From assembly GCA_965205945.1 (NCBI GenBank), contig CBDBIB010000003.1:128001-192000 (forward strand): DNA of 64,000 bases, in the 5' to 3' direction. The stretch is from Bdellovibrionales bacterium. GTDB taxonomy: Bacteria > Bdellovibrionota > Bdellovibrionia > Bdellovibrionales > UBA1609. The position numbers were made by a program, and so were the translations under genes. Below, one piece after another: positions 1-64,000 of the stretch. Position 1 is the stretch's first letter. Each line of letters starts with the position of its first letter. Below the pieces are notes generated by a model. It had not been told where the DNA came from. It was given only the letters and a program-made list of their open reading frames with translations, and did no database searches.

Positions 1-1
1 A

Positions 2-3000
2 AAGCTTAGTAAAGAAATTAAACAACTGCATCTTTTATCAAAAAGATTAGAAAGTGCTAATGCTAAGCAAAGCATCTGGATGCGTTTAGCAAAAGCTTAC
101 TCTGAAAAAGCAGCTCTCTTAGAAAGAAGGGAGCAGGAAAAATACGATAAAGAATTAAAGATGTATTTTGCAGGCTCAATTAGTAAAAAACCTTTTTTAG
201 ATCAATCACAATCACAAGTGTATAACAAAAGAGCAGTAAATTTATATAAAGACTACATAAAGAAATATCCAAAAGCTTTGGATTTAGATCAGGCTTTGTT
301 TTTTTTAGGATATAATAGTGTAGGCCTTGATAGATCTAAAGAGGCTGCTAAATACTATCAAATACTTTCTAATAGGTTTCCTAAAAGTGATTATATTGAT
401 GAGGCTAATTTATCGTTAGGGGATTATTATTTTGATAAAAATAAAAGAATTTTAGCAAAAAAATACTATTCTTTAGTGGTTGCAAACACGAGAAATTCTT
501 TAGGAGTATTGGCTCTGTATAAGCTTTCTTGGGTGGAAAGAAAAATGGGTAACAATCAAAGGGCATTAAAGAACTTATTAAAAGTTATTAGACTTTCTAA
601 AGATACAGGCTTAAGAAATCAACGAAGTATAGCTTTGGCAAAGGAAGCTAAAAAAGATCTTCCAATGTTTTATGTTGAAGCTGGAGATCCTAAAAATGCC
701 ATAGTGTATTTTACAAATATAATGAGAAAAGATGAAGCTTCAAAAGCAATAGAAAAACTTGCATACTATTATGTTGATAAAGGGGATAAGGAAGAGGCTA
801 AATATTTATTTAGTAAACTTATTAAAATAAACCCACAAAATGATAAAAGTTTTGATTATCAATATTCATTGGTAAATATGCAGGCATCCACAGGTCGTGC
901 TGATTTATATGAAAAAGAGCTTTATAAGTGGATTAAAGGGTTTGGGCCAAAATCAAAATGGGCTCAAACTTTAAAGGATAAAGAAAAAGTTCAAAATTCT
1001 TTAAAAAAAATAGAGATTTCTTTAAGAAGTCATATTTTAAAAATTCATAATGATTCAAGGCGCTTAAAGAGTAGAGCTGCAATGCTTAGAGTAGAGAAAG
1101 GGTATGAGTTATACTTAAAGTCTTTTACAGACACTTTATATAATCCGGAAATGCAGTTTTATTATGGAGAGCTTTTGTATGAACTAAAAGCGTATAAAGA
1201 TGCGTATCAAGCATATCAAAAAGTTAAGCCCTCAAAGTATACTAAAAAAGCTAAGTTAAACTCAATTTTATCATTAGAAAAAATAATTCCTCAGGATGAA
1301 GAAGTTAGAGCTAAGGTTGGAAAATCTATAGAAGAACACACTCTTAATAAGAATGAGGAATTATTTATTCAAGCTGGTAAAGCGTATCTTGCAGATATTA
1401 AGAATAAAGAGCAAAGAGTTGATATTAAATATAGAATTGCAAGTATTTATTATTCTCATAACTACTTTGATAAATCAGAGGTGATTTTTAAAGAAATTAT
1501 TAAGGAATATCCAAATAGTAAATATTCGCGCTATGCTTCAGATTTAATAATAGACTCTTATAAGCTTAAGAAAGATTATGATGGTTTAGTAAAAGTAGGG
1601 TCTGAACTGATTAAAATTGGAAACAAAGTAGGCGGTGTGCAAACATCAAAGGTGAAAACAGTGTTAGAAAGATCAGCTTTTAAGAAAATTGAAGGTATGG
1701 TCGCTACAGCTCAACCTATTCAAATAGCTAAGGCCTTTGTTGAGTTTACTAAGACGTACCCGAACTCTGTTTTTCAGGATCAAGCTTTTTATAATTCTGG
1801 TATTTACTATGAAAAAGCAGGGGAGTTAAAAAACGCACTCGCTTCTTATGCTATGGTGTCTGATTCTTTAAAGAATAAAAGCTTATATAAGAATGCACAA
1901 AAATTCTCAACTTTTTTGTATGAAAAACTTGGCTACCTTATAAAAGCGGCTCGTTTATATGAAACTATGTCAGAATATAGTGATATTTTAACTCAAGATA
2001 AGATTAAATACCTTACAAATGCATCCATTATAAGAGAAGCTTTTAATGACCCGGTGGGGTTAAAAAAAATATTTTTAAACCTTAAAAAATATGATCAAAA
2101 AAAGAATGTGTATAAATATGAGTTTCGCTTAGCTAAAGTATATGAGAGAATTGGAAATTACAAGCTTGCAAAAAATCACTATATAAAGTTTTTTAATACA
2201 GCAAAAGGGGAGCCCTTTCTTCTTATTAAATCAGCTAGAAGAATAGGAGATTATTACCAGAATATAAAGGATTATAATAAAGCGCACTATTGGTTTAAGG
2301 CGTCCACCTTAGTATATAAAAAATTTAAGAATAAAGGTGCAAAGGCAGCAGTATCAGATGTGGCCTATTCAGCCTATAGGTTAAGTGATAAGCTATTTTA
2401 TAAATATTTAAATATTAAAATCCCTTTAGACCCTAAGAAACAACAACAGGTTGTTAATCAAAAATTAGTTTTAGTAGGTGAGATTGAGAAGAAAATGACT
2501 AATGTGATTAACTTTGATGATGGTTATACGATTGTTTCAGCTTTAAATAGAATGGGCCAGGTACACCAGCATTTAGCTTTTGCTCTTTTAAATACTCCTC
2601 TTCCTAAGGGTTTAACAAGTAAAGAAATTAAGGAGTATCAAAAATTGTTGCAAAAAACTGTTGAGCCATTTAAGAAGAACGCAATAACGGTTTATAAGAA
2701 AGCTTTGGAAAAAGGCAGAGCTTTAAATGTATATAATAATGACTATTTAACTATATTTTTTGAACTTTCAAAAATTGATAAAGACTATGCTCATTATAAG
2801 GTGCCATTCTTATCAGCGACTAAGCTTATGCAGTATGATGGAGACACAGCTTTAAAATATCCTGATCTTATAGAGTTTATGAAGAAACCTGAGAATATAT
2901 TTTTAGATGAAATAAGCACGCTCTTGTCAAAAAACCCTGAAGATACGAAGGTTTTATATATGCTTGCTCATTACTATCATATAAAAGGTTTTTCTGGAGT

Positions 3001-3502
3001 TTCAGATTTTTTCATGAATAAAGCTTCAAAAGAATTTAAGAAAACAGCAGACTATTTTGTAATGAAGGGTTTAAATAGAATGCTTGAAAATAAAAGGCGT
3101 GCAGCAATTAAAGAGTTTAATCAAGCCATTAAAGAAAATTCAAATAACTTAGTGGCAAGAGTGAACTTATCATCACTTTATGTGCAGTATGGTGGATATG
3201 AAGAAGTTTATAAGCTTTTAAAAAATAAACTTTTAGATGCTGCCATGCCTGAAAATATGAAGCGCTTTGTATTAAATAATTACGCATTAGGTTTAATTGC
3301 TAAAAATAGAGTTAATAAAGCTGTCATAGAACTTAAAGCAGCACTTTTAAATAAACCTGATTATATAAAAGCAATTGGAAATCTAGCAATTGTTGAAAAA
3401 GTTATTCAAAAAAATAAAGCCCAGCTATACTTTAGTCAATATAAAAAGCTTGCTAAGACACAGGTAGACCTTGATAGAATATTATTAATGGAGAATTTGT
3501 AA
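2..3502 (+). CDS. Large TPR protein of Agl-Glt gliding operon (GltD/AgmU-like, with fused C-terminal GltE/AglT-like TPR region); 5'-partial
   Basis: Frame is open from base 2 (KLSKEIKQLH...IWMRLAKAY), so it starts upstream of the window. Many TPR motifs, GltD-like segment (ALLNTPLPKGL...EPFKKNAITVYKKAL), directly upstream of gltF/gltG/aglRQS-like genes. Confidence 0.8.
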   Translation, partial: KLSKEIKQLHLLSKRLESANAKQSIWMRLAKAYSEKAALLERREQEKYDKELKMYFAGSISKKPFLDQSQSQVYNKRAVNLYKDYIKKYPKALDLDQALFFLGYNSVGLDRSKEAAKYYQILSNRFPKSDYIDEANLSLGDYYFDKNKRILAKKYYSLVVANTRNSLGVLALYKLSWVERKMGNNQRALKNLLKVIRLSKDTGLRNQRSIALAKEAKKDLPMFYVEAGDPKNAIVYFTNIMRKDEASKAIEKLAYYYVDKGDKEEAKYLFSKLIKINPQNDKSFDYQYSLVNMQASTGRADLYEKELYKWIKGFGPKSKWAQTLKDKEKVQNSLKKIEISLRSHILKIHNDSRRLKSRAAMLRVEKGYELYLKSFTDTLYNPEMQFYYGELLYELKAYKDAYQAYQKVKPSKYTKKAKLNSILSLEKIIPQDEEVRAKVGKSIEEHTLNKNEELFIQAGKAYLADIKNKEQRVDIKYRIASIYYSHNYFDKSEVIFKEIIKEYPNSKYSRYASDLIIDSYKLKKDYDGLVKVGSELIKIGNKVGGVQTSKVKTVLERSAFKKIEGMVATAQPIQIAKAFVEFTKTYPNSVFQDQAFYNSGIYYEKAGELKNALASYAMVSDSLKNKSLYKNAQKFSTFLYEKLGYLIKAARLYETMSEYSDILTQDKIKYLTNASIIREAFNDPVGLKKIFLNLKKYDQKKNVYKYEFRLAKVYERIGNYKLAKNHYIKFFNTAKGEPFLLIKSARRIGDYYQNIKDYNKAHYWFKASTLVYKKFKNKGAKAAVSDVAYSAYRLSDKLFYKYLNIKIPLDPKKQQQVVNQKLVLVGEIEKKMTNVINFDDGYTIVSALNRMGQVHQHLAFALLNTPLPKGLTSKEIKEYQKLLQKTVEPFKKNAITVYKKALEKGRALNVYNNDYLTIFFELSKIDKDYAHYKVPFLSATKLMQYDGDTALKYPDLIEFMKKPENIFLDEISTLLSKNPEDTKVLYMLAHYYHIKGFSGVSDFFMNKASKEFKKTADYFVMKGLNRMLENKRRAAIKEFNQAIKENSNNLVARVNLSSLYVQYGGYEEVYKLLKNKLLDAAMPENMKRFVLNNYALGLIAKNRVNKAVIELKAALLNKPDYIKAIGNLAIVEKVIQKNKAQLYFSQYKKLAKTQVDLDRILLMENL

Positions 3503-3503
3503 A

Positions 3504-3767
3504 TTGATAAAGTGGAAAGTGCTTATTCCCTTAGTGATAATATTGTTTTGTGGTGTTTCTTATGGACAGTTAGAAGCAAAGCCACAAAAAAAAACAACTA
3601 AGCTTGATTTTGAAGATGAGCTTATTCAAGGTGATATTTCATCTCCAGATCTCTTGTTTATTTTAAAGAGTAAAAATGTTAATTATGGCAAGTTGTTAAA
3701 GCTTAGAGATAATTTTTTGCCTGAAATTAATGAAACTAAGCATGATGTCTTAAGAGGGTCTAAATGA
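3504..3767 (+). CDS. Small exported GltF/CglF-like gliding protein
   Basis: Signal peptide, then TKLDFEDELIQGDISSP motif and LRDNFLPEI tail; typical position between TPR gene and GltG. Confidence 0.7.
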   Translation: MIKWKVLIPLVIILFCGVSYGQLEAKPQKKTTKLDFEDELIQGDISSPDLLFILKSKNVNYGKLLKLRDNFLPEINETKHDVLRGSK

Positions 3768-5893
3768 AAGGCCTTGTAGTTATTAGGGTATATAGAGAAA
3801 AAAGATTAATTGCAGTAAAACAGTTCCTATCGCCACAAATAGTAATTGGTCGTCAAAGTGATGCAGGCTTATCTTTAAATGATGAACTTATTTCGCCTCT
3901 TCATGCAGTCATAGAAAAAAGAGATGAGGGTTATTATATTTCAGATCTAGGCTCTGAGAGTGGTCTTTTTATTAAAGGTAAGAAGGTTTTAGAGGCTCTT
4001 GTTAAAGAAGGGGAACCTATTGAAATTGGACCATATTTTATTAAATTTTATGTGGGCATTCCAAAGCTTTCTTCTCTAGATGATTTTGAAAAAGAACATA
4101 GTAAGATTCAAGAGTCTGAAAGAAAGGTTGTAGAAAATAAAGTTAAGGAGGTTGATTTTTTAAAAGAGGATCTGCCTTTGCTGCCAAAGGATACAGATCT
4201 AGAGGAGCCTTACTTAGAAGAGGATCTGCCCTCACTGCCAGAGGATACAAACTCAGAGGTGCCTTATTTAGAAGATGAAAGAACTAGTCCAAACATAATA
4301 CTAGATGAGTCTTTAGATATAAAAGGTGAGAAAGCTGGTGTAAAAATTCAAAGTAGAAATATTGAAGATGCAATAGGTGCTCAAAAATTAGAGCCAATAT
4401 CTGGGGGTTATATAGCTCCAGTAAGTAACTATGATAATGTAGATGAAATTATAGATCCTTATTCAAGAGGACCTATATTAGAAGTGGTCATTTGTTGGAA
4501 AGAAAGAATTTTAAAAACGTATCATTTTTCTAATAAGCGTCAGATATTTATGTCTAATTCTAAAAATACAGATATACATATTCCCATTTCTAATAAAAAT
4601 ATGAAGTATAAGCTGGTTTCTTTTTCTGATGAATGCATTGTTCATGTAGCCAGTTCTATGGAGGGTGAACTTTATTATGATAATAAGCGTGAAAATCTTA
4701 AAGCTTTAACAACGGGCAGTGCTTTAATGAATTCAAGTCTTGGCGGGAAGGAGCTTAAGCTTGATCAAGGTCAAATGGTGAAACTTAATTTACTAAATGG
4801 CAAAGTTCTTGGGTATATAAGATTTGTTAAAGACACTCCTGCTACTATAAAGACTTCAGTTTTTGATTTTACGACATCTGAAGCTGTGGGAATTTTTATG
4901 TCCTTTGCATCAGTTTTGGTTATTGCACTGTATATGCTTTTTTATGTGCCGAGCACACTAGATGACACTGAGGATTTGTTACAAGACAGACTTAAAAAAG
5001 CAATAATTACGTTTAATCCCCCTCCTAAAGTAGATATTCCTAAAATATCAGTCCCAAAGGTTATAAAGCCTAAAATCACAAAAGTTTCTGAAAAACTTGC
5101 CAAAGTAAAAGCAAGCAGACCAAAACCAAAAGTTAAATCACCTAAAAAAGGTGCTCCTAAATCTGCTGCTCCAAGTAAAGTTAAAACTACGAATAAAGTA
5201 GGGTCGTCAAAACCTGGAGGCTCTATTAAAACAGGCAAAAAAGCCTCAAATATGAAAACAGCTAAGAAAGATCTTACAAAAACAGGGCTTCTTTCAGTTT
5301 TGAGTGGAGGGGGTAAAAACAAAGCTTTAAATAAAGCAACCTCAGGAGTAGGAACTACAATAGGTGTTGCTGACTCTAAAACAGGTTATCAAGGACAGCT
5401 TTCAGATCGAAAGGGTGAGGACATTGGAACAAAGCTTCAGGCTGGTCGTGGTGGAGAAGGTTTAAAGCTTATAGGTATTGGTGATTTAAAAACGTCAAGT
5501 AGAGGTGGTGGAGAAAATACTTATGGTGTCGGTGAGCTTGGAGGCAAAGGAACATCTACAATTATAGGTTTGGATGGGCTTAGTGAAGAGTTTTCTAGTA
5601 CCATTGATAAAGATGCTATTAGGAGATTGATTCAAAAAAATAAAAATTCTCTTAAAGGTTGTTATGATAGGGCCTTAACTCAGAACCAGAATTTAAACGG
5701 TAAGGTTTTACTTAGTTGGAGAATTGTTAATGGGGGAAAAATGACTCAACCTAAAGTTAAGAGTTCAACGTTAAATGATGTGGAAGTTGAACAATGCATA
5801 ATTAGCAGACTAAGGATTTTGACATTTCCAGACCCAGGGCCAAATGAAATCGCAGAAGTGGATTACCCGTTTGTATTTAGTAGATCAAAGTAG
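3764..5893 (+). CDS. GltG/AgmX/PglI-like protein (N-terminal FHA, single TM, Pro/Lys/Gly-rich linker, C-terminal TonB-C-like domain)
   Basis: FHA motifs IGR, SPLHAVI, DLGSESG; TM near aa 375-395; C-terminal LKGCYDRAL...LNGKV...CI...FP...YPFVF. Confidence 0.85.
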   Translation: MKGLVVIRVYREKRLIAVKQFLSPQIVIGRQSDAGLSLNDELISPLHAVIEKRDEGYYISDLGSESGLFIKGKKVLEALVKEGEPIEIGPYFIKFYVGIPKLSSLDDFEKEHSKIQESERKVVENKVKEVDFLKEDLPLLPKDTDLEEPYLEEDLPSLPEDTNSEVPYLEDERTSPNIILDESLDIKGEKAGVKIQSRNIEDAIGAQKLEPISGGYIAPVSNYDNVDEIIDPYSRGPILEVVICWKERILKTYHFSNKRQIFMSNSKNTDIHIPISNKNMKYKLVSFSDECIVHVASSMEGELYYDNKRENLKALTTGSALMNSSLGGKELKLDQGQMVKLNLLNGKVLGYIRFVKDTPATIKTSVFDFTTSEAVGIFMSFASVLVIALYMLFYVPSTLDDTEDLLQDRLKKAIITFNPPPKVDIPKISVPKVIKPKITKVSEKLAKVKASRPKPKVKSPKKGAPKSAAPSKVKTTNKVGSSKPGGSIKTGKKASNMKTAKKDLTKTGLLSVLSGGGKNKALNKATSGVGTTIGVADSKTGYQGQLSDRKGEDIGTKLQAGRGGEGLKLIGIGDLKTSSRGGGENTYGVGELGGKGTSTIIGLDGLSEEFSSTIDKDAIRRLIQKNKNSLKGCYDRALTQNQNLNGKVLLSWRIVNGGKMTQPKVKSSTLNDVEVEQCIISRLRILTFPDPGPNEIAEVDYPFVFSRSK
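4166..4273 (+). repeat. Intragenic 54-bp tandem duplication (2 diverged copies) in the GltG-like gene
   Basis: Copies start at 4166 and 4220 (gaggatctgcc...) and encode EDLPLLPKDTDLEEPYLE / EDLPSLPEDTNSEVPYLE. Confidence 0.9.
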
Positions 5894-5921
5894 TTAGAAT
5901 AAATAATTGTTGGAGGACAGT

Positions 5922-6590
5922 ATGTTTGAGAATTGCACAGAAAGTTATAACTCATGGATAGCAGTACATTTTTGCCAAGGTGGATTTGTAATGCTTTTAA
6001 TAGGTGTTATTTTTTTACTGACACTATTTTTAATTATTGAAAGATTTATGGTTCTTTCAAAGCTTGCTGTTGATAAGGCAAGCGTGTCTTCTAATATTAG
6101 AGGCATGCTTTTAAGAGGAGATGTTAGACAAGCAATTACTTTTTGCGATAAAACACCTGCTCCATTAACAAATACAGTCCAAGCAGGGCTCATTCAAGTT
6201 TTAAATAGAAGACCTGATGAAGAAGTTCAAGTTGCCATGGATGCTTCAGTTTTAAGAGAAACACCGAAATTAGAAGGTTGGGTGAGCTTTCTAGCTATTT
6301 TTGGTAATGTCGCAGTTTTAGTAGGGTTGCTTGGAACAATCATTGGTATGATTAAATCATTTGGTGGTGTGGCAACAGTAGATCAGGCTGTAAAAGCGCA
6401 GATTCTTGCAGAAGGTATTTCTGAAGCTTTAAATTGTACGGCATTTGGTTTGTTTGTAGCAATTTTAGCAATTATTACTTATGGATTTTTTCAAATTAAA
6501 ATTTCAAGAACTATGAATGATATGCTTGAAATTAGTATGGATATAATGAATTTAGTAACTTCTAATAGAGATAAAATTCAAAGAACTTAA
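5922..6590 (+). CDS. MotA/TolQ/ExbB proton-channel protein (AglR-like)
   Basis: LVGLLGTIIGMIKSF and GISEALNCTAFGL motifs; ATG 5922 preferred (GGAGG at 5912-5916). Confidence 0.9.
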   Translation: MFENCTESYNSWIAVHFCQGGFVMLLIGVIFLLTLFLIIERFMVLSKLAVDKASVSSNIRGMLLRGDVRQAITFCDKTPAPLTNTVQAGLIQVLNRRPDEEVQVAMDASVLRETPKLEGWVSFLAIFGNVAVLVGLLGTIIGMIKSFGGVATVDQAVKAQILAEGISEALNCTAFGLFVAILAIITYGFFQIKISRTMNDMLEISMDIMNLVTSNRDKIQRT

Positions 6591-6616
6591 TAAATTTGAT
6601 TTAAGGAAGAACTAAA

Positions 6617-7096
6617 ATGGCTCAAATTGATGATGGTAAAGGTAAAAAATCAGCAAATGTTGAATTAAATATTGTTCCTGTCATTGATTTAATGAGTGTT
6701 TTAATTGTATTTTTACTTATTACAGCGGTTTGGAATCAAATTTCAATGATTCAATTAGGAACTTCTATATACGGTAAAAAAACAAATGATGAACAAATTA
6801 AACAACCAAAGAGTGCTCATATTACATTAAGGCTTGATATTCAAAGAAATGGTTATATTTTATTAATTGGTAAAACAACCATTTCTATTCCATTAAAAAA
6901 TGGTAAGTACAATGAAGTAGCTTTAAAAAAAGAGCTTTTAAAAATTAAAAAAAGATACCCTGAAAAAGAAAATATCTTTTTGTCTATTGATGATAAGCTT
7001 AATTATGAAACGATGGTTTTAGGTATGGATACTGCAATAGGGGAAGGTTTTCCTAACATTGATATAACTACAGGCAGTAGCAAACAGGGAATTTAA
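6617..7096 (+). CDS. ExbD/TolR family protein (AglQ-like)
   Basis: ELNIVPVIDLMSVLIVFLL TM motif; follows the TolQ homolog. Confidence 0.88.
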   Translation: MAQIDDGKGKKSANVELNIVPVIDLMSVLIVFLLITAVWNQISMIQLGTSIYGKKTNDEQIKQPKSAHITLRLDIQRNGYILLIGKTTISIPLKNGKYNEVALKKELLKIKKRYPEKENIFLSIDDKLNYETMVLGMDTAIGEGFPNIDITTGSSKQGI

Positions 7097-7098
7097 TT

Positions 7099-7683
7099 AT
7101 GGCTATTTATGTACCAGGAAAAAGAGACAAATGTGGAAGATTAAAAGTTGCAGCTAGATCAGCGGTTGCCGTTCTTTCTCTTACAGCGATGGTGGATATG
7201 TTTACAGTTTTAGTTGTATTTTTACTCATGAATTATCAGTCCACAGGTGAAGTTATTCCTATGAAAGAAAATGTGGATCTTCCACAAGCAAGTTCAGTGG
7301 ATGAGCTTGAACCTGCAAATGTTGTTGTAATAGATCCTGGGGGTATAGAGTTAAATGGTAAAAAATTTGAAACATTCGCTGAAGTTAAGGCTTCACAAAA
7401 TTGGATTCTTCCAAAACTTAAAAAAGCTATAGAAAAGCAAATTATTAAAGATAACAAAGAAAAAAAAGGTTCTGTGGCTGCTAAAATTCAAGATGCTGTG
7501 AAAAATGCTAAAGCTCCAGGTTCTACAAAAGCCTATATTGTTAGAAAAGTTACCATTCAAGCGGATAAGAGGACAGATATTCTTTCCTTAAAGAAAGTTA
7601 TGTATACAATTACTAAAGCTGGTGGAGAAGAGATAAATTTTGCAGTTTTAAAGATTCCTGATAAATCTATAGTTCCTGAATAA
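7099..7683 (+). CDS. ExbD/TolR family protein (AglS-like)
   Basis: LTAMVDMFTVLVVFLL and IQADK motifs; second ExbD paralog as in aglRQS. Confidence 0.88.
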   Translation: MAIYVPGKRDKCGRLKVAARSAVAVLSLTAMVDMFTVLVVFLLMNYQSTGEVIPMKENVDLPQASSVDELEPANVVVIDPGGIELNGKKFETFAEVKASQNWILPKLKKAIEKQIIKDNKEKKGSVAAKIQDAVKNAKAPGSTKAYIVRKVTIQADKRTDILSLKKVMYTITKAGGEEINFAVLKIPDKSIVPE

Positions 7684-7757
7684 ATAAAACTCTACCTTAG
7701 TCCGTAAATTAACTTAGAAATGAACCAATTTAGTAATGTGCACGATATATTATAATT

Positions 7758-8324
7758 GTGAAGCTGCTTAATTTTTTTAAAAAAAGAAAGATTTTATTTC
7801 CAATTCTAGGAGCTTTTTTGATTATTTCATGCTTGATATTTTTTATGATTTTTAATTTTGGAATTGAAACTTTCAAAAATTCTAGGGAAATAGCATCAAA
7901 AGAAGAAAATAAATCTAATTTTAAAATTGAAAGAATAATTATAGCAGATTTATTTAAGGGTTTAAATAAAAGGCGTGTTAAGCATGGTGTAAAACCAACA
8001 AAAGAAGAGCAGTTTTTATTTGGTTTTTTAAAAGGCAATTATAGATTTTTTAAAGTTGAAAAAAATATGATGTCTTTGCATTTAAAGCAAGGAGAAAGGG
8101 CTTTACGGTTTATTACAGAGGCGCAGAAAAAAGATTTAGCTCAAAAGTTTAAAAATATATACTTAGGTAAAGGAGTAAGCCTAGTAGATTCTGTAGAAAA
8201 TAGATTTGTAGCCTCAAAACACTTATCTTACTCTCTTATTCAAAATAATACTATTTTAGGAGAATTAAGCCTAAAATTTTCTCAAGATCAAGGGCTTCTT
8301 AAAATAGTAATAAGTGGTTTATAG
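7758..8324 (+). CDS. Hypothetical membrane-anchored protein
   Basis: 188-aa ORF with N-terminal TM helix; no recognised motif. Confidence 0.6.
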   Translation: MKLLNFFKKRKILFPILGAFLIISCLIFFMIFNFGIETFKNSREIASKEENKSNFKIERIIIADLFKGLNKRRVKHGVKPTKEEQFLFGFLKGNYRFFKVEKNMMSLHLKQGERALRFITEAQKKDLAQKFKNIYLGKGVSLVDSVENRFVASKHLSYSLIQNNTILGELSLKFSQDQGLLKIVISGL

Positions 8325-8356
8325 AAATAAAGTAACTTAAATTTTGATTTAATGAG

Positions 8357-11350
8357 TTAAGATTGGTCTAAGAGGTCTGGGGAAAAACCTTGTCTAACAA
8401 GGTTTTCAGTTATAACACGAGGCTCTAAGAAGTTTTTAAGGTAATCAGGCCCTCCTGTTTTACTACCTAATCCGGAAAGTTTATAGCCTCCAAAAGGGTG
8501 TCGATTAACTATTGCACCAGTGATACTTCTATTTATGTATAAATTTCCACATTCAATTTCTTTGCAAGCTTGTTTAATGTGTGATGGTAATCTGGAGAAA
8601 ACACCTGAAGTTAATGCGTACTTAGTACTGTTTACAATTTTAATTGCACGATTAAAATTATGAGCTTTTATAACAGCTAAAACAGGCCCAAAGATTTCTT
8701 CTTGAGCAAGTTCACTGTCGGGGGCAACATCGAAGAATACGTGTGGTTCAATGAAACAACCAGTGTTAGAACAATCTTGAGCTTTTATAAACTCATATTT
8801 TTCTTTATTAGTTTTAATAAAACTAAGAATTTTATTATAAGACCTTTGATCTACAACAGGCCCTAGATAAAATTTTGGATTGGTGCTATCTCCAGTGTAA
8901 AGACTTTGAACAGCATTTTTTAATCTAAGGGTGAATTTTTCATATATTCCCTCTAAAACAACAACTCTACTTAAAGCTGAGCATTTTTGTCCAGAAAAGG
9001 CAAAAGCAGAATCAAGAACAGCTTGTATAGCCTGATCTAAATCAGCATCAGAATCTATAATTAAGGCATTTTTCCCCCCCATTTCAACAACACATTTTTT
9101 AACATGATGCTGTTCATCTAAGGTTTGTGAGGCTTTATTGATTATCTGAAGCCCTACAGCTTTAGAGCCGGTGAAACTAATGACAGAAACTTTAGGGCTT
9201 TCAACAATTCTAGCTCCAACACGTTCACCTAAACCAGGTAGGAAATGACAGGCTTCCTTTGGAATGCCAGAGTTTATGATTATTTCATAAAGTTTTAATG
9301 CCGTTAAACTACTTTGTTCAGCAGGCTTTATTAAGACAGTGTTTCCTGTAACAAGAGCAGAAACAGTCATTCCACAAAGAATCGCTAAAGGAAAGTTCCA
9401 AGGAGCAATGACAGAGACCACACCGCGAGCTTTATAGTGGTATAAGTTTTCTTCTCCGGGAGTAGAGCCAACACGAAATGGAAGGTTAAGTTTTTTCATA
9501 TCGTTTGCGTAGTATCTGCAAAAGTCAATGGCCTCAGTGATATCTGCATCAGCTTGATTCCATGGTTTTCCAACTTCAATGCTTTGAAGAGAAGCAAGTT
9601 TAAATCTATTCTCCTCAAGAAGATCAGCTACCTTATTGATTAAGGTAGAGCGACTAGAAACCAAAGTATTTGACCAGGTTTTTTGATAGTTAAAGGCTGC
9701 GGTTAAAGCCTCATCAGTTTCAGTATTAGTGGCTTCAAAAATAGTGTAAAGCGTTTGTTTGTGGTTGTTTGGATTTATACGATGGATTGTGCTTGTACCA
9801 GATCCGATTGTGCCATTAATAAAAGCATTAACTTTTAATGGTCCTTGATTAAACTCAAGCTTCCATTTTTCTAAGGCTTTATAGAATTTATCTCTGTTCT
9901 TACTTTGAGTAAAGTCAAGCAAGGGGGCGTTTGTAAAAGAGTTTTTCTTTTCTTTAAAAAACAAGCTTTCATCTGCATGAAACTGAGGTGTAGCTAAAAT
10001 TTTATTATGATCAATGTCTTTTTTTATCTTATTTTGTAAAAAAGATTGATTTGAAGAATTCTCAAGTAAACGTCTTACTAAATAAGCCATTCCAGGAACT
10101 AGGTCACCAATAGTAGCATATTCTCGTACTCTATAATACATTTTAGCAAAGGAACTTTTAAAGTTATCAGCCATTCCATAAAGCATTTGAATTTCAAAAG
10201 ATTTTTCTGGAATATTATTTTTTTTTGCAAAGGTAAGGGTCTCAGAAAGAGATCGGATATTATGAGAGCCTAAAGCAGTAAAAATATATTTATAGTTTAA
10301 AAGAAGTTTTTTAGCACATTTTTCAAAATTATAGTCAGAGTTTTCTTTATTTGTATAAACAGGCAGAGGCCAATGATTTTGCTTAGCATGTATGATTTCA
10401 AAATCCCAGTAAGCGCCCTTAACAAGTCTTATTGTAAAAGGAGTCGCCCTTTTTTTAGAAAAATCTATGAGCATTAAACAATCCTCATAACTGTCTCGAA
10501 GATAAGTTTGAATAACAATACCCCAGTGAGGGTATTGTTTAAATTCATCAAGCATTATGAGTTCTTTAAAAACTTCAAGTGTAAGGTTTTTATATTCATA
10601 ATGCTCCATATCTATATTTATAAAAACACCAAGTTTTTGTGCGGTTCTAAAAATAGGTTTTAAGCACTCTACTAAAGTGGCTTTGGTTTCTTCCCAGGCT
10701 GCAATTTTAATTTGAGAGTAAAGGGAGGAAAGCTTTACAGAAACATTTACGAGTGGAATTTTTCCAAGATGATTTTCATCAAGTAAAGAATTGTATTCCC
10801 AGTTTTTAGATTCAGTATGAAGCTTTTTAATTAAATCTAGGTATCTTTCTTTATATTCCTTAGCCTCTGGTTCTGAGAGCGTAGCCTCACCTAAAAGATC
10901 GACTGTAAAGGTCCAGTTCTTTTTTCTATTTTTATTTAATTTTTGAATAGCTTCTTTAGGTGTTTCTCCAGTGATAAAGAGCCGAGCCATGTCTTTTATG
11001 TTTTTATCCACAGATTTTGCAACAAGATTTGGAGCTAATTGACCAATGCTCGTGCTAGCTTGAAAAATAGAAGGCATTTTTCCATTCTTATCTTCAAAAT
11101 ATTCTCTAACATGGTTTAAAATATCATCACCAGAATTTAAATATGGAAACACATCTACAAATCTAAACATACGAGTTTTAAAATCAGTGCTTTTCATAGA
11201 CCAATCCATAACCTTTAAATACCACCACTCTTTATTTAAAATTGATTTTTTAGAAGAATAATTTTGACTATTTTTAAAAACATTCATTCCAAATTTTATA
11301 ACATTCGTATGATTATTGCTCTTAGGCAAAGCTTTAGATTTAAACCACAT
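8357..11350 (-). CDS. putA: Bifunctional proline dehydrogenase / P5C dehydrogenase
   Basis: PRODH motifs (VDLLGE, RLVKGAYWD, YLVRRLLEN) and ALDH motifs (PWNFP, FTGS, EMGGKN, FSGQKCSA, EEIFGP). Confidence 0.97.
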   Translation of the reverse strand: MWFKSKALPKSNNHTNVIKFGMNVFKNSQNYSSKKSILNKEWWYLKVMDWSMKSTDFKTRMFRFVDVFPYLNSGDDILNHVREYFEDKNGKMPSIFQASTSIGQLAPNLVAKSVDKNIKDMARLFITGETPKEAIQKLNKNRKKNWTFTVDLLGEATLSEPEAKEYKERYLDLIKKLHTESKNWEYNSLLDENHLGKIPLVNVSVKLSSLYSQIKIAAWEETKATLVECLKPIFRTAQKLGVFINIDMEHYEYKNLTLEVFKELIMLDEFKQYPHWGIVIQTYLRDSYEDCLMLIDFSKKRATPFTIRLVKGAYWDFEIIHAKQNHWPLPVYTNKENSDYNFEKCAKKLLLNYKYIFTALGSHNIRSLSETLTFAKKNNIPEKSFEIQMLYGMADNFKSSFAKMYYRVREYATIGDLVPGMAYLVRRLLENSSNQSFLQNKIKKDIDHNKILATPQFHADESLFFKEKKNSFTNAPLLDFTQSKNRDKFYKALEKWKLEFNQGPLKVNAFINGTIGSGTSTIHRINPNNHKQTLYTIFEATNTETDEALTAAFNYQKTWSNTLVSSRSTLINKVADLLEENRFKLASLQSIEVGKPWNQADADITEAIDFCRYYANDMKKLNLPFRVGSTPGEENLYHYKARGVVSVIAPWNFPLAILCGMTVSALVTGNTVLIKPAEQSSLTALKLYEIIINSGIPKEACHFLPGLGERVGARIVESPKVSVISFTGSKAVGLQIINKASQTLDEQHHVKKCVVEMGGKNALIIDSDADLDQAIQAVLDSAFAFSGQKCSALSRVVVLEGIYEKFTLRLKNAVQSLYTGDSTNPKFYLGPVVDQRSYNKILSFIKTNKEKYEFIKAQDCSNTGCFIEPHVFFDVAPDSELAQEEIFGPVLAVIKAHNFNRAIKIVNSTKYALTSGVFSRLPSHIKQACKEIECGNLYINRSITGAIVNRHPFGGYKLSGLGSKTGGPDYLKNFLEPRVITENLVRQGFSPDLLDQS

Positions 11351-11745
11351 AGCAAATCCCCTTAAATAAAAAACTTATTAGTAGTCTATATTTTTAGAAA
11401 AAGGGATGTTTTAGGTATTTTTTTTCTTAGAATCTGACGCAGAGCTAAAAGAGCCTTATTTGTTACATTATAAACTTTGAGCTGGTGTTTTAGGTTTTAT
11501 TTTAAATCAGAGAACTTTAATTTAAAGTAGAATTTATTGACGTTTTATCCTAAAAAAAACTAGCCTTTAATTTAAGAATAGAAAAATGTAAGTTATTGAA
11601 ATAAAAAGGTAATTTTTAAAATTGCCTTATAAAACCCAGGGGTTACGCATGAGATTTTTTTTAGGCAGTAAATAGAGCCTGTAAATTAAATTGTATAAAT
11701 GCTTAATAATGTACTAGGGTTAAGCCTTCTTAAGATAAAAGAACT

Positions 11746-11768
11746 AAAGGGCTCATGATGAGCCCTTT
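11746..11768. repeat. Perfect inverted repeat / hairpin 6 nt downstream of the DUF1566-like remnant stop codon
   Basis: AAAGGGCTCAT-G-ATGAGCCCTTT (10-bp stem with 3-nt loop). Could be a terminator or a DGR target-recognition hairpin. Confidence 0.85.
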
Positions 11769-11774
11769 TAAGCC

Positions 11775-12095
11775 TCAAAACCGCCGCACACACCGAACGA
11801 GCTGATCAGTGGGCTTATAAAAGTAATACTGATAGCCATCATCTGAGAACTTCTGGCCCCACGCACCCTCATTATTGTACTCTGTGGACAGTCAATACTA
11901 ATTAGTTAAATCTTTATTACTTTCACCATGATCAATTCCAAAGGTTGATATATAATTTTGTAACCCTGGAATATCGTAAAAATTTTGCGAACTATTATTC
12001 CAGCCTTTACTTAAACTATCAGTACCAGAACAAGTTACTGTAAAATCATCTAATGCATAAGAATTTGCCCCTGAACCTCCTAAAACACTTCCTGA
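11775..12095 (-). pseudogene. Remnant of a DUF1566 (Lcl-C/CLec-fold) protein ending in a DGR variable-region-like segment
   Basis: Manual translation: SGSVLGG...TCSGTDSLSKGWNNSSQNFYDIPGL...N*Y*LSTEYNNEGAWGQKFSDDGYQYYFYKPTDQLVRCVRRF*. Fits the YWSSTE..AW...F..G......K.....VRCVR consensus; two in-frame stops, no start codon. Confidence 0.8.
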
Positions 12096-12231
12096 TTATC
12101 TGACTCATAAGTGAGAGTTTTTCGTTAAATAAAAGTATGGTTTGAGTAAAGCATACCTTTTAAGTATATAAAAATCTTGGCAGGAAAGAAAGATATCTAT
12201 AACCTTATCATCAACAGTAAATTTAGTTTTT

Positions 12232-13515
12232 TTGGAGATGAGTGTGTTAAAAAAAGTAGTTTTAATTGCAAGTTCAAGAATTCCTTTTACAAGATCATTT
12301 ACTTACTATAAAAATAATACAGGTCAAGAGTTGATGACAGCAGCATTAAAAAATCTTGTTCAAAAAATGAGTCTTGAGGGCGGAAAAATTGATGATGTTG
12401 CTCTTGGTGTAGTGATGGTGCATGGATCTGATTGGAATATCTGTAGAGAATGTGTATTAAGCTCTGGGCTCTCACCACTAACACCAGCCTACGGTATTCG
12501 AAGGGCTTGTGGGACAAGTCTTGAAACAATTATTGCTATAGCAAATAAGATAAAACTAGGGCAAGTAAGGGTTGGAATTGCAGGGGGGTTTGACACTAAT
12601 AGTGATGCACCTATTGAGTTTAAAAGAAACTTTTCTAGTAAAATAATAAGGTTTAATCAAAGTAAAACAATAATGGAAAAAATTAAATCTGTACTTAATT
12701 TTAATATTCAGGATTTAAAGCCACTTTTTCCAAGAGTGGTTGAGGTGCGAACTAGAAAATCTATGGGAGAGCATTGTGAACTCATGGCTCAGCAATGGCA
12801 GATTACTAGAGATGATCAAGATCGATTTTCATTTAAAAGTCATCAAAAAGCAGCTGAAGCATATGAAGAGGGTTTTTATGATGATCTTGTTTGTGAATTT
12901 AATGGAGTAAAAAAAGATAGTATTCTTAGACTTGATACTACGGTGGAGAAACTTTCTAAACTAAAGCCTGTTTTTGATAAAAGTGAACTAGGAACTTTAA
13001 CTGCGGGGAACAGTACAGCTTTAACCGATGGTGCGTCATGTTTATTGTTGGCTGATGAGGAATATGCAAAAGAAAAAGATTTACCAATTTTAGCTTATTT
13101 TGTAGATGCACAAGCAGCAGCAGTTGATTTTGTTAAAGGAGAGGGTTTGTTAATGGCCCCTACAATAGCAGTGGCAGAGCTTTTAAAAAGAAATAATCTA
13201 GTATTTGATGATTTTGATTTTTTTGAAATACATGAAGCTTTTGCAGCTCAAGTTTTATCTACATTTAAAGCTTGGGAAAATGAGGAGTATTGTAAAACTA
13301 GATTAGGATTAGATAGGGCATTAGGAAGTATTCCAAGAAATAAGCTTAATATTAAAGGCGGCAGCCTTGCTTTAGGGCATCCTTTTGGTGGAACAGGGGT
13401 AAGAATTAGTGCAAATCTTTCAAAAATTCTTAATCAAGCAGGAAAAGGTAGAGGTCTTATTTCAATTTGTACAGGTGGTGGAATGGGAGTTGCTGCTATT
13501 TTTGAAAAATATTGA
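12232..13515 (+). CDS. Acetyl-CoA C-acyltransferase (thiolase, FadI-like)
   Basis: ACGTSL, HEAFAAQ, GGSLALGHPFGGTG, ICTGGGMG. Confidence 0.95.
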   Translation: MEMSVLKKVVLIASSRIPFTRSFTYYKNNTGQELMTAALKNLVQKMSLEGGKIDDVALGVVMVHGSDWNICRECVLSSGLSPLTPAYGIRRACGTSLETIIAIANKIKLGQVRVGIAGGFDTNSDAPIEFKRNFSSKIIRFNQSKTIMEKIKSVLNFNIQDLKPLFPRVVEVRTRKSMGEHCELMAQQWQITRDDQDRFSFKSHQKAAEAYEEGFYDDLVCEFNGVKKDSILRLDTTVEKLSKLKPVFDKSELGTLTAGNSTALTDGASCLLLADEEYAKEKDLPILAYFVDAQAAAVDFVKGEGLLMAPTIAVAELLKRNNLVFDDFDFFEIHEAFAAQVLSTFKAWENEEYCKTRLGLDRALGSIPRNKLNIKGGSLALGHPFGGTGVRISANLSKILNQAGKGRGLISICTGGGMGVAAIFEKY

Positions 13516-13736
13516 GATTAAAAAATATATAAAGTAATAGAGTTTTCTTATGGCGTATTGCCGTTATAAAGGAGTTTAGGATAAAATTAAAGTTTTTTTT
13601 AAAATCAATAAACTTAGAGTTAAATAAGAAAATCTGTATAGATTAGGTGATTTTGATTTACTTACAAAGTTATTTTAAGGTTAAATTGTCATTAAACAGC
13701 ATGATCTTAATCTTTTAAAGGTATACTTTAGTACTC

Positions 13737-14354
13737 ATGGAAAATCTTAAGGGTGAGGCCTTTGTTCTTAAAACACTACCTTATTCTGAATCTGATTTAA
13801 TCTTATATGCGTTGTCTAAAGAACAGGGGGTGCTTCATTTTTTTGTAAAAGGAGCTAAGAACAGTAAAAAACGATTTTCAGGGGGTGTCTTACAACCCCC
13901 ACATTTAATTGATTTTCAAACTTTAAGGTTAGGTAGAAAACAATATGATAATGGAAGTTTGATTACTCTTAAAGAAGCAAGTCTTTTAAATGATTTTATT
14001 AAAATTCGTTTAAGTTATGTTTTTATGGAAACCTTATTTTCAATGATTAAGGTTGTTTTACCTTCAAGAACTGGGCACAAAGAGCTATTTAATCATTTTG
14101 GAGGAGCGTTAAAGGTTTTGCCAACAGTAAAGGATCAGAAAAGATTTTTTACTCATTTTGTTATTAGGTATTTATACATTGAAGGGGTTTTGCCTTTACA
14201 TGTTAAATTTTTAGATTTTATAAAAACTCCACTTAGTTGTCATAAGAAACTTTTAAATGTATCAGAGATTCAGAGTAATAGAGAAGTTAAATTTGCTAAA
14301 TATTTTTTAAAAACGTACTCTAATAGTAAGGAAAGTATTAAGTGGCCAAAGTAA
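13737..14354 (+). CDS. recO: DNA repair protein RecO (divergent, short)
   Basis: N-terminal VLKTLPYSESDLIL...G...KGAKNSKKRF.GG.L.P typical of the RecO OB fold. Confidence 0.8.
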   Translation: MENLKGEAFVLKTLPYSESDLILYALSKEQGVLHFFVKGAKNSKKRFSGGVLQPPHLIDFQTLRLGRKQYDNGSLITLKEASLLNDFIKIRLSYVFMETLFSMIKVVLPSRTGHKELFNHFGGALKVLPTVKDQKRFFTHFVIRYLYIEGVLPLHVKFLDFIKTPLSCHKKLLNVSEIQSNREVKFAKYFLKTYSNSKESIKWPK

Positions 14355-14854
14355 ATCTTAATTCTAAAAATAGGGCTTTATTTTTAGATCGTGACGATAC
14401 GATAATTACAAATATTCCTTATATGAGTAAAGTGGAGGATATAAATTATCTTCCAAATATTTTTGAAAAGTTAAAAGAAATTCAGGATTTTGGCTATAAA
14501 ATTTTTATTGTTACAAATCAATCAGGCTTATCTAGAAAGCTTATCACTTATAAAGAATTAGAAAAAATTCATTGGAAAATAATAGATGATTTCTCTTTAA
14601 AAGGGCTAAGGGTTTATAAGTATTATATAAGCCCATATAGTCACAAACATCCAAGACGTAAGCCTGGCCATGAGCTACTACTAGAAGCTCAGCGGGACTT
14701 TAATCTTGATTTAAAAAATTCTATTATGATTGGTGATGGTGATCGGGATATTAATGCTGGTTACAATGCTGGTTTAACTACATGTTTAAAAATAAAAGAC
14801 TCAAGTTTTTGGATGAATTTAGATCTTAAAGTATTTAAAAAATTATTGGTTTAA
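14342..14854 (+). CDS. HAD-IIIA phosphatase, GmhB/HisB-N-like
   Basis: FLDRDDTI, VTNQSG, RKP, MIGD..RDI motifs. Confidence 0.85.
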   Translation: MAKVNLNSKNRALFLDRDDTIITNIPYMSKVEDINYLPNIFEKLKEIQDFGYKIFIVTNQSGLSRKLITYKELEKIHWKIIDDFSLKGLRVYKYYISPYSHKHPRRKPGHELLLEAQRDFNLDLKNSIMIGDGDRDINAGYNAGLTTCLKIKDSSFWMNLDLKVFKKLLV

Positions 14855-15760
14855 GGGGTGGTGTTTGTCAAGAGCCTCACTTAGATCTGAAAGTTCAAGG
14901 TGAGTGTATTTTTCAGTTGTGGATATATTTTTATGTCCTAAAAGCTCTTGAAGAATTCTTAGATCGCTTCCAGACCTTAGTAGATGAGTTGCAAAGCTAT
15001 GCCTTAAACCATGAGGACTAATTTTTTTACCAACAGATAAAAGGCTTCGTTTTACCACCCAGTCATAGACTGATCGTGTATTTAAAGGGGTGTTGCCATA
15101 TATAAATTTAAAATTTAAAGGTAGAATTGATTTAATTTGCTTACTTATAGTATTTGGTATGGCGATAAGGGAGGTTTTTCCACCTTTTTGAAGGCTTTTG
15201 ATTTGTGATTTTTTAAAATTGATATCCCCTATTTTAATGTTGGAGGCTTCTGTCACACGTAGGCCTGCAGTATACATTAAAAGACTAACAAGAAGTTCAT
15301 TTTTATACTTATTATTGTTGTTATTAAAGTCTTTAATAAGACTATTAAAGTAAGTCTCTGTTTCTTCATAGCTAAGGTATTTAGGAAGTGAACGATTGCC
15401 TTTACCTATGTGAGGAAGTTTGTAGGTAAAGTCTTTTCTACATTCACCGGATTCAAACATCCATTTAAGAAATCCTCTTAAAGTCGTAAGCCTCCGTTCT
15501 TTTGATGCTTTTGAAAGGGTTTTAATATTTTGTGGGAGATTAGAAATTAAGAGATCAATAGATACTTTTGATGTGTTTAATTTAGTGATTTTAAGGTTTC
15601 CATTTTTACATAGGTGTATTGAAGGGAATTCATGGATTTTAAAAAGTTTATTAAGATCTGCTTTTACTCCTCGAAGGCTATTTGCAGAGTAAAAGGATAG
15701 ATTGCCTTTATATTTTAAATACTTAGATAAATGAAGAGGGGTTATGTCAAAAATTGTCAC
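14843..15760 (-). CDS. Tyrosine recombinase XerC/XerD family
   Basis: GLRVTE, K(GGK), PHGLRHSFATHLL, LLGH, TEKYTH catalytic residues; housekeeping context. Confidence 0.9.
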   Translation of the reverse strand: MTIFDITPLHLSKYLKYKGNLSFYSANSLRGVKADLNKLFKIHEFPSIHLCKNGNLKITKLNTSKVSIDLLISNLPQNIKTLSKASKERRLTTLRGFLKWMFESGECRKDFTYKLPHIGKGNRSLPKYLSYEETETYFNSLIKDFNNNNNKYKNELLVSLLMYTAGLRVTEASNIKIGDINFKKSQIKSLQKGGKTSLIAIPNTISKQIKSILPLNFKFIYGNTPLNTRSVYDWVVKRSLLSVGKKISPHGLRHSFATHLLRSGSDLRILQELLGHKNISTTEKYTHLELSDLSEALDKHHPLNQ

Positions 15761-15874
15761 TAAGGTTATTGTAATATTTTTTTTGAAAATTAGAAAATTT
15801 ACTTGCTTATTAACTAAGCATACTGTATAAAAGTCTTAAGACTATTTTTAATAGGAAGAAAAAGTCGGATAAAT

Positions 15875-15923
15875 AAAGGGGGGATTTGTGAGCATAGTGC
15901 TCGCTGATCCCCCCTTTTTTTTT
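15875..15923 (+). terminator. Intrinsic-terminator-like hairpin about 40 nt upstream of the sigma54 activator gene
   Basis: AAAGGGGGGAT/ATCCCCCCTTT stem with inner GTGAGCA-TAG-TGCTCGC, ending in a 9-T run. Confidence 0.6.
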
Positions 15924-15964
15924 GCAAGTGATTAGATTTAGATAAAATACTAAAGGAGCCTATT

Positions 15965-17029
15965 ATGCCATCAAAAAAAAATACCACAGAAACAAAAAAA
16001 CTTACTGAAAAGAGTAAACATTTTCTTAGAATCCCTCTGGGTCAATCACAGCAGGTATTTTCAAGCAAAGAAATTGTGTATCAGTCTGACGCTATGATTA
16101 AGTTAATGGGTATGGTTAATCAAGTTGCTCCTTCTAACGCAGCAATCTTAATTTTGGGTGAAAGTGGAACAGGTAAAGAGCTAATTGCTCAAGAAATTCA
16201 TGAAAAATCAAACAGAGCTCATAAACCGTTAGTTACTATTAACTGTGGAGCTTTAAGAGAAGCTCTTTTAGAGTCAGAGTTATTTGGGCATGAAAAAGGT
16301 GCTTTTACAGGTGCTTATGCTCAAAAGATTGGTTTAGTTGAAGTCGCTGATGGTGGAACTTTATTTCTAGATGAAATTGGTGAGCTTTCACCTGGTATTC
16401 AAGCTAAGCTTTTAAGATTTTTACAAGAAGGCGAGATTTATAGAGTTGGTGGTAAGGAAGCTATTAAAGTAGATATTAGATTAATTTCTGCAACAAATAA
16501 AGATCTTAAAAAAGAAGTTGAAGAAGGGGTTTTTAGGGAAGATTTGTATTATAGAATCAATACGATTGCTGTAGATGTTCCGTCGTTAAGAAAGAGAAAA
16601 GAAGATATTGGGGCCTTAGTTGATTATTTTTTAACTACTGGAATGCATAGATATTTAAACAGAGGTCTTAAGATTTCACCTGAAGCTTTAGATAAGTTAT
16701 TAAAATATGATTGGCCGGGTAATATTAGAGAACTTCAAAATATTTGTGAAAGGCTGCAAATATTATCTAAAGACGAAACTATTCAGGTCTTAGATCTTCC
16801 TGATTTTGTAAGGGTTCCAGGAGAAAAAGTTTTTAATAATGATTATAATTCATCTATAACTCTTCATGAGCTGGAAAAAAGTTATATTTTAAAAGCTTTA
16901 AATCATTTTGGTGGCAATAAAACTCAAGCAGCAAATGCTTTAGGTGTAACGATTAAAACTCTTTATAATAAGCTTCATGAGTATGGTGAGTTTGATCAAT
17001 TTGCAATTCATTCAAGAACTACTAGCTAA
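15965..17029 (+). CDS. Sigma54-dependent enhancer-binding protein (AAA+ and Fis HTH, no receiver domain)
   Basis: GESGTGKE, ESELFGHEKGAFTGA, FLDEIGE, WPGNIRELQN, C-terminal HTH. Confidence 0.95.
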   Translation: MPSKKNTTETKKLTEKSKHFLRIPLGQSQQVFSSKEIVYQSDAMIKLMGMVNQVAPSNAAILILGESGTGKELIAQEIHEKSNRAHKPLVTINCGALREALLESELFGHEKGAFTGAYAQKIGLVEVADGGTLFLDEIGELSPGIQAKLLRFLQEGEIYRVGGKEAIKVDIRLISATNKDLKKEVEEGVFREDLYYRINTIAVDVPSLRKRKEDIGALVDYFLTTGMHRYLNRGLKISPEALDKLLKYDWPGNIRELQNICERLQILSKDETIQVLDLPDFVRVPGEKVFNNDYNSSITLHELEKSYILKALNHFGGNKTQAANALGVTIKTLYNKLHEYGEFDQFAIHSRTTS

Positions 17030-17074
17030 AGCCATACAGATAAAGAGGTGGTGCAAATTTTGTTATGTAGTTAG

Positions 17075-17678
17075 AGTGTATAATTTTTATTTGGAAAATA
17101 TAATACTAAGAGTTTATTAAGAAGTAGCTAAGTAAACCAATAAAAAGGAGAGTAAAACAATGAGAAAAACAATCATTTTAACATTAATGTTTTTAGGATT
17201 GAGTGTAAGTGCTTTTGGAGCACAAGATACAAGAATCGATGATTTTATTAGATGGTTAAAAGGATTGAGTGCAGATATTTTTGCAGAAGATATGACTTTA
17301 GAAGAATGTAAAGGCCTTGTAATAAGTACGGAAGAGAATAACATAATGCCTGGTAAGTTCTTTTCAGATCATCAAGCTAATTGTGTAAAGGTTTTTAACC
17401 TTAGATTCTGATCCTTATCCAAAAAACGAAAGTGTATAATTTTTATTTGGAAAATATAATACTAAGAGTTTATTAAGAAGTAGCTAAGTAAACCAATAAA
17501 AAGGAGAGTAAAACAATGAGAAAAACAATTATTTTAACATTAATGTTTTTAGGAGTGAGTGTAAGTGCTTTTGGAGCACAAGATACAAGAATCGATGATT
17601 TTATTAGATGGTTAAAAGGATTGAGTGCAGATATTTTTGCAGAAGATATGACTTTAGAAGAATGTAAAGGCCTTGTAA
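17075..17678 (+). repeat. Direct duplication, 248 bp x2 (17075-17322 and 17431-17678), 2 mismatches
   Basis: Copies offset by 356 bp; each carries upstream region, AAGGAG RBS and the first 54 codons. Confidence 0.95.
17160..17411 (+). CDS. Small secreted hypothetical protein (signal peptide, two Cys)
   Basis: AAGGAG RBS; MRKTIILTLMFLGLSVSAFG signal peptide. Confidence 0.7.
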   Translation: MRKTIILTLMFLGLSVSAFGAQDTRIDDFIRWLKGLSADIFAEDMTLEECKGLVISTEENNIMPGKFFSDHQANCVKVFNLRF

Positions 17679-17797
17679 AAAGTGAGTATGGAAGAACAGC
17701 TCTTATAACTGCTGCATCCAAAGGTCACACTGAAATTGTAGACTTATTATTTAAAGCTGGAATTAGCGACGAATTTGAAGTTGGAGCTAACGAATGA
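17516..17797 (+). CDS. Chimeric small secreted protein with a single ankyrin repeat
   Basis: Same N-terminus as the previous ORF, then YGRTALITAASKGHTEIVDLLFKAG (ankyrin consensus). Confidence 0.7.
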   Translation: MRKTIILTLMFLGVSVSAFGAQDTRIDDFIRWLKGLSADIFAEDMTLEECKGLVKSEYGRTALITAASKGHTEIVDLLFKAGISDEFEVGANE

Positions 17798-18116
17798 AAA
17801 ATAAATAATCGTTTTTTGGTTATTATTAAGTGATTTAGATTAATTGTTAGTTTTAATGGAATAAAAAAGGTACAAAGACAATATTGTATCTTTTTTTATG
17901 TCTTTTCATAAACAAAAGTATTAAGGAGCTTTAAATTAATCTTGATGTTTAGATTTGAAAATATAATTGCGGCTTCTTAAACTCGGTTAATATCGATACT
18001 AGACATCTTTTTTACAGCACGCCTAAACCCTGATCTTTTATGGAGAGGTTTTTTTTGTAGCGCAGTGCGCACGAAGACAGGACCTCTCTTCTTAAGTGAT
18101 GTAAACTTAGCTCACT

Positions 18117-19520
18117 ATGAAAATGTGTGAGCTTTTTTCTTTTTTAGACCCTAGTTTTAATCAAGAGGTCTTAGATCTTACTGCAGATACGCGCAAAATT
18201 AAAAAAGGAAGTGTGTTTTTCCTGCTTCCTAGGGCAAATACTAAATTTATTGAGTACTTTAAAAAGTCAAAAAAAAGCTTAGCGTTTATCCACAGCTGCC
18301 AAGAGTATAAAGATAAAGGAGTTTTTGTAGACAATATTGAAGAATTATATTTCTCATCTTTAAAAGTTTTTTATAAAGAGTCTATTGAAAAATTAAAGGT
18401 TTATGGAATTACGGGTACAAATGGGAAAACAACAACGGCATTTATGTTTCATAGCTTTCTTAAGCTTTATGGTGTTCCTACTGGTTTATACGGAACTATC
18501 CATAATAGGTTTAAAGATAATGTTTTAAAAACAGGTTTAACATCTCCTGTAGCCGAAGATTTTTATAGATTTAATAATGAAAATTTTAAAAAAGGAATGA
18601 GGGCTGTTATCTGTGAAGTTTCCTCTCATGCATTAGATCAAAAAAGATTAAGCACTCAGTTTTTAGATGGAGCTTCTTTTTTAAGTTTCTCACAAGATCA
18701 TCTAGATTATCACAAAACAATGAAAAGGTATTTAGAGGCAAAAGTAAAAATAACGACACAAGCTTTAAAGAAAAATGGTTTTTTTATACTCTCTAAAGAG
18801 GTTAAAAAACTTAAAATTTGGCCAAAAGAATTTATAAAACTAGGAGAAAAGTACAATTTTAAAATTTTAAAAAGAAGCGCGCATGGAACAAGGTTTATAT
18901 TCTTAAAAGAAGGCAATGCGTTGGAGGGAGAGATTCCTCTTTTAGGGGATTATAATATTTCAAACTTTTCCATGGCTTTAGCAATGCTTTGTGAGCACTT
19001 TGGTAAAGATTTTTTTCCTGATGAAAGGGTTTTTAAGGATTTTGTTCAGATTCCAGGTAGAATGCAGCGATTAGATATTAGTAAAGATTCATCAGTATTT
19101 ATAGATTACTGTCACACACCAGACTCTCTTAGGGAAGCTCTTAAAACATTAAAACTTTTTTTAAAAGATAAAAAAATAATTTCTGTATTCGGTTGTGGCG
19201 GGGATAGAGATAGGGCTAAGCGCTCACTTATGGGTAATGTTTCAAAATGTTTAGCAGATGTATCAATCATTACAAGTGATAACCCTAGAGAAGAGGATCC
19301 AAAAGTAATTGTCAAGGATATTTTAAAAGGTATAAATGGCAAGGTATTTGTCGAACTTAAAAGAGAGCTTGCTATTCAAAAAGCTTTAAAGCTTGGAATA
19401 AAAGAGCCTTGTTATATACTTATTGCAGGCAAAGGACATGAGAGAACTCAGGAGATAAAAGGTGTAAAAAGACATTTTTCAGATGTTGAAGAAGTTTTAA
19501 AGTTTATTAAAAACAATTAA
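18117..19520 (+). CDS. murE: UDP-MurNAc-tripeptide synthetase
   Basis: GITGTNGKTT, EVSSHAL, DHLDYH, DYCHTPD, FGCGGDRD, DNPR (mDAP-type), AGKGHE. Confidence 0.95.
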   Translation: MKMCELFSFLDPSFNQEVLDLTADTRKIKKGSVFFLLPRANTKFIEYFKKSKKSLAFIHSCQEYKDKGVFVDNIEELYFSSLKVFYKESIEKLKVYGITGTNGKTTTAFMFHSFLKLYGVPTGLYGTIHNRFKDNVLKTGLTSPVAEDFYRFNNENFKKGMRAVICEVSSHALDQKRLSTQFLDGASFLSFSQDHLDYHKTMKRYLEAKVKITTQALKKNGFFILSKEVKKLKIWPKEFIKLGEKYNFKILKRSAHGTRFIFLKEGNALEGEIPLLGDYNISNFSMALAMLCEHFGKDFFPDERVFKDFVQIPGRMQRLDISKDSSVFIDYCHTPDSLREALKTLKLFLKDKKIISVFGCGGDRDRAKRSLMGNVSKCLADVSIITSDNPREEDPKVIVKDILKGINGKVFVELKRELAIQKALKLGIKEPCYILIAGKGHERTQEIKGVKRHFSDVEEVLKFIKNN

Positions 19521-19536
19521 AAGTAAAGAGAGCTTA

Positions 19537-20889
19537 GTGAAAGTAAAATTTTTTGAAAATTTTTTTGGAATTAGTTTTAATTTAGTTATTAAAGAGTTTA
19601 GTCAGATTTCAACTGACACAAGAAGTCTTAAAAAAGGGGCTTTGTTTGTTGCGCTAAAAGGTAAGAATTTTGATGGAAATAAATTTGTAAGAGAGGCTTT
19701 TAGTAAAGGTGCTGTAGCTGCACTAACCTCAGATAAAAGTATAAAGGAAAAGGTTGTTGTTGTTAAAGATAGCCTTAAAAGTTTTCAAAAACTTTCAAAA
19801 GCTTGGCAGGATGAAGTAGCACCTTTGGTTATTGGGATAACAGGGTCAAATGGGAAAACTACATCTAAATTCTTTACAGTACAGATACTAGAAAGCTTTT
19901 TTAAAATTTGCTATTCTCCAAAAAGTTTTAACAACAAGCTTGGTGTTCCTATTGCACAATCTTTGTTAAAAGAGGGGGATCATATTTTAATTGCAGAAAT
20001 TGGGACAAGTGCAAAAGGCGAGATTTTAGAACTCACAGACTTAATAAAGCCTCATATAGGTGTTGTAACAACAGTGGGGCCGTCTCATTTAAAAGGTTTT
20101 GGGACCGTGGATAAGGTGGCTTTAGAAAAAAGTGATATTTATAAATCTAATAGAATGAAAAAAGGAATTTTTAATTTAGATACTAAATGGACTAAAAAAA
20201 TGTTTGAAAATTTTAATGGAGAAAGAATTAGTTTTTCAACTCTAGATTCAAATGCAGATATTTACTTAAAAGCGCATCAAAAAGATATTGATGAGTTGAA
20301 TTTGTCAGGAAAAATCTTTGATGAAGAGGTTGAGTTTAAATGTAATATCTTTGGAAAACATAATGTTTATAATTTAATGACAGCATTAGCTATTGGTGTG
20401 GCTTTAGGTATTAAAGTAAAAAAACTTATTCAAAAGATACCAAATATAAAGACTCCATGGGGAAGGTCTCAAGTTTTAAAAAATTCTTATGGTGGTAAGG
20501 TTTTATTTGATGGGTACAACTCAAACCCTCAAAGTATGGAGGCTTTATTTGATGGTGCTATAGATATTATAAAATCAGGAACGAGTGTGCACTTTATTCT
20601 TGGTGAGATGTTAGAGCTTGGAAAAGCTACACATCAAATGCATAAAGAGCTTGGAAAGAGAGTGGGGGAGTTAAAACCAAGTTCAATTTCATTTATAGGA
20701 GCATCGTTTAAGCAGTTTGAGGAGGGACTTAAGAATTCTAATTTTAATAATAACTTAATAATATCAAGTACTTACTCTGATTCCCTTGCAATTGCTATAC
20801 AAACTATGTTAGACCCTAGGCAGACAATTATTGTTAAAGGCTCTAGAGGTATGAAGCTTGAACGTTTTTTTAATATTCTTGGGCTTTAG
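19537..20889 (+). CDS. murF: UDP-MurNAc-tripeptide D-Ala-D-Ala ligase
   Basis: GITGSNGKTT, SFNN.LGVP, DGYNSNP, LGEMLELG, VKGSRGMKLE. Confidence 0.95.
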   Translation: MKVKFFENFFGISFNLVIKEFSQISTDTRSLKKGALFVALKGKNFDGNKFVREAFSKGAVAALTSDKSIKEKVVVVKDSLKSFQKLSKAWQDEVAPLVIGITGSNGKTTSKFFTVQILESFFKICYSPKSFNNKLGVPIAQSLLKEGDHILIAEIGTSAKGEILELTDLIKPHIGVVTTVGPSHLKGFGTVDKVALEKSDIYKSNRMKKGIFNLDTKWTKKMFENFNGERISFSTLDSNADIYLKAHQKDIDELNLSGKIFDEEVEFKCNIFGKHNVYNLMTALAIGVALGIKVKKLIQKIPNIKTPWGRSQVLKNSYGGKVLFDGYNSNPQSMEALFDGAIDIIKSGTSVHFILGEMLELGKATHQMHKELGKRVGELKPSSISFIGASFKQFEEGLKNSNFNNNLIISSTYSDSLAIAIQTMLDPRQTIIVKGSRGMKLERFFNILGL

Positions 20890-20938
20890 GCTTTGTTAAA
20901 CAGTTTCTGGCTTATTATCTTATATTTGGGAGAATTTA

Positions 20939-22015
20939 GTGCTTTATAAATTTTTAGTTGAATGTTTATCTGATTTTCCAGGGTTTAATGTTTTTAGATA
21001 TGTTTCTTTTCGAACGTTTGTAACGTTTTTTTCCTCTTTTTTAATTTGTTGGTTTTGGGGCCCTGCTTTTATTAGAGGACTGATTAAAAATCAAACTGGT
21101 CAAACCATTAGAGAAGATGGGCCACAATCGCATTTAAAAAAGAATGGAACACCGACAATGGGTGGAAAATTAATCTTAGCAGGTGTTTTTACTCCCGCTA
21201 TTTTTTGGATGGACCTTATTAATCCTTTAGTTCAAGTTGCACTAGTGATCACACTTTTCTTTGGCTTAGTTGGTTTTTTTGATGATCATTTAAAAGTAGT
21301 TAGAAAGAATCCTAGAGGTCTTCCTGGAAAATTAAGGCTTTTAATTGAATTTACAGTAGTAGGTTTTGCGGTTTTATACTTATTTTCTACAGGAGCTGTA
21401 GATGGAATTTTGTATTTTCCATTTTTTAAAAATTTAAGTTTAAATTTAGGATGGTTTTATATTCCATTTGCATGTTTTGTCGTTGTAGGTACAGCTAATG
21501 CTGTGAATTTAACAGATGGTCTTGATGGTCTGGCAATCGTTCCAGTAATGGTTTCAGCATGTGCTTTTATGATTTTTTCATATGCAGCAGGGCATGTGAC
21601 AATAGCAGAGTACTTAATGATTCCAGCGGTTCCAGGAGCTAGTGAGCTTGTTCCTGTGTGTGCGGCAGTAGTTGCCTCTGGAATGGCTTTTTTATGGTTT
21701 AACTCATACCCAGCTCAAGTATTCATGGGGGATGTAGGAAGTTTAAGTCTTGGAGGCTTTTTAGGTGCCATGGCAGTTTTAACAAAAAATGAAATTTTAA
21801 TGATTTTATTAGGTGGAGTTTTTGTAGTAGAGGCGTTGTCTGTTATTACGCAAGTAGCTTCATTTAAACTTACAGGAAAAAAAATCTTTAAAATGACTCC
21901 AATTCATCATCACTTTGAGCTAAAAGGGCATGAAGAATCAAAGATTATAGTAAGATTTTGGATTATATCCATTTTATTAGCAATTTTAAGCATAGCAACA
22001 TTAAAATTAAGGTAG
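20939..22015 (+). CDS. mraY: Phospho-MurNAc-pentapeptide transferase
   Basis: [33 protein letters not shown]. Confidence 0.97.
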
Positions 22016-22034
22016 AGACTTGAGGTATTAGGAA

Positions 22035-23426
22035 ATGATTATTGAAAGAGTACAAGATTTAAAAGATAAAAAGATACTTATTGTAGGCTTAGGTATGACT
22101 GGGGTTGCAGCATCTAAGTTTTTAGTTTCTAAGGGAGCAAAGGTTGTTGTTAGTGACCATAAATCAAAGGCTGAGCTTGCAAATTATTTAGAGATTATGG
22201 TTGATATAAATGTAGAGTATGATCTTGGTGGACATTCACCAAAGTTGTTTTTAGAGCAAGATATTATCATGTTAAGCCCAGGGATTTCATCACAATTAAA
22301 AATTTTTGAATATGCTAGACAAAATGGAGTTCATGTTACGGGTGAATTTGAATTTATGACTCAGTTTATTACAAAACCAATTATTGCTTTAACAGGAACA
22401 AATGGAAAAACTACAACTATTTCTTTAATTGTTGAGATGTTAAAAGAATCAGGTAAGAAAGTTTGGGTAGGAGGGAATTACGGAAAGCCTGTTAGTGAAC
22501 TTCTTATGAAAGAGGAAGAAGCTGATATTGTAGTTTTAGAAGTTTCAAGTTTTATGCTTGAGCATGTTGTAAACTTTAATCCACAAAATATTGTTTTTAT
22601 GAATTTAGCTGAAAACCATTTAGATCGCCATAAAACAATGGAGGAGTATGTTTATGCAAAAAGAAAGATATTCCTTAACACAAATCAGACTACAACAAGC
22701 ATTTTAAATGCTGATGACAATGCTGTTGTTGAGCTTGCAAGAGATCCAGCTGTTCAACGTGGCAGAATATTTTATTTTTCAAGAAAGCTCTCATTAGAGC
22801 CACAGATTATGAATATAGGTGGCGCTATTAATATTCATGATGAAATCAAAGTAAGAACAGGTCCAGACATTGAAGTGTTTTCTGTAGCTAAAATTAAAAT
22901 GAAGGGGCAACACTCAATTGAAAATATTATGGCAGCAATTTTAGCTGTACGTGAACAAAATGGAACACATAAGGCTATTCAAAAGGTTATTGATACTTAT
23001 ACAGGACTACAACATAGAATTGAATATGTTCGTCGTGTAGGTGGGGTTTCATTTTACAATGACTCTAAAGCAACAAATGTTCATGCTGTTATTAGAGCTT
23101 TAAAATCTTTTGATGAAAATGTAATCTTAATTATGGGTGGTAAAGACACAGCCTTAAACTATATGCCTTTAAGAGATGAAATTAGAAAAAAAGTTAAAAC
23201 GTTAATTTTAGTTGGTGAAGCTAAAGAACGTATTAATAGGGATGTTGGAGATTATTCTGAAACTTTCTTAATAGGTACATTTGATGAAGCTGTTTATTTA
23301 GCATATTCAAAAAGTAGAATAGAAGATACTGTACTATTATCACCAGGTGCATCTAGCTTTGATATTTTTGATGATTACCGTGAAAGAGGGGAGCATTATA
23401 AAAATTTGGTAATGTTGTTTAAGTAG
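22035..23426 (+). CDS. murD: UDP-MurNAc-L-Ala-D-Glu ligase
   Basis: TGTNGKTT, LEVSSF, HLDRH, NDSKATN, LLSPGASSFD. Confidence 0.97.
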   Translation: MIIERVQDLKDKKILIVGLGMTGVAASKFLVSKGAKVVVSDHKSKAELANYLEIMVDINVEYDLGGHSPKLFLEQDIIMLSPGISSQLKIFEYARQNGVHVTGEFEFMTQFITKPIIALTGTNGKTTTISLIVEMLKESGKKVWVGGNYGKPVSELLMKEEEADIVVLEVSSFMLEHVVNFNPQNIVFMNLAENHLDRHKTMEEYVYAKRKIFLNTNQTTTSILNADDNAVVELARDPAVQRGRIFYFSRKLSLEPQIMNIGGAINIHDEIKVRTGPDIEVFSVAKIKMKGQHSIENIMAAILAVREQNGTHKAIQKVIDTYTGLQHRIEYVRRVGGVSFYNDSKATNVHAVIRALKSFDENVILIMGGKDTALNYMPLRDEIRKKVKTLILVGEAKERINRDVGDYSETFLIGTFDEAVYLAYSKSRIEDTVLLSPGASSFDIFDDYRERGEHYKNLVMLFK

Positions 23427-23437
23427 GGTTTATATTG

Positions 23438-23468
23438 ATTAAGTGATTTTTTTTAAAAATCACTTAAT
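23438..23468. terminator. 14-bp inverted repeat after murD
   Basis: ATTAAGTGATTTTT-ttt-AAAAATCACTTAAT, 11 nt after the murD stop. Confidence 0.65.
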
Positions 23469-23647
23469 TCTTATTGAAAACTTTATGAAAACTAAATTCA
23501 TAGTAAATGATTTTTAGATGAACCTTAAAAAAAACCATCCTCACTTTAAATACAAATGAAAGAAGAAAAAAGAGTTTTATATTAAATCAAGCTTGTTTTT
23601 ATTTAATATGCGGCTTAATAAATTTAAATTTGTAGGAGGTAAATAAA

Positions 23648-24838
23648 ATGAAAAACCTGATATTAATACTGGTTTTATTATTTGCAAATCAAGTCTTAGC
23701 ATTAACAATAAAAAATCTTAAAAAACAATTAGATGTTATGGCTGAGGAATTTCAAAATTTAAAATTTGAAAATAAAGAAGATGAAAAAGAACTTAGTATT
23801 CAGAATAGAATTAGAGGAAATAAAACTACACAGGGCGGGTATGGAGAATTTATTTATACAGATGCAGAAAGTAAGCTTGAAGATGGAAGTGTAAATTCTA
23901 AAAAAAATCCTATATGGGATGCTCAAAGATTTATTTTATATATAGGCTATGATTTTTCATCTAAATGGAAGCTTTTTAGTGAAATTGAGATTGAGCATGC
24001 AAAAGAAATTTATCTAGAACAGGCATATCTTTCTTATCAACACTCAAAAAAAATTCAATTTAATATTGGTGTTTTATTAGTCCCAATCGGAATTACAAAC
24101 CTTTATCATGAGCCAACAACGTTCCTAGCTACACAAAGACCAACTGTTGAAAAAAAAATTATTCCAAGTACGTGGAGAGAGAATGGTGTTTCTTTAACGG
24201 GACAATATAAAAATTTAAGATATCAGTTTGCGGTATTTAATTCACTTGTTTCTAATGGTTTTTCAAGTGATGGTGTAAGAGAAGGTCGTCAAAAAGCAAG
24301 CCAAACTGATTCAAGTGGGCTGTCTTTTGTACAACAAACGGATTATTTATTAGATAATTACGGGTTTATAGGGTTTTCTGTATATCATGGTGATGTGAGT
24401 GATATAGATTTAAATGTGGATCAAACAATTTGGGATTTACATGCTAATTTAAAACATAAAGGCTTTCAAATGAGGGTCTTATATACAGAACTTTTTTTAA
24501 CTAATGTTGATGATTTAAACGCTAAGTTAAACAATATAAGATTAAATTCTGTGGCTAAGAAAATGTCAGGCTACTTTGTGGAGTTAGGATATAATGTGTT
24601 TAAAGGGTTTAGAGAAGATGAGTTGATTCCTTTTATAAGGTATGAATCTTTAGATACGCAAAAAAGTTTGAGTCAAGGGTTTGTTAAAGATCTTTTAAAA
24701 GATCAAGAAAATATTACAATTGGCTTAAATTACAAACCTTTAACAGGTTTGGTTTTTAAGGCAGACTATACAGTTGGTAAAAACAAAGCTAAAAAAGGTT
24801 ATAATACTTGGAACTTTGGAGCGGGATGGAACTTTTAA
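23648..24838 (+). CDS. Outer-membrane beta-barrel porin (OprO/P-like)
   Basis: Signal peptide, short coiled coil, GGYGE, RFILYIGYDF, EIEIEHA, EQAY, IIPSTWRENG, terminal aromatic (GWNF). Confidence 0.75.
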   Translation: MKNLILILVLLFANQVLALTIKNLKKQLDVMAEEFQNLKFENKEDEKELSIQNRIRGNKTTQGGYGEFIYTDAESKLEDGSVNSKKNPIWDAQRFILYIGYDFSSKWKLFSEIEIEHAKEIYLEQAYLSYQHSKKIQFNIGVLLVPIGITNLYHEPTTFLATQRPTVEKKIIPSTWRENGVSLTGQYKNLRYQFAVFNSLVSNGFSSDGVREGRQKASQTDSSGLSFVQQTDYLLDNYGFIGFSVYHGDVSDIDLNVDQTIWDLHANLKHKGFQMRVLYTELFLTNVDDLNAKLNNIRLNSVAKKMSGYFVELGYNVFKGFREDELIPFIRYESLDTQKSLSQGFVKDLLKDQENITIGLNYKPLTGLVFKADYTVGKNKAKKGYNTWNFGAGWNF

Positions 24839-25305
24839 TAAGTTTAATATTATTAACAACAAATGTAATAGCTGATGATAAAATCAGAAAACATGCTTTT
24901 TTTAATACTTTTCAAACTTGTGCAATAAATAAAAATATACTGTATTTATCTAAAAAACAAAAAAAAGACATTATTAAAAGAAATAACTTTCGTTCGGTGC
25001 CAGGCGTATTTAAAATGTATAATGTTTTATGCAAAGGAGTGAAATTAAAGGTTTTTTTATTATCAGATTTAGTTAGAACTCATTATCAAAAAGTTTTTAT
25101 TAGCGTAAAAAACTCTAAAATTGACAGTATTAAAATAGTTCAGTTTGCAGAACCTAAAAAATATAGCCCCCCAAAGGGTTTTATTAATAAATTCATAGGA
25201 AAATCAGATTTTTTAAATATAGATGGTTTGACTGGAGCAACACTGACAAGATCTTCTCTTTTAAGAATTTCAAAACTTGCTATAGAATTAGATAAAATAA
25301 AATGA
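24826..25305 (+). CDS. Exported FMN-binding domain protein
   Basis: IDGLTGATLT flavinylation-type motif, EP..Y.P motif, signal peptide from ATG 24826. Confidence 0.75.
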   Translation: MELLISLILLTTNVIADDKIRKHAFFNTFQTCAINKNILYLSKKQKKDIIKRNNFRSVPGVFKMYNVLCKGVKLKVFLLSDLVRTHYQKVFISVKNSKIDSIKIVQFAEPKKYSPPKGFINKFIGKSDFLNIDGLTGATLTRSSLLRISKLAIELDKIK

Positions 25306-25715
25306 CTAAGAATGAAAAATTTTTTTTGTATTTGGGGCTTTGCCTTTGTTTTTTAACAGGAATGGGAATGTTGGTACTTAAAAGTTTTTTTCAAGTTGCA
25401 GATGAATTTGGTCAGCAAGAGCATTGGCTTATGAGTGATTTTAAAATGCTCCATTATATATTTTCACCATTGCTGATAGTTTCATTTGGAGTCTTGTGGC
25501 AAGGTCATATTTTAAAAGGGATAAGGAATAAAAAACGAAGAAAAAGACTATCAGGTTTTTTCATACTCCTTGCCATGATTGTGCTTGTATTAACAGGGCA
25601 AATGATGCTTTCCTTAGTAAGTCAGGATGTTAGTTATTGGGTTGGGTGGATTCACTTGGTCACAGGGGTACTGATTTTTGCGGGCATCTTAAAACATGCC
25701 TTTAAAAAATATTAG
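25302..25715 (+). CDS. 4-TM membrane protein with several His (cytochrome b / DUF4405-like)
   Basis: Four hydrophobic helices with MLHY, QGHI, WIHL, KH histidines; overlaps the FMN-binding gene. Confidence 0.6.
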   Translation: MTKNEKFFLYLGLCLCFLTGMGMLVLKSFFQVADEFGQQEHWLMSDFKMLHYIFSPLLIVSFGVLWQGHILKGIRNKKRRKRLSGFFILLAMIVLVLTGQMMLSLVSQDVSYWVGWIHLVTGVLIFAGILKHAFKKY

Positions 25716-26380
25716 CTTAAAAAATCTCCAAGTTTATTTAATATGTCTATAGGGATTTCATGTTTACCCTGAAACCAGTTTTCATCTATAATAAGGCCTT
25801 TTTGAGTGAGTTTTTCAGATAAATCTTTGCCGCACTTAAAAGGAAGTACAGGGTCTTGCTTACCGTGACTTATAAATACTTTTTTAGGGCTATTTGAGTG
25901 TTCCCAATGGTTATTGCCAAGAGGAGCACCTGACAGAGCGATGAGCCCTGTATAATTATCTACATTAGACATAAAAATATTTGAAGCCATCATGGCTCCC
26001 TGGCTGAATCCTCCAACATAAATAGAATTTTTTAGATTAAGGCTCCAAATGGTGTCTTTAATAGCTTGAAGGCTTTTCCTATAATCTTTGCTATCTATTG
26101 AGTAAAATTTTTCTAACGTTTCAGCATTCATATTAGGGTTAAAGCTTAAAAGAGTGGGGTTAAACCAAGCTTTTCCTCCAAATATAGCAAGCTCTGGGGG
26201 GCTAAGAGGGGCTTCAATAAAATACCAGTTTAAATTAAGTTTTGAAATTTTAGGGACTTTACAGAGTCCTATAAGATCTTTTGCATTTGCACCATAACCA
26301 TGAAGCATGATAATGGAAGGGTTGTTTGGGCTATTTTTAATTTTATAGGTTGTAAGTTTGGTATTCATAACCTTGTCCAT
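25712..26380 (-). CDS. Alpha/beta hydrolase (phospholipase/carboxylesterase)
   Basis: LHGYGAN, GGFSQGA, HGKQDPVLP, GKHEI. Confidence 0.9.
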   Translation of the reverse strand: MDKVMNTKLTTYKIKNSPNNPSIIMLHGYGANAKDLIGLCKVPKISKLNLNWYFIEAPLSPPELAIFGGKAWFNPTLLSFNPNMNAETLEKFYSIDSKDYRKSLQAIKDTIWSLNLKNSIYVGGFSQGAMMASNIFMSNVDNYTGLIALSGAPLGNNHWEHSNSPKKVFISHGKQDPVLPFKCGKDLSEKLTQKGLIIDENWFQGKHEIPIDILNKLGDFLS

Positions 26381-27264
26381 TTTGAAGATGCTTTTTGGAT
26401 TCTATTTTTTAAACCAATCCAACTCTTGTCTACCCAATTAGGGTTAAAGTAAATGATAATATATTTTGCTTTACCATCACATTGTCTAAGATCATCATAA
26501 AAATTATGTGAGGATTTTTTTGCAGATTTATTTAAAAAAAGTTGAATTGAATCATTTTCTTTACTAAATTTGTTAAGAGATTTTTGAGAAGAAAAAACAT
26601 AAACAGGAGTGTCAGGTTGGTAGTGGTTTGATTCAGATCCTGGCATATGACTTTGTTCTTTATAAGAAATTTTTAAACCTAAAGCTTTCTCAATATCAGT
26701 GTTGGTAATCTGTCCAGGTCTTAAGATGGTTAGTGTATCCACGTCTAAGATTGCTGACTCTATTCCAATATCACAGCGGCCACCATCTAAAACATCAACT
26801 TGTGGAAGTGTTTTTAAGACATGTTGAGCGCTGGTAGGACTTGTTTTTTTAAATATGTTTGCGCTTGGTGCCGCTAGGCAAGACCCCACTTCTTTAATGA
26901 CTTTTTGAAATAAATCTGATTGAGGAATGCGGACAGCTACTGATTCTAAACCTGATGTTATAAGATCAGAAACAAAGTAGTTATTTTTTTTACAAACAAG
27001 AGTTAAAGGACCTGGCCAAAAAGTATGAGCTAGTTTTTTAAAAACAGGACTTGGATTTTTAAGAAGCTTAAGGGCCATTCTAAGGTCACAAGCATGTACA
27101 ATGAGAGGATCGCTTAAAGGTCTTTTTTTTATTTTAAAAATCTTTTTAAGAGCATCGGGTTGATTAATAGGGGCAGCTAATCCATAAACAGTTTCTGTAG
27201 GCAGGGCCACAGGGGTTCCAGATTTTAAAAGTTGTATAGCTTTTTTTAGAGTAACAAGTCCCAT
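26365..27264 (-). CDS. tsaC: L-threonylcarbamoyladenylate synthase (Sua5/TsaC)
   Basis: PTETVYGLAA, KKRP..DPLIVH, FWPGPLT, AAPSAN, Sua5 linker (PG....HY.P). Confidence 0.93.
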   Translation of the reverse strand: MGLVTLKKAIQLLKSGTPVALPTETVYGLAAPINQPDALKKIFKIKKRPLSDPLIVHACDLRMALKLLKNPSPVFKKLAHTFWPGPLTLVCKKNNYFVSDLITSGLESVAVRIPQSDLFQKVIKEVGSCLAAPSANIFKKTSPTSAQHVLKTLPQVDVLDGGRCDIGIESAILDVDTLTILRPGQITNTDIEKALGLKISYKEQSHMPGSESNHYQPDTPVYVFSSQKSLNKFSKENDSIQLFLNKSAKKSSHNFYDDLRQCDGKAKYIIIYFNPNWVDKSWIGLKNRIQKASSKWTRL

Positions 27265-27319
27265 ATTATGTGCAATTAATCAGACTTGAATCTTGAAAGC
27301 AAGAGTTTATACTTTCTTT

Positions 27320-27805
27320 ATGAAGATACTATGTGTATGTTTAGGAAATATATGTAGAAGCCCAACTGCTCAAGGCGTTTTAAAACATATGCTTAAAGGT
27401 AAAGGGGAGTTTTTTATAGATTCTGCAGGAACATCAGGGTGGCATGAGGGCGATCCGCCAGATGGGCGCTCTACATATCATGCTAGTCTTAGGGGCTATA
27501 AGCTTGAAGGAGCCTCAAGGGTTATAGTTGAAAAAGATTTTGAAAAATTTGATGTGATTTTAGCAATGGATCAAAAAAATCAATTTGATCTTAACCAGAT
27601 GTGCTCTTCACCATTGTATAAAACTAAAATAAAATTAATTACAGATTATTGTAAATTTCATGAGCAAGATAAAGTGAGTTTAGGCGTTCCAGATCCGTAT
27701 TATAAAGGAGAAAAGGGTTTTGCAATGGTTTTAGACATTATAGAAGATGCGTGTGCTACTTTAGTTGATAAATGGACCTCTTTAAAAGGAAGAGAAATAG
27801 TATAA
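27320..27805 (+). CDS. Low-molecular-weight protein tyrosine phosphatase
   Basis: VCLGNICRSP, DSAGT, VPDPYY; ATG 27320 chosen over the upstream TTG. Confidence 0.93.
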   Translation: MKILCVCLGNICRSPTAQGVLKHMLKGKGEFFIDSAGTSGWHEGDPPDGRSTYHASLRGYKLEGASRVIVEKDFEKFDVILAMDQKNQFDLNQMCSSPLYKTKIKLITDYCKFHEQDKVSLGVPDPYYKGEKGFAMVLDIIEDACATLVDKWTSLKGREIV

Positions 27806-28091
27806 AAGTCTATTAAATATTTTAATTTTTACCTTTTATAAAACTTTAAAATCTAGAAAAAAAGTTTTATTCTTTGATGAAATAAAAACTTCGTGTCAGG
27901 TTACAGGAGCACTTTAAAGTTTAGCTGTGTTAAAACTAAAGGTAATGTTTTTTATTATTAGGCAGACGCTAGATTAAAGAAAAGTTTAAAAATCTTACAT
28001 AAAGTTGTAAATCTTAAGGGTTATTAATAATTTTAAATATTTTATTGATTAAGTTTTAGTAGCTTTTAAAGGGCTAAACGTACTTTTGAAT

Positions 28092-29477
28092 TCATTTTTG
28101 GTTCTTATTTAAATCATGGTCTAATAATCTAAGTTTTTTATAGTTTAAAACCCAATTTTGAGAAAAAGAAATGTGTTCTTTTTTAGTTAGAGAATAGTAT
28201 CTATTATATAAAAAGCAAATAAATTTAAAGGAGTAAGATGAGGCCCACTCTTCTTTACTTTCTATTTTCTTTTTTAAATCTAAAGCATTTAAAAATTGAG
28301 CATTACAACCTTTAATAGAATAAAAAACTTTTCCATAAAAAAGAACTCTCTTCTTAAAAATTAAGGCTAAAACACCAACACCAGAATTAATTAATGCCAC
28401 TACATGGGATATGTTTAAAATTTGATTTATATGAGCATTATTATTTATTAAATAAATATTATTCATATTAATATTTTTACCTTTAAAAGGCCATTTTTTT
28501 TCTAAAGGGTGTTTTTTTATAACTACAAAATAATCTGTATTAAATTTATTTGAAAAATCAAGAATCTCTTTAATAAAAGATTTATACCCCATGGGATTAA
28601 AGTATAAAATAACAGAATCCCATGGCCTTTGAAGGGGGACAAAGACAATTTTTCTCCCGTTGGCTTTCTTAATTATTTCTTTAATAATTTTGTTTGTTTT
28701 TTTTTCTCCGGCTTGTTTTTCTAAAGAAAGTCCTTGTTTTATTTGCTCCATTTTTTCCAAAGCTAAGGATTTTTCTTTATTAGAATACTCTAAGTCCCAG
28801 TACTCTTTGTTATAGTAAGGACTATCAAAATTAAAGCCCTTGTTATCAAGAATAAAGCTGCTAGGTAAAGCCCCTCGCTCAAAGATATAAAAATTCATGC
28901 CAATACTTTGAATTTTATTAAGTAAAACTTTTTTAAAAAAATTTTTATATGGAAGTATAAAAAAAACTCTATGAAGTTTGTTCTTAGATAATTTTTTTTT
29001 TAAGGATGTTTGGGGTAAGAAAAAGAGTTTAGTATATTTTTTAAATAAAATACTATTGTATCTTGCAAAGAGTGCTGAATTATTTATAACAAAGTTTTTA
29101 TCTTCACGATCTAGTATAAGTAGATTCTCTTTAATTCTTAGAAAAGGTGTGTCTTTGTTAAAGTAGGTTTGTTCTTTTATATTATTCATGGAAAGTATTT
29201 GAGGGTAGATACAACCTTTAATCTTTTTTTCCTCAGACAGGATATAATTAAATCTATTAAGGTAATATAATTTCCAAAATACTGATAATTTTTTAAATTC
29301 TTTAGTTTCTAAAATATAGCTATCTAATATAATGTTTTTGAATTTGATCTTGTTAGATAGTTGAATCATATCTTTAAAGCAAGTTACTAGAAATATTTCG
29401 TCGTTTTTTGGAATTAAGATATCTTTAATATTTTTATTTTTAAATGAGTGTTTTTTTTCAAAGATGAATAATTTCAA
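28092..29477 (-). CDS. Capsular polysaccharide biosynthesis/export protein (KpsS/LipB-like)
   Basis: FERGALP, FVPLQ..WDSVI, KKHP, INSGVG motifs; very AT-rich. Confidence 0.7.
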   Translation of the reverse strand: MKLFIFEKKHSFKNKNIKDILIPKNDEIFLVTCFKDMIQLSNKIKFKNIILDSYILETKEFKKLSVFWKLYYLNRFNYILSEEKKIKGCIYPQILSMNNIKEQTYFNKDTPFLRIKENLLILDREDKNFVINNSALFARYNSILFKKYTKLFFLPQTSLKKKLSKNKLHRVFFILPYKNFFKKVLLNKIQSIGMNFYIFERGALPSSFILDNKGFNFDSPYYNKEYWDLEYSNKEKSLALEKMEQIKQGLSLEKQAGEKKTNKIIKEIIKKANGRKIVFVPLQRPWDSVILYFNPMGYKSFIKEILDFSNKFNTDYFVVIKKHPLEKKWPFKGKNINMNNIYLINNNAHINQILNISHVVALINSGVGVLALIFKKRVLFYGKVFYSIKGCNAQFLNALDLKKKIESKEEWASSYSFKFICFLYNRYYSLTKKEHISFSQNWVLNYKKLRLLDHDLNKNQK

Positions 29478-29707
29478 AAATACTCCCTACTTAAAATAAT
29501 ATAATTAAAATAAAAGTTTACATCAACTATAGGTGGTTTAAACCATATGCGCTTGTCCTGTTATAAAGAGGTATTTTTTTGCTAGAACAAAGGAAAGTGG
29601 CCAGCTTGTGGTGACTTGTTTTTTTGTGTGAATTAAACAGGCAGTTGGCGGCTAAGTATAGTGTATAAAGTTTATTTCTAGTAATTATAATACCTTAACC
29701 ACAAAAA

Positions 29708-29794
29708 TGGTGCCTCGGGCCGGACTTGAACCGGCATGGTATTGCTACCGCAGGATTTTAAGTCCTGTGCGTCTACCTATTTCGCCACCAAGGC
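29708..29794 (-). tRNA. tRNA-Leu (anticodon TAA)
   Basis: Reverse complement GCCTTGGTGGCGAAATAGGTAGACGCACAGGACTTAAAATCCTG...GGTTCAAGTCCGGCCCGAGGCACCA; long variable arm, encoded CCA. Confidence 0.97.
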
Positions 29795-29898
29795 ACATAA
29801 ACTTTAGCTATTTTCTCATTAAATAGTGGATATGAAACTATAAAACGTATATAACGCATTATTCTAAAAAAAAGAAAAATCAAAGGAAAATCTAATAA

Positions 29899-30888
29899 AT
29901 GAATAAATCTAAGCTTATTGCCGCAACAATTACCATACTAATTTTGTTTGCTGTTCTTAGAGTTTTTAATTCTGGCTCCACTAAATCACCAACGCAAATA
30001 AAAAAAGAGGCTGGGGAAATTATGAGTGCTGCTTTAAAGGAAGACGGCCCTATGCTCTTAAAAAATTTAAAAACTACAAAAGTAAAATTGATTGATAAAG
30101 AAGATCTTAAGGGAAGTGCTATTTTAAAAAAAGTTAAAAAAAGTGCTAATATGAGTTTATTTTTTTCTAAAAAATCTGATTATGTATATTTTAAAGTTCA
30201 AGACGGTCTGGCTTTAGTTGGAGGGGATATAGTATTAGGGGAAATTAAAGAATGGCCTGAATTAAAAGGTAAGCTGAAAAACTCTTTGTTAAAAGATAAA
30301 CCTCTGGCATCTAAACTATGGAGGAGTTCAGAAATTCCTTTTGGATTTAATAGGGATTTTCCAGAAGATTTAAAGATTAAAGCTTTAGAGGCAATAAAAT
30401 ATTTTAACAAAGAGACAGTTATGGAGTTTGTTCCTATTAATATTGAATTTGATAAAGATGCTATTGTTTTTAAGTTTAGAGAAGGTGTTCCTTGTTCATC
30501 TTATTTAGGGCGAGTTGGTGGGTTTCAACCGATATACTTAAAGTCTTCATGTAGCACTCAGGATGTTATACATGAATTGATGCATGCCTTAGGCTTTGTT
30601 CATGAGCAACAACGAGAAGAGAGAAACCGTTATCTTAAGGTTTTGTGGGAGAATATCGATGAAAAATTTCAATATAATTTTGCAATTTTGCCAGATATAT
30701 TGGTTCATCAATATGAAGGTTTTGTTTTTAATATTAATTTTAACTCAGTTATGATGTATGATGATAAAGCTTTTGCAAAGCAGGGTTTAAAATCACTAGA
30801 ATCAATCATAAAAGATAAAATAGCCCCTATTAACAAGGGTTTATCAGATATTGATAAAGAAAGACTTAGGTTTCTTTATGGCATATAA
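29899..30888 (+). CDS. Astacin-family (M12A) zinc metalloprotease, N-terminally anchored or secreted
   Basis: HELMHALGFVHEQQREER, SVMMY Met-turn, CSSYLGR, GDI pro-region. Confidence 0.92.
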   Translation: MNKSKLIAATITILILFAVLRVFNSGSTKSPTQIKKEAGEIMSAALKEDGPMLLKNLKTTKVKLIDKEDLKGSAILKKVKKSANMSLFFSKKSDYVYFKVQDGLALVGGDIVLGEIKEWPELKGKLKNSLLKDKPLASKLWRSSEIPFGFNRDFPEDLKIKALEAIKYFNKETVMEFVPINIEFDKDAIVFKFREGVPCSSYLGRVGGFQPIYLKSSCSTQDVIHELMHALGFVHEQQREERNRYLKVLWENIDEKFQYNFAILPDILVHQYEGFVFNINFNSVMMYDDKAFAKQGLKSLESIIKDKIAPINKGLSDIDKERLRFLYGI

Positions 30889-30990
30889 GAAGATTTAAAA
30901 ATCTTTGAGTTAAAGGTCTTATTTAAGGGCTCCGATAAAAGCTAGTAAGAGTAAATCTTTTAAAAAGCATCGATTCGGAGTAATTTTTAC

Positions 30991-32421
30991 ATGGTAAACT
31001 TGGTAAAACAAGCTGAGAATAAGAAAAATATAATATTGATTCCATCAATAATTATATCCTTACTTTTTGTTGCAGAAATATTCTTACTTTTTAAGAAAGT
31101 ACCAATTTTAAATATTTCTTTATTAATTGGGGTTTTAGGATTTTTAGGGGTTCTAACTCTTCATTGGTCATATCTTAAATCTTGTAGATACTTAATAAAA
31201 GCAGTAATTAAGAATTTGATTGAAAAAAAACCGCAAAATATTAATGGTTTGATTCTAAGGGACCTTTTAGTAAATAATTTTTCAGAATATTTAAGAAAGT
31301 CACATGTGTTTTTACCCAGAAGGTTTAAAAGTAAGAATGAGCTTTTAAGAATAGAAAAGCTTTCTAGCTGTATAAGTAAATATAAGGCTTATGCAGATTT
31401 AAACTTACTTGAAGAATTTTCAAAGGAAATTCTAATTAAAAACCAGGAATTTAGAGTTTTATTAAAGGAACTGTTCGTAGATATATCACTGTTTTTAATT
31501 CCAATGCTTGTGGTGCAGTTTTCAAGTTTTCAGAATACAGAAGTTTTAATACTAGTACTTTGTGTGATGAGGTTATTTACCTTTGGATTTTATTTTAAAC
31601 TTTTTAAGAAGAGTAGGAATGAAAAATCTAACTTTAAAAAAATTGAGCACTTTCTTTTTGGTAGTTTTGAAGATGAAAAAAGTACAGCTTCTAGGATTGA
31701 GTTGGATATTTTAAATATGGCAGATAGTAAAAGTGTATTTTTCTTGATTGATTCTTCTAGAAGAGGTGAGATTGAAGATTTAATAAGAGAACAAACATTA
31801 GGGAGTGGAAGCTTTAAAGAATGGTCAATTATTTCTGCAGAGAATTCTATTTATAAAAATAAAGTTAAATTAAGCAAAGCGTTTATTCTTTTTCCAAGTG
31901 AAATGTTGTTTCCTTTTGCAGAAATGCAGGAGTTTATTTCAGCTTTTAATAAGGTTATTGTTATAGATTCATCGCCTTCTTATGCTATTTCTCATAGTGA
32001 ATTCTTTTATCTTGATCAAAATCAAGAGATTAAAAAAATACATTTTAGTGAAAATTTTGACAGGCTTTCAGGAGATAAAGGGCTTATTCTTAGAAATTTT
32101 AAAAGGAATAACCTTGATTTATTTTTAACTCAGATTGAGATGAAAATTATTTCTAAAGACACCTTTTTTTTAATATATGCAGATATTCAGGGTAAAACCT
32201 CACATGACAAAAATTTTATTTATCCTTCGGGTTTTAAAATGGTTAGTATGTCAGATACTCTTAAAGGAGTGGATCCAGATTTTAGTTGTGATTTAAGTAA
32301 GGGGAGTCATCTTGAAAAAATGCAAAGAGCTAAAAATTTTGTAGCAAATTACTCTTATCATAATGTTTGCTCTAGGGTTGTAATAGAAAGAAAGCTTAAG
32401 AAATCGTTTAGGGTTTCATAA
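30991..32421 (+). CDS. Hypothetical membrane protein (about 4 TM plus soluble C-terminus)
   Basis: 476-aa ORF with hydrophobic N-terminal segments; no recognised motif. Confidence 0.6.
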   Translation: MVNLVKQAENKKNIILIPSIIISLLFVAEIFLLFKKVPILNISLLIGVLGFLGVLTLHWSYLKSCRYLIKAVIKNLIEKKPQNINGLILRDLLVNNFSEYLRKSHVFLPRRFKSKNELLRIEKLSSCISKYKAYADLNLLEEFSKEILIKNQEFRVLLKELFVDISLFLIPMLVVQFSSFQNTEVLILVLCVMRLFTFGFYFKLFKKSRNEKSNFKKIEHFLFGSFEDEKSTASRIELDILNMADSKSVFFLIDSSRRGEIEDLIREQTLGSGSFKEWSIISAENSIYKNKVKLSKAFILFPSEMLFPFAEMQEFISAFNKVIVIDSSPSYAISHSEFFYLDQNQEIKKIHFSENFDRLSGDKGLILRNFKRNNLDLFLTQIEMKIISKDTFFLIYADIQGKTSHDKNFIYPSGFKMVSMSDTLKGVDPDFSCDLSKGSHLEKMQRAKNFVANYSYHNVCSRVVIERKLKKSFRVS

Positions 32422-32456
32422 AAATTATAAAATCTCTTAGAAGAGATCTTTAATTG

Positions 32457-33704
32457 TTAATTAAAAGTTTTAAAAAAATCTTCTTTAGAGAGGAGTTGTT
32501 GAGAACCAGTGTTAAAATCTTTGACAGTCCAATTTCCTGAGGTTATTTCTTTAGTTCCGATAATAATAACTTTTGTACACCCTGCTTTTTGGCATTTTAA
32601 AAGTTTTTTAGAAAAATTACCCGTTGTAGGAATAAAAGTTGGAACATTTTTTAAGCGAAGTTCATTTGATATTTGGCTTAAAAGTATTTGATTAGAGTCT
32701 TGAAGAACTAAGCCTGTAGGTGAGCTTACTTTAAGCTTCATTTTTGATAACAGCATAAGTCTTTCAAGGCCGGCTCCCCATCCAATAGCAAGGTGATTGC
32801 CGCCACCCATTGAAGCCACAAGGTTATCGTATCTACCTCCTGCAAGAATAGTATTTTGTGCTCCGAGCTCACTTTTACAAGTGATTTCAAAAACAAGATC
32901 ATTATAGTAATCAAGGCCACGAACTAAAAAGGGGTCATGTTTAATAGTAATATTTTCTAAACTACAAAGGTTTATCAAATCAGAAAGTTCTTTTCTGGAT
33001 TTTTCACTAATATAATCTGTGATTTTTGGAGCATTTGCTAAAATATTTTTATCTTGCTCACAGTTATAGTCTAGAATTCTTAAAGGGTTTTGAAGAATTC
33101 TTTTTTGAGAATCTTTAGAGAGTTTGTTTTTTAAAGGCATTAGATATTTAACAAGTTTTTCTTTAAAAACCTTTCGTTCTTCATGTGAACCAATGTTATT
33201 TACTTTGATTTTTAAAGGGGATTGAATTTTAAGCGAATTTACAAAATTCCAGCCCATACTAATCACTTCAAAATGGGTAAAAAGATCTTTAGCCCCGCCA
33301 ATGTATTCGATACCAATTTGGTGAAATTGGCGATGTCTTCCTTTTTGAGGGCGTTCATATCTAAACATAGGGCCGTAGGTGAACATTTTTAAGGGAGCTG
33401 ATCTTTGTAGTTTTTCTGAAATAAAAAGCCTTACAAGGGGGGCTGTGGCTTCAGGGCGTAGTATGAATAGGTTATTATTTCGATCATAAAAAGAATACAT
33501 TTCTTTTGTGATGATGTCTGAGGTGTCGCCTAAAGTTTTAGTGAAAACCTCACTACTTTCAAAAATGGGTGTTTTATAGGTTTTAAACCCGTATATATGG
33601 GCCCATTTTTGAGCTTTTATTAAAATAGCCTCTAAAAGAGCGCAGTCTTTAGGTAGTAAGTCGTGGCAGCCTCGAGGAGCTTGTAATTTAGACATTTTAA
33701 ACAC
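32457..33704 (-). CDS. hisS: Histidyl-tRNA synthetase
   Basis: LRPEATA, FRYERPQKGRHRQFHQ, LVRGLDYY, GGRYD, GLERL. Confidence 0.97.
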   Translation of the reverse strand: MFKMSKLQAPRGCHDLLPKDCALLEAILIKAQKWAHIYGFKTYKTPIFESSEVFTKTLGDTSDIITKEMYSFYDRNNNLFILRPEATAPLVRLFISEKLQRSAPLKMFTYGPMFRYERPQKGRHRQFHQIGIEYIGGAKDLFTHFEVISMGWNFVNSLKIQSPLKIKVNNIGSHEERKVFKEKLVKYLMPLKNKLSKDSQKRILQNPLRILDYNCEQDKNILANAPKITDYISEKSRKELSDLINLCSLENITIKHDPFLVRGLDYYNDLVFEITCKSELGAQNTILAGGRYDNLVASMGGGNHLAIGWGAGLERLMLLSKMKLKVSSPTGLVLQDSNQILLSQISNELRLKNVPTFIPTTGNFSKKLLKCQKAGCTKVIIIGTKEITSGNWTVKDFNTGSQQLLSKEDFFKTFN

Positions 33705-34373
33705 CCTTTTTAGTAAGTTTTTCTAGTATAATTAAAAAATTAAGAATGTCTATTGGTGACCTGTATTCTTAAACGGTCTTTTTCTTAGTATTTAGATTCT
33801 TTAGGACATCTAAGTTTTTTAAAATCCATTAAAAGTTTAATTTTAAACTTGTTAGTTCTTCTAAAATTACTTTTAGTGTTTTTATAAGTCCTGCTCTTTT
33901 AAAATTATTCATAATTTTAACTACTACATTGTAATTATTGATGAAATTGTTTTTATGTGCCTTATAATATCAAATTTTTTTTAAAGACTTTGAGCATGGA
34001 GTGAGTTGTAAAGTCAATAAAAGAGCTTAAAGAGTGTTTAGGTTTAGATATTTGTCTGACATTTACTATGAAATATTTTAAGGAAAAGCAAAAAATTTTA
34101 AGATTAGAAAAAAGAAAAGTTTATTTATATGATAATAGTAAAAAATATCTCTGTAATTTTAACCCTTTAGCTATGGAAGAAATTTATTTGTGATTTTTTT
34201 AAAATTATGAGAGAAAAATATTTTATAGAAAACCCTACCTTTAAGTTAAGGAAGATATATTTTTATTAGAATAGGTCGTTAGGTGTATTAAAACATGGAA
34301 GAGGACTAAGGTTTTAGGGTGCGTTGATAAAATGTATAAATTTGTAAAGGGTTATAGTCGATAAAGAGGTTTT

Positions 34374-35018
34374 GTGGATTTAGAAAGTGTTAAGTATATA
34401 GATATTTCTCCTGAGATCAGTAGTGAGTTGAGTGTTTTTCCGGGGGATAAGAAATTTAAAAGAGATGTGGCTTATGATATGCAAAAGGGTGATCATATGA
34501 CTTTGTCATCAATGGAGACGACTCTTCATATTGGGGCTCATGCAGATGGACCGTGTCATTATCAAAAAGATGGGGAAGGAATAGGGCAAAGGTCTTTAGA
34601 TTATTATATGGGATCTTGTCAGGTAATAGATTTAAGTCGTGCTGTAAGACATGGGGGAGTCGTTATAGTAGAAGATTTTAATAATTTTCTTATAGAAACT
34701 ACAAGAATTTTAATTAAAACGAATACATATAATCATAATGTTTGGAGTTCTGATTTTGTAACTTTATCAAAAATACTTTTAAAGTTTTTAGCTAAGAACG
34801 GGGTTAAACTTGTTGGGATAGATACGCCTTCAATTGATTCTGCTGATTCTAAGGATTTAGATTGTCATCAATTTATAGCCGATAAGAATATGGCTATTTT
34901 AGAAGGTCTTGATTTAGCTTGTGTAGAGCAAGGAAAATATCAACTTATAGCTCTTCCTTTAAAAATTAAGAATGCAGACGCTTCACCTGTAAGAGCCGTG
35001 TTGCTACCATATAATTAA
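34374..35018 (+). CDS. kynB: Kynurenine formamidase / cyclase family
   Basis: HIGAHADGPCH, GIDTPSID, ILEGL, ADASPVRAVL; kynA nearby. Confidence 0.85.
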   Translation: MDLESVKYIDISPEISSELSVFPGDKKFKRDVAYDMQKGDHMTLSSMETTLHIGAHADGPCHYQKDGEGIGQRSLDYYMGSCQVIDLSRAVRHGGVVIVEDFNNFLIETTRILIKTNTYNHNVWSSDFVTLSKILLKFLAKNGVKLVGIDTPSIDSADSKDLDCHQFIADKNMAILEGLDLACVEQGKYQLIALPLKIKNADASPVRAVLLPYN

Positions 35019-35019
35019 A

Positions 35020-35649
35020 ATGAAAAGATTAAATCTAGAATTAAATCATAAGCTTTATGAGAAATTTACATGGCTGTATGAATGGATGTTTAAGCCTTTT
35101 TTTATTGGTGCAATAAAGAAATCTATGAAAACAATTGATAAATTTTCTCCTGAAAACATCGTAGAAGTTGGTGTCGGAACAGGGTACTCGTTAGAGCACT
35201 ATCCTAAGAACACTAATATCATAGGATTAGATATTTCAGATAAAATGGTGCAAGTATCTAGACGGCGTGCGATGAAAATAAAGAACAGGAATATTAAAAT
35301 TTATAATATCAAAAATTTTCCTAAAGGCAGTATAGAAAACTATGCCTCAATGGTAGTTTCATTTTCTGTGATCACAGTTGTTTCAAATCCTCAAAAACAT
35401 ATTAATGATCTAGAGTTGTATTGTAAACCGGGAGGGCACATTATAATAATTATGCACTCTAGAGGAAAGGGTTTAAGTGGGGTGTTTGATAGATTAATGG
35501 ATTTTCCAATAAAACTCCTATTTGGATTTACATTGTTAAGAAATATCTTTGATTACGATTTAGAGAGGTTTGAGGTCATTGATATTTCTCCAGTTAGCTT
35601 TTTTTTATTTTATCCGTATAGTCATTTAATTTTACTTAAAAAGAAATAA
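35020..35649 (+). CDS. Class I SAM methyltransferase, PmtA (phospholipid N-methyltransferase)-like
   Basis: EVGVGTG, GLDIS..M, VITVV.NP, CKPGG. Confidence 0.7.
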   Translation: MKRLNLELNHKLYEKFTWLYEWMFKPFFIGAIKKSMKTIDKFSPENIVEVGVGTGYSLEHYPKNTNIIGLDISDKMVQVSRRRAMKIKNRNIKIYNIKNFPKGSIENYASMVVSFSVITVVSNPQKHINDLELYCKPGGHIIIIMHSRGKGLSGVFDRLMDFPIKLLFGFTLLRNIFDYDLERFEVIDISPVSFFLFYPYSHLILLKKK

Positions 35650-35729
35650 TCGTAGTGAAATAGCCTAAGATTATAACCAAAAAATATTCTTATTTTTAGC
35701 TTTAAGGAAGGGTAAGAGGTATAGGTAAA

Positions 35730-36782
35730 TTATTTTAATTCAGGGGGTTTTAAAAGTTTACTTTCGTCAATAAAATATGTAGTGAGTTTAAAAAAGTCAT
35801 TAAAAATTTTATGATTTCTTGCAGCCGATCTTAGATACTCTTCCCCTGAAGAGCCACCTGTGCCAACTTTATGGCCAAGCATTCGAAGTGCCATTTGTGC
35901 ATGACGGTTTCGCCACTGGGTCATGTTTTCATCTAAATCTATAAGTTGCTCAATAAGTCTGTTAGCAGATTGAAGTTTTAGTTCATGTCGATAAAGCTGG
36001 ATAAATAAAGCAGCTTGAAGAGCTTCAAAAGATAAAGACCAGTCAGTATTTTTTGAAAACTTATCTTTATCCATGAATTGTCTAAAAGATTCTTTTGTCT
36101 CTTGAATACTTTTAAAACTTTTTTGCTTTTCATTTTCTAAAAGAGTAGAGTTATTTTTAATCAACCTTTCTTCTTGAAGAAACATTTTTTCTACGCTAGA
36201 TTGGTATTCAAACCAAAAGTTATATCCTTTAGTTTTTAAGTAAGGTGTTCTTTCAAGCCATGCACCAACGCTTTTTAAAACGCAAGAGTTTGTTTCAGAG
36301 GCTATAACAGCAGGTTTTTCTTCTTCGTTTAAAAACGCATGATAAGGGCAGCCTCCATGAATTTTTCTTTGAGATTTACTAAGCCCAAGTTTGTTTTCTA
36401 AAAGTCTGAATTGAGCAGATTGAAATCCTGATGCAGGGTAGAGGTAGTTTCTAAACTCTAAAAATTCCATTGGAGTCATGGTTTCAAGAATAGTTATTTG
36501 TGAAATAAGAACTTTAAAGATTTCATTTACTCTTCTCATTCTATGAACGGCCTTAGAAAGATTTTGATCACTAATAAGGTCTTTTTTAAAGATTGTTAAA
36601 AAAGAATCAACTTCCCAGAGAATTTGTTTAAACCAAAGTTCATAGGTTTGATGAGTGATTATAAACAGCATTTCTTCATGTGCTGGTTTGTCTTGAAATT
36701 TTGTACTTTCAAGGTGTTGAGAGTTAAGAAGTGATTTTAGTCCTAAGTAATTGCTGTATTCTATAGGTTTTGTATTTTTCAT
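35730..36782 (-). CDS. kynA: Tryptophan 2,3-dioxygenase
   Basis: HEEMLFIITHQTYELWFKQI, PASGFQSAQFR, GTGGSSG. Confidence 0.95.
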   Translation of the reverse strand: MKNTKPIEYSNYLGLKSLLNSQHLESTKFQDKPAHEEMLFIITHQTYELWFKQILWEVDSFLTIFKKDLISDQNLSKAVHRMRRVNEIFKVLISQITILETMTPMEFLEFRNYLYPASGFQSAQFRLLENKLGLSKSQRKIHGGCPYHAFLNEEEKPAVIASETNSCVLKSVGAWLERTPYLKTKGYNFWFEYQSSVEKMFLQEERLIKNNSTLLENEKQKSFKSIQETKESFRQFMDKDKFSKNTDWSLSFEALQAALFIQLYRHELKLQSANRLIEQLIDLDENMTQWRNRHAQMALRMLGHKVGTGGSSGEEYLRSAARNHKIFNDFFKLTTYFIDESKLLKPPELK

Positions 36783-37804
36783 GAAGAGTCCTTATTTGTT
36801 AGATCTGTTAGTTTCTTTACAAAAGTATCGATTTCTTTTTTAGTGGTGTTAAAGTTTGTCATAAGGCGTACCTCAAAGGTGTGTTCATCCCAGACATAAA
36901 AGAACATGATCTTTCTAAGCTCTTTTATATAATTTTTTTTTAAGTTTATAAAAACAGAGTTTGATTCAACAGGATAGTTGGGTTTTAGATTTGTTTTAAG
37001 TTGAATCTGTTCTTTAAGATACTTTGCCATAGAACAAGATTTTTCTGCGATTTTTAAATATAGGTTATCTTTAAAGAATTCAATAAATTGAGCTGCTAAA
37101 AATCTGGTTTTAGAGGGAAGCTGCATAGATTGTTTTCGAATGAATTTAAAATTTTGACAAAGATTTTTTTTGATCAAAACAAGTTCTGAACCCAAAAGAC
37201 CATTTTTTGTTCCCCCAAAACTAACAGCATCAACATCTTTCATGATTTTTTTAAAGGGTATGTTTAATGAAAAAGATGCGTTTGAAAATCTTGCACCATC
37301 AATATGAAGAAATAAATTATTTTTTTTACAAAATAACTTAATATTTTCTAATTCTTTTTTTGAATAACAGGTACCAAGTTCTGTGGGCTGAGTGATGGAA
37401 AGGGCCTTTATTTGGCTATAGTGTTGATCTCCTAAACGGATTATCTTTTTAGCAGCATCTAGAAGACAGATTTTTCCATCATTGTGCTTTGTAAGGATAA
37501 GCTTTGCACCAATTTGAAATTCTGGAGAACCACATTCGTCAAGATTTAGATGAGAAATTTGAGAGCATAAGATTGAATTGTGACTTTGTACTAAGGTCTT
37601 TAAGGATAAAACATTAGCTGCAGTGCCATTAAAACAATGAAACCAGTTCCACTCATCACCAAAAATTTTTTTAATAGTGGAGTCAAGCTCTTTACTCAAA
37701 GAGTCTGCTCCATAAGCGGCTTCATGACCTTTATTTACACGGACAATAGCATTCATGATTTGTGGATGAACTCCTGCGTGGTTATCACTGCCTAGACTTT
37801 TCAT
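36779..37804 (-). CDS. ltaE: Low-specificity L-threonine aldolase
   Basis: SDNHAGVHP, GTAAN, TQPTELG, HIDGAR, FGGTKNG. Confidence 0.9.
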   Translation of the reverse strand: MKSLGSDNHAGVHPQIMNAIVRVNKGHEAAYGADSLSKELDSTIKKIFGDEWNWFHCFNGTAANVLSLKTLVQSHNSILCSQISHLNLDECGSPEFQIGAKLILTKHNDGKICLLDAAKKIIRLGDQHYSQIKALSITQPTELGTCYSKKELENIKLFCKKNNLFLHIDGARFSNASFSLNIPFKKIMKDVDAVSFGGTKNGLLGSELVLIKKNLCQNFKFIRKQSMQLPSKTRFLAAQFIEFFKDNLYLKIAEKSCSMAKYLKEQIQLKTNLKPNYPVESNSVFINLKKNYIKELRKIMFFYVWDEHTFEVRLMTNFNTTKKEIDTFVKKLTDLTNKDSS

Positions 37805-38727
37805 GCTTTTAACTCTAAGAATCTATAAGTGATGAGTGCAGCTAGGCGAGAGGTGAGCTCAGTATGGTCAAGAGGTGGGGAAACTTCATAAATTCCAAGA
37901 AGTTTAACGTTAAAGTTAATAATTAAGTAATTAAACATTTTAAAAAAACTATTTATATCAAAACCTGTGGGCCAAGATTGACTGCAACCAGGTGCAAAAG
38001 CAGATGAAAAACCGTCGATATCAACAGAGATATAACAATCTTTTTTTTCTTTTGGGAGAGAGTTTTTAAAATATGAAAAATTAAAAGAGTGATCAGGGTA
38101 AAGATCATTATAGTGTAGAGTTTTTATGTTTTCTTTAGAATCGGCGAAATCAAATAGATTTTTAGAGTTACACTGTTTTTGAATACCGACCTCATAAAGA
38201 TCAAAGGAGCTGCCAAACTCTTTAAGAAGTCTAAAAAAAGGTGTTCCACTTGAAATGCCCCTGTCTAAATTTCTTAAATCAAAATGTGCATCAAAGTTAA
38301 CAATCAACGGCTTAGGAGAGTTAGAGTTTTTTAAAAAAGCTGAGCCGTCAGCATAGGCATAGTCATGACCTCCTCCAAAAGAGATACAGGTTTTATTGTT
38401 TAAGAGCTCTTTTTCAACCTTTCTTAAAGCATAAATATGCCGTTGTTTAAGGCTTGAGCTTTTAAAAGAAAGGTTTCCAAAATCTTTAATTGATATTTTA
38501 TTTATTTTTTTTGATGGAGTCATTTTGTATAAAGAAGCTCTGATAGAGTCGGGTCCAAGGGCAGCCCCAACTTTTCCTCCATTATTTAAAATCCCTTCAT
38601 CATCAGGGTAGCCAAAAATAGAAAAGTTGTGATCCTCATTTTTTTTAATAAGAGATTGTAAAGTAAGATCATCTTTTAAGTTTTGATTAAAAGAGTAAGG
38701 AATAAATGAGCAACTAGACATGATCAA
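37801..38727 (-). CDS. hutG: Formimidoylglutamase (arginase family)
   Basis: DEG...NGG..GA..GP, GGGHD, DAHFDLR, SSGTPF, APGCS, EVSPPLD. Confidence 0.88.
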   Translation of the reverse strand: MIMSSCSFIPYSFNQNLKDDLTLQSLIKKNEDHNFSIFGYPDDEGILNNGGKVGAALGPDSIRASLYKMTPSKKINKISIKDFGNLSFKSSSLKQRHIYALRKVEKELLNNKTCISFGGGHDYAYADGSAFLKNSNSPKPLIVNFDAHFDLRNLDRGISSGTPFFRLLKEFGSSFDLYEVGIQKQCNSKNLFDFADSKENIKTLHYNDLYPDHSFNFSYFKNSLPKEKKDCYISVDIDGFSSAFAPGCSQSWPTGFDINSFFKMFNYLIINFNVKLLGIYEVSPPLDHTELTSRLAALITYRFLELKA

Positions 38728-38971
38728 ACTTTTTAAATTTCTTAGTGATAGTTGTAGTGAGGTAATTTGCTATCTTATAATGTAGTGGAGGAGCAAATAA
38801 AGCACTTATAGTATTCCCTATTTTTTTAGCAATCATAAAAACAGCTATAAAATCTGTATTAGTTAATGCTATAGGGCCGTTTTGTTTAGTGGAGTCTACG
38901 GGAATAATTAGGGTTTGCTTAGTTTTTAAATATTTTTTGATTTTAATCCAAGTAGTTTTTGCTAACTTCAT
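38714..38971 (-). pseudogene. Degenerate, truncated creatininase-family gene
   Basis: TWIKIKKYL...LIIPVDSTKQNGP...TD resembles the creatininase N-terminus (P.GS.EQHGP...TD) with key residues lost; only 85 aa. Confidence 0.7.
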
Positions 38972-39053
38972 ACATTATAGCCTTTCTTAATTGGGTTTCA
39001 TCTGTTAGTTTCTTTTTTAAATAAGGTTATAAATTTATTATCAGGAGGTTTCA

Positions 39054-39635
39054 ATGGCTTTTCAATTACCAGAATTACCATATTCAAAAGACGCTTTAGC
39101 GCCGCATATTTCAGCAGAAACTTTAGAGTATCATTACGGCAAACATCATGCTGGTTATGTTGCTAAGCTTAATGCCGCTGTTCAGGGAACTGGCTATGCT
39201 GAAATGACTTTAGAAGAAGTGATTAAAAAATCTTCAGGAGGGCTTTTTAACAATGCAGCTCAGGTTTGGAATCATACTTTTTACTGGAATTCACTTTCTC
39301 CAAATGGTGGAGGTGAGCCTACAGGTGAGCTTGCTCAAACTATTACTGATGCTTTTGGAAGTTTTAACGAGTTTAAAGAGAAGTTTTCTACTGCCGCTGC
39401 AGGTCAATTTGGTTCTGGTTGGGCTTGGCTTGTTAAAAGTGAGGCTGGAGGGTTTGAGGTTATGACTTTTAAAGATGCTCAAACTCCCTTAACAAAAAAT
39501 GTTACCCCTCTTTTTACTTGCGATGTGTGGGAGCATGCTTATTATATTGACTATAGGAATGCTCGCCCCAAATATATTGAGAGTTTTTGGAATCTAGTAA
39601 ATTGGGATTTTGTTGAAGCTAATCTTAAAAAGTAG
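39054..39635 (+). CDS. sodB: Fe/Mn superoxide dismutase (Fe-type)
   Basis: HYGKHH, NNAAQVWNH, FGSGWAW, DVWEHAYY. Confidence 0.95.
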   Translation: MAFQLPELPYSKDALAPHISAETLEYHYGKHHAGYVAKLNAAVQGTGYAEMTLEEVIKKSSGGLFNNAAQVWNHTFYWNSLSPNGGGEPTGELAQTITDAFGSFNEFKEKFSTAAAGQFGSGWAWLVKSEAGGFEVMTFKDAQTPLTKNVTPLFTCDVWEHAYYIDYRNARPKYIESFWNLVNWDFVEANLKK

Positions 39636-39647
39636 TTAAGGGTTTAA

Positions 39648-40580
39648 ATGACTACATTTAAAATTATAATTATTAGTGTTGCGCTTGTTTTTGTAAGCGC
39701 ATTTTTTTTATTGATCACATTTTTATTTAAAAAACTTAATAATCAAGACCAAAGACTTCTTAAACTCTTAGACAATACACAGCCTGTGGGTTCTTCTTTA
39801 ATGCTTTTTTCTAAAGAACTTGGAGAGATAAAAGAAGCTACAAGAAATGTTGAAATTTTAAAAGAAAATATTTTTAAATCTTTTAAAGAGCAGGATACAC
39901 GTTTAAAACCTATTGATGAAGGAATGACTCATCTTCTAGATTATTTTGGGACATTAAAGAAAAATGCTGGAAAAGTTGGGGAATTAACGTTTGATCTTTT
40001 AGTGGAACAACTTCCTCCAGGAAAACTTTTAAAAGATATAACTTTTAACAATCAAGCACGGCTTGAATTTTTAATTGAAGCGGGTGGAGAGTGGGTACCT
40101 GTAGATTCCAAATTTTCTAAAAATCCAAAGATATATTTTAAAAAAGCAGTTGAAGATGTTTCTTCAAAATATTTAGGAAAAAGAATTTTAGGAATTAAGG
40201 AGAATCCTTCAGCTATTGAAACTTCTAATATTGAGTCAGCAAGTTTTGGATTGGTGTTTTTCCCATCTGATGAAGCTTTATTTGAGGTGTATAGGTCAGA
40301 TGAACTTAGGCAGCTTATGATTGATAAAAGAGTATGGGCTGTTTCACCTTCAAATTTTTACTGGCAGCTTTTTTATTTTAAATGGATGGAGGGGCAGGCA
40401 AATACTGCTCAAAATTCTTCAGCTATACTTAGATCAATGAACATGGGTTTAATGGAAGTGAATAAGGCTGTGGAAGCTTTAGATTTAGTAGAAAAACAAC
40501 TTAGACAGAGTCTTATTAATTTTGAAAAATCTAAGAAAGCATTGTCTAAAGTAAATGAATTTTTTAGTAAAGATTTGTAA
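39648..40580 (+). CDS. RmuC-like DNA recombination protein
   Basis: N-terminal TM, G.VGE..., VPVDSKF, DVSSKY, FFPSDE, VSP motifs. Confidence 0.7.
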   Translation: MTTFKIIIISVALVFVSAFFLLITFLFKKLNNQDQRLLKLLDNTQPVGSSLMLFSKELGEIKEATRNVEILKENIFKSFKEQDTRLKPIDEGMTHLLDYFGTLKKNAGKVGELTFDLLVEQLPPGKLLKDITFNNQARLEFLIEAGGEWVPVDSKFSKNPKIYFKKAVEDVSSKYLGKRILGIKENPSAIETSNIESASFGLVFFPSDEALFEVYRSDELRQLMIDKRVWAVSPSNFYWQLFYFKWMEGQANTAQNSSAILRSMNMGLMEVNKAVEALDLVEKQLRQSLINFEKSKKALSKVNEFFSKDL

Positions 40581-40778
40581 AATAGAAAATATCTAAGATT
40601 AATAATTAAAAAAATAAATTTAAAAAATCTTCTAGTTTAACTTTTTTAAGTTAAATTTTATCGAATAATAAAGAAGGTAAAATTTCAGTGTTGTTGCACA
40701 TGAGAGCTTAACCTAAGATTAAAGATTTAAAAAAACACTCCCTACCCATTCTAAAATAAATGTAAGCGCCCTAAACTG

Positions 40779-42273
40779 CTGACTTTTACCCACAAATCAT
40801 AAGTTATTACCTGTTTTAATATCATTAAATTTTATCATCGCCCTCCACAGAACTTGTTGGCCTGGAGGTGGGCCAGAGTTCCTTGCTAAATAACCTCCTA
40901 GTCTTGCAAACGATTTTACAAATTTTGCCAAGCTATCATTTGCTCCTAATAACCTGCCTGACTGCTCTTCTAATTTTGATAACAAAACTTGTTCCTCTTT
41001 TGTAAAACAGTGATCTGCATTTACTTCGCAATCAACTCTAGAAATCCTTGAAATCCAAAATATTCGCCAAGCTAAAACACTCCTAAACGCTACATACTTT
41101 TTGATCCTCTCTAAACTCCTTAAACGACTTTTCTCTACACTAAAACCTGATTTTAACGCCTTAAAATACACTTTTATATTCCAACGAAGTTTATACCAGT
41201 TCACTTTCTCTATAGCCTCTTCAAAATTTGTTATTGGGATATTTGTTAAGAGTTTCTAATCAACTTGATCCTCTCGCTTAGGGCCATCTTCTTTTGCAGA
41301 TACAACATAGACCTCAACGGGGGGATAATCTTTACTCCTATGTGGAGAAGGCAGGACTGTAACTTTATAGAAGCGAATCTTTACTTTCGCAGTTCTTGCC
41401 TCTCTTTTATGAGTCTTAGGCAGATTGAGATTGTAACTGCCTACAGGAGCTGTTTTCGGGATATTATCATAAATCTTTATTTTCTTCCTTGATGTACACC
41501 TATCATAAACTCCACGAATTAAAAAGTTTGTACCAAAACTGATACAATTAAAAAATAACTCATACATATCCCCGCACCTCGGTCACAAATGTGCACTTGC
41601 TTTTCAGCTTGAAATTCAGCAACAACTAAGTTCACCCCCCTCAATCCAACTAAAACTTTCTTTTTCTTGAACAGGGACTCTGGTAAAGTTCTTTCCAGCT
41701 TTTCTTATTTTTCTTCTGTTTTTAGAATCACGAGACCACATTTTTTGATTCACTAAACCTAAAGGAACTCCCGTTTTACTTAATAGAGCAAGAGATGAAT
41801 GTATCATTAAACCTGGTGTATCGTACTCTTTACCATTTCGATGATCTATGTAGGACCCTAAGTATCCTGCGTTGCCTTAAAAGACTTTATTTTTTGAGAA
41901 AGTTATTTCACTTAAGTCATGTAAAATTAAAGACATATCATTTTCATCTAGAGCATTCATTCTGTTGAGCGTTTGTTTTATGTGAGGTTTGAGAATTTCT
42001 TCAGCCTGAAAGTTGTCATTATCAAAGAATCTATAAGCCGCCTTAGAAGATTTCCAATCTTGGCATGAAAAAGAGATAGACTCACCATTATTTTTACTCA
42101 AAGCCTCAGCAAGGTATTCAAGTCTGTGGTTAAGTCGTTTATCACCAAGTTGAGCATTTTTAAATTCATTTTTAATATTCACAAAAACTCCAATTCTTAA
42201 AATCAATTTGGAGTTTAATATTATTTTGATTTTAAAATTATAAAACCTAGACCTATTTGTGGGTAAAAGTCAG
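40779..42273 (-). mobile_element. IS4-family (Tn5/IS50-like) insertion sequence, inactive
   Basis: Perfect 19-bp terminal IRs CTGACTTTTACCCACAAAT (40779-40797, 42255-42273) resembling Tn5 ends; encloses transposase fragments. Confidence 0.92.
40797..42206 (-). pseudogene. IS4/Tn5 transposase split into at least four fragments
   Basis: LGDKRLNHRL, KAAYRFF, KES.SW, ARLGGYL..PPG; the Y..R...E......K motif reads WYKLRWNIKVYFKALK (catalytic E replaced by K). Confidence 0.92.
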
Positions 42274-42290
42274 GGTTTTAGATCGCTTAC

Positions 42291-42425
42291 ATCAGTATGA
42301 GCTTAAGTGCTGACGGCAACACTTTGGCTGTGGGGGCATTTTATGAAGGCAGTAATGAAACAGGTATTGGTGGTGATCAAAGTAATGATTTAGTCTCTGA
42401 GTCAGGTGCGGTTTATTTGTATTAA
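42291..42425 (+). pseudogene. C-terminal remnant of an FG-GAP/integrin-like repeat protein
   Basis: Manual translation ISMSLSADGNTLAVGAFYEGSNETGIGGDQSNDLVSESGAVYLY*; not in the ORF track; abuts the IS flank. Confidence 0.85.
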
Positions 42426-42511
42426 CCGAGCCTGTAAAAGCTCCCCTAATTAAAGTAAAACTCTCATATGAATTACCACATACAAGAGGGAGCCTGCAAA
42501 GAGTCTGTAAT

Positions 42512-43924
42512 TTATTTTACAGGCTCTAGAAATGGAGCCCAATTTCTTGGAGGTTTATCTAGATTTTCATCTTCATAAGCTTCTATCGGAGGTTCTGGGC
42601 CAAGACTTGAGGTTGAATTGTTTAAGAACCTACCTGTGTGTGGATCCCATCTAAGTTTTACGGTTCCTATTGGACCGTTTCGTTGTTTTCCTACAATAAT
42701 TTCTGCAGTCCCTGTGGGGTTTTCTTTTTCATAGTAGTCTTCACGATAGATCATCATAATGACATCAGCATCTTGCTCAATTGATCCAGACTCACGTAAG
42801 TCAGAAAGCATGGGTCGTCTATCAGACCTGCCTTCAACACCACGGTTAAGCTGTGCTAGAGCAAGTACAGGGACATTTAATTCTTTTGCTAAGGCTTTTA
42901 GACCTTTTGAGATTTCAGCCACTTCACGTTCACGAGAATCAAACCTTTGTTTCATGCCCATTAACTGAAGGTAATCAATCATGATTAAATCTAGTCCGCC
43001 TTTTGCTTTAAGTTTTCGAGCTTTAGATCTAATTTCAAAAGGGCTAATTCCAGTTGTGTCATCAATATATAAATTAGAGTCTGCAATTTTTGCAGCAGTA
43101 TTAATAATTGCAGGCCAAGTTTTTTCATTTAGCCTGCCTGTTCGGATATTAGATAAACTTACTTTAGACTCAATACCTAAAATTCTCATCATTAAAATTT
43201 CTTTAGGCATTTCTATAGAGAAATATGCAATAGATTTTTTTTCAACAAAAGCTGCATGACATGCAATATTTAAAGATAATGCAGTTTTACCCATGGAGGG
43301 ACGAGCTGCTAGAATTGACATCTCTCCGGGCTGTAGGCCTGAAAGCATTTCATCTAAATCAACAAACCCTGTTGGTATGCCTGTTATGGTGCCTGGGTTT
43401 GCATAGAGTTTTTCAAGTCGCTCTAGACTTAGTTTTACTAGATCAGAAGAGGCCATTAAATTACTATCAGGTGTTTTTAAATTTGAAAGAGTGAAAACAT
43501 TAGACTCAGCTTTTTCAAAAAAAGTTTCAACATCCTTAAAATCTCCAGTATAACCAGTTTCTACAATTTCCATTGCAGACTTAATCATCATTCGAACAAG
43601 AGATTTTTCTTTAATAATATTTGCATATTCTTTTATATGTGTAATCGAGGGTGTGCTATCAATGATTTCAGTAAGGTACTGAATTCCTCCAATGGAGTTT
43701 ATTTCATTTGTAGTTTTTAATTGGTTTGACACCACAATTAGATCTGTTGATTGACCTTTTTTTGTAAGTTCTCTGAGTGTTGAAAATATTTTTTTATGAG
43801 CAGGTTTATAAAAATCGCTGTCCACTATTTGGTCAGCGATTTCATCCCAAGCTTCAGGTGAGAGCATGAGTCCACCTAAAACTGCTTGTTCTGCTTCTAA
43901 GCTATGAGGAGGTATTTTTTCCAT
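42512..43924 (-). CDS. dnaB: Replicative DNA helicase
   Basis: PPHSLEAEQAVLG, AARPSMGKT, IDYLQLM, LSDLRESGSIEQDAD, KQRNGPIG; no intein. Confidence 0.98.
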   Translation of the reverse strand: MEKIPPHSLEAEQAVLGGLMLSPEAWDEIADQIVDSDFYKPAHKKIFSTLRELTKKGQSTDLIVVSNQLKTTNEINSIGGIQYLTEIIDSTPSITHIKEYANIIKEKSLVRMMIKSAMEIVETGYTGDFKDVETFFEKAESNVFTLSNLKTPDSNLMASSDLVKLSLERLEKLYANPGTITGIPTGFVDLDEMLSGLQPGEMSILAARPSMGKTALSLNIACHAAFVEKKSIAYFSIEMPKEILMMRILGIESKVSLSNIRTGRLNEKTWPAIINTAAKIADSNLYIDDTTGISPFEIRSKARKLKAKGGLDLIMIDYLQLMGMKQRFDSREREVAEISKGLKALAKELNVPVLALAQLNRGVEGRSDRRPMLSDLRESGSIEQDADVIMMIYREDYYEKENPTGTAEIIVGKQRNGPIGTVKLRWDPHTGRFLNNSTSSLGPEPPIEAYEDENLDKPPRNWAPFLEPVK

Positions 43925-43954
43925 TAATTTCTTAGAAGAGTATTTAAAATATTT

Positions 43955-44299
43955 TTAGTTAAGTCTAAGACGACGAGGCTTAATGTTGTAGTTATCAATT
44001 TTCTTTTTAAGAGTGTTTCTATTGATGCCAAGCATTTGCGCAGTTCTTACTTGGTTACCATTGTATGCTTTTAAAGAGAGTTCAATAAGTGGCTTTTCAA
44101 CCTGTTCCATTACTAAACCGTATAAGCCGTTAAGCTCAACCCTAGTTTCTTTTTGCTGACGAAAAAGGATTTTTAATTTGCTTCTTACTAACTCTTCAAG
44201 ACTTATCTGAGTTAAGTTTGCAACAAGCATATCACCAGTATTTGATTGTTGAGTTTGTTGTTGTTGACCAGTAGTAAATGTTTCGTTTGTTGTTTGCAC
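43955..44299 (-). CDS. fis: Fis-family DNA-binding protein
   Basis: LYGLVMEQVEKPLI...GNQVRTAQMLGINRNTLKKK; GAGGAG RBS before the GTG start. Confidence 0.88.
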   Translation of the reverse strand: MQTTNETFTTGQQQQTQQSNTGDMLVANLTQISLEELVRSKLKILFRQQKETRVELNGLYGLVMEQVEKPLIELSLKAYNGNQVRTAQMLGINRNTLKKKIDNYNIKPRRLRLN

Positions 44300-44308
44300 G
44301 GTTTCTCC

Positions 44309-44950
44309 TCATGTCCCTTTTGTTGTTGTGGCCCAAATTACTTTATGGAGCTGAATTTGCAACCTTATTTTTTGCCCAGACATTAAAATCTTTTCAGCAA
44401 GCCATTTTGTTGAAATTTGTCCATAACAAGGACTAAATAGTATTTTGGTATTTTGGAACATGTGATGTTTTGCGGCAAAGTTAATTGACCAATTAAAATC
44501 TGCTTCAGAACAGATTACGAACTTGAATTCTGTATTGTTATCACCTAAAAAATGTAAATTTTTTATGCAAAAAGCATTAGATTCACCAGAATCAGGAGTT
44601 TTAATATCTATGATTTTAAGGACCTTAGAAGGAATTAAAGCGCAATCCAGATCTCCAGAGGTTTCAATAGAGCAATTATAGTCTTTAGCAAGGAGTTTTT
44701 TTATTAATGATATGATGTTTTTTTGCAACAAGGGTTCGCCTCCAGTAAGACAAACTCTTTTACATGGATATTGGGAGATTTTTTTTAAAATTTCTTCATC
44801 ACCCATACGAATTCCATCATGATAAGCATAAGTTGTGTCACAATAACTACATCTAAGATGACATCCTGAGGTACGAATGAATATTGTTGGCAGACCTGTA
44901 AGGCTTGATTCTCCTTGAATAGAGTAAAAAATCTCATTTATTTTAATCAT
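44309..44950 (-). CDS. queE: 7-carboxy-7-deazaguanine synthase (radical SAM)
   Basis: EIFYSIQGE, CHLRCSYCDT, TGGEPL, QLHKVIW. Confidence 0.92.
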   Translation of the reverse strand: MIKINEIFYSIQGESSLTGLPTIFIRTSGCHLRCSYCDTTYAYHDGIRMGDEEILKKISQYPCKRVCLTGGEPLLQKNIISLIKKLLAKDYNCSIETSGDLDCALIPSKVLKIIDIKTPDSGESNAFCIKNLHFLGDNNTEFKFVICSEADFNWSINFAAKHHMFQNTKILFSPCYGQISTKWLAEKILMSGQKIRLQIQLHKVIWATTTKGT

Positions 44951-45138
44951 TTGGCTTAAAATAGTAGATAGGCCTATTTAAGTGAAGAAAAATCTTATAA
45001 ATATCATAAAATGCCATAAATAAACTCCCATAAGACAGGTGGAGCCACTATTTACTTAGGTGTAAGTAGGAAAGAAAAGCCCCTAGGTTACTTAAATATT
45101 ATGAAATACCTTTTTTAAGGGCTAGAAAAAAGATAGTT

Positions 45139-47427
45139 TTGTTAACAAAAAAAGCTAGAATAGTTACAATTAAAACTGTGAAAGAAAATACATATAAAGC
45201 TAAAATTAAAACAGAACTTTTATCTATAAGCTATTTAGCTGCTAGCGGGCTTACAGCGCTATCGTTATTTTCCTATAGTCCTAGTGATTTATCTTTTCAT
45301 TCAAAATCATATAATTGGTCAGAACCAACAAATAATATTTGTGGTTTTTTAGGGTCGTTTTTATCAGATATTTTATATCAATTTTTAGGCTTAGGAGCAT
45401 GGGGTGTTGTTTTATTTTTTTTCTGGATGTTTTGGTCAAGAATTAAGGAGATTAAGCCAAGTTCTGAAAAGATTATTTTTTATTTTGTGGGTTTGTTTAG
45501 CTTTTGCCTAGCGTTTGGTTTTTATAAAGATTTTTATCTTTATAACAATTTGATTTTTTCTGGTGGAATGTTGGGAAAAGGGACGTTTCAAGCAATGTAT
45601 CCTTTTGTTAGTAGAGGTGGAATTTTTATTTTTATTGGGATTACTATTTTTCTAACAGCCTTGGTTTTTATTGAAAAAACCTTAGTAGAAATTTTATGTT
45701 CAGATTTTTTTAAGTTTAAATTTAAAAAGAAAGAATTCAGTAGCGAAAGTGAAAATGATTATTTAGAAAAAGCTTTCAAAGATGAATCAACTATAGAAGA
45801 AAATTTTTTAGAATCAATGAAAGAAAGTGATGGCCCTTCATCGTTTAAAATACCTAAGATTAAACGTCTTTCTCATAAAACAGATGTAAATATACTAAAG
45901 GTGCAATCTAATTTAAAGGAAGATCATTGGGAACTTCCTGATTTAGAGTTGTTAGCAAAAGTTCCTAAGGATGAATCATCACAGATAAAAGATGAAGAGA
46001 TTCAAGAAAAAGCAAAATTATTAGTAGCTAAATTAGAGCAGTTTAATGTAAAGGGAAAAATAACAGGTATACACACAGGCCCTACAGTTACGCTTTTTGA
46101 ATTCAAACCAAATGTGAACGTTAAAATTTCTAAAATTACAGAGCTTGCAGATGATTTATCATTAGCTTTAGCAAGTGAATCTGTTCGTATTATTGCACCT
46201 ATTCCAGGAAGAGATGTTGTTGGAATTGAATCATCAAATGCAACAAGAGGAATAGTTTATTTAAAAGAAATCTTAAGTTCACAAGATTTTTGGGACGAAA
46301 GCTTTAAAATCCCTATGGCTTTAGGAAAGAGAGCTGATGGTCACCCCATGGTTGTAGATTTAAGAAAAATGCCTCATTTATTGGTTGCAGGTTCTACAGG
46401 TTCGGGAAAATCTGTTTTTGTTGTTTCAACGATCACAAGTTTATTAATGCGTTATTCTCCTAAAGAGTTAAGACTAATGATGGTGGATCCAAAACAAGTT
46501 GATTTAGCCGCTTTTGAAGGTTTACCACATCTAATCTTGCCTATAATAAAAGACCCTAAAAAAGCAATTTCTTCTCTTCGTTGGGCAATTAGGGAAATGG
46601 ATAAAAGATATAGGTCCATGGCACAATTTGGAGCAAGAAATTTAGAAGATTTTAATGGAATTGTTGTAGATCTAGAAGATGAAGAATATCAAGAGTGTGA
46701 GGAAGAAAATAAAAAATTTGAAGAAAAAAGGCAGAAAACAAAAACATATTATTTTAAAAAACTTCCTTATATAGTTATAATTGTTGAAGAGTTTGGTGAT
46801 GTGATGGCTGTGGATAAGAATAATGTTGAAACCGCTGTTGTTAGACTTGCTCAAATGGCTAGAGCATGTGGAATACACTTGATTCTTGCCATGCAATCAC
46901 CAAGAAAAGATGTTGTAACAGGCTTAATAAAAACAAATATTCCGGGTAGGATAAGTTTTAAAGTTGCAAGTAAAACAGATTCAAGAATTATTTTAGATGA
47001 ATCTGGTGGAGAAAGACTCCTTGCAAGAGGGGATATGTTATTTTTAGTCCCAGGCATGTTAAAGCCTCTTAGAGCCCATGGTTCTTGGGTTCCAGAGAAT
47101 GATGTTTCTAATATAGTTGATCATTGGAAAGAACAAGGAGAGCCGGAATATTTGGTTGAGTTGGAAGATGAAGAGTCTGAGGGCTTAGGGTATGGAGAAG
47201 GCTTGGATATAGAAGAGCGGTTAGATGATAGGTACGATGAGATTTTAAACTTTGTATCGACTCAAAAAACAGTAAGCGCATCATTATTACAGAGACGTTT
47301 TAGGCTAGGTTATCCGCGCGCAGCACGTTTAATTGAGGATATGGAGTCTCAAGGCGTTGTGGGCTCGACTCAAGGTGGCAAGCCAAGAAAGGTTCTTATA
47401 GAACCATTCTCAGATACAGGTGTATAA
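45139..47427 (+). CDS. ftsK: DNA translocase FtsK
   Basis: N-terminal 4TM, PHLLVAGSTGSGKS, ARACGIHL, gamma domain SLLQRRFRLGYPRAARL; start codon uncertain. Confidence 0.96.
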   Translation: MLTKKARIVTIKTVKENTYKAKIKTELLSISYLAASGLTALSLFSYSPSDLSFHSKSYNWSEPTNNICGFLGSFLSDILYQFLGLGAWGVVLFFFWMFWSRIKEIKPSSEKIIFYFVGLFSFCLAFGFYKDFYLYNNLIFSGGMLGKGTFQAMYPFVSRGGIFIFIGITIFLTALVFIEKTLVEILCSDFFKFKFKKKEFSSESENDYLEKAFKDESTIEENFLESMKESDGPSSFKIPKIKRLSHKTDVNILKVQSNLKEDHWELPDLELLAKVPKDESSQIKDEEIQEKAKLLVAKLEQFNVKGKITGIHTGPTVTLFEFKPNVNVKISKITELADDLSLALASESVRIIAPIPGRDVVGIESSNATRGIVYLKEILSSQDFWDESFKIPMALGKRADGHPMVVDLRKMPHLLVAGSTGSGKSVFVVSTITSLLMRYSPKELRLMMVDPKQVDLAAFEGLPHLILPIIKDPKKAISSLRWAIREMDKRYRSMAQFGARNLEDFNGIVVDLEDEEYQECEEENKKFEEKRQKTKTYYFKKLPYIVIIVEEFGDVMAVDKNNVETAVVRLAQMARACGIHLILAMQSPRKDVVTGLIKTNIPGRISFKVASKTDSRIILDESGGERLLARGDMLFLVPGMLKPLRAHGSWVPENDVSNIVDHWKEQGEPEYLVELEDEESEGLGYGEGLDIEERLDDRYDEILNFVSTQKTVSASLLQRRFRLGYPRAARLIEDMESQGVVGSTQGGKPRKVLIEPFSDTGV

Positions 47428-47475
47428 AATAGAAACTCTTGACCAGAAGGGTGTTTAGGATGTTTTTATAAGAAC

Positions 47476-47649
47476 ATGAAATATATATTAATATGTATCG
47501 TAGTAGTTTATTTTTTTGGTTGTGGTGTTAAAGGAGCTCCTATGCCAAGAAAAGATAAGGTGTTTATTAAGCCTTCAGAAGTTAAAAAGACTTTAATAAA
47601 AATTAAAGATGTAAAACAAGAACCTATTAAAAAGAAAGAAAAAAAGTAA
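47476..47649 (+). CDS. Small lipoprotein, LptM/YifL/LppL-like (missed by the ORF track)
   Basis: 57 aa MKYILICIVVVYFFG-CGVKGAPMP...; lipobox plus CG.KG.P motif; its stop overlaps the dapA start. Confidence 0.75.
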   Translation: MKYILICIVVVYFFGCGVKGAPMPRKDKVFIKPSEVKKTLIKIKDVKQEPIKKKEKK

Positions 47650-48512
47650 TGGCGGTAACTGGTGGAATGATTACAGCACTAATCACACCATTTAATGATG
47701 ATAATCAAGTTGATTTTACATCATTAAAAAAACTTGTTAGAAAACAAGTTAAAGATGGTGTTGATGGATTTGTTGTTTCTGGAACAACAGCTGAAAGCCC
47801 TAATTTATCTGAAAAAGAAGTGGAATCAATTTTTAAGGTTGTTAAAGAAAACAGTCCAAAAGGATTTCAAATTATTTTAGGAGTCGGGACAAACTCTACT
47901 AAAGAGACTGTGGATAAGATAAAAGCCTTTAAGCACCTAGATCCGTCAGGCTATTTAATTGTAGTGCCGTATTATAATAAGCCAAGCCAAGAAGGAATGA
48001 TTGAGCATTTTAAGGTTGTTGCAAAAGCTACAACAAAAGATATAGTTTTATATGATATTCCTGCAAGGTCGGTTGTAGAATTAGAGATTCAAACTATTCA
48101 AGAGCTTTCAAAAGTTTCAAATATTATTGGTATTAAGGATGCTACGGGAAAAATTTCAAAGCTAAGAGATTTAAAGGCTTCAGGAAAAATTTTAAAAGAT
48201 TTTATTTTTATGTCTGGAGACGATGGTTCAACTTGTGAGTTTATTAAAGAAGGTGGACAGGGTGTTATATCAGTTTTATCTCATGTAATTCCAAAAGAGT
48301 TTAAGAAATGTATGATGGGAAAGGATGATTTTTCTAAATATGCAAATTTGTGTAATCTTTTATTCATAGAACCGAACCCAACACCAGTGAAATTTGCGTT
48401 AAAAGAGTTAGGTGTAATTGCTCATGATGGTCTTAGGCTGCCGCTTTTACGGATTACTAATGAAACTGCATTTAAAGTCCAAGTTGAACTTAAAGCTTTA
48501 GGGGTTTTGTAA
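47649..48512 (+). CDS. dapA: 4-hydroxy-tetrahydrodipicolinate synthase
   Basis: TALITPF, GTTAES, PYYNKP, GIKDATG, SGDD, EPNPTPVK. Confidence 0.95.
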   Translation: MAVTGGMITALITPFNDDNQVDFTSLKKLVRKQVKDGVDGFVVSGTTAESPNLSEKEVESIFKVVKENSPKGFQIILGVGTNSTKETVDKIKAFKHLDPSGYLIVVPYYNKPSQEGMIEHFKVVAKATTKDIVLYDIPARSVVELEIQTIQELSKVSNIIGIKDATGKISKLRDLKASGKILKDFIFMSGDDGSTCEFIKEGGQGVISVLSHVIPKEFKKCMMGKDDFSKYANLCNLLFIEPNPTPVKFALKELGVIAHDGLRLPLLRITNETAFKVQVELKALGVL

Positions 48513-49198
48513 TGTTAAGAGTAGGGGTTTGCGGTTCAAGTGGTCGTATGGGAATGGCTGTTAAAGAACAGATTATAAAAGAGAGTGATAGATTTGATTA
48601 CGTTTTAGGGTTTGCGAGCAAAAAATCTGATGAAAAAACATTGCTCAGTTTAAACGACTGGTCGCCAGATTTAATTGATGCTGTCATAGATTTTTCCCTA
48701 CCAGATTCATTTAAAAAAGTTTTTAAATGGTGCTCAAAATATGAGAAACCACTAGTTAGCGGAACTACAGGTTTTGATTTAAAGGAGTATAAGAAAAGAG
48801 CAAATTTTTTATTTATGCATTCTGGTAACTACAGTCTTGGTGTTGCAGGGCTTATTAAAAGCATTGAGAGTTTTAAAAATATAAGTCCAAATGCTCAGAT
48901 CTGGGTTGAGGATTATCATCATTTAAACAAGTTAGATTCACCAAGTGGGACTGCTATTAAAATAAAGAGTAAGATTCAAAAGTCTTTTAGTAGACAAGAT
49001 GTTGAAATAAATACGGTAAGAGCAGGTTTGATTTTTGGGATTCATAGTATTCATATTGTTACAGACCAGGAGTGGGTAACGTTAACTCACAAGGCTTTAA
49101 ATAGGGAAGTTTTTGCACAGGGTGCTTTAAATGCGTTAGAATGGCTTGTTAGACAAAAAACGGGGGTTTATACCTTTAAAGATTTTTTAGGGTTTTAA
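48512..49198 (+). CDS. dapB: 4-hydroxy-tetrahydrodipicolinate reductase
   Basis: GSSGRMG, IDFS, SGTTG, HH..KLDSPSGTA. Confidence 0.93.
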   Translation: MLRVGVCGSSGRMGMAVKEQIIKESDRFDYVLGFASKKSDEKTLLSLNDWSPDLIDAVIDFSLPDSFKKVFKWCSKYEKPLVSGTTGFDLKEYKKRANFLFMHSGNYSLGVAGLIKSIESFKNISPNAQIWVEDYHHLNKLDSPSGTAIKIKSKIQKSFSRQDVEINTVRAGLIFGIHSIHIVTDQEWVTLTHKALNREVFAQGALNALEWLVRQKTGVYTFKDFLGF

Positions 49199-49217
49199 TT
49201 TAATATAAAGGAAGGGT

Positions 49218-49862
49218 ATGAAATTTTTTATTGATACAAGCAACATTAGAGAGATTAAAGAAGCGGCAACTTATGGCTGGGTTGATGGTGTGACTACAAA
49301 TCCAAGTTTAGTTGCTCAATCTGGAAAAGACTTTAAAACTTTAATTGCTGAAATCTGTGACCTTATTAAAGGGCCGGTTTCAGCAGAGGTTTTAGCAACA
49401 GATTTAAAGGGAATGATTAAAGAGGGGGAGGAGCTTTCAAAAATTGCAAAAAATGTTGTTATTAAACTTCCTTTAACTTTAGAAGGGCTTAAGGCAACAA
49501 GGCATTTTGCTGAAAAAGGAATTCAAACAAATATAACTTTGTGCTTTCAGCCTGTGCAAGCTTTGTTAGCCGCTAAAGCTGGAGCAACAATGGTTTCTCC
49601 ATTTATAGGAAGACTTGATGATATTGGAGTATCAGGGTTAGGGGTGGTCAGTGAAATCAGGCAGATTTTTGATAATTATGGGTATGAAACAAAAATTCTT
49701 GCAGCAAGTATTAGACACCCCATGCATGTTTTAGAGGCCGCTTTAACTGCTGCAGACATAGTAACATTGCCATTTAAAACAATTGCTCAATTGGTTAGGC
49801 ATCCATTAACAGACTTAGGCCTTAAGCAGTTTATTAAGGATGGGGCGATGTTAAAAATATGA
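49218..49862 (+). CDS. fsa: Transaldolase / fructose-6-phosphate aldolase
   Basis: [31 protein letters not shown]. Confidence 0.93.
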
Positions 49863-50321
49863 TTATCCAGGTATTTAAAATAACAACGCTGCTTTTAATG
49901 TTAGGCTTTAATTCGTGTATAAGTACAATGACGAGTAGGTTAATAGATCTTGACTACTCAGTTATTTCTATTCAAAAAGGAATTAAGGCAGCCTTTCCCA
50001 TAGGCTTTAAAACAGTATCTGTTAATGGTAGGGTCTTTGAAAGCTATCCATTTATACGAGATGGAAGAAAGTTTAAAGAATGCATCTGTTGAACGAGAAA
50101 GAGGTCGAGCTATTATTGATATTCGTGGAGTAGCTAGACCTTATACTGTTGAAGTTACAGTTAGAATAGAAGCAGCAGCAAATCCAAATTCTATTCAAAA
50201 AGATTTTATAGTTGTTGGCTACGATGATGTGATAGCTAAAATATTTTTGGCTAGGCTTAAGGCTTATCTCCAGAAGTCTAAGAAAAATAGTAATGTTATT
50301 GACGACTTTAGGGTGTATTAA
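49859..50321 (+). pseudogene. Lipoprotein-like gene split by a +1 frameshift near 50072-50078
   Basis: ORFs 49859-50092 (lipobox-like FNSC) and 50025-50321 join into one frame if one base is removed near tttaaagaat. Confidence 0.6.
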
Positions 50322-50335
50322 GCTAGAATATCCAC

Positions 50336-52289
50336 ATGAATGGATATCTATTTTTTGTGATTTCAATATTTTTTCTGGTAGTTATTTCTCCACGTCAAGG
50401 CACAAATGTTCGAAGATTATTTTTATCAACAGATAAAATAGCTGCAGATAGAACTTCACCGGCATTTTCTGCAATAGAAGATGCCTTTATAATTAAAGAA
50501 CTTTTAGATCATCAAGCGCCAAAAAAAGAAAAAAAAATGGATTTAAAAGGAATAAAGCTTTCATTAAATCAAAAACCTTTTAACTTAGAAAAAGTAGATT
50601 TAAGAGGTGAACTTATAGAAGTTGCTCATTTTACGAATAAATTTATTGCTAATAAAATTGTTAATAAAAATATAGAGCTAGCTTTAAATGGTTTAGCAAC
50701 TAAAAATATTTTTGTCGGGAAAAAATCTAGAATAATACCTTCCCAGGTAAAGGCTTATAGCTTAGCAAACTCAATGAGTAATACGGTAAAGCTTTTTCCT
50801 GATAAAGTTAAGGTTTTAAAAGATGAACAGGTTATTTTAAGTAAAGCTGTCTTGGCAGATTATACAGCGAATATAATAACTGGAAGTATTTTTTTAGAAG
50901 GTGAGGGGAATTTTTTTGGTGATGATTTTTATTATTATATAAATAGAAATTTAGATGGTAGAATTTATGAAAGTGGTGTTGTTGATGCTGAGCAAAATGT
51001 ATTTAAAATGGAAATTGGCGCAGTTAAGGGAATTTTATCTGTGGAGTTAAGGTCAGAAAAAGGGGATGTGCTTGCCTATGGTGAGCATATTTTAAATGAT
51101 GTAGAACAAGATCTAGAAAACTTAAATATTCAAATTTTTCCTTCAAAAAACCTTTTTAACAGGTAGGGTTTTAAGCTTATCTGAATCTGTAGAGGGAAAA
51201 GAACAAGCTGTACGGATATCTGAAAAAAAAGTAGAGGGAGTTTTAGGTAGTTTAAAAGTAGGCGAAGAAGGTTATTTTAACAAAGAGATTTTTGAAAAAG
51301 GGTCTTCTTTTATAGTAGAAACAAAATCTAAAAATTATTGGTCGGATTTAAATTTTGGTGTTGCTGGAAGACCGTTATACCCAAGGCTTATTAAAAAAGG
51401 GATTTTTAAAAACTTTGCTAAAACACTAGATCCTTTTGGAGAAGATATAAAAATTCACTCAGCAATTGTTGGAAGTGTTACACAAAAAGGCCTTGCACAG
51501 GAAAATATTAAGATAATACTTTTTAAGAATGAATATCAAAAGCCAATTTACTTTAATCCTAATGGATCGGCTAATCCAAGCTTAGTAAAGACAACTAAAA
51601 ATGGTGGATTTATCTTTACAAATATTCCTAAGGGGGCTTACTTGGTGCAAGCCATTAGAGGTTCTAAGGTGGTAGCTCAAAAATGGTATCTTGTAAGAGA
51701 GGGACGAATTTCACAGGGACAGCTTAATATTAAACCCAATCCTGTGTTAATAGCTTCGGGTGAAAGTTTTCCTAGAAATAAAAATGAGGAAAATTTTATG
51801 CTATATGAAATTGGTATAGATAAAGATTTTACTTTAAAATCTAATAATGAGATTCAAGTAAAAACATTTACAAATCCAGAACTATTATCATTGAGCATAG
51901 AAAAATCAGAACAGCATGCTGATCATATATATTTAACATCTGCTAAAACTAGAAAGAAAAGATTTAAAGTTGTTAAAAATGAATGGCTAAATAAATTCTT
52001 AAATAATAGGCGATCTAATGCAAACAGAGCAATGGGCTTTGTGATTGGATTTATTGAGCAAAATAATTTTAAGGTTGTTAAAGAAACAACGACTGCGTTG
52101 TCGTTAGAATCACAAATTTTTTATTTTGATAAATATGGCAACGCCACACAAAGTGGTCTTATTGGTGGCGGTTTTATTATTACAGAGGCTTTAAAAGGGT
52201 TTAAATCTGTGGTGGTTTCTATAAAAGGAAGAGATACATTTTTAAACAAAGTTGTCATGTCTAAGCCATACTCAATAGCAATATTTTAA
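50336..52289 (+). pseudogene. Large exported hypothetical protein split by a +1 frameshift near 51145-51160
   Basis: After cttcaaaaaacctttttaac the +1 frame (GRVLSLSESVEG...) stays open into ORF 51642-52289; one deletion gives about 650 aa. Confidence 0.7.
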
Positions 52290-52696
52290 TTGTTTAAAAT
52301 ATATTTTTTAGCTTTGTTAATTTGATCTTGTTCACCAATTTTATAGGTTCCAACATTAGAGATAGTGTGTCCATTTTCGTCAATGCCCTTAATGATAGCT
52401 ACAAGATAAGTGTAGAGTTCAGGGTTTTCTGGTGCTAAAAAGCTTAAAGATCCTGAATTATTTATGTCTTTTAAAAAAAGTTTAGTTTTTTCTTTTTTAT
52501 GATTAACAGCAAGAACTTTAATACGAACATTGGTATGCTTAAGGGGATCGATTTTAAAATCAATTTTATTAATGTCTTTAAAAGAAATAAAAATAGCTTT
52601 TTGAAGTTTCATAGTGTAATGAGTTTTTAAAGATTCTTTTTTTATAGAGCAAGAGGTGAGAAAAAAGATACTTAAGAATAAAAATTCATACTTCAT
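52286..52696 (-). CDS. Hypothetical lipoprotein
   Basis: Lipobox LTSC; adjacent to the upstream lipoprotein gene. Confidence 0.65.
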   Translation of the reverse strand: MKYEFLFLSIFFLTSCSIKKESLKTHYTMKLQKAIFISFKDINKIDFKIDPLKHTNVRIKVLAVNHKKEKTKLFLKDINNSGSLSFLAPENPELYTYLVAIIKGIDENGHTISNVGTYKIGEQDQINKAKKYILNN

Positions 52697-54493
52697 TTAA
52701 AAATTCTCCTTTTCAAAACCTGGAAATTCATAATTTATAGAAAGTGTATTTAAAGAGGGATCTTCTTCTGGAAGAGTTGAGATTACAACAGCAATCATAT
52801 AAGTTGTTCCATTAGGGCCACCATTTAAATCTAAAGTGGTATCTTCGCTTATAGGGCCAAAAATAGATTCTGTTAAATCCTGATAAGTATTTTTAAAAAC
52901 ATGGAATTTAACATGACCTTCTTTTCCCGGCATGTGACCTGTGGTTGTAGAGGTGATAGAAATAGTTTCAACATTTAATGCAGCAACAGTTAGAGTGTAG
53001 TAATCAATTGAGAGAAGAGGGTGATTATCTGGTAAGTAAGGGTATACTTGAGAAGTATAAGGCTTTTTGAAACTAAAACTTGCAGTAGTATTTCCTCGGC
53101 GTAGACCTTGTCCATACTGGGCGCGAAAAGTGCCTACAGGCGTGCTAATGGGTTGGGTCATAAAACTATGGGTAAGAAGCCTATTCCAGTTGCTATCATC
53201 TCTAATGGGGGTTAGAGAATCAATACTTTCTAAAAGTAAACCTAAAGAGGCTAAGTGAGCCTTACTATTATTAAAACCTATTTGTGATCCTGTGCTGCTA
53301 AAGGCCTGCCAAAATTCTGGAAAGTAACCACTAACATTGTCAAAATCTTCTTCTGAAGCAGCTTCATTAAATTCAGTGTCATGCATATCCCAGAGTAATC
53401 TTGCAACAGCAAACTCTCGAAATTCACCCTCTCCTTTATGAATAGGGGAGTCAGAACCTTCATTTTCAACAGAAAGTTTAAGACGAAAACCTGTAGAGCC
53501 ATCAGAGTTTCCTCGAGTATCAAGCACTGTAGGAATATTTGTTATAAAAGCTTGGTAAAATTGTGCTGCTCCTTCTGACCATGCAGATCTAGGGTCTAGA
53601 ATTTGATTTCCGTTATGTGGACCTCCAGGGCTATGATTAACGGAAATGGCAGATTCTAAAAAATGGAAATATTCATGAAGAATAATAGAATTGTCAAAGT
53701 GATCTGTATCTGTAAAATCGACATCTCCGTTTGAGCCACCAAGTATAAAAATCTTCATTTGAGGTCTTGATAGAAAAGATAACCTTGAGGAACTCCCAAT
53801 ATAAATGCTAGGGTTAAAGCCTTTTTCCCAATAAATATCAACTTTTGGAATATCTAAAGGATCAGTTCCCTGTCCAGTAAGACTTGCTTTTAAGGTATCA
53901 AAAGAATTGTGAATTTGATCTAAAATATTAAAAGCTCCACCAATAAGGCTTTTGTCACCCTCAGCTACAAGATTAATATTGGATTGGTTGTTATTGGAAG
54001 TAAAAAAATATTGAATTTTATGGAGCTCATTAGTTTCTGGTGCAATAAAGACACTTGCTTTATTATGCGAATTATTAGAGCGAGCATAAATATTTAAAGA
54101 TAAGGCTTTGCGGCTTTGTGGAACTTTAAAAGAAAAGTTACCATTACCATCAGTTTCACCACATTGTAAGATCTTACCACTTACATCCATTACGTCATAT
54201 TGAGCATGTCTAATTGGACGGGTATCTTCTGCAATATCTAAAAGTCCTTCATTAGAAGGATCGGTTCCAATAGGTCTATATTCATATGTGGCTTGTCCAG
54301 AGATAAGGTAGCTTGAGTTATGAACGATAGTATTATTGCAGTAAGTTTTTTCTAAAGGGCTTTGCTTCCCTGGTGTCCATGTTCTATTTATGATATTATT
54401 AGCAACATCAGAGTATTTCTTAGAACCACAGCCCATTAAAGAAAGTACACTTAGAGTTGTTAAAGCACCATTGAGAATAAAGAACTTAACCAT
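52697..54493 (-). CDS. Lipoprotein with HEXXH zincin-like metallopeptidase motif
   Basis: Lipobox LMGC; IILHEYFHFLE followed by SPGGPH and AWSEG (possible third ligand E). Confidence 0.7.
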   Translation of the reverse strand: MVKFFILNGALTTLSVLSLMGCGSKKYSDVANNIINRTWTPGKQSPLEKTYCNNTIVHNSSYLISGQATYEYRPIGTDPSNEGLLDIAEDTRPIRHAQYDVMDVSGKILQCGETDGNGNFSFKVPQSRKALSLNIYARSNNSHNKASVFIAPETNELHKIQYFFTSNNNQSNINLVAEGDKSLIGGAFNILDQIHNSFDTLKASLTGQGTDPLDIPKVDIYWEKGFNPSIYIGSSSRLSFLSRPQMKIFILGGSNGDVDFTDTDHFDNSIILHEYFHFLESAISVNHSPGGPHNGNQILDPRSAWSEGAAQFYQAFITNIPTVLDTRGNSDGSTGFRLKLSVENEGSDSPIHKGEGEFREFAVARLLWDMHDTEFNEAASEEDFDNVSGYFPEFWQAFSSTGSQIGFNNSKAHLASLGLLLESIDSLTPIRDDSNWNRLLTHSFMTQPISTPVGTFRAQYGQGLRRGNTTASFSFKKPYTSQVYPYLPDNHPLLSIDYYTLTVAALNVETISITSTTTGHMPGKEGHVKFHVFKNTYQDLTESIFGPISEDTTLDLNGGPNGTTYMIAVVISTLPEEDPSLNTLSINYEFPGFEKENF

Positions 54494-54565
54494 ATAATAA
54501 CCTCGGTTAAATGTAGGGTTGTCATTAATGAGTTTGGCGTATTAATATGAGACAAAGGGAGGGTT

Positions 54566-54799
54566 ATGGGTTTAAAAGGGAGAAATTCTGAAATTCTTCA
54601 TAATGAGGAGCGTTATCATATACAGACTGAAAGCTGGGTTCCTGCTGAAAAGGTTTTAGTGGCACAGGTTTTTAAGGGTGGACAGCTTGTTTTTAAAAAG
54701 AAAGTTACTCTTCAAGAGGTGGGAGGTAATTTTAATGATGCCATTGTTTTAAAAGTACATGAAGATATAATTAAAGAGCTTAAAGAATTGTTAATTTAA
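54566..54799 (+). CDS. Small hypothetical protein
   Basis: GGAGG RBS; G.NS.I.....YHIQTE.W motif; upstream of the S41 protease. Confidence 0.65.
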   Translation: MGLKGRNSEILHNEERYHIQTESWVPAEKVLVAQVFKGGQLVFKKKVTLQEVGGNFNDAIVLKVHEDIIKELKELLI

Positions 54800-54811
54800 T
54801 AAAGAGAGATT

Positions 54812-55951
54812 ATGAAATACCTTTTTGTTTTTATATTAGGTGCTGGAGTGAGTTATTTAGTCTTTGGTGTTTCTTTGGGGCACTCAGGAGGAAGATATGA
54901 TAAGCTTCGTATTTATACTCAGGTTTTTAATTTAGTAGAAGAGCATTATGTTGAAAAATTAAATATTGAAGAGCTTGTGATATCATCTATTAGAGGTATT
55001 TTAGGAAAACTTGATTCATATTCAGGTTATTTAAATAAGCAAAGGTTTAAGAAATTTAAAAATGAAACTGATGGAGGTTTTAGTGGAATAGGCTTTGAGC
55101 TAGCATTTAAAAAAAGAAATTTAGTGGTAATTAGTGTTGTTGAAGATTCTCCTGCATGGAATGCAGGAATCTTACCAAAAGATCAAATTATAAAAATAAA
55201 TGGTATGAAACTAAATGCTCTAGATTTTATAGAGGCTTCAGGGTTGTTTCCTAAGAAAAATAATAAGAAAGTTAAATTGACAATAATACGTTCTGGAAAA
55301 GATGAACCCTTAGAAGTGATTGTTAGAAAACAAAAGATTAAGATTAATCCGGTTAGAAAGGTATTTAATAAAAAAGGGTTATTGGTTGTTAGAATCACTA
55401 GTTTTTCAACTAATACAAAAAAAGAAATGCAGGCTCTTTTAAAGCAAGAAAAATTTGACAGATTGTTAATTGATCTTAGAAATAATCCGGGAGGACTTTT
55501 AGGTGAAGCCATTGAGGTGGTGGATCTTTTTGTAGAAGAAGGTGTTATTGTAATTACTAAATCACGAAGTCCAAATGATGAAGTAAACTTAGCAAGAAAA
55601 GACAATACGCTTTATCCAACGGTTCCTTTGTATGTGTTAATTGATGATGCTAGTGCTAGTGCTAGTGAAATTGTAGCAAGTTCGTTAAAGGATTTAAAAA
55701 GAGCTAAGCTTTTTGGGAAAAAAACCTATGGTAAAGGGTCTGTACAAACGGTGATTTCACTTCCTAGAGATCAGGGGGGAATTAAGCTTACAATAGCAAG
55801 GTATTTTACAACTTTAGGTAAAATGATTGATAAAAAAGGTGTAGAACCGGATTATATTTATCCGAATAAAAAAGAGGATATCTATCCTGTTAAGAACTTT
55901 AAAGAGGATAAAGGTCTTCAATGGGCTATAAAAGAAATTAATAAGCTTTAG
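54812..55951 (+). CDS. ctpA: Carboxy-terminal processing protease (S41, PDZ)
   Basis: GIG PDZ loop, DLRNNPGGLL, SASASEIV, TYGKGSVQ. Confidence 0.93.
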   Translation: MKYLFVFILGAGVSYLVFGVSLGHSGGRYDKLRIYTQVFNLVEEHYVEKLNIEELVISSIRGILGKLDSYSGYLNKQRFKKFKNETDGGFSGIGFELAFKKRNLVVISVVEDSPAWNAGILPKDQIIKINGMKLNALDFIEASGLFPKKNNKKVKLTIIRSGKDEPLEVIVRKQKIKINPVRKVFNKKGLLVVRITSFSTNTKKEMQALLKQEKFDRLLIDLRNNPGGLLGEAIEVVDLFVEEGVIVITKSRSPNDEVNLARKDNTLYPTVPLYVLIDDASASASEIVASSLKDLKRAKLFGKKTYGKGSVQTVISLPRDQGGIKLTIARYFTTLGKMIDKKGVEPDYIYPNKKEDIYPVKNFKEDKGLQWAIKEINKL

Positions 55952-56438
55952 TAGAATTTTTGCACAGTAAACGTTAAGGTGAGATTAAAAAATTGATTTT
56001 AAGGTGTCGTTGTTAAGCTTAAAATCTTTTTATATGTAATAAAATAGTATTTTTAGTGAAAATCTATTTTTATAAATCTTTTGCATGAAAACTGTTAAAT
56101 AATTAATTTTTTTATAATAAAAAATCAATAAAAGTAAGAATTTTAGAGTTTTTTGTGGCTTAGAAGAGCTAAAAATGAGCGGTTTAAAAGTAAGGCTCTT
56201 TTTAAACCCTTTATAAGAATAAGGCAATTTTATAATAAAGATAACTAATGGTAAGCTAAAAAACATTTTTTAAACAGGTGGGTTTAAATGTTATTGTTTT
56301 TTTAGAAGGAAAAAATTTAGTGTAGAAGATTTTAAATGTCTTTAAGTTTAGAATATAAAACTTGTAATTATGGCTTTGCATAGTGATCAGCATATGGTTG
56401 AATAATAAGATATTTGAAGATGGGGGAAGTCATTATTT

Positions 56439-57113
56439 ATGATAGATGAGGCAGCATATTTACTTACAGGAACTCCAGTTGATTTAATAATGAGATTTTT
56501 GTTAGCTTTTGTAGTGGGATCTTCAATAGCAATCTTATATGTTGGAACTTTTCAAGGCTTGTCATTTTCCAAAAACTTTGTGCACTCATTAGTGTTGAGT
56601 CCAATTGTTACAGCTATTGCAATGATGGCAATTGATGGAAGTCTTGCTCGTGGTATTGGTATGATGGGGGCATTCTCTATTTTAAGATTTAGATCAAATA
56701 TTAGAGATCCTAGAGATATGTTTTTTCTTTTTGCAAGCTTAGCTTTAGGGATTTCTTGTGGTGTTGGAGCAATAGAGGTTTCTGTTATAGGATCGATCGC
56801 TTTCATTGGTGCTATTTTAGTTTTATCAAAAGTTCCGTTTTCTCAGACAGCAAGGTTTGATGGAGTGTTAAAATTTTCTATTCAAAGTTATTCAGAAAAC
56901 AAGAGTTTAGTGAATTCTAGTATGGAGAAAATTTGTAAGAGGTATTCTTTGGTTTCTATGAAACAAACCTCACAAGGTGAAATTCTTAATTATGTGTATC
57001 ATATTAGGCTTAAAAAAGGTTTTGCTCAGGATGATCTTGTAAATGAGCTTAAAGCAATTTCAGGATTAGATGGGATTTCTGTATTAGTCAGAGATCAAGA
57101 GGTAGAAATGTAA
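56439..57113 (+). CDS. DUF4956 (MgtC-like) membrane protein
   Basis: SLARGIGMMGAFSILRFRSNIRDPRD signature, several TM helices, ACT-like C-terminus. Confidence 0.88.
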   Translation: MIDEAAYLLTGTPVDLIMRFLLAFVVGSSIAILYVGTFQGLSFSKNFVHSLVLSPIVTAIAMMAIDGSLARGIGMMGAFSILRFRSNIRDPRDMFFLFASLALGISCGVGAIEVSVIGSIAFIGAILVLSKVPFSQTARFDGVLKFSIQSYSENKSLVNSSMEKICKRYSLVSMKQTSQGEILNYVYHIRLKKGFAQDDLVNELKAISGLDGISVLVRDQEVEM

Positions 57114-57958
57114 TGAATTGGGTTAAAAATAGACAACAAGCTAATAGGGAAGAGGTGTTTTTAATTTCGTTTACAAAATATAATGTTTTTCTTACTTTGT
57201 CTTGGTGTTTTTGTACTGTGCTTTTATTATATTATTTTTTAGCCAAACAATCTGGATACAGATTTATGGGTGTTACGCAGGCCTATCAATATAGAGTACA
57301 GTTTAAAGAAGCTGTTGTTATAGATGAAATATTAGCTACTTCAGGTCAAGAGGTTAAAAAAGGGGAAACAATATTAAAATTATCTAGCTCAAAACTCTTA
57401 TATGATTTAGCAGCGGTTAATATGAAGCTTTATGAAAAATTTTCTAAATATAGACTCTATAATAATATAAAAGATTTAGATAAGTTTGTTAAAGAGCTTA
57501 GGTATAAAAAAGAAAAAACTTTGCTCGAATTAGAAATATTTTCATCGATTAACATTAAAAATATTATTGAAAAACAGATTGAAAAATTAGAGGTAAAGGC
57601 GCCTTTTGATGGTTATCTTGGGAATCTTAATTTTGCCTTAGATGAAATTGTCCCAAGTTTTAATCCTGTTACATTCGTAACAGGAAAAAATGCTACAATT
57701 ATTAAATCATATGTGCTTGAGGATGATCCTGCTGCGGTGAAAGTAAGTATTGGTCAAGAGGTTAATATTTTTAGAGCAGATGGATCTAGAGGTGGAAAAG
57801 GAAAAGTTTTTCAAATAGGAGCTGAAGTTAGAGAGCTTCCAGCAAGATTTCAAAAGACTGGGTATGACAGGATTTATGGACGAGAAATTTTTGTAAAAAT
57901 AATAAATGAAGCAGCTTTTATAACAGGTGAAAGGATATTAATTGAGTTTAGTAAATAG
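57113..57958 (+). CDS. HlyD/membrane-fusion periplasmic adaptor-like protein
   Basis: Single TM, lipoyl half-motifs GQEVKKGETI and VKAPFDG flanking a helical hairpin; TAATG overlap with the previous gene. Confidence 0.78.
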   Translation: MNWVKNRQQANREEVFLISFTKYNVFLTLSWCFCTVLLLYYFLAKQSGYRFMGVTQAYQYRVQFKEAVVIDEILATSGQEVKKGETILKLSSSKLLYDLAAVNMKLYEKFSKYRLYNNIKDLDKFVKELRYKKEKTLLELEIFSSINIKNIIEKQIEKLEVKAPFDGYLGNLNFALDEIVPSFNPVTFVTGKNATIIKSYVLEDDPAAVKVSIGQEVNIFRADGSRGGKGKVFQIGAEVRELPARFQKTGYDRIYGREIFVKIINEAAFITGERILIEFSK

Positions 57959-58946
57959 GGTTCTTTTTTTAATATTAATTTCACAAGAAGGTTTTTCGAT
58001 TTCAAAGGGAACTGTTATGAATAATTTAATTAAAAATATTGAACTAAGAACTCAGTATAATTTTGAGAACGAAGAGTATAATAATACCCTTAGGTTTAAG
58101 CTTGGATCTTTAAAGGTTAGTGCTAAGAATAAAATATTAACTTTAAATGAAAATGAAGAGAGATCACAATTTTTATATATTAAAGCAGAAAAAAGAATTT
58201 CACAGATCCACTCATGGAATAAAATTCAAGTATCAAAAGAATGGAGAGCGGATTTAATAAATGCGTATGATGCATATAAAGAATATTTAAAATCTAATCC
58301 TGCCGCAATAAGAATTTCTATAGATATTGATGTTAATGAAGTCTTATTTTGGTCTGAAAATCTAACGAATTTAGAAGTTAAAGATAGTTTAAAAAATGTT
58401 TTAACTAAAGACATAGATAAGAAAGCGATTCTAAAAAGTTTGAAAGAAAGGGGTTTTAAAAAACTTTTGTGGATTAAGGATATTTATAAAGCTGATAATA
58501 CTTTAATAAAATTTTTAGAGCTAGGAGTTAAGGGAAGTTATAAAAATTCTAGTAAGAATGATTCAGTTGCAAGACTTGGGCTTACTCTTCCTTTAGGATT
58601 TGTGGGTGAAAAGATTGAATCTAGAAATAAAATGATTGTTGATCAGTATAGGATTAAAAGAGAACAGGTCCAAAGAGAATGGGAATTAAATAAGGCCTAT
58701 GAAGAGTTTATATTTAAGAAAGAAATGTATCAACGAGTTGAATCTAATTTTGTTTCAAAGTTGAAAATTAAAAAAATAACTTCTTCAACATCTATAAGTG
58801 TTGAAGAAAAAATTAAAATTTACTTAGATGCAATAAAAGCATCTTATAAACTTATGGAGTTAAAAGCTGAGGCAGCTGTTTTATACAATAAGGTTATGCT
58901 TCTTGATATGAATATTGATAAAAACAAATTTATTGGTTTGGAGTGA
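57942..58946 (+). CDS. Divergent TolC-like outer-membrane factor
   Basis: Signal-peptide-like N-terminus, long amphipathic helices, beta-strand motif ARLGLTLPL; located after the HlyD-like gene. Confidence 0.5.
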   Translation: MSLVNRVLFLILISQEGFSISKGTVMNNLIKNIELRTQYNFENEEYNNTLRFKLGSLKVSAKNKILTLNENEERSQFLYIKAEKRISQIHSWNKIQVSKEWRADLINAYDAYKEYLKSNPAAIRISIDIDVNEVLFWSENLTNLEVKDSLKNVLTKDIDKKAILKSLKERGFKKLLWIKDIYKADNTLIKFLELGVKGSYKNSSKNDSVARLGLTLPLGFVGEKIESRNKMIVDQYRIKREQVQREWELNKAYEEFIFKKEMYQRVESNFVSKLKIKKITSSTSISVEEKIKIYLDAIKASYKLMELKAEAAVLYNKVMLLDMNIDKNKFIGLE

Positions 58947-58950
58947 TTTT

Positions 58951-59745
58951 ATGGATAGTGGTGGCCTAGATAGGAATAAAATTTCTAGATACGAGCTTAA
59001 ATATATTCTTCCTAAAAGTATGGTTTCACAAATTGGAGATTATATTGAAATTTGTTGTCAAAAAGATAACCATTCTTTAAATGTGTGCGATGGCTATTAT
59101 ACTGTAAATACGCTTTATCTTGATTCTCCTAATTTTTTACTTTTAGACCACAAGCGTTCAAATATGAGTAAAAGATTTACACTTAGAATTAGAAGTTATG
59201 CAGATGGAGAATCTCCACCATATTTTTTTGAAGTGAAAAAGAAAGCTGGAATGCTAATTAATAAAATTAGAGCATGTGTGAAAGAAAAAGATTTATATGA
59301 AGTGTTTAAGCATCCAGATGGGGCATTGGGTTTGTCCTTAGAAGATAAGAAGAATTTAAAATATTTTATTCGAAAATCTGAAGAGCTTCATGCTCGGCCA
59401 AAAATATTTACACAGTATAAAAGACTCGCATATTTTTCGGTTCTTGATGAGTACGTGAGAATCACATTTGATAGAGATCTTAAATTTTGTAAATCAAAAG
59501 TCTTTAATGTTATTCCAGGGCATTATGATACTCAGAATTATGATTATGATATTTTTTTAAAGGGAATGCCGGCAAACAGTGTTGTTTTAGAAATAAAAAC
59601 ACTGACTTCAGTACCAAAATGGGTGATTGAGTTGATTCAATATTTTGGTTTAGAAAGGGGTTCGTTCTCTAAATTTGAAAGTAGTTTGGATGAAGCTTCT
59701 GGTATTCAAGATGAAGAGCTCTTTTCATTAAGTTCAGTGAATTAA
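58951..59745 (+). CDS. VTC-domain polyphosphate polymerase (TTM/CYTH fold)
   Basis: RYELKY, TLYLD, LRIRSY, FFEVKKK, YKRLAY, RITFD, VLEIK, FSKF. Confidence 0.9.
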   Translation: MDSGGLDRNKISRYELKYILPKSMVSQIGDYIEICCQKDNHSLNVCDGYYTVNTLYLDSPNFLLLDHKRSNMSKRFTLRIRSYADGESPPYFFEVKKKAGMLINKIRACVKEKDLYEVFKHPDGALGLSLEDKKNLKYFIRKSEELHARPKIFTQYKRLAYFSVLDEYVRITFDRDLKFCKSKVFNVIPGHYDTQNYDYDIFLKGMPANSVVLEIKTLTSVPKWVIELIQYFGLERGSFSKFESSLDEASGIQDEELFSLSSVN

Positions 59746-59820
59746 GTAAATATTCAACTTGCTCAAGGCTTAAAGAAGAATTATTATTATTTAAATGATT
59801 AGCACTAAGGAGAATACTAG

Positions 59821-61443
59821 ATGCCTTTAAAGGCTCCGATTATAGTCACTTCAGGGCTTCCATATGCTAATAACTCACTACACTTAGGCCACATGGTTGA
59901 ATATTTGCAAACAGATTTTTGGGTCAGATATCAAAAATTAAAAGGTGAGAATTGTATTTATATTTGTGGTGATGACACTCATGGAACTCCAATCATGATT
60001 AGTGCAAGAGATCAAAAAATCACACCAGAAGAGTTAATTAAAAATTGTTTAAAGGAGCATTTAAAAGATTTTAATGATTTTGGCATAGAGTTTGATCATT
60101 ACTCATCTACAAATAGTCCTGAGAATAAGAAGTTAGTTTCTCAGATTTATCTGTCATTAAAAGATAAAGGGCACATTACAACCAAAAAAATACAACAGCT
60201 TTTTTGTGAGCATGATAAAATGTTTTTACCAGATCGTTTTGTTAGAGGAACTTGTCCTTCTTGTAAATCAAAAGATCAGTATGGAGACTCTTGTGATGAA
60301 TGTGGGGCGACGTATGGAACAAATGAAGTTATAGAGCCTAAATGTTCAATATGCCGTAACATACCTATTTTAAAAGAGAGTGAGCATGTATTTATAAAAC
60401 TTTCTAATTTTCAGGGCTTTTTAAAAGAATGGGCCCCTAGGCACACTTCAAAAGAAGTCTTTAATAAGTTAAAAGAATGGCTTAAGGGGGAGCTTAGGGA
60501 TTGGGATATTTCTAGAGATGATCCATATTTTGGTTTTCAGATTCCAGGTTATGAAAATAGGTATTTTTACGTATGGATGGATGCACCGGTGGGTTATATA
60601 GCCGGAACAAAAGAGTGGTGTGATAAAAATGGTAAGAATTTAGATGATTATTGGAAAAATCCAGATTCTAAAATTTATCATTTTATTGGAAAAGATATTA
60701 TTTATTTTCATTCATTGTTTTGGCCATCTATATTAAGTTCTACAGAATATACGTTGCCATCAGGAATATTTGTCCATGGTTTTTTAAAAGTAAAGGGTGA
60801 AAAGATGAGTAAATCAAAAGGTACTTTTATAAAAGCAAGAAAGTATCTTAATAGTATAGATCCTTTATATTTAAGATATTATTTTGCTTGTAAACTTAAT
60901 TCAGGCTTAGGCGATATAGATTTAAATCCAGAAAATTTTGTTCAAAGAGTTAATTCTGATCTCATAGGGAAAATTACTAATCTTGGTTCAAGAGGAGCTC
61001 AAATGCTTGGAAAAAAGTTTCATGGGGTCATGGGTGAATTAGATGATGAGGCAAGAAGAGTAGTTGATTTTTCAAAATCTAGAGCAGATATTATTTCAAA
61101 TCATTATCAAAATAGAGATTTTGCACGTGCCATGGAAGAGATTAGATTTATTGCTGATAAAGCTAATAGATATTTTGATGAAAAACAGCCATGGAATATT
61201 ATTAAAGATGATGCTAAAGGGGCTCAAACTTGTCTTACAGGGATTTTAAATATTTTTAGAGATATAGCAATTTATTTAAGTCCAGTGATACCAGAGTACT
61301 CTAAAAAGGTTTCGTTATTATTTAGAGAAGAAAAATATCAATGGTCTGATTTAGATAAAATTTTAGAAAAATATCATATTAATAAATATAAACACCTAGC
61401 AACTCGCTTAAATATAGATGAGGTTAAAAATATTCTATCATAG
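59821..61443 (+). CDS. metG: Methionyl-tRNA synthetase (no C-terminal tRNA-binding domain)
   Basis: HLGH, Zn knuckles, WDISRD, KMSKS. Confidence 0.97.
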   Translation: MPLKAPIIVTSGLPYANNSLHLGHMVEYLQTDFWVRYQKLKGENCIYICGDDTHGTPIMISARDQKITPEELIKNCLKEHLKDFNDFGIEFDHYSSTNSPENKKLVSQIYLSLKDKGHITTKKIQQLFCEHDKMFLPDRFVRGTCPSCKSKDQYGDSCDECGATYGTNEVIEPKCSICRNIPILKESEHVFIKLSNFQGFLKEWAPRHTSKEVFNKLKEWLKGELRDWDISRDDPYFGFQIPGYENRYFYVWMDAPVGYIAGTKEWCDKNGKNLDDYWKNPDSKIYHFIGKDIIYFHSLFWPSILSSTEYTLPSGIFVHGFLKVKGEKMSKSKGTFIKARKYLNSIDPLYLRYYFACKLNSGLGDIDLNPENFVQRVNSDLIGKITNLGSRGAQMLGKKFHGVMGELDDEARRVVDFSKSRADIISNHYQNRDFARAMEEIRFIADKANRYFDEKQPWNIIKDDAKGAQTCLTGILNIFRDIAIYLSPVIPEYSKKVSLLFREEKYQWSDLDKILEKYHINKYKHLATRLNIDEVKNILS

Positions 61444-61542
61444 GATAGAATGCAGTTAAGGGGGCATTAAAGGTTTAATCTTTTTAAGTGTAGTAATGTT
61501 ATTATTAAGGCATGTAAATTGTGCTTATTTTATAAAAGAAAA

Positions 61543-62835
61543 CTATTTAATTGTTGCCTTGCTTTTTAAAAAAGTAATAACGTTTTCTTCCATTATTTTA
61601 AATTCAAGTTCTTGTGTTTTTTCAGGTGATTTATAATAAGATTGAATTTTCTCAAAATCAATTCCAGTTTTTTTTGAAAGATTAGAGAAATAAGCTGTAA
61701 TATCTTTTTCTTTAGGGAATAAACCTTCTTTTTTTGCAAGAGCCTCAATTAGAAAAGAAATTTTAATACTCTTTAAAGCATTGTCTTCATAGGAGCTCTC
61801 CCATTTTTTGTGATATTCATTTATATTGGTTTCACTCATACCTTGTTGCGTGAGGTTTTGTGTAGTTGCTTTTTTTAAGCTTTTAATTTGTTCATTGACT
61901 ATACTAGTAGGGACTTTGATTTCATGCATTCTTTCAAGAGCAGATAAAAGATCATTAGCAAGCTTTTGTTTGATGGATTGTTCTTGTTTTTTTGTTAGAT
62001 CATTAATGATTTGTTTTTTAAAGTCTTTTAAAGAATCTAGGTTGGAAATTTCTTTAGCAAGGGCATCGTTTATTTCAGGAAGTTTTTTAGTATTTATAGA
62101 GTTTAAGGTAACTTTAAAATCAACACAAGCTCCTGCATACTCATTTTGAGGGTAGTTTTTAGGGAATTTAAGAGAAAGAACTTTTTCTTCTCCCTTACTC
62201 ATACCAACAATCCCATCCTCAAAGCCGTTAATTAAACTTTTACTGCCAAGCTGTAGTAAGAAGTTTTTTGAAGAGCCATTTTTAACAGGAGTGTTTGTAG
62301 TGGAAAGAGTTCCTTGAAAATCAATTTTTACCCAATCGTTTATTTGTGCAGGCCTATTTAATTCAATGGGTATGACTTTAGCTTTTGATTCTACAGCTTT
62401 TTGTAAAACCTCGTTTATTTGTGTATCAGTTACGTTAATTTTTTCTTTTACAACAGAGATTTTAGTAAGGTCTTTTAGTCTGATTTCAGGTTTTACTTCA
62501 AATTCTGCAGTAAAAGAGAAACCATGACCATTTTTTTCATTAAGATTTGGGGCAACATCAATTTTAGGCGCAGCCATAGGAGTTAATTTGTGTTTGTTTA
62601 ATGCATTAAGGTAGTTTTTTTTAACAAGATCTTCTAAAACATTTTCAGAAACTTTAGCACTATAAAAAGCTTTAACTTGGTTCATGGGGACTTTGCCTTT
62701 TCTAAAGCCTTTAAGTTGGGCTGTTTTTTGAATCTTTTTAAACTCTTTTTCTAGAGCTGCTGTAACTTCAATTTTATCAAGCTCAACTTTGATGACGCGT
62801 TTTAATCCAGTATTTTGAATAATTTGTGATTTCAT
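61543..62835 (-). CDS. tig: Trigger factor
   Basis: GFRKGKVP ribosome-binding motif; FKBP domain (LGSKSLINGFE, FP.NY). Confidence 0.95.
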   Translation of the reverse strand: MKSQIIQNTGLKRVIKVELDKIEVTAALEKEFKKIQKTAQLKGFRKGKVPMNQVKAFYSAKVSENVLEDLVKKNYLNALNKHKLTPMAAPKIDVAPNLNEKNGHGFSFTAEFEVKPEIRLKDLTKISVVKEKINVTDTQINEVLQKAVESKAKVIPIELNRPAQINDWVKIDFQGTLSTTNTPVKNGSSKNFLLQLGSKSLINGFEDGIVGMSKGEEKVLSLKFPKNYPQNEYAGACVDFKVTLNSINTKKLPEINDALAKEISNLDSLKDFKKQIINDLTKKQEQSIKQKLANDLLSALERMHEIKVPTSIVNEQIKSLKKATTQNLTQQGMSETNINEYHKKWESSYEDNALKSIKISFLIEALAKKEGLFPKEKDITAYFSNLSKKTGIDFEKIQSYYKSPEKTQELEFKIMEENVITFLKSKATIK

Positions 62836-62956
62836 ATCGATCTATTCCTTTATCTATATAAGGGGTATAGGAAAAAATTTACTTTCATGCAACCAATTAG
62901 AGCATAAAAAATTCTTATGTTTTTCTTTTCCTTTAGATTAAGGTAGTTTAAAGCTT

Positions 62957-63691
62957 ATGGGGCTTTATTTTTTTTCAGGTAAGGGTGGTGTTGGAAAAAC
63001 GCATCTATCAACAAGCTTTGCTTTTCATAGGGTAGGGCTTAGAAGAAGAGTTTTGCTCATAGAATTTTCACAACTTGCTCAATACTCAGGGTATTTTCAG
63101 TTAGAAGTTGGTTTTAAACCTAAAGAGCTTAAAAAAGATTTATTTTTGTCTACTTGGACGGGTATAGATTGTTTGAAAGAATATGGAGTAAAAGTTTTAA
63201 AATCTCAAAGAGCTTTAGAGCTTTTTATGAAGATACCATTAATGGGAAAGCTAATCAATATTGCTCCAGGCTTAAAAGAAATTTCTGTTTTAGGAAAACT
63301 TACCTCAGACTACCGGAATATAAATTTTACTACAGGTTTTGATGATATTATTTTTGACGCTCCAGCATCAGGACATTTTGTATCTTTATTACAAGCACCT
63401 CAAGGTCTTCAGGGAATTGTGGGTGTAGGTGCTATAAAGAAGCAAAGTGTGGATATTTTAAACTGCCTTAAGAAAAGTAAGAATGTTTTTATTGGTTTAG
63501 TTGGGGACGGTTCAAAGTTTTCATATAAAGAAAGACTAGAGACTAAGAGTAAAATTAAGAAGATTTTAGGAGATAAAAAAATTGTGGATCTTAATAATTT
63601 TTCAAAAGAATTTCCTAGAATTCGTACAGGTGATTGGATTAAGAGCGCAAAAGCGATTTCACCATATTGGCAACATTTTTTATGGAGTTAG
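62957..63691 (+). CDS. ArsA/Get3-related ATPase, subunit 1
   Basis: SGKGGVGKT, APGLKE, DAPASGH. Confidence 0.85.
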   Translation: MGLYFFSGKGGVGKTHLSTSFAFHRVGLRRRVLLIEFSQLAQYSGYFQLEVGFKPKELKKDLFLSTWTGIDCLKEYGVKVLKSQRALELFMKIPLMGKLINIAPGLKEISVLGKLTSDYRNINFTTGFDDIIFDAPASGHFVSLLQAPQGLQGIVGVGAIKKQSVDILNCLKKSKNVFIGLVGDGSKFSYKERLETKSKIKKILGDKKIVDLNNFSKEFPRIRTGDWIKSAKAISPYWQHFLWS

Positions 63692-64000
63692 AGAAAAAAA
63701 CTAAAATTTTTTTAGGAACAGGAGGAATTGGTAAAACAACGCTTTCAACAGTGTACGCAATTAAAATGGCAAAAAAATTTTCAGATAAAACGATAAAGCT
63801 TGTAACCATAGATCCATCAAAAAGAATAAAAGATTATTTTAACATGACTTTTAATGAAAGTGAAAAGAAAATTGATAATCTAGTGGTGTCAGTAAATAAC
63901 CGTGAAGATTTAATGAGAGCTTTTATATCTGAAGTTTATCAAGACAATGAAAAAGAAATTAAAAAAATTTATGACAATAAGATTTTTCAAAATCTTATTA
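63682..64000 (+). CDS. ArsA/Get3-related ATPase, subunit 2; 3'-partial
   Basis: Manual translation MELEKKTKIFLGTGGIGKTT...VTIDPSKR; runs off the window end. Confidence 0.82.
   Translation, partial: MELEKKTKIFLGTGGIGKTTLSTVYAIKMAKKFSDKTIKLVTIDPSKRIKDYFNMTFNESEKKIDNLVVSVNNREDLMRAFISEVYQDNEKEIKKIYDNKIFQNLI

What the first reader, a model, noticed from the sequence alone, without database searches (positions are those of the whole stretch)
11746..12095. Hidden DGR variable-region-like target (DUF1566 remnant plus hairpin) in an apparent intergenic gap
Seen: the minus strand reads ...Y*LSTEYNNEGAWGQKFSDDGYQYYFYKPTDQLVRCVRRF*. By hand count the last 117 nt (11775-11891) are about 49% GC versus about 31% for the preceding 204 nt of the same frame, with three CGG Arg codons in a genome that mostly uses AGA. 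Most non-conserved positions are NNY codons (TAC, GGT, GGC, TAT, TTT, CCC, ACT, CTC). The GC-rich end GTTCGGTGTGTGCGGCGG is followed, 6 nt after the stop, by a perfect hairpin. Established: DUF1566/CLec C-termini are common DGR targets; VRs derive from AAY-rich template repeats by adenine mutagenesis and are followed by an IMH and a hairpin. Inference: this is a decayed remote target of a DGR located elsewhere or lost, implying a hypervariable ligand-binding protein family (prey or host recognition?) in this lineage.
Basis: partly seen in the sequence, partly recalled or inferred. Interest (0 to 1): 0.85.

Follow-up and report, generated by a model that had tools for sequence, protein, structure and literature searches.

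The report
Fossil DGR target gene fragment
The gap between two housekeeping genes holds the broken remains of a surface-lectin gene whose tip was once rewritten by a mutagenic retroelement that a sister species still carries but this genome has lost.

Summary
Window 11716-12101 (minus strand) is a pseudogene fragment of an Lcl_C/DUF1566 C-type-lectin surface protein. It has no 5' end, lacks 66 codons internally, and has two Trp codons turned into stops. It keeps a GC-rich 3' tail (48.7% GC against 30.9% upstream) and a perfect 10-bp hairpin 6 nt after the stop.

A same-genus genome (G029) carries three identical DGR cassettes in the order target, bAvd, TR, RT. The remnant tail aligns to that TR: 19 of 38 TR adenines are mismatched, against 17 of 82 other bases. 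The one intact paralog in this genome (C3:308465-309277) shows 21 of 36 against 6 of 77. Between the remnant and that paralog, 24 core codons differ 15/13/2 times at positions 1/2/3, which is the AAY signature.

This genome (97.3% complete, 5 contigs) has no RT, Avd or TR, so the fragment is a dead, left-over DGR target. Left-over targets after DGR loss were already described in Treponema denticola. This is therefore a new member of a known kind.

The more interesting material lies outside the window. The congener has 24 VR-type gene ends, many on ~1250-aa surface proteins, and occurs in the same sequencing runs.

The parts
11716..12101 (-). Full extent of the pseudogene fragment. It is homologous to the 3' two-thirds of an Lcl_C/DUF1566 lipoprotein gene plus its 3' flank.
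   Evidence: Local alignment to the own paralog locus begins at window 12101 and runs past the stop into the 3' flank. G029 copies match window 11716-12096 at 69-87%. There is no homology upstream of 12101, so the signal peptide and 5' end are missing.
11901..12095 (-). AT-rich upstream part of the remnant. It corresponds to about aa 101-165 of the intact paralog P0001 and lies before the lectin core.
   Evidence: 82% DNA identity to C3:308767-308947. Differences are spread evenly over codon positions, 12/12/12 of 64 codons. GC of 11892-12095 is 30.9%.
11892..11900 (-). Deletion junction and the two in-frame stops: TAG at 11898-11900 and TGA at 11892-11894. The intact copies read TGG TAT TGG (W-Y-W) here.
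   Evidence: Codon alignment with the paralog and with G029 copies. Just upstream of this point 66 codons of the lectin core are missing (my count on the and translations).
11770..11895 (-). Former variable region (VR), alignable to the congener's template repeat. It includes the GC-rich 3' end GTTCGGTGTGTGCGGCGG (the IMH-like part).
   Evidence: Alignment to the G029 TR gives 19 of 38 TR-A sites mismatched against 17 of 82 other sites, with 6 gap columns. Variable codons sit opposite the TR's AAY codons. GC of 11775-11891 is 48.7%.
11775..11777 (-). Original stop codon (TGA) of the target ORF, after ...VRCVRRF.
   Evidence: 19 of the 24 G029 gene ends printed have exactly ...VRCVRRF* (the others read VRCVRWF*, IRCVRRF* x3, or are frameshifted), as does the own paralog.
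11746..11768 (-). Perfect inverted repeat AAAGGGCTCA-TCA-TGAGCCCTTT followed by a T-rich tail. It is the conserved post-VR hairpin of this target family and also looks like an intrinsic terminator.
   Evidence: Fold: -10.4 kcal/mol, z -4.4. Terminator-like site. The AAAGGGCT...AGCCCTTT repeat (or a shortened form of it, at least 6 bp) starts 6 nt after the stop in 13 of 26 copies examined, including 7 of the 9 G029 copies with 0-2 non-A mismatches.
11716..11745 (-). Degraded second 3'-flank palindrome. Intact copies read CTTAAGGAGGC...GCCTCCTTAAG; here it reads ATCTTAAGAAGGCTTAACCC.
   Evidence: Alignment. In the own paralog and in G029 this second repeat forms a 12-16-bp stem.

Best explanation
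Window 11716-12101 (minus strand) is a dead, left-over target of a diversity-generating retroelement (DGR).

It was once the 3' part of a gene for a surface protein ending in an Lcl_C/DUF1566 C-type-lectin domain. In a DGR, a reverse transcriptase with its Avd partner copies a template repeat (TR) into cDNA, misincorporates opposite template adenines, and the cDNA overwrites the last ~110 nt of the target gene (the VR). The GC-rich IMH-like end and the downstream inverted repeat are inferred to have guided that replacement.

- The tail is adenine-depleted and GC-rich, so it stands out in a 31% GC genome.
- Its variable codons are NNY, because they derive from AAY codons.
- It carries otherwise rare CGG codons, copied from the TR-type scaffold.
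- It ends with a hairpin.

The retroelement core (RT, Avd, TR) is no longer in this genome. The copy then decayed: it lost its 5' end, lost 66 codons internally, and two TGG codons became stops.

Shown: homology, decay, the adenine-biased mismatch pattern against a congener's TR, and absence of the core from the assembly.
Inferred: that diversification happened in an ancestor of this lineage, and that the hairpin served retrohoming.
For: 1. The intact paralog P0001 (G000:C3:308465-309277) is a 270-aa lipoprotein with Lcl_C at 55.2 bits, above the cut-off of 34.9.
2. The same-genus genome G029 has three cassettes of target, bAvd (PF22296, 60.8 bits, cut-off 40), TR and RT (RVT_1, 65 bits). The three TRs are identical.
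3. The RT's best solved relative is 8ub7_A at E=2e-29. Group II intron and retron RTs score E=4e-8 or worse.
4. Against that TR, the cognate G029 VRs have 9-15 mismatches at A sites and 0 at the 82 non-A sites of the TR core.
5. The window remnant has 19 of 38 A sites against 17 of 82 non-A sites mismatched (p=0.0023). The own paralog has 21 of 36 against 6 of 77 (p=1.7e-8).
6. Independently of any TR, remnant and paralog differ at codon positions 1/2/3 by 15/13/2 in 24 core VR codons, against 12/12/12 in 64 upstream codons (Fisher p=0.014).
7. Over 18 ungapped copies, 43% differ from the TR at A sites against 8% elsewhere (Mann-Whitney p=1e-10).
8. The hairpin is a conserved 3'-flank element, present in 13 of 26 copies.
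9. The DGR core was not found in this genome: RVT_1, 23S_rRNA_IVP and bAvd profiles gave 0 matches at E<=1. tblastn with the G029 RT and Avd gave no hit at E<=0.01. blastn with the G029 avd-to-RT stretch, which holds the TR, found no second TR-like copy beside the own paralog's VR and the shared 3' flanks. An ungapped scan with the two VR tails, scored for non-adenine mismatches, also found no TR.
10. A second decayed Lcl_C remnant with internal stops follows a large surface-protein gene at G000:C1:283790-283969.
Against: - The TR used for the test comes from another species. The remnant has 17 non-adenine mismatches and two 3-nt indels against it, so the fit is that of an old, drifted copy. 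The A-bias for the remnant alone is moderate (p=0.0023).
- The Pfam match of the 38-aa peptide itself is below threshold (E=0.052).
- The genome is 97.3% complete, in 5 contigs that break inside repeated large surface-protein genes. Absence of the core therefore means absence from the assembly.
- The runs that hold this window also hold contigs 100% identical to the G029 avd-TR-RT. A DGR-bearing congener lives in the same sample, so import of target DNA from it cannot be excluded.
- The hairpin also fits a plain intrinsic terminator.
Confidence: 0.8

Rival explanations
1. The fragment is a DGR-diversified target, but this lineage never had its own DGR. The target DNA was imported by recombination from a DGR-bearing congener living in the same habitat and then decayed.
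For: - The intact paralog sits on a 1517-nt segment that is 95.8% identical to G029, with non-homologous flanks. The putA region is only about 85% identical between the two genomes.
- An IS-like transposase fragment lies next to it at C3:309452-309691 (the IS label is recalled from the N-terminal motif and was not tested).
- Runs X1 and X2 hold both this window (0.97 and 0.95 of its words) and contigs identical to the G029 cassette.
- The remnant lies in a 2.1-kb stretch (window 11508-13594) that G029 lacks between putA and recO.
Against: - The remnant is only 69-87% identical to any G029 copy. That is about the ortholog-level divergence of putA, so it is not a recent import.
- A second remnant is attached to one of this genome's own large surface-protein genes, in the same architecture as the G029 targets.
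- The thiolase gene beside the remnant is native to the genus, at 79% and 69% in G072 and G062.
Confidence: 0.12
2. The DGR core is still present in this organism but is missing from the assembly or bin. It could, for example, be identical to the cassette seen in the same runs. The genome would then still have a live system, and only this copy would be dead.
For: - Contigs covering avd-TR-RT with 0 differences to G029 (715 nt and 1339 nt, depth ~45) are in the runs that hold the window.
- Contig ends of this assembly fall inside the repeated large surface-protein genes. In G029 such genes precede the cassettes.
Against: - There is no RT, Avd or TR on any of the 5 contigs.
- The cassette contigs are letter-identical to G029, which is a separate species-level genome and explains them fully.
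- This genome's only intact VR has 6 non-A mismatches to that TR, and its G029 counterpart has 5. Even where the DGR is present, this copy is not being re-written.
- Seven of the ten large surface-protein ORFs found here (nine with the shared N-terminal leader plus the 5'-cut one at the start of C3) end in DUF285 repeats, not in an Lcl_C domain.
Confidence: 0.05
3. The fragment has no DGR history. It is an ordinary pseudogene of a lectin paralog family whose binding loops diverged under diversifying selection. The GC-rich tail and hairpin are just scaffold codons and a terminator.
For: - The Lcl_C match of the peptide is weak.
- The hairpin qualifies as a terminator.
- No RT is present in this genome.
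Against: - Selection on residues does not preserve third codon positions while randomising positions 1 and 2 (15/13/2).
- Selection also does not place the variable codons exactly opposite the AAY codons of a TR that sits between bAvd and RT genes in a congener.
Confidence: 0.03

Closest known systems
Legionella pneumophila DGR and its target LdtA (VR class CLec2, target category 'd' = DUF1566/DUF823/Fib_succ_major in Wu et al. 2018, PMC5758913; passages read)
   Same: The VR lies at the C-terminus of a DUF1566-type lectin domain. The intact paralog here is a lipoprotein: it has a lipobox LSLAAC, read by eye. The cassette has Avd, TR and RT. A GC-rich IMH-like end is followed by an inverted repeat. 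The model of the paralog domain best matches the Legionella Lcl C-terminal domain (8q4e_A, E=2e-5, TM 0.55).
   Different: The window copy is a pseudogene in a genome without the retroelement. In the congener the same domain caps ~1250-aa proteins, and there are 24 VR-type ends served by three identical cassettes. No sequence comparison with LdtA itself was run.
Left-over DGR target genes in Treponema denticola isolates that lack RT and TR (PMC4891356; passages read)
   Same: Target genes persist in genomes without the DGR core. Their VRs differ from the TR of related DGR-bearing strains mostly at adenines. The authors interpret them as leftovers of DGR loss.
   Different: The Treponema targets are FGE-sulfatase-type lectins (recalled). 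The passages I read describe genes, not fragments. Here the copy is truncated, internally deleted and stop-bearing, and the comparison is between species of a genus rather than between strains.
Bordetella phage BPP-1 DGR (Mtd, IMH, downstream GC-rich inverted repeat), as summarised in PMC5758913
   Same: The mechanism is taken to be the same: adenine-specific mutagenic retrohoming into a C-terminal lectin-fold VR. The boundary is set by a GC-rich IMH, and an inverted repeat downstream raises efficiency. The congener's RT is closest to chain 8ub7_A, which I recall, without a call, to be the BPP-1 RT.
   Different: This system is chromosomal with many remote targets, not a phage with a single target. 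The inverted repeat here is AT/GC-mixed and doubles as a terminator-like site.
Bdellovibrio bacteriovorus MAT fibre Bd2740 with a C-type-lectin tip (PMC10769870; passages read)
   Same: The second-best structural match of the paralog domain model is the Bd2740 tip (8oks, E=2.8e-3). Both cases are families of ~1000-aa surface proteins with interchangeable C-terminal tip domains.
   Different: No sequence homology of the long N-terminal parts was found. The only PDB sequence hit of the 1257-aa protein is the Lcl domain. In that paper the word 'retroelement' occurs only in a reference title. Whether the present organism is predatory is unknown.

Membership tests
DGR variable region (target side) | VR at the 3' end of an ORF encoding a C-type-lectin-fold domain (here Lcl_C/DUF1566) | tested here: met
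   The paralog P0001 and the G029 1257-aa target both score 55.2 bits on PF07603 (cut-off 34.9). The remnant is homologous to them at DNA level. The AF2 model of the paralog domain is only moderate (pLDDT 65.4), and its top Foldseek hits are the Lcl C-terminal domain and C-type lectins. The remnant's own peptide reaches only E=0.052.
DGR variable region (target side) | Differences from a template repeat concentrated at template adenines | tested here: met
   Remnant: 19 of 38 A sites against 17 of 82 other sites (p=0.0023). Own paralog: 21 of 36 against 6 of 77 (p=1.7e-8). The TR is from the congener G029.
DGR variable region (target side) | Only A-to-N differences from the TR, allowing minor exceptions. 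This is the criterion for assigning live non-adjacent targets in PMC5758913. | tested here: not met
   17 non-A mismatches and 6 gap columns for the remnant. By contrast, 9 G029 copies have 0-2 non-A mismatches.
DGR variable region (target side) | Cognate TR, RT and accessory Avd in the same genome | tested here: not met
   0 matches for PF00078, PF05635 and PF22296 at E<=1. No tblastn hit of the G029 RT or Avd at E<=0.01. No TR found by blastn with the G029 avd-to-RT stretch or by an ungapped A-tolerant scan with the VR tails. The genome is 97.3% complete, in 5 contigs.
DGR variable region (target side) | GC-rich IMH-like 3' end followed by an inverted repeat | tested here: met
   GTTCGGTGTGTGCGGCGG is followed by the 10-bp hairpin at 11746-11768. 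The repeat is shared by 13 of 26 copies. A function in homing was not tested.
DGR variable region (target side) | Intact, expressible target ORF | tested here: not met
   No 5' end upstream of 12101. 66 codons are deleted. TAG at 11898-11900 and TGA at 11892-11894.
DGR core (congener G029 cassette, used as reference) | RT of the DGR clade with adjacent Avd and TR | tested here: met
   RVT_1 65 bits and bAvd 60.8 bits, both above cut-off. NCBIfam DivGenRetAVD gives E=5e-16 but is below its 80-bit cut-off. Best PDB relative is 8ub7_A at E=2e-29. A 125-nt TR lies between avd and RT and is identical in three cassettes. The IGNLTSQ and YVDD motifs were read by eye; their status as DGR hallmarks is recalled.

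The most novel reading that the evidence does not exclude
The window fragment is one end-state of a genus-level natural experiment.

The congener G029 (2.4 Mb) uses three identical DGR cassettes to rewrite, in trans, the lectin tips of a large family of surface proteins. It has 24 VR-type gene ends, 9 of them with 0-2 non-adenine mismatches to the TR, and many cap ~1250-aa proteins. That exceeds the maximum of seven non-adjacent targets per DGR listed in the 2018 survey.

This genome (1.87 Mb), which occurs in the same sequencing runs, has discarded the retroelement. It let the lectin tips decay and carries DUF285 repeat tips on the homologous long proteins instead.

If the long proteins are fibre-like adhesins for prey or host recognition, as the structural match to a Bdellovibrio fibre tip hints, this would be a cellular analogue of phage tail-fibre tropism switching, with a built-in loss-of-DGR comparison.
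Probability: 0.35. Interest if true: 0.7.

Novelty: new member of a known kind. Interest (0 to 1): 0.42.

Why it matters
On its own the fragment is a molecular fossil. It shows that annotation-free reading can detect former DGR targets by composition alone: an adenine-poor, NNY-rich tail with a hairpin in an AT-rich genome. It also dates a loss of targeted hypermutation in this lineage.

Its value is as a pointer. It led to a sister species with an unusually large DGR target repertoire on long surface proteins, co-occurring with a DGR-free relative. That pair could be used to ask what maintaining, or giving up, a DGR costs and buys.

Tried and rejected
- An ungapped, adenine-tolerant scan of the whole genome with both VR tails returned only A-rich low-complexity stretches, with 82-101 mismatches of 129. 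No TR was found.
- Rfam search of 11300-12300 at E<=1 gave 0 matches.
- The promoter scan found no more sites than shuffles (3 against 3.8).
- Synteny: G029 has putA next to recO, with window 11508-13594 absent. The thiolase orthologues in G072 and G062 share no flanks with the window within the 1.5 kb fetched on each side. The ancestral arrangement of the locus stays open.
- Read laying was meant to look for a second, diverged RT/avd in the runs that hold the window. Only one contig each, identical to G029, covered avd and RT. A missing second version in contig data is no proof of absence, and depth could not be assigned to either genome.
- VR positions in that output show many alternative letters. 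These cannot be told apart from paralogous copies, so no claim of ongoing diversification is made.
- PDB sequence search with the G029 Avd gave 0 hits at E<=0.01. The 1257-aa target hit only the Lcl domain.
- The structure model is only moderate (mean pLDDT 65.4; the other four models score 35-52). I use it only for fold class.
- I did not run the large protein-database searches, so the wider distribution of this target family beyond the 101 family genomes is not known.

Full report
**1. Observation**

- GC is 48.7% for 11775-11891 and 30.9% for 11892-12095. The window as a whole is 31.4% GC.
- CGG makes up 1.9% of Arg codons in this genome's long ORFs and AGA 53.9%. The tail has three CGG.
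- Six nucleotides after the stop lies a perfect 10-bp stem with a 3-nt loop at 11746-11768. Its DNA folding energy is -10.4 kcal/mol, z = -4.4 against 200 shuffles. It is followed by a T-rich tail and is the only terminator-like site in 11300-12300.
- The stretch lies in the 881-bp gap between putA (8357-11350, minus strand) and a thiolase gene (12232-13515, plus strand).

All elements of the observation are confirmed.

**2. What the stretch is**

A DNA search of the window's own genome (G000; 1.87 Mb, 5 contigs, 97.3% complete) found one paralogous locus. C3:308767-308947 matches the upstream part at 82%, and C3:309254-309303 matches the 3' end at 87%. The VR-like middle was too different to align by BLAST.

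That locus is an intact gene, C3:308465-309277, encoding the 270-aa protein P0001. It has a lipoprotein-type leader and an Lcl_C (PF07603, formerly DUF1566) domain at 55.2 bits, above the cut-off of 34.9.

Alignment of the two loci shows what happened to the window copy:

- It starts abruptly at 12101, which corresponds to about residue 98 of P0001. It therefore has no start codon and no signal peptide.
- It lacks 66 codons of the lectin core (my count on the and translations).
- It reads TAG TAT TGA where intact copies read TGG TAT TGG.
- Homology continues through the stop, the hairpin and a second, here degraded, palindrome to about 11716.

It is a pseudogene fragment. The Pfam match of its 38-aa peptide alone is sub-threshold, E=0.052.

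**3. The DGR signature, without any template**

I compared the remnant with P0001 codon by codon.

| Region | Codons compared | Differences at position 1 / 2 / 3 |
|---|---|---|
| Core of the tail | 24 | 15 / 13 / 2 |
| Upstream homologous part | 64 | 12 / 12 / 12 |

The difference in distribution gives Fisher p=0.014. Randomised first and second positions with a retained third-position pyrimidine are what adenine mutagenesis of AAY codons produces. Ordinary divergence or selection on residues does not produce this pattern.

**4. The template exists in a congener**

A search of 101 genomes of the same family with P0001 found 31 matches in one same-genus genome, G029 (2.4 Mb, 10 contigs), and none in the three other genomes of the genus. 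An RVT_1 search of the same genomes found three full RT genes in G029, each next to such a match. It found none in G000 or in the other three congeners.

The three G029 loci have the order: target gene (716-1257 aa, ending ...VRCVRRF*), a 138-aa ORF, a spacer, and a 383-aa RT.

- The 138-aa ORF is bAvd (PF22296, 60.8 bits, cut-off 40). NCBIfam DivGenRetAVD gives E=5e-16 but stays below its own cut-off.
- The RT scores 65 bits on RVT_1. Its best solved relative is 8ub7_A at E=2e-29, far ahead of group II intron and retron RTs at E=4e-8 or worse. I recall 8ub7 to be the Bordetella phage DGR RT. That identification is from memory.
- The spacer holds a 125-nt template repeat that is identical in all three cassettes. 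Its asparagine codons (AAC AAT AAT AAC AAT ... AAT CAG AAT AAC AAC AAT AAG AAC AAT) lie exactly opposite the variable codons of the gene ends.

**5.

Mismatches against the G029 TR, by type of TR site:

| VR copy | Mismatched at TR-A sites | Mismatched at other sites | Fisher p |
|---|---|---|---|
| Cognate G029 VRs (TR core) | 9-15 of 38 | 0 of 82 | not computed |
| Own intact paralog P0001 | 21 of 36 | 6 of 77 | 1.7e-8 |
| Window remnant | 19 of 38 | 17 of 82 | 0.0023 |

The remnant alignment also has 6 gap columns (two 3-nt indels).

Across 18 ungapped copies, a mean of 43% differ from the TR at A sites and 8% at other sites.

The remnant is therefore a former VR of this DGR family, but an old and drifted one. 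Its non-adenine mismatch rate (21%) is close to the 14-21% divergence of its non-VR part from the G029 copies and to the ~15% divergence of putA between the two genomes. In G029 itself the 24 VR-type ends form a series:

- 9 have 0-2 non-A mismatches.
- 6 have 3-10.
- 9 have 13-23.

The remnant resembles the last group. By eye it is closest to the copy in L066. The best BLAST match of its upstream part is G029:C10:343591-343781, at 86%.

**6. The core is gone here**

In G000 nothing of the DGR core was found:

- RVT_1, 23S_rRNA_IVP and bAvd profiles gave 0 matches at E<=1.
- tblastn with the G029 RT and Avd gave no hit at E<=0.01.
- blastn with the G029 avd-to-RT stretch, which holds the TR, matched only the own paralog's VR and the shared 3' flanks, not a second TR-like copy.
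- An adenine-tolerant ungapped scan with the two VR tails found no TR either.

What remains of the system is the intact paralog, the window fragment, and a third piece. That piece is a stop-riddled Lcl_C core at C1:283790-283969, directly after a 1704-aa surface-protein gene. This is the same architecture as the long G029 targets.

**7. Caveats and rivals**

- The assembly breaks inside repeated large surface-protein genes.
- The two runs that hold the window (0.97 and 0.95 of sampled words) also contain contigs with 0 differences to the G029 avd-TR-RT (715 nt and 1339 nt). The simplest reading is that both species are in the same sample. These data cannot exclude that the cassette also belongs to this organism.
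- The intact paralog lies on a 1517-nt segment that is 95.8% identical to G029, with unrelated flanks. That is much closer than putA, so at least this copy may have moved between the two species recently.
- The remnant itself is not recent. It sits in a 2.1-kb stretch (window 11508-13594, remnant plus thiolase) that G029 lacks between putA and recO. The thiolase is native to the genus.

I therefore hold 'left-over of a DGR lost in this lineage' at 0.8, 'imported target DNA' at 0.12, 'core present but unassembled' at 0.05, and 'no DGR history' at 0.03.

**8. The hairpin**

The repeat AAAGGGCT...AGCCCTTT, or a shortened form of it (at least 6 bp), begins 6 nt after the stop in 13 of the 26 copies examined. 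That includes 7 of the 9 low-mismatch G029 copies. A second palindrome follows in many copies.

According to the survey of Wu et al. (PMC5758913; passages read), a GC-rich inverted repeat after the IMH is needed for efficient homing in the Bordetella and Legionella DGRs and is detectable in 34% of DGRs. Here the repeat also fits an intrinsic terminator. Which role it plays was not tested.

**9. Fold**

An AlphaFold2 model of P0001 residues 140-270, built with 21 G029 paralogs as the alignment, is of moderate quality (mean pLDDT 65.4). Its Foldseek hits are:

- the Legionella pneumophila Lcl C-terminal domain (8q4e_A, E=2e-5, TM 0.55);
- the C-type-lectin tip of the Bdellovibrio fibre protein Bd2740 (8oks, E=2.8e-3);
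- a long list of C-type lectin-like proteins.

This supports the lectin fold expected for a DGR target.

**10. Comparison with what is known**

- DUF1566-type VRs are a recognised DGR target class, exemplified by the Legionella lipoprotein LdtA (PMC5758913, passages read).
- Target genes left behind in genomes that lost RT and TR, still differing from a relative's TR mostly at adenines, were described for Treponema denticola isolates (PMC4891356, passages read).

The window finding is thus a new member of a known kind. My two literature searches on DGRs were not designed to test whether this organism's DGR is in print. I do not know the organism's name, so I make no claim about that.

**11. 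Beyond the window**

The congener's repertoire is large: three identical cassettes and 24 VR-type ends, of which 9 are near-perfect A-only matches. That exceeds the maximum of seven non-adjacent targets per DGR in the 2018 survey.

In G000, seven of the ten homologous long proteins (nine with the shared N-terminal leader plus the 5'-cut one at the start of C3) end in DUF285 repeats instead of Lcl_C. G029 also has DUF285 proteins. A tip 'swap' is therefore a hypothesis, not a result.

DGR-like gene neighbourhoods, with an Lcl_C-like hit, a TR-like hit and an RT within 1-2 kb, also appear in five other genomes of the family: G005, G035, G049, G064 and G067 (coordinates).

**Verdict**

The object is an inert fossil of a well-known system. 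Interest is moderate, mainly as a lead to the congener's multi-target DGR.

Noticed in passing
G029 loci L049 (minus strand), L050 (plus), L051 (plus: target 3098-5245, avd 5376-5789, TR 5973-6097, RT 6119-7267): The same-genus genome has three DGR cassettes with letter-identical TRs and 24 VR-type gene ends. Nine ends have 0-2 non-adenine mismatches, and many sit on ~1250-aa proteins hundreds of kb from any RT. The cognate VRs of two cassettes (L049, L050) are identical to each other. This is an unusually large target repertoire for a 2.4-Mb genome.
   Followed up: partly
G000:C1:283790-283969 (minus strand), locus L083: A second decayed Lcl_C remnant (NYGSANMGVIATRTQ...KLV*GGYDELLPNYYKLNLMYTNRFVIPG*) lies directly downstream of the stop of a 1704-aa surface-protein ORF (C1:284084-289195). 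It is a former long DGR-type target whose tip has rotted.
   Followed up: partly
G000:C3:308157-309661 (locus L009 1193-2697): The only intact Lcl_C gene of this genome lies on a 1517-nt segment that is 95.8% identical to G029 (L010). The flanks are unrelated, whereas putA is ~85% identical between the genomes. This suggests recent exchange between the two species. A short ORF resembling a transposase N-terminus follows at C3:309452-309691 (label recalled, not tested).
   Followed up: partly
G000 paralog VR (C3:309155-309277) compared with G029 L053: Between these near-identical counterparts, 5 of the 6 VR differences fall on TR-adenine positions (by eye). This could be a trace of limited DGR action after the copies separated, or chance, since the numbers are small.
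   Followed up: no
G000: nine ORFs of 1266-2838 aa with one shared N-terminal leader (for example C3:99974-107212, C1:59486-67999, C2:54840-61928) plus one 5'-cut ORF at the start of C3 (C3:2-3541): This is a family of ten large surface-protein ORFs homologous to the first ~1040 aa of the G029 DGR targets. Seven of the ten end in long arrays of DUF285 repeats (WDTSKVT.M..MF...) rather than an Lcl_C domain. Several contig ends fall inside these genes.
   Followed up: partly
window 11508-13594: This 2.1-kb stretch (remnant plus thiolase gene) is absent from G029, where putA is followed by recO after a ~228-bp spacer. The thiolase has orthologues in two other congeners (79% and 69%) but only distant paralogues (35% or less) in G029 and G051.
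   Followed up: partly
window 11716-11768 compared with G000:C3:309278-309360: The target family's 3' flank has two palindromes. The window copy keeps the first perfectly and has a degraded second. The intact paralog has a degraded first (AAAGGATTC/GAGCCCTTT) and a perfect second.
   Followed up: no
G029 locus L071 (C11:67396-68106): One G029 copy with only 1 non-adenine mismatch has a 1-nt deletion inside the VR, opposite an AAY codon. The deletion frameshifts the tail (...WSSTEYNFTMRGSSGF...). It may be a homing error in a recently active target.
   Followed up: no
runs X1, X2: The same coded runs hold this window and contigs identical to the congener's avd-TR-RT. Two species of the genus, one with and one without the DGR, therefore appear to share a sample.
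   Followed up: partly
G005:C3, G035:C55, G049:C96, G064:C49, G067:C326: In five other genomes of the family an Lcl_C-like hit, often a short TR-like hit (matching P0001 residues ~230-270), and an RT lie within 1-2 kb of each other. DGRs with this target class seem recurrent in the family.
   Followed up: no
G029 L051:7392-7679 and 14 tblastn matching segments in G000: A 96-aa ORF just downstream of the G029 RT gives 14 tblastn matching segments scattered over G000 contigs C1-C3. It probably belongs to a repeated mobile element and was not characterised.
   Followed up: no
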